From Bipalium vagum (taxonomy: Eukaryota): a stretch of 32,755 nucleotides of DNA. How positions within the stretch are numbered: position 1 is the first letter of the stretch; every line of letters begins with the position of its first letter. The notes beneath the pieces are model-generated. The model was not told the origin of the DNA, did no database searches, and was given only the letters and a program-made list of their open reading frames with translations. Shown here in pieces: positions 1 through 32,755 of this stretch. The translations under genes and the position numbers were made by a program. The stretch covers positions 1-32,755 of the forward strand of contig JBBMKC010233833.1 of the NCBI GenBank assembly GCA_037834085.1. The letters run 5' to 3'.

Positions 1-101
1 ATATATACGATGCTATTTTTGCAATAAACATTATAACCACTTTATAAAAGCAAGTCAAAAGAAACAAAAACGCACAAAAAGAATTTCAATGTATACTCAA
101 C

Positions 102-334
102 CATTTAACTGGCTAATAATTTTAACGAAGTCAACAAATCCTACAGTCCGAGAAACATTAGAGTCGAGAAGCACTTTCAATTCTTCGAGGAAGCTGAAAA
201 AAGGATCACTGATTGGACAACCACCAAAGATGCGGATTTCTTTTATTGAGGAATTCATCAGGTTCCTTAAAAATGGAAATTTTTTATTAACAAATGAAAA
301 CATTTCGAATAAATTTTCTTTTTCTTTTTGTTTA
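102..334 (-). CDS. Probable internal exon of an uncharacterised divergent gene, weakly LRR-like, running off the left edge
   Basis: Open frame KQKEKENLFEMFSFVNKKFPFLRNLMNSSIKEIRIFGGCPISDPFFSFLEELKVLLDSNVSRTVGFVDFVKIISQLN. It is flanked by a 55-nt GT-AG intron (389-335, donor gtgagc) and a 62-nt intron (101-40) with a long polypyrimidine tract. No family recognised. Confidence 0.5.
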
Positions 335-389
335 CTTAACATTTATATTACTTATTAAATAAACAATGTGTTTTTTAAAAAAGGCTCAC

Positions 390-404
390 TTGCAATGTAT
401 AAAT
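390..404 (-). CDS. Candidate 15-nt microexon (FIHC) of the divergent gene
   Basis: Acceptor ttttcatttatcag and donor gtgagc. Phase 2-2 and in frame with exon 334-102. Confidence 0.4.
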
Positions 405-2579
405 CTGATAAATGAAAATTAAACTCAATCTATTTATGTCGAATTATTCTGCTATCAACCCTAATGAATATATATTTATACAACTATTATAATTAGAAAT
501 TATAACCCAATTCCGTTAAAAAAATACAAGGAGTGAAAACTATTTACAACTTAATATTCTCAAATTTTAAAATTGGACGTTGTTACATTTCCATTAACAA
601 TTGGATAAATTTCTTGTGAAACAAATGCAGAAGACATTGAGTAAATAAATGGTATTAAGTATCAATTTTTCATTATGTTCGCCGTGCACTTCGTTTATTC
701 TCATTCTATATGATATGGATAATGTAATTTCATACTGTCTTTCATTCATAACTTTTTTCTTTGAAAAATTTTCTTTTAATCCTAAATTAGGGTGTCTGGT
801 CATTCAATTTTAATTATTCATTAGTAAACCCGTTTGTTGATAAGAATATAATTTCACATTTACATGTTTAAGATGATTCTTTCTCATACTATCCAGGTAT
901 TCATGTTCTATCTAAGTTTCTAATGTATTTGAACGAAGTTAGGATCATCTTGTTCAATATTATCAATTCTTATCTCATTTTATTATTTCCAGATTGGTTA
1001 CTTTTAATTTACCTAGTGTTCTCATCATACCGAGCTGTAATTCTTATTTCTTTATTATTCATAGTTTCAGAGAGATTTAATTAGAGCAAGTTAAAATTCT
1101 AAATCTCAAATCAATGTCATTATGGAAAATATTCAAAAATATTTTTTATTTTATTAAGAGATTATGTTTATTCATAATTTACTAATACAGGATATCTTTC
1201 CATACATCTTTATTAAGGATTGCTTATTTGACTTTACGTCAATTAATTTATTCCTGAAAACCGGATTTTAATCAAACGGTTTTGGCCTTGAATTTTATTT
1301 CATTTTTTTAATATAGACTTACATGTTAAAATGGAAACTAGAATATCCGAGAAAGGCGTTTACCAATCTCACTTAAGATGGGTCCCGGATTATCAGTCAA
1401 TCCCGATTAATAGGTTAGACGATATTCGAGACCCAAATATAATCTTGCTGTGACATGTGAAAAGTGTTGACTACCATGATATGATTTCTCAATATTCGAC
1501 TATGCTCTTTCTTAAAAATTTCTAAAATATTCTTCTGATTAATCTCCAAATGTTTAAATAAAACGAACACAACATTAAAAAAAGTAAGGCGTTAGTGAAG
1601 TTCGACCTAAAGTTAAATATTTCGATTATTAAATTTAGTAATAAAAATAATAATAATTCATTCCTTTGTCCTTTACTGAAAAGACAACACACACCATATT
1701 TTCTAAGAACATATAAATAATATCATAAGAACTTTTACCAATAAATGCTATAACCTACATTGGAACCCAAACACTAAGGTAATGATTCTCAGCTTCAAAG
1801 AAGATAATTAATGATATAATTATTAAATGCTTCATTAACGCAATAAGATCAATTCAAACAATTTGGAAAGTTCACAAACCTCTGCCTAACAAACGTACAA
1901 AAAGATTGAAATTGTCTATGAGATTAATGTGACAAGACAAATAAACAAATTTGGAGAGATAAAATTTTCTTTAATCTATTAAGTAAATAAAATAATTTTT
2001 ATCGATTTTTACAAGCCAAACCCTTTCATTTTATATAATTAAAATTCATAGAAATAAACAGTTTAGGATCTGTTCTATGAAAATTTTCCGAATTCTTAAA
2101 CATTGATATTCAGAAAATTATATAAAATGTTTTAAAATATGTGTGAAAATACTTTTAACAACGTTAACACAAAGAAAATATTCTAAAAACTAAACATTCA
2201 CCAAAAGTTCATTAAAACAAAAAATATAACGAACAGCAAAAAAACATTAATATATTACAAAGAAAAATGATGGAAATTAATCTCGTTTCGAACAAAAATT
2301 ATTATTTCGTGTAACATTTTTTTTTTGTAGAAAGGGGTTGGAAAAAATCGCAATATCTGAAAGAGAAACTTTTCCACTGTATACAATATTCAGCAAGTAT
2401 TGATTTTTATATTTCTTTTGTAATATAACAATTTACACAAACGTTATTCCAGATACAAAATTTTCTGATCGAAAAATTTCTTTCATGTTAATTGTACATG
2501 GGTTTTGAAGAAAAACAATTAAAAAGCAAAATATTGCTACCTTGTTGTACATTATCCTTCTACATGCTAAAGCTACTCA

Positions 2580-2593
2580 GTTGTCATGGAAAC
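2580..2593. promoter_or_regulatory. RFX X-box motif
   Basis: GTTGTCATGGAAAC matches the 14-bp X-box consensus RTHNYYWTRRNRAC at every position and lies in the divergent intergenic region. Confidence 0.5.
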
Positions 2594-2877
2594 CGCTCAG
2601 AAAATGTAATTTACGCTTCACTATTCGGCTGTATTTCGTTATTAGTTAGTATTTCTTCCTGGGGAAAAACATACATTTCAAATTTTGTGTTTTTTAATTG
2701 AAATAAAAATCTGTCAATTTTTTCTGGATAATTTTTAATAAATGTTCAATATTGGAATTGGAACACAAAATTGGGTTGAAATTTTTTGAAAAAAATAGAA
2801 ATAATATAAAATATATTATATATTTAACATAAAAAGTACTAGCATACATTAATGTAATTGTATATCATTATAAGCTG

Positions 2878-3007
2878 TACACATACACACGTACAAAAAA
2901 AACAAACAGCTACAGACACATATGCACACACACATACACACACTCACACACGAATGTGTATATATATACATATATATATAAATATATTTATATATATATG
3001 TATATAT
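2878..3007. repeat. Imperfect (CA)n followed by (TA)n microsatellite
   Basis: cacacacatacacacactcacacac ... tatatatatacatatatatata seen directly. Confidence 0.85.
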
Positions 3008-3039
3008 GTTTCAAAGTGAGATGTACACCGTTTAGCTGA

Positions 3040-3231
3040 CCAATAAAAAGCCGTTGTTTGATATAATTAGTCTGTTTCGTATCGGCCCAAACCAGCGGAG
3101 TGGTGGTTGTGTTCAGTGTACAAGATGGTATTTGATTGTCGATTTCTCTCTGGCCATTATTGTTTCTCAAATTCGTTCCATTTCTTTTTATTCTCAATTT
3201 TTCGAATTTGAACATTCAATCATTTCACCAG
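3040..3231 (+). promoter_or_regulatory. Probable promoter and non-coding first exon of the receptor gene (start coordinate approximate)
   Basis: GC-elevated island right after a (CA)/(TA) microsatellite. Contains CCAAT at 3040, Inr-like TTAGT (~3067) and TCAGT (3113-3117), and donor CCAG|gtaatt at 3232. The ATG exon at 5352 has an acceptor, so an upstream exon is required. Confidence 0.5.
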
Positions 3232-5360
3232 GTAATTTTTCTATTTTCCATTTTCCATTAATTATTATTCTTTGGTAATATTTTATTAAATATTTGAATG
3301 ATTTCCTTTAATTTTCACCTTTACATGGTTAAGCTGCCCATTTGACCATTTTTTGTTAGGTTTTCTAACTAAATCTCTCATGGCAACAATTTATCTGTTC
3401 CAAAATGGATTTATACATTATTTACTTTTACATTCTTGGTTCTGTTGGTTAGTGTTATTGTTCTCTAAAAAATATTTCAAAAAATTGGTTTTTGTCCATT
3501 CCAATATTCAACACAATTTTGAAAATGTTTGTAAATTGAAACAAAAAGTGATCACATTTCAGTTATAACGAATTACAAAAATATTTACGTCGCCAAAACG
3601 TTTCCATTTTTCCAAACGAAACAAAAACTGGGATTTTAAATAGTGGTTTAAGACTAACACGCTGTTGGATTTGAATTAGTAATACGATATCGTGGCAAAT
3701 AATGACATATTTAAACAAAGTGAATTGTTAATGGATATTTAGGTTGAAAACCATAAGTAAAATTCGATTTTCATTATTAAAATGAACTGTTAGAGAAAAA
3801 TGTCTTAGATAAGAATGTAAAAAATCAACAGATTCTAAAACCAAAGAAATCTGAGACATTATGTTAATATCGGGAAAGAACAACTCAGAAAGATTTTTAT
3901 GTTGAATTTAAAGAAAAAAATGTTACATAGAAAGGAATAAATGTTCTTTACAAAAGGAATTGTGAATTAAGAAGTTGTGGAGAATATATTTCTTCAAAAT
4001 TCAATGTTTGCGTCTTAGTGGAAATTATGTTACCATGTTTTTAAAAAATATAGGAAAATATAAAAAGGGAAAGCATTTAATATTTCTTTATTAATTTATG
4101 TTTCTATGGGAGAAAACGATAAGAATATTATGTTTGTGTTTTCCTTTAGAGATAATCGAATACATTTAGTCTTCATAGAATTTAGGGATTTGTTTCCATT
4201 TTCCCCTTTTCAAAAAAGTCAGTCTTTAGAATATTTTTCCATCTTTCCATCGATAATCAAAACAAATTGTTTTGTTGAAATGAGAAAAATATTAATTGAT
4301 TTAAAATTTAATAAAAACAGCCCATTTTATGATAAGATATTGAAAAATAAATGCGAAATCTTGTCATTTTTTTTCTCTCTTTCCTTTTGTTTGCTGCCAT
4401 ATGAATCTCAGTTTTGTTGCAACCAATGCTTATGTTGATAATGATATTGAAGTCTTTTCTCTCTTTTCTCATATATTTTCATTTATTAAATATCTTTAGA
4501 GGTTAACAAAATATTTACAATTTCTATTTCTCCTTTAATAATTAAAAATGAAAAAAATATGGATTTTCAACTAAAATATTGAGTAACATTTCAATTAATG
4601 ATAAAAAAATTCGATTTATATTTTTTTATTGGTAAAATATAATCGAATAATTAAAAATTGTCTATCAGGACCTCAAAGTTCTTGAAAAAGTTCAGAGAAA
4701 AGTCGATTGACAAAAGACGACGAGTAGAAAGCGCCATTGTTTGGAAACCAGAGAAATATTTCTTAAAATTTTTCATTTGTAGAGATTTTCTGGACGAAGA
4801 AAGCCAAAAATTTGTTTTTCAAAATTTCGTTTTATTTGTCATGTCTGAAATTTTTTAAGATCAAAGATCTGTAAGAAAAAAATCAGATTTTTCAATTGAT
4901 CTGTGTTTATTAATAATTGATCCGAAAGTCATAGTAAAATGGAAATTGTATATTTTTTCATCAACAAAATTTTATGAACCAAATCACAAAGACGAAATAA
5001 TATAAGCGATTGATTGACGGGTAAGGTTAATAAAAGCAAATTGTAACAACTCTTCTACTCAGCTAAAATCAACACTGGGTGGTGGTATCAAAGTCACACA
5101 TTGATATATGTAATGATTGACTATTGGAACTATGACGAGCTGGCCCAGTTCAATTTGTGAGCAGAGATTTAGCTCGTTTTTTTATCTTGAATAATTTCGT
5201 TTGTTATTGTCAATCAATTGATATGGGCTGCAATTAGCGATTTATCCCAACTTCAACACATGGGCTGGAATTAAAATCATTAATATGTTCATTTCTATCA
5301 TTAATTAACCATATGGTTTTTGCATGTTTTAATCTGGTTGTTTATTTTTAGACAAAAGTT

Positions 5361-5394
5361 ATGTTGGAATGTCTGCGAATATCGGTGATTATTG
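5361..5394 (+). CDS. Coding exon 1 (start codon, first half of signal peptide) of an Ig-domain receptor gene, Ror-like; the exon itself spans 5352-5394
   Basis: Acceptor tttatttttag ends at 5351, ATG is at 5361, the frame reads MLECLRISVII+G, and donor gtaaaa starts at 5395 (phase 1). It joins in frame to 18346 to complete a signal peptide. Confidence 0.72.
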
Positions 5395-5439
5395 GTAAAA
5401 CTTTTTTCCCTTAATTTATTTTTCTTAAATGATTAACAT

Positions 5440-5817
5440 TATTATTATTTATTCTTCATTACTTTTTTTTTTATTATAATCATTATAAGATTATTTTATT
5501 ATTATATTATTAATATTAATATTATTATATTATTAAAATTAATATAATTATATTATTATATAATCATTATTATGATTATTAAAATGATTTTTTTATAATT
5601 ATTATTATATAATATTTTCTTTTTTTATTTAATATTTTATTGCAATCGTTATTATAACATTATTATTACAATATTATTTTTATTATTATTATGTTATCAT
5701 TATTTTGATTATTACAGTTATTATTTTATAATTATTATTATTTAATCTAATTTTCTTTTCTTTATTTATTATTTAATTTTGATCGTTATTATAACATTAT
5801 TATTACAATATTTTTAA

Positions 5818-5877
<60 letters not shown>

Positions 5878-5960
5878 TTATCATTATTATGATTATAACA
5901 ATTATTATTCTTTTATTATTATCATTATCAGTATTATTATGATAATAAAATTATAATTAT
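5440..5960. repeat. ATT-rich low-complexity tract with a perfect ~(ATT)20 at 5818-5877 and a 31-bp direct duplication
   Basis: The attattatt run is seen directly; atcgttattataacattattattacaatatt occurs at 5645-5675 and 5782-5812. Confidence 0.9.
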
Positions 5961-6549
5961 TATGGGATGAATTATAATTCAATTGAAATAAAAAAATTAA
6001 AAGAAAATATACGCTCGAACTGGTGAGTTGAAAAATCATATTTTTATAATTGAAAGCACACTTGATTTGATTATAATAACTAAATTGCGGCTAATTAAAT
6101 TATTTCCAAAAAAATTTTGATCTATCGAAACTCAAATGGCATTCTAAACTATATGGGAAAAGGCGATATTTTGTGAGATCCAAAAAAACTTTCCCTTTTC
6201 AAGAAAATATTGAATTGGGTTTTAAATTGAAGTTTATTTTAGAAATTAAATCAATTTTTATTTTTACGTTTTCTGTCGAACAAAATATCAAATTAATCAA
6301 CTGGAGTAATTTAAAAATTATTTACTTTTGATTATCTGATCCGTAATGAGATTTGATGTCATCATTATTGAAAAAGACTCACCGCTTCTCTTTTCTTCAT
6401 CTGGAATATTTCAAACATTAAGGGTATATTTTTCCATTATTTATTTTACCAAAACAAAGTTCAAATTTTGTTGGTTTTAAAACAGTCTCTAAATACGTTA
6501 TTTATATTTAATTATAAAAATTAATTTGAGCGTCACTGTACTGAAACCA

Positions 6550-6910
6550 CAGTCAAGCCTCTCGCTAATAATACCAGAATTTATTTAATGCCTTAAAATT
6601 TTAAAATCGGCAACTTTTCTATAGTGAAAGGCATAATACCTCCTGTTAGATACCATTCGTCTACGTAATGTCTAATTATAAGAACTGAAAATAATGTTAA
6701 AATAATGATTATTTGAAAATTTTACGATAAAGTTACGAAAAGTTAAGAAAAGTATGACTCAAAAGAAAATCGATTAATGGTTTCATGCATGTATTCTGTA
6801 ATATACACAGGGTATATATTTGTAATTATCCTTGTTATTTTCTAATTAATGCTATCTCTCTTATTGAGATCATAAATAACCAATCGGAGCACTAATGAGA
6901 GGGTTGACTC
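6550..6910. mobile_element. 361-bp MITE, pogo/Tigger-type ends
   Basis: TIRs cagtcaagcctctcgctaat (6550-6569) and actaatgagagggttgactc (6891-6910) are 15/20 complementary. TA follows on the right and CA precedes on the left (degenerate TA TSD). No coding capacity. Confidence 0.6.
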
Positions 6911-8689
6911 TATTTTAACAAAAAGTTTTCAGTCTTAATATTAATTTTTTTATTAAAATTTTATTAATTGTTTTAAATATTTTTAAAATAAAATTAGTTT
7001 TTGAATTTTTGAGGAATTAGTTTTACTTTATTCATAACAAATTCGCGCAGTACTCAAAAACAAAATTTGAGTTTCTTTTCACTTATGTTTTAAATATGCA
7101 CTGTTCACTGAAAGATACATTAAAACAAAAAAAATAAATCTAGAAATTAAAATTGAAAATAATTTTAATTTAATTATGATTAATTATTATTTCTTTTTGG
7201 TACCACTGCACAAAAATGCTATCAAAAGTTAAGATAGCCGTTTGAACAGGAAAATGTACATTTATCTGTGTTTTTTGTTTATTCAATTGATTATATGTTA
7301 ATTTATCTATTATCAATTTATAAATAATCTGTTTATTCGTCTGTTGAATATTCAGAAGGCAGTAAAAAATCATGTTCCTTTTACAGAGTCTTTAAAGCAT
7401 TAGGAAAATTGATAATTGTATACATGTCGTTCGTGATCGAAAATAGGTGATATGGTAAAACGACATTTTTAATAGTTTAAACAAAAGTTTATCAGTAATA
7501 CAAATATAATAAATAATATTAACCAATATAATAATTGTAATATTATGTATAATTAAAAAAATTAATTAAATTTATTGATCTTTGAAAAAATTATTAAAAC
7601 AAATTTTTTAAAATCAGTTTATAAAAATGTGTCATTAAATTTTCGGTAGTAAATAAAAATATTCCACCAAAATGATTTATTGTGTAACAGTGTAATATTT
7701 ATTAATAATTATTTTATAAAAAGTAGGTTAATGTTATTCCAATTTTATACCAATAAATATAATTTTTTCTTTAAAGAATTTGGATAGCTAACTATTACAT
7801 ATTTTACATAAAATGTACCTAATGAAATAGTTTTGATAATATTTATTTCAAAAATCTAACTGAACTTTTAATTGTAAATAAAATTAATAAAAAATAAATA
7901 ATAATAATAATAATAATAAAATGTAAAATCAAAAGATTTTTACCCTGAAATTAGTGTTTAATTATTGATTAATATCATAAGATAATATGACCTTGAAAAA
8001 AATAAAAAAGTTACTAGATTTATACGAGCCATATTAAACAAATTTAATGCAAGCAAAAAAACTGAATATTTTTACACAAAATCTTTAATATTTTTTTAAT
8101 GAGAAAAAATTACTGAACGCATCAAAAAAATATTTAAATAAATCTATTGTTCATACCAGATATTTATGTAATTTTCATTAGAAATCTAAAGAAACATTCG
8201 TCAGTATATTTCTTTTTCAGATATTAATCAAACAAAAAGATAAAATATTTTATAATCAATAAATTTGATGAATATAAAAATTGTAATTAAAAAATTGATG
8301 AAATAGGTTCAAAATGCGATCAATGGCACATTATTAATTAAAAATATCCCGGTATTCAGTGAAATATTTTATTATTATTATTGCAGTTATTTCTTTATTA
8401 TTTTTTAATTATTATTATTATTATTATAACTTTGGTAATATTTTTTCTTTAAATAAATTATGAATCTTTAAATATTCGTTTTTATATATATGTAAAAACA
8501 ATTTATTTTTATTTTTCACACTTATTTCTGTTAAGTTATACTATTTTGACACTCTGCGATGCTTTACAATGGCCACATAGTCATAACACCTTAACCGATA
8601 GTAAGAATAGCTGGATATGTGTCTACTTATTCTTTTAAGTTGCTATGATCAATTCATAAAATAGTTCTCAGTATTCTTAATAAAACATT

Positions 8690-9900
8690 TTATTTTTGAA
8701 CCATACCCACTTGATAACAACTTCAATAAATTAATTTGATCTCCAATCAACCGTAAAGTAAGTAATGACTATTAACGTGGCATTCTCTCCCTAATTAAAA
8801 AATTATGAAAATGTAGATCAGTAATCTTCAAGTTGTATTTTTTTAGAGGATCTTTATATATTTGGTTAATTATATAAACATATTTATTATTGGAATTTTT
8901 TCACACATTGTTATCGTTACTTACATTGTCTTATCTAAAGTGTGTGCATTATATCTTAATTATGACAAGTGTGATTAACTTGTTGCGAAAAGTGCTTATC
9001 ACCATCAATTGTCTGAGAGCAGCAGAATAATATTTTTATAAAAGACTTGAAGATAATTTTTTGATTAAAACTCTTATTTTCGTTCTCCATTTTTACAGGG
9101 TTTTCTTATAATAGTTTCTCACTTCTCAGAAATCAGGGCTTGAATATTCATTTTCCTAATTAGTTATTGTTAAAATTTGAAAACAAGAGAAAAAGTTGTT
9201 GTCTCCCATTAAGAATTTAATGAATAAATTGTATATATCTCAACATCTTCATTTTAGGACCTGTCACAGTTCCACTGAGTCCACTCCCACATTGAAGACA
9301 GAACATAAAAAATCAAAACAAAACTTTTTTTCCAATTATAATTGAATATTATCGAAAACTAATAAGATATCAATTTGCCAATCAATTAATTTGAAAATTG
9401 ATTTTTAATTTTTAATATTTTTAAACCTTTTCCATTGACACGAGAAACAATTTCTTTTGTCTTTCTATTGATATCTTGTATCTTTAGCAATAAATCTTTC
9501 ATAATGGCACATTATTATTTTATCAAAATTTCATTTTTGTTACAGTAAAATAAATTCTTCTAATTATAATTAATTAAAAATCAATGAGCTCTGAACGGTA
9601 TTTTAGTTTTATAATTTTCCGTCTGCGTAGGACTTAGAATGGAGAAATACGAATGAAGATGAAAATTGCATTTAAGATTTCCATTCATATAACAATGATA
9701 CGAGACTGCTTCAATCCTAATTGAGAGATTATCATTTCAATTCTTTGTTGCATGAAAAAGAAATCGTTCTTCTCCTAGGTTGATTTAATGAAAATATATT
9801 TCGTATTTTTCACAGATCTCTCCATCGGTTTTATAGAGCTCTTGGAAATTGGATGCTTTATTTCATCTCCGTGATTGTGCTGGAACAAGTGCATCCATGT
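8690..9900 (-). mobile_element. Possible highly decayed MULE (Mutator-like) transposase
   Basis: Minus strand GEERFLFHATKN*NDNLS...CYMNGNLK...YFSI (~9640-9778) resembles RILIFAT..NL..L...WYMDGTFK...LYTI. Downstream MPR/NSHYLLYG* (~8750-8786) resembles LPRTNNxLEGW. Many stops; recognised by eye only. Confidence 0.38.
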
Positions 9901-10269
9901 TATTTTATCTTACAGACGTATCTTTTCTCTGTCATCATTGTAATAATATACGGAGATAATTGTTCGAAATGATTCTTTTTTAAGAATATATACAGCATTT
10001 TGTATATTTAATGGAACCGATTAAATATATTATTATATCATATGTGGGGTGTGTAATTAGTGAGTATCAGATTGTAAAACCAAGCAAAAAATTTATCAGT
10101 CGATTTTATTTTGTATAAAAATAGGATTTGTGAAATTTTATGTAACCGTTTGATTGTTTTAATATTTTCATTTATTCAGATTTAGTTGCAAAAAATTGAT
10201 TAAATTTCTCAGATTTATGAAAAGTGTCCTATAACATTTGTACAAAATGCTGCGAACTAATAATTTGTC

Positions 10270-10591
10270 AGAGAACAAGGTGAAATTGAATTTTTCAACA
10301 GATGGAGCTCCTGCTTATCATTTGCTTGAAGTTATAAATTTTTAAACAACAAATTTTACGGAAACTAAATTGGGAGAAGTGAACCAATCACCAGAGGTTT
10401 CCTAAATGAATTTCTTTCTTTGGGAATATCTAAATACATGTTTATACAAGGAAGCCAAAGAAGCTAAAAGATCTGACAGATGCATCAAACCAGCTAAAAT
10501 ATCACAAAATATCGTTTATTACAGCATTACTGCTGCGAATTCATGTTGCCATCCACAAAATAAAGTTTTCCAACCCCTTTCGCAGATATAA
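10270..10591 (+). mobile_element. Decayed Tc1/mariner superfamily transposase fragment, rosa/DD41D-like
   Basis: Frameshifted DGAPAYHLLEVINF/LNNKFYGN*IGRSEPI...MNFFLWEYLNTCLY...VFQPL* parallels the family pattern QDGAPAH...LNxxFPGRWIGRGGPIxWPxRSPDLxPLDFFLWGYLKxxVY...HFEHLL. Confidence 0.7.
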
Positions 10592-12184
10592 TGGACTATA
10601 TCATTACTTGGGTCGGATGCTTAATCATTTGACTTACACTTTCAGGTTAGTATCTTTCATTTGATCGATGACGAACCCATGTAATACGGTCATTGGTAAG
10701 CACTTTTGAGCTTTCATCAGAGAAGCAAACCTGACGTAAGAAATTAAACCGTTTTGTAGAAATTAAGTTTTATTTAATTTTGACCACTTTTCTGTCTCCG
10801 TAGTGTTTGTATTTCAGTCCTCAAGCTAGTCTCTTCTTTATCATGACCGGTGTTAACTTAACAAACTAGTTCAGTGAAATACCATTGCTTGTAAAATAAT
10901 ACTTGAGTCTATTTCAATGGCCAGGTACTGTATATTAGTGTTAATGGATATTCTTTTGTAAAATATTAATATTTAATAAATGAATTTCATTGTGCCACGA
11001 ACTTACATTGTTATCTTAAGTATATTTAACAATACTACATTTTAAAATCTGATACTTCCTTTTCACACACCAGCTATTTCAGCAAAATAAAATGTTTATC
11101 CTAAAATAATCTATTATAACAAAAAATAAATTGCGATCTATAAAGTTTTTATACATAATAATGGCAGAAAATGTTAGACTTGCTCCTGATAGATTCAAGT
11201 TGAATATGTAATGTGTAAAACGAAAGAATTTTCTTTAATGTAATATGGCTGATAATTACCAAATTCTCTACAGAAGTCGAACGATATTTTTCAGTATTAT
11301 TTAGAAAAAAGGAAAACTGTTTTATATAGTAATTATTATTTATCCCTTTCCAATTTTGACAGTAACCTATGTAAATTAATGTCAATCGTTTATTAATTAT
11401 CAGTGTATGGAAATATTTTTTATCAAGGTCGTCACGAATATAAATTTTAATCACTTCACTTTTTTTATAAATAGTCATAAATATAAATAGACAAAAAATA
11501 ATTTATCATTGAATTAAAATTATTATTATTTTTATTTTACAGTATTAATTCTCTTTTGAAACCCGGTTGAAAATATCTAATTAATCGATTACAGATTTAT
11601 AATTGTATTGATAGTGTAAATATAAAATTGGTTTTTTAATTAATAATTGAATTAATAATTGTATTTTTAAATTTTTTAAGGTAATAGTAATAAATAATAA
11701 ATAATAATTTTGAGGTTTATTTTTAACAATATAATATGATTATTTTGATATTTAATTTTTAACTTAACTGCACAGCTTTAATTAAAAATATTATTATAAT
11801 AAAATTATCGATGAATATTTTCTTTAATTAAACCTTTTTATTTTACCTTTATATTTAGGTAATTATATATAAGTAAAATATATACTAACGTCTTAACCAT
11901 ATTCTGGATAATGAGGACCTTAACCAACTGATAAAGAACAATAAAGTCAGAAATTTAGTACCGATTAGCCGGGATCTGGTTTACGCCTTTAATCACAATC
12001 TACTTATATCATGAACATGCAAAGAAATTCTATCGGATTAAATGAATTTTCGCTATCAACTAAGCTTATTCTAATAAACAAACAACGGAATTAAAACTGT
12101 TTAATAAAACAATCCTTGATCATGTTTATAAGGCCATTCGATACTCGTTAATAAATTACTAAACCCTTAGATGAATCTTTGTTT

Positions 12185-12460
12185 GAAAAATTTTATAAAA
12201 AATTTTCTAAATATGTTTTTGGTTCTGAAAATTATGGAACCTTGGGTGTCATCAATTTAACTCATGACATTTGTAATAAGTCCAATTAATAATATTTGTT
12301 ATCATTATAGTTGACTCCATATAACAGTCCTCCAACAATAGTAAGCTAATTTTAAGCCAATTAATCGTTTCCAGCAATCTCCATGTGAAAAGCAATTGAT
12401 TATAGTAATCTTGTGTATAGATGCCTCAGAAAGCTTAATGAATACCGTTATTCTAAAGTA
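12185..12460 (+). mobile_element. Possible decayed, internally deleted Ty3/gypsy pol fragments
   Basis: KFSKYVFGSENYGTLGVINLTHDI (pre-RT linker-like), TPYNSP (compare SPWNSP) and ILCIDASESLMNTVIL (compare RNase H ILxTDASxxAIGAVL) occur in the right order. Confidence 0.4.
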
Positions 12461-12579
12461 AGACCTCTTTGACCTATCGAGCCATCATTGGTTCTAAATC
12501 TGTTGATTACAATGTTATGTGATGGAAACGGTTAAGACGACAATCTAACAAGATTAATTGGTCTTACTCAAATAAAGTA

Positions 12580-13800
12580 CAGTCTATCCCCAAATATTTT
12601 ACAAAATCGGGGACCTGGAAAAAAATTGAAAAAAAACTTAGAGGAAAATAAATTTATTTAAACAAATATTATTAACCAATTATTAATTAACCACTATTAA
12701 ACAATTATACAAAAAGATACTTGATTAAATACTTAACAAACTCAAAAATATTTATTTATAAGTCAATCTTTCATTTCTTCGAAAAGTAATCCATAATTGT
12801 CTTCCGCTTACTGCTTAACTTTTGCTTATTGAAGATTTATTCAATAATCAATACGGAAATAATATCATCACTTGTAAGGTTATCCAAACTTACCAAAGAT
12901 GATATTATTTCATGAAAATAACCCAGACTTAATTTTCCTTCTTTATTGTCTTCATTCGTTTCTATTTCTTTAGCCATTTCGGCATCGTTGTAACCTTTTA
13001 AAATTTATCAAATGTTTGTTCTCAGAAGCACTTTTAAAAATTTAAATTATGTGTTTGTGGAAACATTTTTAATTATTACAAAAATATTTTAAAATTAATT
13101 TAATACTTTTATCAATTATTTTGTGACAATAAAATATGTTGCAATTAGTAAATTGGCTTTTTTGTCATTAAAATTATTGATAATACATAATGTTTGTTGA
13201 ATATTATTTTTAAGAAACAGGTGTAACATTGTGGTTTGAAAGTCATTAAACTATTTTAATGGTTTGTTTTGTTCGCTCATTTTAAGACATCATAAAAGAA
13301 TCGTTTTGTTATGTGGTACATCAAATGAAAGCATTGGGTTTTTTCTGAATTTAATGATTTATTTATTGACGATTTGTATTGAAGCTGTTCATTCTTTTAG
13401 AAATATATATAATAAATACAACTAATCGTCTGATTAAAGAACTTTTTCTGTACGAGTTTTTCTAATGACATACTGCGACTGAGTCGAACCTAACATTTGC
13501 AAAATGACAGTCAATGGTGCTGGGAATTGGTTTAAAGGTGACTCGTCTGATTTTAATGTACAACAAGAAATCGGAAACAAAAATATTAGATTAATTATTT
13601 CAATAGGTTTTGTAGTATGATTACTGCTAATTGCCACAAAAAACCTTTAGGCCTCAGCTTCTTTGATAAATTTAAAGCTTTTTTGTTTTCATTGAGAATT
13701 TATTTTTATTTCTGTCACCTTCAACTTCTTTTTATTGGAAAAGTACTCCATATTGATTTTTTGTATTAGATTGATGGAAAAGTATTGTCGCTTTTAATAT
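12580..13800 (-). mobile_element. Decayed pogo/Tigger (CENP-B-like) DNA transposon; upstream boundary approximate
   Basis: Minus strand remnants occur in the expected order: CENP-B HTH-like KALNLSKKLRPKGF/FVAISS (~13620-13690), KTILL and IKIV (~13250-13310), VSTNT*FKFLKSA (~13025-13063), and C-terminus KRKTIMDYFSKK* (stop at 12771-12773, compare KQTKITDYFKK*). The end TA-CAGT at 12578-12583 is pogo-type. Confidence 0.6.
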
Positions 13801-16659
13801 CAAAAATCTAAAGTCGATATGTCATTATGAAAACTTTATTAATTAAAATAATCACCATTGGCAATAACGACCCTTTGTTCTACAAGCTATTATTACTGTC
13901 TTTAATAATTCCGGATCACGGAATGTGACAAAAGAAGAATATTTTTTTAATCAATTACTTCCTAGTAAATTGTCAAATGATAAATACAGATGATAATCTG
14001 TTGAAGATATGTCTGTGAAGTAAGGTTGGTGAAGTAATGTTTCGTAACCCATAAACTAAATAGTCAGATTCTTCGATCAGAAATTCAGTATCAAAACTAA
14101 TTGAATAAATATTATTAATTTTACTTGAATACATAAAGGTAATGAAATGCTACAGTGAAGATTATTTTAAATTAATCCTGAGAAATTGTTTATCAATATA
14201 ACCTTTCAGTTTTGTGCTCATGATATGTCTGTTTATTGAGTACGTTTAATGAAAAACATCATTCGGATAAAAATATTATCATATTAAAAATATTCCTAAA
14301 TAATAAATAGAAAGACATTTCTGGAGAATATAAAGTGACAAAGTTGTCTATCTGTCTGAAAAACAATAGTGAGCGCAGGCACCCCATTGTTGTTGACGAG
14401 CTGAAGTGTATTTGGAAGTGTCTGATAATTCCCAGCTATTCTGATAATATTAAGGTTGCAGTCTAGATCTTGTGTAAAGATCAAACGTTATTAGTCACAT
14501 ATTATCAGCAGCTGCTCTGATCACACAGTGGCTCTCGGATGATTGATATGATAAAATAGATTTCGTCCATCCCTCTGCTTTCTTTCTTACGAATTCATTC
14601 AGATCAGGTGCGTCAGTTAATTGGGCGATGCACCAAAAACACATGGCCCTTTCACTGCATCTTTAATCAGTAACAGACGTCTAATTGATTTCGGGACGAC
14701 CCAGTATTAGTCGATATTATTGTTCATCTTGATGGATTTACCAATCTCTAAGCGGGAATATCGATTTTTGTTTTAATAGATTTCGTATTTTTAATAAAAT
14801 TCACGATAATCTAATATATGCCTAAATTGTCCGAGAGGTTTTTCTCGCACAGTTTTCTATGTGATTTATTTACACTTCGGGAATTTTTCCTCCGCAAATT
14901 TTGGACAATGGAAAATTTTCTTTGAAAAATTATCAATGCCGACTCCGAAAAATCGATACATTACTTATTACAGAATATCTCTCTTGCATTTTTTTTGTGA
15001 TGATCGCAAATTGTTCGCATGTTCGGGCCGGTAATGATAACAGATAATTATTTACAGCCATTATCGCTTTGGGAAAAATATTAAATTTACATTCCTTTTA
15101 CTTCCTTCGTAAAACATTCCATACAAAACCTGATACTTCACCGACATGAAATAGGGATGTTTTCCTTAGTCTTTCTCGAGACTCTCATAGCTAAAGAGAA
15201 TTAGTTGCAATTTATTTCTCATTAATAATATTGTGTTTCGTATTTTGCGTTGCAGTACTGAAAAGATGGTAAGAAATTACAATAATAATAAAAATAATAA
15301 TTATAGTAATAATAATAATTATTATAATTATAATAATAAATTTCTTAGAGTATCATGCGAGTTTTAGATGTTTTCTTATTAGGACGAAAAAAAAGAATTG
15401 GTAAAAAAGAAATTTATTGATGGAAAAAAAGTTTTATATAATGAAGACAGGGATTATGTATTGTGAGGAGAAAAGATTTTGATAATTGTTTTGGGATGCT
15501 TATATCATGTTTCCTTTCCGCATTCAATGAGAGCGACTGGGCCAAGAATATTATTAATTATTTACTAATTATTAATTTTTTTATGTTTTCTAATAAATTT
15601 GAATAATATATTATATAATATAATATATAAAAATATTAAAAAATAATTAAATTTATTGAAAATTTAAAAACTATATTAATTATTATTATTATTATTATTA
15701 ATAGCTGGTTTATCAAAAACTGAATCAGAACCAGGTGACCAACAAAAATATTGAACTTTTTAATTTGGAATGGAAAAAGAAATTAACATTTACACTAGAG
15801 GAAAAAATCGTGAAGAGGTTGTATGAAATGGTTGAGCTGCAAAAACTTTCCTTTGTAAAGGTTATCAAAATAAAAAGATAAGCGTAACTTATGAAAAAGT
15901 AATCATTTTTTTGTATTGCACCGAGAAACGATTGACAAAATCTACAAAGCGCACATTTAAGGTTATTTTGAAAGAGTTGTGAATTTTATTTAAACAGGGA
16001 AATTATTCTCAACTTTGTTTAAAATAAATATATAATAAAATTAAAAACAATTTTAAAAATTTTAAATCAAAACCATCTGAGACCAAAAAGTCTAATTAGT
16101 CTTGGTGGAGTAATTATTTCTTCGTAAAATTAATTTTTTATAATTTTGATTAATTGTTTAAATGAATAGATAATTATTTAATTATTTCTACGTATTGCTT
16201 AAAATGAGAGAAGAAATATAAAATATTGAATATATAATAAATTGTCAAAAAACTAAAGTACTATATAATCGATAAATATATCGTAAATAATATCAATTAA
16301 AAAATGAATTTCACAGTTAATTCGTAATTTTTATTTATGATAATATTTTTAATTATTTCAACGAATTGTTAAGTAAGGTATATATTTAATAATAATTATA
16401 ATATAAATTAAAAATAATAATAAATTTACCCCAACTAGACTGCAAAATTAATTTTGGTATTGAATTTCAATTGTGAGATTTGTTTAATCAATTCATTATG
16501 AAAATTAACAGACTTTAAAATGTTGATATATATAAGAAAATATTTATTTAATTATGTAAAAAGGAGACAAAATTATTTAGAGAATAAACGAATATTTACT
16601 CATTTATGGAATAATTTCCTTTGTAAAAACACTACTTGTTCCTATATCGATTATCTGAT

Positions 16660-16885
16660 AATAATTTAATAATATTAATAATAATAAAATATAAATAATA
16701 ATAAAATATAAATATAATAATAATATAATATAAATATATTAATAATTTTTATAATATAATAACAATATAAGAATATAATAGTAATGTAATATTATAAATA
16801 TAATATAATAATATAATGATAATATTATAATATTATAATATGATAGTAATATAATATTATAAATATAACATAATAACGATATAAT

Positions 16886-16917
<32 letters not shown>

Positions 16918-16990
16918 CATTTTCATTTTCATTTTCATATTTATATTCATATTAATAATAATAGTAATAGTAATAATAATAATTTTTTAA
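16660..16990. repeat. AAT/TAA-rich low-complexity tract
   Basis: Near-pure A/T degenerate (AAT)n with (ttttca)3 at ~16920-16937. Confidence 0.85.
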
Positions 16991-18345
16991 TATTTTTTAT
17001 ATAATTATTGTATAATATTTTATCAATGTAATCACATTAATCAATATGAATATTCATTGAAAGATTTAGAGAGTTAAATGTGGATTTAAAGTCTTTTCAG
17101 GTGTATTAGAAAGTGTTTGTGATAAATCAAGGAAAATTATATTAAATATTAAATTGCTGGCAAAAATATTATTTTGCTATTATTTAATTGATTCACTGAA
17201 ACTGCAAGGTGAAAACTGGCTGATAGGAGGTCTAAAGGATAATCTATGTTGATAATCAACAATACAAGTTTCTTTTAATTAGGGTAAGTTTCAATTGATC
17301 AGAGACCTTTTGACAATGATGATCCATGTTCTTCTTTGTAAAACGTTACATTATTCTATGTTATAATGAAGATCTTTTATGAATTAATATTGATGGAAAA
17401 GTTTGATAAAATAGATTCTGGAAAAATTCATATCACTTTTTTGATCTTCGTTAAAGATGTATGCGGTCGACAAAGACTACCTTAAAAAAACAATATTACC
17501 ATTGAAGGGTTAAACCCTATGCTATGTTAATCTGTTTCTTCTTTATAAAATATATTGCAAGTCAAAATATAAATCTTAAAATTCTGTGATAAGAAAATTG
17601 TATCGATTGTTTAAATTGAACTTTGTCTTTTTAAACAAACTATTTAAATAAATAATTTTTAGTATATTATTTAAACGTTTTCTTAGGTATCTCTTATTCA
17701 AAAAAATATAAAAGAGCAATTATTTTATTCTAAAAAATTAAAGTTTTACTTCATCCTTTTCTTATTTCTATTTTGTCTCATTTTAAAGTGATAAATATTT
17801 GTGGCAATTAATATTCAACAAACAACCATTGAAGATCTGTCAATCCAGCATTTTTGCAATTAATCGTTAATAGGAAATTAAAATTATGAAATTAATTTCT
17901 AATTAATTCTTAATAAATTAATTAGTCTTTAATTAAATTAATAACAGTTACCAATATTGGTCATTGGAAAATATTTGATTGATAATCCATAAATCATATG
18001 AACCGTGGGGCCATTCTTTTAAATCCCTCAAAAAATAATAATTTTAGATTGGTATAAAAATACTAATGGGTCATTTTTTTAATATACATTTCAAGAAAAA
18101 ATCATTAATCAAAGTTACAATCATAAATCTCAAAATAATTTTTTAATTGGATATTAATATAATTAATAAATATTAAAAATATATTATATATATATTGTAT
18201 TATAACCTTTGTTAATTTACTCATAAATAATTCATATATAATAAATATAAATAAATAATTCACGTATTAAAATTTCGGGAAAATTAAAAAATATTTTTAA
18301 AAAATTCCATTGATATTTTTATTTATTAATTTTATTTAATTTTAG

Positions 18346-18391
18346 TATATATATTTCTTGTCAATCAATCAATCAATGGACTACGTCCTGA
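18346..18391 (+). CDS. Coding exon 2 (46 nt, second half of signal peptide) of the Ig-domain receptor gene
   Basis: Acceptor tttatttaattttag and perfect donor gtaagt at 18392. Phase 1 to phase 2, reading (V)YIFLVNQSINGLRP(E). The joined product MLECLRISVIIVYIFLVNQSING-LRPE has a hydrophobic core and a small residue at a plausible cleavage site. Confidence 0.78.
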
Positions 18392-19239
18392 GTAAGTACT
18401 TTTTTTATTGAATATAATAAATAATGGAAAATGTGAAGATAATAATAATGTCATTGGTATTATTTAATTTCATAAATAAATTTGATAATTTAAAAATTTC
18501 ACATTAACAAATAAATAATATATTATTTTTTAAACTAAAAATTAATTTTCAGAAAAAATCTTTCTAAAAAAACCCGTTAAAATAACCATTACGAAATTAT
18601 CATACTGATTATGTATACATAAAGAAAAATATCTCGCTTCACTGCAGTTATCATAATAATTATTTTAAATATTTATTTATATTTCATGTTCGTTCATTTT
18701 TCCAAATATTTTAGTTCATATTTCTATTTACTATGTTGAAAAAATTAAGCCCGTTTCCAGATTCTGGATAGACTTATTAATTACAGATTATTTTTCAAAG
18801 ATTTTCTTTCATATATATATTTTTTCTTTTACTTATTTTTGGGTTGATAAGATTATAAGTGGAAAAGTGGCTTTTTGGATACCTATCTCTGGCTGGTGAC
18901 GCCAAAAAGGGCAGATAAAATAAATAATTCAGAAGAATTTCAATTTTGTAATTTTTCTCCATTTTAATTTAACTTTATCTATAAATGTAATATTTTTTGA
19001 TATTATATAAGAAACTAAATTAAAGTAATAAATTTTTCATAAAATTAATCTATAAAAATCTATATTATTGAAATACAATTTGGCGGGAGTTGTTAGATTA
19101 TTATTTGGATTATTTAAACAAATGCTAAAAAAGGACTAAAGTTATGCATACACCATATATATAAATAAATTCAGTGAACAATAATCTTTTATTTTTAAAA
19201 TACTTTTAAAAAACATTTTTGAACAAACAAAATTTTATC

Positions 19240-19307
19240 TATAATACTATCTTGAAACATGTTTCGATCTTTTCATTCAGATCTTCTTCAGTCAACTTTA
19301 TATTATA
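19240..19307 (-). ncRNA. Minimal type I hammerhead ribozyme (Penelope-like element type)
   Basis: The minus strand 19295-19252 reads UUGA-CUGAAGA-A-GAUC-UGAAUGAAAA-GAUC-GAA-ACAUGU-U-UCAA. Both catalytic boxes are present, stem II is GAUC/GAUC, stem III is the palindromic ACAUGU, and stem I is UUGA/UCAA extended by UAUAAUA/UAUUAUA beyond a 5x5 internal loop. Confidence 0.78.
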
Positions 19308-21025
19308 TACATAAAATTGTATTTAAAACAAATTAGAAAATTTGACAATGTATGAAAAACATGAAGGGAAATTGCGTAAAGGGAAATATGTCAATTTCGA
19401 TATTAATGGGAAAAGATTTCTCTTGGTAAATTAATTAGATTTATTAACGAAGATCTGGTGTAAATGGATCTTGCAAGCAATTAATATTTGTTAAAATTAT
19501 TACAAATTCTAAGTTGTAAATCCTCGTTATTGATACCATATTTCATATGGAAAACACTTGTTTGGAATGCTTGTTCAAAGCAAAAATCAAATATGTCAAT
19601 CACTGATAATTTGGCATGGCACTATTGATTAATGGTCTAAGAATTGGGGAATTTTACATGGAACCCATTGAAATACTCTGGTTTGCATTTGCCAATTACA
19701 AAAGTGGTCGTTCCTTTGTGAATGGACTCCCCGTTTTTTTTCTTGACTTAATTTCATAAATTATTGAAACTTCATTCAATGATTCCAACTATCATTTATC
19801 TCATACATATTTGCATGAAAGCAATTAGTAGACTTTGGCTCGCGCTTGACTAATTATGCAAATGAAAAATAAAAATGAACCAATTCCATCCTGCATTCTT
19901 AGCCCTGGTCGTCTTGGTAGTTGTACCAAGGTACTGTGGTTGGTGCTATTCTGTCAAATATTACTACCCTTTTCGTGGTGATATAATTGATTTGATTTGA
20001 TTTGAGAATTAATGGTGATTTCGGGAAATTAGCGTCAAAATCACTTGGGACGCAATCTGGTATTGTTTTCTACAATAAGAACAAAATTATTGAACATAAG
20101 GCGTATGATAAAGAGATAAGATATAAAATCCCGCTGTTTATTATTCACTATCAATATGTTTCCGGGGAAATATCAATTATACCTATCCTATTAAGAAGTC
20201 TCCTAGTCATCATTGCGTCATTTTTGCCATATTTTTCGTAACACATTTAGATTAAATAGCACAGTTCCAGTGACATAAACCATCTGTGATTACGATGTTT
20301 GTGAACCAAATATGTTACTTATAAAACTACTTAGGGGTTGCTGTAAAGGATATGATGACACAGTGGCCAATATATTTCTCAATCCGTGCACATTGATGGA
20401 TTATCATTAAATTATTAAACAATTGTGAAACGATAAATTTCTTTCTTTTTCCATTTTTGAAAAAAATTAAATATTCAATATTTGGAAAATAATGTTACTC
20501 CATTTATTCTTAAATCTCATTTTTTTTAAAAAAATAGAAAAAAATAATGAGAATAAATATTCATGCAAAAAGATGGTAATTAATTGTATATGACTGGTAA
20601 AAAATTAATAAATAATGACAATAAAAATAATAAGTGATTTATTGACTTTGTTTCACAGAAATTTAATTTTAAAATATTTTTCATTTTTCTATTGAAAAAT
20701 AAAATTTTCTTAATATTGATGTGGAAATTATTTTTTAAAAAAATTTTTTGTTAATTATTTTTAATTGGAAGAATTTAAAAGAAAGATTTTGAAATCGAAT
20801 TTATTTTGTTTGTTTAAAAAATAAAATACGTTCCTCCTGAGTCTTAAAAAAACGTTCTCTTTTTTCTTCAAAGTATTTATAATAATCAATGAAAAAATTA
20901 AAAGGAAAAATAAAATATTATCATAATAAATTTGAATAAAATTTCAAAATTTAGAATAATTGAAATAATTTAATTTTTTAATTTTAAATTACTTAAACTT
21001 TCATGATGGTTTTTATTATTTTAAT

Positions 21026-21162
21026 NNNNNNNNNNNNNNNNNNNNNNNNNNNNNNNNNNNNNNNNNNNNNNNNNNNNNNNNNNNNNNNNNNNNNNNNNNN
21101 NNNNNNNNNNNNNNNNNNNNNNNNNNNNNNNNNNNNNNNNNNNNNNNNNNNNNNNNNNNNNN
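21026..21162. other. Assembly gap (137 N) within an intron
   Basis: Run of n characters. Exon phases on either side (18391 to 21577) are compatible. Confidence 0.98.
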
Positions 21163-21576
21163 TATTTCTGCTAATGTAAATCAAGGTATTTAATCAAAAA
21201 ATTATTTAATTATTTAATTTTCAATTGAAATATGTTGTTTTAATCGAAGTTTTCTGTAATATTTTTTGACATCTTTTATCAAATAGACCGCGTTGAGCTA
21301 TATTCCTTTATCGCAATTATTTTTCATCGATTATATGATAATGATTGCCTGACAATATTTCACATAAATTTTTATTAACTTTATCATTAATAAATATCTA
21401 ATATTAAATAATAAAATTGATAAAAATCGACTTTTTACAATGACAATTTAAAGGTAAATAAAAAATAAAAAAAACTCAGTCCACAGTAAAATATTAATAA
21501 TATTTTAAAATAAAATATAACCAATGGAATCTATAGAAAATTAATCTGGGCATTAATATTTTTCTTTCTTTTTCAG

Positions 21577-21620
21577 AATTAAAAAACCAACTAATTCCCA
21601 ATTGCTACCCCGTTCTGAAG
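21577..21620 (+). CDS. Coding exon 3 (44 nt, N-terminal linker) of the Ig-domain receptor gene
   Basis: Strong acceptor tttttctttctttttcag and donor GAAG|gtaatt. Phase 2 to phase 1, reading (E)IKKPTNSQLLPRSE(G). Phases match both neighbouring exons. Confidence 0.8.
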
Positions 21621-24327
21621 GTAATTTTTGTTGAAAATAAAACAATCTGACTTATATAAATATTTAATGAATGATTTTTTAATTGAAAATGAAATTTTAT
21701 GATTGCAATTAATTTTTATTAAAAACATGGGAAACAGGATGGATTATATACGTAAATCAATAGTGGTAATGCATATTTGGGAAGATAGATATAATTAGAA
21801 AGCAGATAAATCCCAGCAAAGCCGTTTGGTTTTGGTATCATATGATAAGATGAGCAATCATCCTCAATGAAGCGCATATTTTCTCAGTGAATTCTGCGCA
21901 ACGAAACCTTATCTGACGCCTCTCGCGGTTCTGAAATGCCGTTGATTAGGAACCGTAATTAAGTCAAATAATTTGACTTGTGCACTAATACAATTCATGT
22001 CATGTTAATTAGCCAAAGAAATGAGGTTCATTTACCGAGCTAATTATCATTCCTAGACATAACCCATAGGGATTTCCAAAGGCTGATAATTAACAATCAC
22101 TGATTCCAGCCATAAGCCGGCGAGGACCACCGAAAACAACATGAGAATGGTCATGAAGAAAATCGACCTGATTATAGACAAGATCAATTTTGATTAAGGC
22201 ATAGAATACGGTTCAGACAATTTATAAAAGTTTATAAATTCAAAGTTTTTTACAATTTTTTAATTTGGCTTTGATTAATTATTAATTATTTTGATTCATA
22301 AGAAAATTATTTTTATGATATCGCTTTAAAGACAATTTTTCCAATTTTTTTGAATGTATTATTTAAGTATATTTACAATGTAATATATTATATTATTGTA
22401 TACAATTTATTTATTATCATTTTTATTTTTAATTTCCAAAAAAATTAACATTTTATCGACTTGATAAATTAAAATACACCAAATTGCATCTCTTAAATCA
22501 ATATAATTTGGAAATGTTAATTTTTAATTTTTATTAAGTATAAAATATTTTAATATATTTTTAATATATCTTTAAATATTTTATTGAATTGGAATAATTT
22601 TCAGAATTTATTTTAAGTTCAAATTACAAATAATTATTTTTAATTTTAATTTTTAAAAAAAATAATATTTCATTATTTTTAAAAACAGTTTTTTAAAATT
22701 TTTACAAGTAAGCTTTTTTCTTATTTTTAATTGAATATTTAAACAATTAGGATTATTTTCTATTTTTAATATTATTATCGATTATAATTATTTTAATTTT
22801 CCTTGATTTATTTTTATATAAATAAACTAATCATTAAATTAATTTTTTTTGTGAACTTGGAAAATAATTTTAAATTTAAAAATTTACAGATCCTGTTATA
22901 TTCTTGATCAAAAAAAAGTTTCATGTTTTTATTAATACAAGTGATGTCATTTTTCATTGATCAAAAATCCATGCCTTCCTGAGCATGATTGGTAGGGTTT
23001 TGGTATAATTGACGATTCGAAGAATATAAATATATTTTTTCACTTGATAAAGGATAAAAAATCTGCCGCGATTCAATTATAATGAGTTATGAATGGAGAG
23101 CTTACTCACAATTGTCTAAAGACAAAAAATGTACACATTGATCGACTGTGAATCATCAAATGAATCTTGTAACCAGGGACATCAGCGCTCATAAAACAGA
23201 TAATAGTCTTTTTGAGGAAAACTCAAGGTTAATATCGTTCCATTGAAGGGCATATATGTTAAGGTTCTACATTCATACCTTTATGAATTGATGTGGAAAA
23301 CGAATATTCAAAGGAAAAATCCACGAGTCATTTTAGAATCATTAAAAATTACTTGTCATTTTAATAAAATTTTCTTAGTAAATTTTTTTTAATGTCTTAG
23401 TCGTACCTTTATTTTGAATAACGATTTTCATCAAGTTTTTTGACCAAAATTGATCCAAATTTATTGAAATTTGTTTACATACGAGTTAAAATTATCAAGA
23501 TATATATTTTATATTAAAAAATAATTTTTTTGTCATAATATTTTAATTATATTTGATATTTCTGTGATATATTTTCCTATTGATTTTTTCACAATAACCC
23601 TGCCAAAAAATTAATTTCATTAATATTATTAAAAATATTTCTTAACGTTATTTAAAAAGAATTGATTTATTTTAATATAATTACTGTGAGGAGTCCTCGA
23701 ATAATTTTATTTCCTTTTGAAATTATCTGTATGAACTCAATGATAATGTATAATAAATGAAAGTAATCATATTTATTCATCTAACGTAACTTCCATTGAG
23801 AAATATATCAAAGGCCAAACGATGATATCATATCTAAATTGGCTATGATTAAAACACGTGGAACATCGATAAATCGAAAATGATGAAAATACGATTCTGT
23901 TACATTGGGGATTTTTTTGGAAAAGGGCGACCTAAATTATTATTAGAAAAAATAAAAATAAAATCAATATGCCATCCATTTATCGTTGTGTGAAACGAGA
24001 GAATGTCGAGTGAGCTCTGAATATCAAGAATATAACTGACACAGCCAATTCAGGAAAAGAGGAGATCATAAAATGTTACGGTTCGATAGTAAAACAATTC
24101 CATCAGTCGGCTTTAAGAGAATAGGACTACTCATTATTTGGGCATTAAATCATAACGATCCGTTGACAAGTTGAATGAGATATCATTAACGGTGAACTTA
24201 TATCCCAGTTATGTCTGATATTGACAGAACCAATCTTTATAACTGTTATTTCGGAATTGATTTCATTAATCTATACCGATTGCAATCGTTATTATTTGAT
24301 GATGATAATAATAATATTATTATTCAG

Positions 24328-24505
24328 GCTTTATTAAATTGAATATAAATCTGAAAAACGTCACTGCCCACGTGGGGAAAAAGGCGTCGTTCTTTTGTGA
24401 TATCAGCGGAAAACCGATGCCTCAAATATCGTGGAAAAAAGGTCTGCTGCCTTTAACCGATATCAGCCTGAAGATTAAAATACGACACCGGCTATGGGGC
24501 AGTGT
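24328..24505 (+). CDS. Coding exon 4: N-terminal part of an I-set Ig domain, Ror-like
   Basis: Acceptor ttattcag and donor gtaaat at 24506. Reads (G)FIKLNINLKNVTAHVGKKASFFCDISGKPMPQISWKKGLLPLTDISLKIKIRHRLWGS(V), with the B-strand Cys, GxPxPxIxW motif and NVT sequon. WGSxLxI recalls the YGSRLRI motif of the Ror1/2 Ig domain. Locally GC-rich. Confidence 0.92.
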
Positions 24506-24560
24506 GTAAATACAGTCTCTTGTTGTGAGTGCCGTTGTCAAATGACGTCTTTTTTTTCAG

Positions 24561-24670
24561 ATTGAAAATCGAAGATCTTGACTTTAGCGACGAAGGATTC
24601 TATGTCTGCCATGCAGAAAACATCCATGGCGCCATCAATACGTCAGCTTATTTGAAAGTAATCAAGCAAC
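24561..24670 (+). CDS. Coding exon 5: C-terminal part of the I-set Ig domain
   Basis: Follows a 55-nt GT-AG intron (24506-24560, ending ttttttttcag). Reads LKIEDLDFSDEGFYVCHAENIHGAINTSAYLKVIKQ, containing the canonical DxGxYxCxAxN motif. Donor gtaagt at 24671 is phase 1, typical of Ig module boundaries. Confidence 0.93.
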
Positions 24671-26878
24671 GTAAGTTGAACTTAAGATGAAAAATCAAAG
24701 GGTCAATTATGTAATTGTTCATTATTCAATAAAGGGCAATATAGAGTTGTGAAGCCTTCTGGCATTAAGAATGATTTTTCTTTCTAGTTTTATCACGTTA
24801 GTGACTTGTTCTTTTCAAGTCTTCTTAAAAATCAAAGGAAAACTTTTGTCATTTTCCAGCTTTTAGTTGGCTGATTTTCTTAGATATTTCTGATAGATGT
24901 CTCAATGTTATTAAAACAAAATAATAATTTATAATAATTCATCAACTCACCTTAGATTAACTGCTCTGATCTGATCGTTGTCCTTATTCGTTTCATTTGG
25001 CAGTGTTCAATATCAGTGTCAATAATCTCTTGAGATTGGAAATTCTGTGGGGGGATTTCGAATATTTGGGCATATTCCTAATTGTTGTTTGCAAAGTGAG
25101 AATGACTTGAAATATTACTGATTGATTCAAGACTTTATTATGGAAATCTGGAGATGTACAAACATACAGTGCTCAAATTATTTTAACTTTCATTAAAATA
25201 AGACATTAAATACGATTTGTTACAGTCATTCTCAGATCAGTTTTTATCATAGTTTAAAGTGATCTGGTAATTATTTCTATTCTCATAATCTTCAATTTCC
25301 ATACAGACGGTTTTGATTTTTCTCATTTGAAATGCAATTAGACAAAGTATTATTAATCATAGTTAAAAGAAATTAATAAAATAATAATAATCATATATTA
25401 ATATTAATATTAACAATAGTAATAAAATATTAATAATAATAATAAATAATTTTAATATGTTTAATGTAAATAAAAATTTATAAAAATTAATTTGCAAGAA
25501 TTGTTTAAATGGTGATGTAGAATTTTACAATACCAATGTCATGAAAATCGATAAAAATAGTAAATGAGGAATAAAAATAGACAAAAAATTATATTATTAA
25601 TGACAAATAACATATATAGTAAGTAGAATACGGTAGCTTACCCTATATTATGCTCTTGAAATGTTTCCTTTAATTGATAATATTAACTCAATTCTTCGCT
25701 GGAAGGACAATTTTTTGGTTTGCAGCTCTCGGGTAGTACTAAAGGAAAATTCTTCGTGTTTCATTTCAAGTAGATTTTTTGGTTTTTGGTAATGGAAAAC
25801 CCTTTATTAAGAGTACCCGAAAACCAATAATGAACTGGTATTATTTCCTTTTTTGTAACTCTTGGGCAATTTTCATTTCCATAATAACATCGAATTAAGT
25901 CAATTTTATAATCTAGATTTACACCTAAATTTAAAATCTTTTTCACCAGTTATTCATTAAAACAAAAAACCTTTTATAAGTTTCAAAAAATATATAGATT
26001 TAAATAAAATATATTTTCCTACAAAATTGACAGAAAACAATTTTATTTTCCTGAGTTTGATACAAGCGGCATTTGTTAAAGGGAAATTTAAAAATAATAA
26101 TTTCAAAGAAGTATAAAATATTAGAAATATATATAAATAAATGTACAACAAGGAAAAATTGTTTTAATTAATGAATCATCTATCATTAAAATTAATTTTT
26201 ATTAAGTGTTCAATAAAGGGTAAATATAAAATCAATATAGGAAGAAAATGCAACAATTTTTTGCTCGATTTTTGTCAAAAAAAGTTGCATAAAATGGAAA
26301 ATAATGATGTGCCATTTAGTGCATAAAATATTTAAAATTAATTAAAATAAAATTATTACAAGCAAAAGAATAAATGAGTTTTCGGTAATAATTTTCCATA
26401 GGCAATTTGGCAGCTCGCCAGAAACGATAAACTTTTAAATCAGGCCTATTGGTTGGAATAGGATTTATTGTCGTTTGCTTCAGATCTCACACTTACATTA
26501 GGGTAGCCGCTTCTCGATCAATCTTTGTGTCTTGAATTAGAGACAAAAACCAAAGTTGAGTAGAAAATGTCGAGTTTTATTTCAAAATTCCATGCTTAAA
26601 ATCAAATTACCTCTTGCCTTATCGAAAAGGTTATCTGCAGCCTTCTTAAGTAAATGGGAATGCCCTATTCATAACATTTTCATTCAGATTTCTTGAGGTT
26701 AAAGTTAAACATTAAGCACAAGATATAAGACTCGTACAAATAATTGAGAAATAATTCTCTATATTTTTTGGGTGTCAGATTCAGAATACGGGTCGAAACA
26801 ATTACAAGAAATTTCAGTCACAGAATGATGTTAGATGATGTTTTTGCTTTACATGTCACGGTTGTAAAACATAATATT

Positions 26879-26907
26879 ACATTGTAACATTGTAACATTG
26901 TAACATT
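26879..26907. repeat. Short tandem repeat (ACATTGTA)x3.6
   Basis: acattgtaacattgtaacattgtaacatt seen directly. Confidence 0.85.
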
Positions 26908-27379
26908 TATAAATGTCATAGAATTAAGACTTGTCAATGTAAGAATTAAAATGAATAGGTTATTCAAGAAATAATATAACATTTATATCCCAAGCTAAAT
27001 GATTGGTCATTCCAAAAGTGTTTAAAAAGTCGATAAAATACACAAAATCAATCACAAACTTAAAGTATGAGAGACGAATGATTACAATAGACTAGAAATG
27101 TACCTGAAAATCAAAGGATTTGGAAAGACCACTAAAAGTACTTCGTTGTCGGCAATTTTTAAAATTCTTGAACTTATAAAATTCCTGAACTCTTTGAGTA
27201 TTACACTTAGGATACATAGTGAATATTTTAAACCATCTCAAAAAATTAAACTACACATGCACATCTGCTGGAAAGCAGTGATCTCATTCATCGAGCCGCG
27301 TAGCTCTAATTCGATTTTTGTTACAAGTGTGTAATCAAGATCTTGTGTATCAAATTGTTAACGTAATTCAAAAAATGAA

Positions 27380-27560
27380 AAAATCTAGTTTACATGAACC
27401 GTGAAAAATGCTTACCTTGTTCCAAGTATTCAATATTGTCATTAATAAAATCTTTCTTTGTTTGAATAATTAATTAATTAATCTGTACGCGAATATCTGA
27501 GCTTCCCGTTCTTTTGTCATCATAGAAACAAACACTCTCGCCTGATTCGAACTCTGTTTA
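27380..27560 (-). mobile_element. Possible gypsy integrase C-terminal remnant
   Basis: EFESGESVCFYDDKRTGSS followed after a frameshift by FTVHVN*I resembles FxxGDxVxxY...G...VHVNRLK. Confidence 0.33.
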
Positions 27561-27694
27561 CAACAACAAAAAAGAGATTACATTACGTCAACAGGCTGTG
27601 TAATTGATGTATGAGTTGCTATTTTATTTTTACCATTTCCGAAAGTATTTGAGTTCAACATTTTACAAAAATGATAAAAATATTTCGATTAAAG

Positions 27695-28979
27695 TAAACT
27701 GTGTTTATAAATCGTTTATGAATTTTACTTAATATCAGGATTTTAATTAAAAAAATGGTAGTTTCGGAGATATGTACAAATGCGTTCGAAGAATTCCGAG
27801 AAAATTTCATTTAAAAATGCACGATAATTGAATCTCTTTTGAATAGATTTATTGGAATTTCATTGATTAGCTTTTAAATTTTATTATTTAAAGAGATATC
27901 ATTGTTTAAGTAATCGTATAAAAATCAACCAACTGTGTCAATTATCAGTATTTGAAGATCATCAGATTTGTATTAAATTTTATCAGTGGGACAATATTTT
28001 ATGTTCCAGAGCACTGAAAATAATGAAGAAGTAAGGATCCCAAACATGCATTCATCTATCGTACGATGTCTTTATAGAAGGCAAAGAGTTCGTGGTAGAC
28101 AACCAACAATCCGGAACATCATCCACATCAACAGACGATGGAAACGTAGAAAAAGATATCCGGTGCAAAATTATATCGGGTTACAATGCGAGATAGAGAG
28201 AGAGATCTAAAAAATTGGAATGTTAATTAGATTTTGCCAATCGATTTTGAAATACAGATGGTAAATAAAGCACTGCATCTCGACTTGAACCGAAGAATTT
28301 TAATTTTTTGCAAAAGCATTAAAATGCTCTTCTCGTTCAAGAAAAAATGTGGAAAAATCTTGTTGGAAAACACTATTAACGGTGATGAGATATGGGTATA
28401 TCAGTATCATGCAGAAACAAGGTGAGAACCAAGTTAATGGCTTGAAAAAATTAGCAGAAATCTAATTTTTCATTAAACCAATTCCAACATCAAGATCTTA
28501 CAAATCATTTCTTGTGAATGTTGTCAAACAGTAAATTATGAATATCACTTGCAAGTCATGTGTTGTTTGAGAGAAGAAGCTCTTAAAAGAATACCGAATT
28601 TTTGGGTAAACAACTAATTGATTTTGCATCACATTAATGCAGTATCTCATGCTACCTTCATTAGTAAATTTTTGGCCAAACATCAAACTAAGAACATTCT
28701 TCAAGCACCATATTCACCTGATATGTATCCGTGTGACTTCTTCATTTTCTCTCGGTTGACTTCAACACTTAGTAGTCATCATATTAAGTCAGTAGAACAG
28801 ATTCAAGACAATTTTATACAGGACCTGATGATTATTTCGGAAACAGAATATAAAAAACGTTTCGATGATTGGAAGAAATGATAATATATACTTGGAAGGA
28901 GAGACCATAAGTTTTGATAATTAAATAAATATTTTGTGTTTTATTTGAGAGTTGTCAAAACTTTTTCATCACAGTATTA
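27695..28979 (+). mobile_element. Degenerate mariner (DD34D) DNA transposon with transposase pseudogene at ~27950-28905; left boundary approximate
   Basis: Ordered mariner motifs across frameshifts and stops: EDHQICIKFY, FIEGKEFVVDNQQSGTSSTSTDDGNVEK, INGDEIWVYQYHAETR*, TVNYEYHLQVMCCLREEALKRIPNFWVNN*, ILHHINA (second Asp lost), APYSPDMYPCDFFIF, RFDDWKK and YLEGE. TIR-like end ctttttcatcacagtatta at ~28961-28979, with a weak counterpart taaactgtg at ~27695. Confidence 0.92.
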
Positions 28980-31900
28980 AACTCTTAGTTGAAATAATAT
29001 CGTTCCCTGGTTTTTCGATTCTTAATCTTCGTTATCAGAAAAAGCAAAAATGTTCGTACCATCGTAAGCTATGGTATAAATATTTTAATCTCTTTATACC
29101 TTTTTCATTGTCTGCCCTTTGAACACAATGATTGGATGCACTGTTCAAAGATCAAAGATCCAAGAACTTACTGGGCTGAAGAAATAATACCTTATACCTT
29201 TGAAATAAGGCTTGAAAAAAGATATAAACTATCGACTTGAAATGATCATAATTGAAACGATCATAAATTATACGTAGTTTCCAAGATTAGACAAAAAGTA
29301 TATCTATTCAAAATTAACTTTCACTACCTTGGAACAAAGGATTTTCATACTTTCATAACAACCTAAATGAAAAGCTTATTTTCTCAATCACAGAGATGGA
29401 TCACAAAAGAAGATTAAATAAATTCCATTCACATCTTCGTTTATCATTTATTTATAAAAATTACAATTGTTCTTTTGCAAAGAAACATAAATCTTCTCCA
29501 CATTGTTAAAAATGTAATTTTCACTGGCTTCTATTCTGGCTCGAGAGGAAGTTTTCCTTGATGAAAAGCAAAATCCTACAAGGGATTAGTTTAGAGTTAA
29601 TACTTAGGATATTTTAATCAATTCATAAATCGTGTGTTGATTCTGCGGATTTGACGGGAAATTATTCTTTTAAACAAATAATCTTATTAAATTTTTGTTT
29701 TAACTTTTGACTAAGTTTTTATTCAATCTAATTTTATATTTGTACTACTTTTATACAAGATCAAATGATTATGATCTCAACCATTTTATTTTAAATGAGA
29801 TTTTATTTATTATTTTATCTAGAATTATCTTTGAAAATATATTTCGTTATTTGTTTAAAAATATTCTCCAGAATTTTTTTTAATAGTTTAAAATTAAAAT
29901 AAATTATCTAAGTATTTTTATATTTTATTATTATATAATTTTTGATTTTATTTTTATTTGTAAGTGATAATTAATAAGAAAAATAAAGAATAATAAAATA
30001 ATATTTTAAGAAAAAACTTAATTAAAATAATTTTTGTTTTAATTGATTAAAAATTTAATAATCAAGCTTATAATATGTTAAAAATATTTTAATAATAATT
30101 TTATGAAACATTCAATATTAGTTAATATTCTGCACTTTTAATAATAAAAGTTTATTGTAACCAATAATAATTTGTCAAAATTGATGCCAAGTTAAATAAA
30201 TAAATATAATTCAAGTGAGGGTATGATGAACAAAGGTTTCGAAATACTGGTCATGGATACATCGCCTTCCTTCTTCGAAGCAACACGTGTTGGAACATAT
30301 TTGTAACGAAATGTTAATATTTATCTTTGAGTGTCCGGTCACTTATCTAAACGTACAGCTTCTCAATAATGAATGATGTGTGATCTGAAGTGTGATTTAT
30401 GTGCATATCTTTGACAAGTGAACAAACAACAGACGAAGACCATTAAAACAATTTTTCATAACAGTACCATATAATGAAATAACCCAGACATACTTGCTTT
30501 GTTGCATATAATAAAGAAGAAAAAAATAATGAATATAAAAAAAATAAAAAAAAATAATAATCATTATATAATTTGTTACTAAGTTCTCTGGAATTTCTAG
30601 GTTTTATATGACAACGGAATTGGCTTAAAATACATATATGGACAAGTTCAACTTAAGATCACGTTTGAATAACATTAGTCTCAAATGTTGTCTCAATCAC
30701 TTGGTCAGACGTGCTTGCAACTGAAAAAGTCTGAAAAAATGTTCCTGTTTTGACTTCGATCGTGATATAATTGACCTCAAATTCTGTCTATCTTGGGAAA
30801 AAACCGGGAAATTTTTTCAATATTTCACTTTCCTAAATAAGTTAGAGCCCATTTAACACAGACCCTTAGAAATATTTCTAAGATGAGGTCATTTTAAGTT
30901 CACGTCTTTTATTAAAATTTGAACAATCTTTGGGTAAAAAATATCAATGATTTCTTTTCAAGTGATGGAAATCTCTGCCATCTCACTAATAGATAAGAAT
31001 CACGAAAGATATTTCCTTTAATTATATGTTTCTATGCTCGTTTTACAAACAAAAAAGTGTCTTGTATCACATATCTACCCTAGTAATGGATTTGTATTGA
31101 TAAACGGTTTTCATGGATATCAGCTGTTTCTGAAAAGGAAGCTGGTGAAAAATGATTCTTGTGAAATAAGAATCATTCTTAAATTCTTTGGGAAATTTCT
31201 CTGAAATAATAGACTCATTCTGTGAATCATTGTCCAATGACAAATTGGTCAGATGGAGGCTGCCACATTCCTTTTCCATTAATGGCATACGGAACCATAG
31301 AATTTAGAGAATTATTTTTTATCAACTCATTTCATTTATTTTGGACATTAATTAAATAATTTTCCTTTAGTTTTTCTATTCTTTAAATTTGAGCAGTTAA
31401 TTACTTAGGGGAAAATGGAAAACACAGTCAAACAGTGTTTTAGCAGCCCGAATGGATTTGCAGTTTATTTACGGTTCACTGTTCATTTATATATTAATAG
31501 GCAAAGTTGAATAAACAATACCTACTTATTCATATAAATATCTATTATTTCTTACTTCTTTCCCTCTCTCGTGTGGGATATATTCATTAAAATAAAATTT
31601 CACGAGTCACGTATGTCAAATTTGATGGTTACTGAAGACCATAAATATTTTGACGAGAAATATCAATAGACAAGTTATTTTAATTATTTATTTTTCACAG
31701 AAATATTTCCAGCGGTTTCGATCACAATATCATTGTATTACTTTTAATTATTATATATTTCTGTAATTGTTCTGAAAACGTGTTTTCAGTTGGTTTATTT
31801 ACCACTATTTTTCTAAGGATCTTCTTAGAAACAGTTTTGTTGGGTATTGGTAGATTACTGGTATTATTCGAACTCGTTAAGTCAAAATTGAACGTAATAT

Positions 31901-32755
31901 TTATTTCACGAATATAATTAACTAGTTGAAAAGTGAGCCGCTTATTAATCAATATTTAAACAAATTGCTTTTCATAAAATATTTTAATACAATTTTAATT
32001 GAGATTAATTTAATTATTTATTCTATAAAACTATAAATTTATTTTATTTTAAAATTTAATAATTTTATATTTACGCTCATATTTAATATCTTACTTTACT
32101 TTTTTTAAAATTTAGTTTTTAATTTACATTTAATTCAAATTTAATGTTTACAAATTTCATCAACAACTTAATGCATTAAAAAAATAATAAAAATATTTTT
32201 TTCTAATTTTATTATCCTTGGTTTCAAAATATTTCAAAATATAATTTATAAATATTAACAAAAAAAATAAAAAGAAAAAGTTAATTTCTTTCTGAAAGAA
32301 AAATTCACTGGATTAGGAATTATTCAAAATTTTATAATTATTTTATTTATTTTATATTGAAAATTAAAAAGGGGAATTATTTTTTAGGGAAAAAATCAAA
32401 AGAAAATAATTTTTGTTTTTCTGCAAATACAGAGCTTTTTTCTTTTTTTCTAAAAATTTTCCCCTGTATTTTTAAAACAAAAAATTAATATTATTCATTT
32501 GATTTTATAATTATTTCCGGTAACCAAACTGTTCCCGTTGTTTCCTGAAAGATAAATTAGGAATTTTTACAAATTTTCTTACATTCATTATAATAGGAAA
32601 AATGTAAATGTATAATAATTTATAAATTAATTAAGATATTTTTTTATATCGGAAACCCATCGAGAATAAATTGCATGTTTAGTAAAATAAATTAATTAAA
32701 ATTATGCAAAATAGGCAGAAAGAATGTGATTGAAATTGAAAGAAACAGAATTTTA

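Follow-up and report, generated by a model that had tools for sequence, protein, structure and literature searches.

The hammerhead motif on the minus strand of the window (the whole 32,755-nucleotide stretch of Bipalium vagum DNA that was analyzed) very probably marks an ordinary 5'-truncated end of a Penelope-like element (PLE), which carries a standard minimal hammerhead and is likely inert. By itself this copy matters little, being one more truncated PLE end (Table 1). Its family, however, has the likely start codon of the element's open reading frame (ORF) placed within the palindrome through which two ribozymes would pair. An overlap between a hammerhead and an ORF start is in general already known from the Poseidon element of Anolis carolinensis (PAc). 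The position of the start codon in the palindrome characterizes the family rather than this single copy.

Table 1. Coordinates of features in the window
Feature	Position	Strand	Basis
5'-truncated terminal fragment (pLTR end) of PLE: hammerhead and about the first 31 ORF codons	19168-19301	-	family homology
TA run just past the 3' end of the element; likely insertion target	19155-19163	.	sequence; copy survey
Helix I, 4 bp	19295-19292 with 19255-19252	-	sequence reading
Core CUGAAGA	19291-19285	-	sequence reading
Extra A (between 9 and 10.1)	19284	-	sequence reading
Helix II, 5 bp, G10.1-C11.1, 8-nt loop	19283-19279 with 19270-19266	-	sequence reading
GAAA	19265-19262	-	sequence reading
Palindrome ACAUGU (loop 3; would make helix III between two ribozymes)	19262-19257	-	sequence and folding
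U17, giving GUU triplet; predicted cut after 19256	19256	-	sequence reading
5' arm of the distal part of helix I, partner 19240-19247; in part host flank, unconserved across subfamilies	19300-19307	-	
ATG within palindrome; opens element ORF in sister copies	19260-19258	-	frame analysis
ORF N-terminus remnant; 21 codons open here, frame broken by 5 deleted bases	19173-19260	-	frame analysis
Candidate small upstream exons 18376-18391, 19903-19930 or 19875-19930, 21577-21620	18376-21620	+	by eye, phase-compatible with Ig exons
Ig I-set domain, two exon-like pieces (24328-24505, 24561-24670), host gene	24328-24670	+	domain match

Hammerhead motif and its relatives in the genome

We read the motif from the sequence as a type I minimal hammerhead at 19252-19295, with a predicted cut at 19256/19255. 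The initial annotation had reported a minimal hammerhead with its core, a GUU triplet and one extra A on this strand, present as a single copy in the window. Both observations hold: a hammerhead descriptor scan returned one match in the window, and any match at all was obtained in 6 of 500 dinucleotide shuffles. The segment 19230-19320 folds at -14.6 kcal/mol (z = -2.22; 4 of 200 shuffles were as good). Within the 68-mer, helices I and II form and the pair probability of helix III in the monomer is 0.002, in agreement with the earlier description of a PLE-type hammerhead whose stem III is not formed in the monomer. Helix I reaches a probability of 0.7-0.9 in the 68-mer versus 0.07-0.16 in the 44-mer, the pairing of the flank extending this helix; in a 161-nt context it is displaced by another fold. 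The distal 8-bp pairing itself is at the level expected by chance for an AT-rich flank (p = 0.21). The claim that all stems are intact stands for the 4-bp helix I and the 5-bp helix II, and is not confirmed for this distal part, which lies partly in the flank. An origin of the 5' flank from an inverted tail was considered and rejected (p = 0.21; p < 0.05 in 3 of 52 copies). Folding energies are -4.6 kcal/mol for the ACAUGU duplex, -25.2 kcal/mol for the cleavage-type dimer, -21.2 kcal/mol for two monomers and -31.4 kcal/mol for the best cofold, which is a non-catalytic fold.

A 101-base query against the 441-Mb assembly gave 862 first-look candidates; 40 of 40 scored, self included, reached E<=2.7e-22. 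A 34-place core pattern had 152 exact genomic matches, many of which sit at contig ends, and none in the control, and a generic hammerhead pattern that admits related families had 748 genomic matches versus 3 in the reversed control. Covariation was examined in 20 sequences, namely the window copy and 19 of 20 sequences hand-picked for variety (one fell outside the regular expression). Pair 3 of helix II is U-A in three of them, A-U in 16 and G-U in one; pair 4 of helix I is U-A in three, A-U in ten and unpaired in seven, these helix changes being between families and so representing few independent events. Hammerhead positions 7 and 9.1 vary freely, U17 is present in 16/20 sequences, and the G10.1-C11.1 pair is found in 20/20, where it is forced by the search pattern together with the extra nucleotide between 9 and 10.1. 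The survey of copy number and stem covariation that the initial annotation had proposed thus yielded hundreds of copies and compensatory pairs in helices I and II. In a comparison with the contig set, depth summed to ~64,700 over the ribozyme versus ~20-26 on the flank, a figure that is not a copy number.

The Rfam scan of the window, by which the hammerhead was also to be checked, turned out otherwise: it reported no hammerhead family at E<=1, and its six matches are all miRNA or scaRNA models on the TA/CA repeat at 2908-3036. This result is what would be expected if the motif were a chance match in AT-rich DNA. Against such a match stand the low yield from shuffled sequence (6/500), the 748 genomic matches versus 3 in the reversed control and the compensatory pairs across families, and we regard its probability as negligible. 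At the level of sequence the hammerhead motif is genuine, and a chance match is refuted.

Most of the first 100 listed of the 748 matches belong to other hammerhead families with a different helix II (L121-L140). The CATG loop is kept in nearly all of those listed (97 of the 100, counted by eye), and the ATG-led frames start alike; the shared loop and frame start suggest a radiation of related PLEs. In three loci (L002, L024, L026) copies of the same element end adjoin long host ORFs, two of which we take to be GPCR-like and one proteasome-subunit-like.

Minimal hammerheads have been described in the pLTRs of metazoan PLEs (Cervera and De la Pena 2014, PMC4209133). In the parts of that work considered here, they share with the present motif the type I architecture, CUGANGA with one extra base, G10.1-C11.1, a short helix I and a palindromic loop 3, and U17 is common in the published alignment. 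The same source describes the motifs as mostly solo and derived from truncated PLEs, with some inverted pairs 100-700 bp apart, and reports no cleavage for a single motif and weak cleavage for dimers. The present case differs in that the families are new, come from an AT-rich animal genome and have CAUG in loop 3 with a functional-looking ATG; the term 'start codon' was not found in the supplement text of that paper. With its core, extra nucleotide, unstable palindromic helix III and covariation, the motif is a type I minimal hammerhead of the metazoan-PLE kind, with predicted self-cleavage.

Parent element and the likely start codon in the palindrome

Evidence on the parent element comes from sister loci outside the window, which carry reverse transcriptase (RT; PF00078, E 2e-07 and 5.5e-10) and a GIY-YIG endonuclease (EN; PF01541, E 6.9e-05). 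Of 1237 candidates from a protein search, 150 were scored and yielded 151 RT matches. In L004, L011, L042, L046 and L048 the hammerhead is found downstream of RT and shares its strand; in L016 and L049 it is inverted relative to RT. The order in L048 is RT, EN, an AT-rich UTR of ~200 nt, the hammerhead, ~100 nt and a TA run; an overlap of the hammerhead with the C-terminus of EN was considered and rejected, as ~200 nt separate the two. The hammerhead and ORF start recur both after EN and before the ORF in sister copies, as in a pLTR. An intact full-length element was not found in the fragmented assembly, and the layout of the parent was assembled from overlapping broken copies. By the features found in sister loci, the parent is an endonuclease-bearing PLE with RT and, at the C-terminus, a GIY-YIG domain. 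Candidate clades are Penelope/Poseidon and Neptune/Nematis. Naiad and Chlamys are excluded because these PLEs, as described in passages of PMC8557442, have an N-terminal EN and no canonical hammerheads.

Rearranged copies were also observed. Inverted pieces occur in L009 (96-392), L074 and L091, with element ends inverted beside the 5' junction, and L080 contains oppositely oriented ends that come from two different families. On the minus strand of L146 (1079-1647) two hammerheads of different subfamilies lie in direct order 568 nt apart and enclose the start of an ORF that is joined in frame to part of an endonuclease, with 115 aa open. This locus is an internally deleted mini-element, in which a dimer could form in cis.

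The sequence that follows the hammerhead, referred to as its tail, forms the beginning of the ORF of the element, since the ATG-led frame continues into that ORF. The first 20 codons from the ATG lack a stop in 51 of 74 copies, and the mean number of stops per 32 codons is 1.19 in the ATG frame versus 2.84 and 3.66 in the other two. Subfamilies differ in the ATG frame by substitutions and by a frame-keeping 3-base insertion. In read-through copies the frame is open for 71 aa (L071) and 96 aa (L142), in both cases to the contig end, and for 157 aa (L150). Five contigs (L149, L165, L171, L173 and L174) encode the N-terminal peptide on the RT strand, at a distance of ~1.0-1.1 kb upstream of RT, and in L173 a decayed hammerhead directly precedes the ATG. 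We infer that the ATG of the palindrome is used in translation. The predicted cut then separates the second base of codon 2 from the third, with five bases of the ORF preceding it. That U17 is constrained by codon 2 is only a suggestion, as published PLE hammerheads often have U17 too. Lunse et al. may already describe AUG-containing palindromes.

A start codon within the dimer palindrome is absent from the literature searched (including PMC6765202, passages of PMC8557442 and the supplement of PMC4209133), where the overlap in PAc was the only one found. Passages from Frangieh et al. 2024 (PMC11167929) show that PAc shares with our family an RT with a C-terminal GIY-YIG domain, a hammerhead that overlaps the ORF start and is cut downstream of the start codon, two insertion-end/RT start sites within the ORF start, an optional tail and AT-rich targets. 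In PAc, however, stem II is where the ORF begins, with the cut 26 nt downstream of the start codon, whereas in our family the loop-3 palindrome contains the ATG; end zones are at about +75 and +100 here, and an RT start of PAc is given at +111-118. The same passages report that the PAc ribozyme needed protein for cleavage and that PAc insertion in vitro did not require cleavage. The EN+ PLE clades, in the portions of Craig et al. 2021 (PMC8557442) considered, share with our family 5' truncation, partial tandems, adjacent inverted copies, a tail, two cysteines between GIY and YIG, and a microsatellite bias.

According to the cited part of PMC8557442, it is still unclear what PLE hammerheads do. 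One possible, if rather doubtful, role is that the AUG in the dimerization palindrome (A-C-AUG-U) acts as a copy-number-sensing translational off-switch that limits the element's own protein. If so, the pairing of two ribozymes would bury both AUGs, cleavage in codon 2 would detach the AUG from the ORF, and the slow GUU triplet would be imposed by codon 2 (Phe/Tyr/Ser). An AUG at the dimer interface with a cut in codon 2 would offer a compact reporter system for translation control versus template processing.

Insertion, divergence and possible roles of the window copy

The window copy is ~135 bp long, with its 5' limit at 19301-19304 and its 3' limit at 19168-19173, as judged from homology to the family. 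Among 75 anchored copies the 5' junctions are scattered, at distances between 1 and 200+ nt upstream of helix I. A pile-up of 5' ends at helix I was considered and rejected, the excess being slight (few copies with a junction <=11 nt away) in a query-biased set. Counted from the ATG, 3' ends fall at +70-79 in 13 of 73 copies and at +90-109 in 35 of 73; that of the window copy is at +93. Of 30 copies, 27 have a TA run <=30 nt from the terminal motif (background 5.7%), and 12 of 52 have one at the 5' junction (background 3.1%). A clear target-site duplication was not identified; both flanks are TA-rich, with a loose 12/14 likeness seen by eye. In the contig set, which is possibly the window's own source, none of the joints listed skips the insertion, so there is no empty allele among them.

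These features match the published behavior of PLEs, which are truncated at the 5' end, may carry a tail, insert at AT-rich targets and begin reverse transcription internally (PMC8557442, PMC11167929). The element would have inserted at a TA-rich site, likely by target-primed reverse transcription that began inside the ORF, ~95-105 nt past the ATG, in the distal one of the two start zones, and stopped just beyond helix I. The template RNA was presumably uncut at the hammerhead, since the window copy spans the cut site. In an active element, tandem transcripts would allow two hammerheads to pair via the palindrome, whereas a lone copy without helix III would need pairing to a second copy, or help from protein, in order to cleave. 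The window copy, alone and antisense to nearby exons, is likely inert.

The initial annotation had left open selective retention, a retrozyme-like family and chance, and had taken the neighboring element sequence to be far more eroded than the ribozyme. Upstream of 19301-19304, however, element sequence is absent rather than eroded, and downstream the difference is small: relative to 16 GUA-type copies there are 2 substitutions in 48 ribozyme positions and 5 in 84 tail positions (Fisher p = 0.50), and relative to all other copies 2/48 and 8/84 (p = 0.22), with 5 deleted bases in the tail and none in the ribozyme. The core is intact in 7 of 30 copies chosen by tail alone (35 were chosen, 5 of them cut by contig ends). 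It is intact in none of the 8 uncut copies chosen by the tail pattern of the window's subfamily (of 9 in addition to the window copy, one is cut by a contig end). This result leans toward the annotation's idea of retention; at an expected rate near 0.2 it is not decisive, and the window copy had been flagged for being intact. Under neutrality, the estimated probability that a copy remains intact is 0.19-0.49 with 31-13 constrained sites, and a larger gap between ribozyme and tail is seen in 14 of 44 other copies, many of which were chosen by ribozyme likeness. Intactness like that of the window copy would be expected by chance in about one copy in four or five. The annotation had named divergence like that of ordinary Penelope copies as evidence against special retention; the divergence found is ordinary, so selective retention is unsupported (2/48 versus 5/84; 7/30 intact), and among the three options the evidence favors chance.

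It seems highly improbable that selection keeps this copy as a host cis-element that cuts or ends an antisense transcript of the Ig-domain gene. Such a role could be read from a core that is intact although all 8 uncut copies with the nearest tails have lost theirs, and from flank pairing that raises the probability of helix I to 0.7-0.9 in the 68-mer. The same flank pairing is, however, at chance level (p = 0.21), there is no excess conservation (p = 0.50 and 0.22), a larger ribozyme-tail gap is found in 14 of 44 other copies (many of them ribozyme-picked), and the window contains no partner hammerhead. The window copy also has U17 versus A in the 16-copy comparison set (which is defined by A17) and hence a slower triplet, GUC and GUA being the faster ones (PMC3138052). 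Termination of an antisense transcript would need transcription plus a partner copy. As a multi-copy sequence with no excess conservation, the motif does not appear to qualify as an exapted intronic hammerhead.

Equally improbable is the reading of the unit as a non-autonomous family of the retrozyme or SINE kind, propagated as a short hammerhead RNA with a fixed length. Most copies are indeed short with no RT nearby, matches often lie at contig ends, where short-read collapse could hide tandem arrays, and a few copies in the query-biased set have a common 5' junction <=11 nt from helix I. The 5' ends are nevertheless scattered and not fixed, longer copies reach EN and RT in the backward direction and the ORF in the forward direction, and the unit is coding. 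No head-to-tail hammerhead repeats were found among 75 anchored copies from 120 loci; one locus among the 75 has two hammerheads, and that pair is inverted. The sole direct pair, that of L146 (568 nt), encloses ORF pieces. Non-LTR retrozymes, in the cited part of bioRxiv 10.64898/2026.07.22.740005, have a type I hammerhead related to PLE pLTRs, as here, but are defined by two or more consecutive tandem units that each carry a hammerhead, and no tandem units were seen in our 75 copies. Scattered 5' truncations, descent from an ORF with RT and EN and the lack of direct tandems in these copies leave the retrozyme-like option unsupported, and the 5'-truncated PLE end remains the preferred reading.

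Host gene context and other features of the window

The Ig piece matches generic Ig I-set proteins (Robo1, DCC) in PDB, and no homologue of the host gene was found among longer proteins at E<=0.001. The gene may resemble those of ROR-type receptors; no cysteine-rich receptor exon was recognized downstream. Two candidate exon models place the insertion either in an intron at 18392-19902 or ~570 bp upstream of a start at 19875. The initial annotation had placed the ribozyme antisense within an intron of a receptor gene: it is antisense to the Ig-domain exons, and the receptor identity and the intron are only plausible given the two models. An open stretch at 3036-3231 (plus strand), which follows a CA/TA repeat, contains a hydrophobic signal-peptide-like segment and ends in a good splice donor; it is possibly an early exon of the Ig-domain gene, without an in-frame ATG.

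Pieces at 28231-28940 (plus strand) are presumably from a decayed mariner-like transposase, with no Pfam match at E<=0.01 for 28618-28878, and 10240-10590 (plus strand), which had no Pfam match, is presumably a short Tc1/mariner-like remnant. Simple repeats, low-complexity ATT/AAT and AT-rich, occupy 5490-5990, 15260-15350 and 16650-17010.
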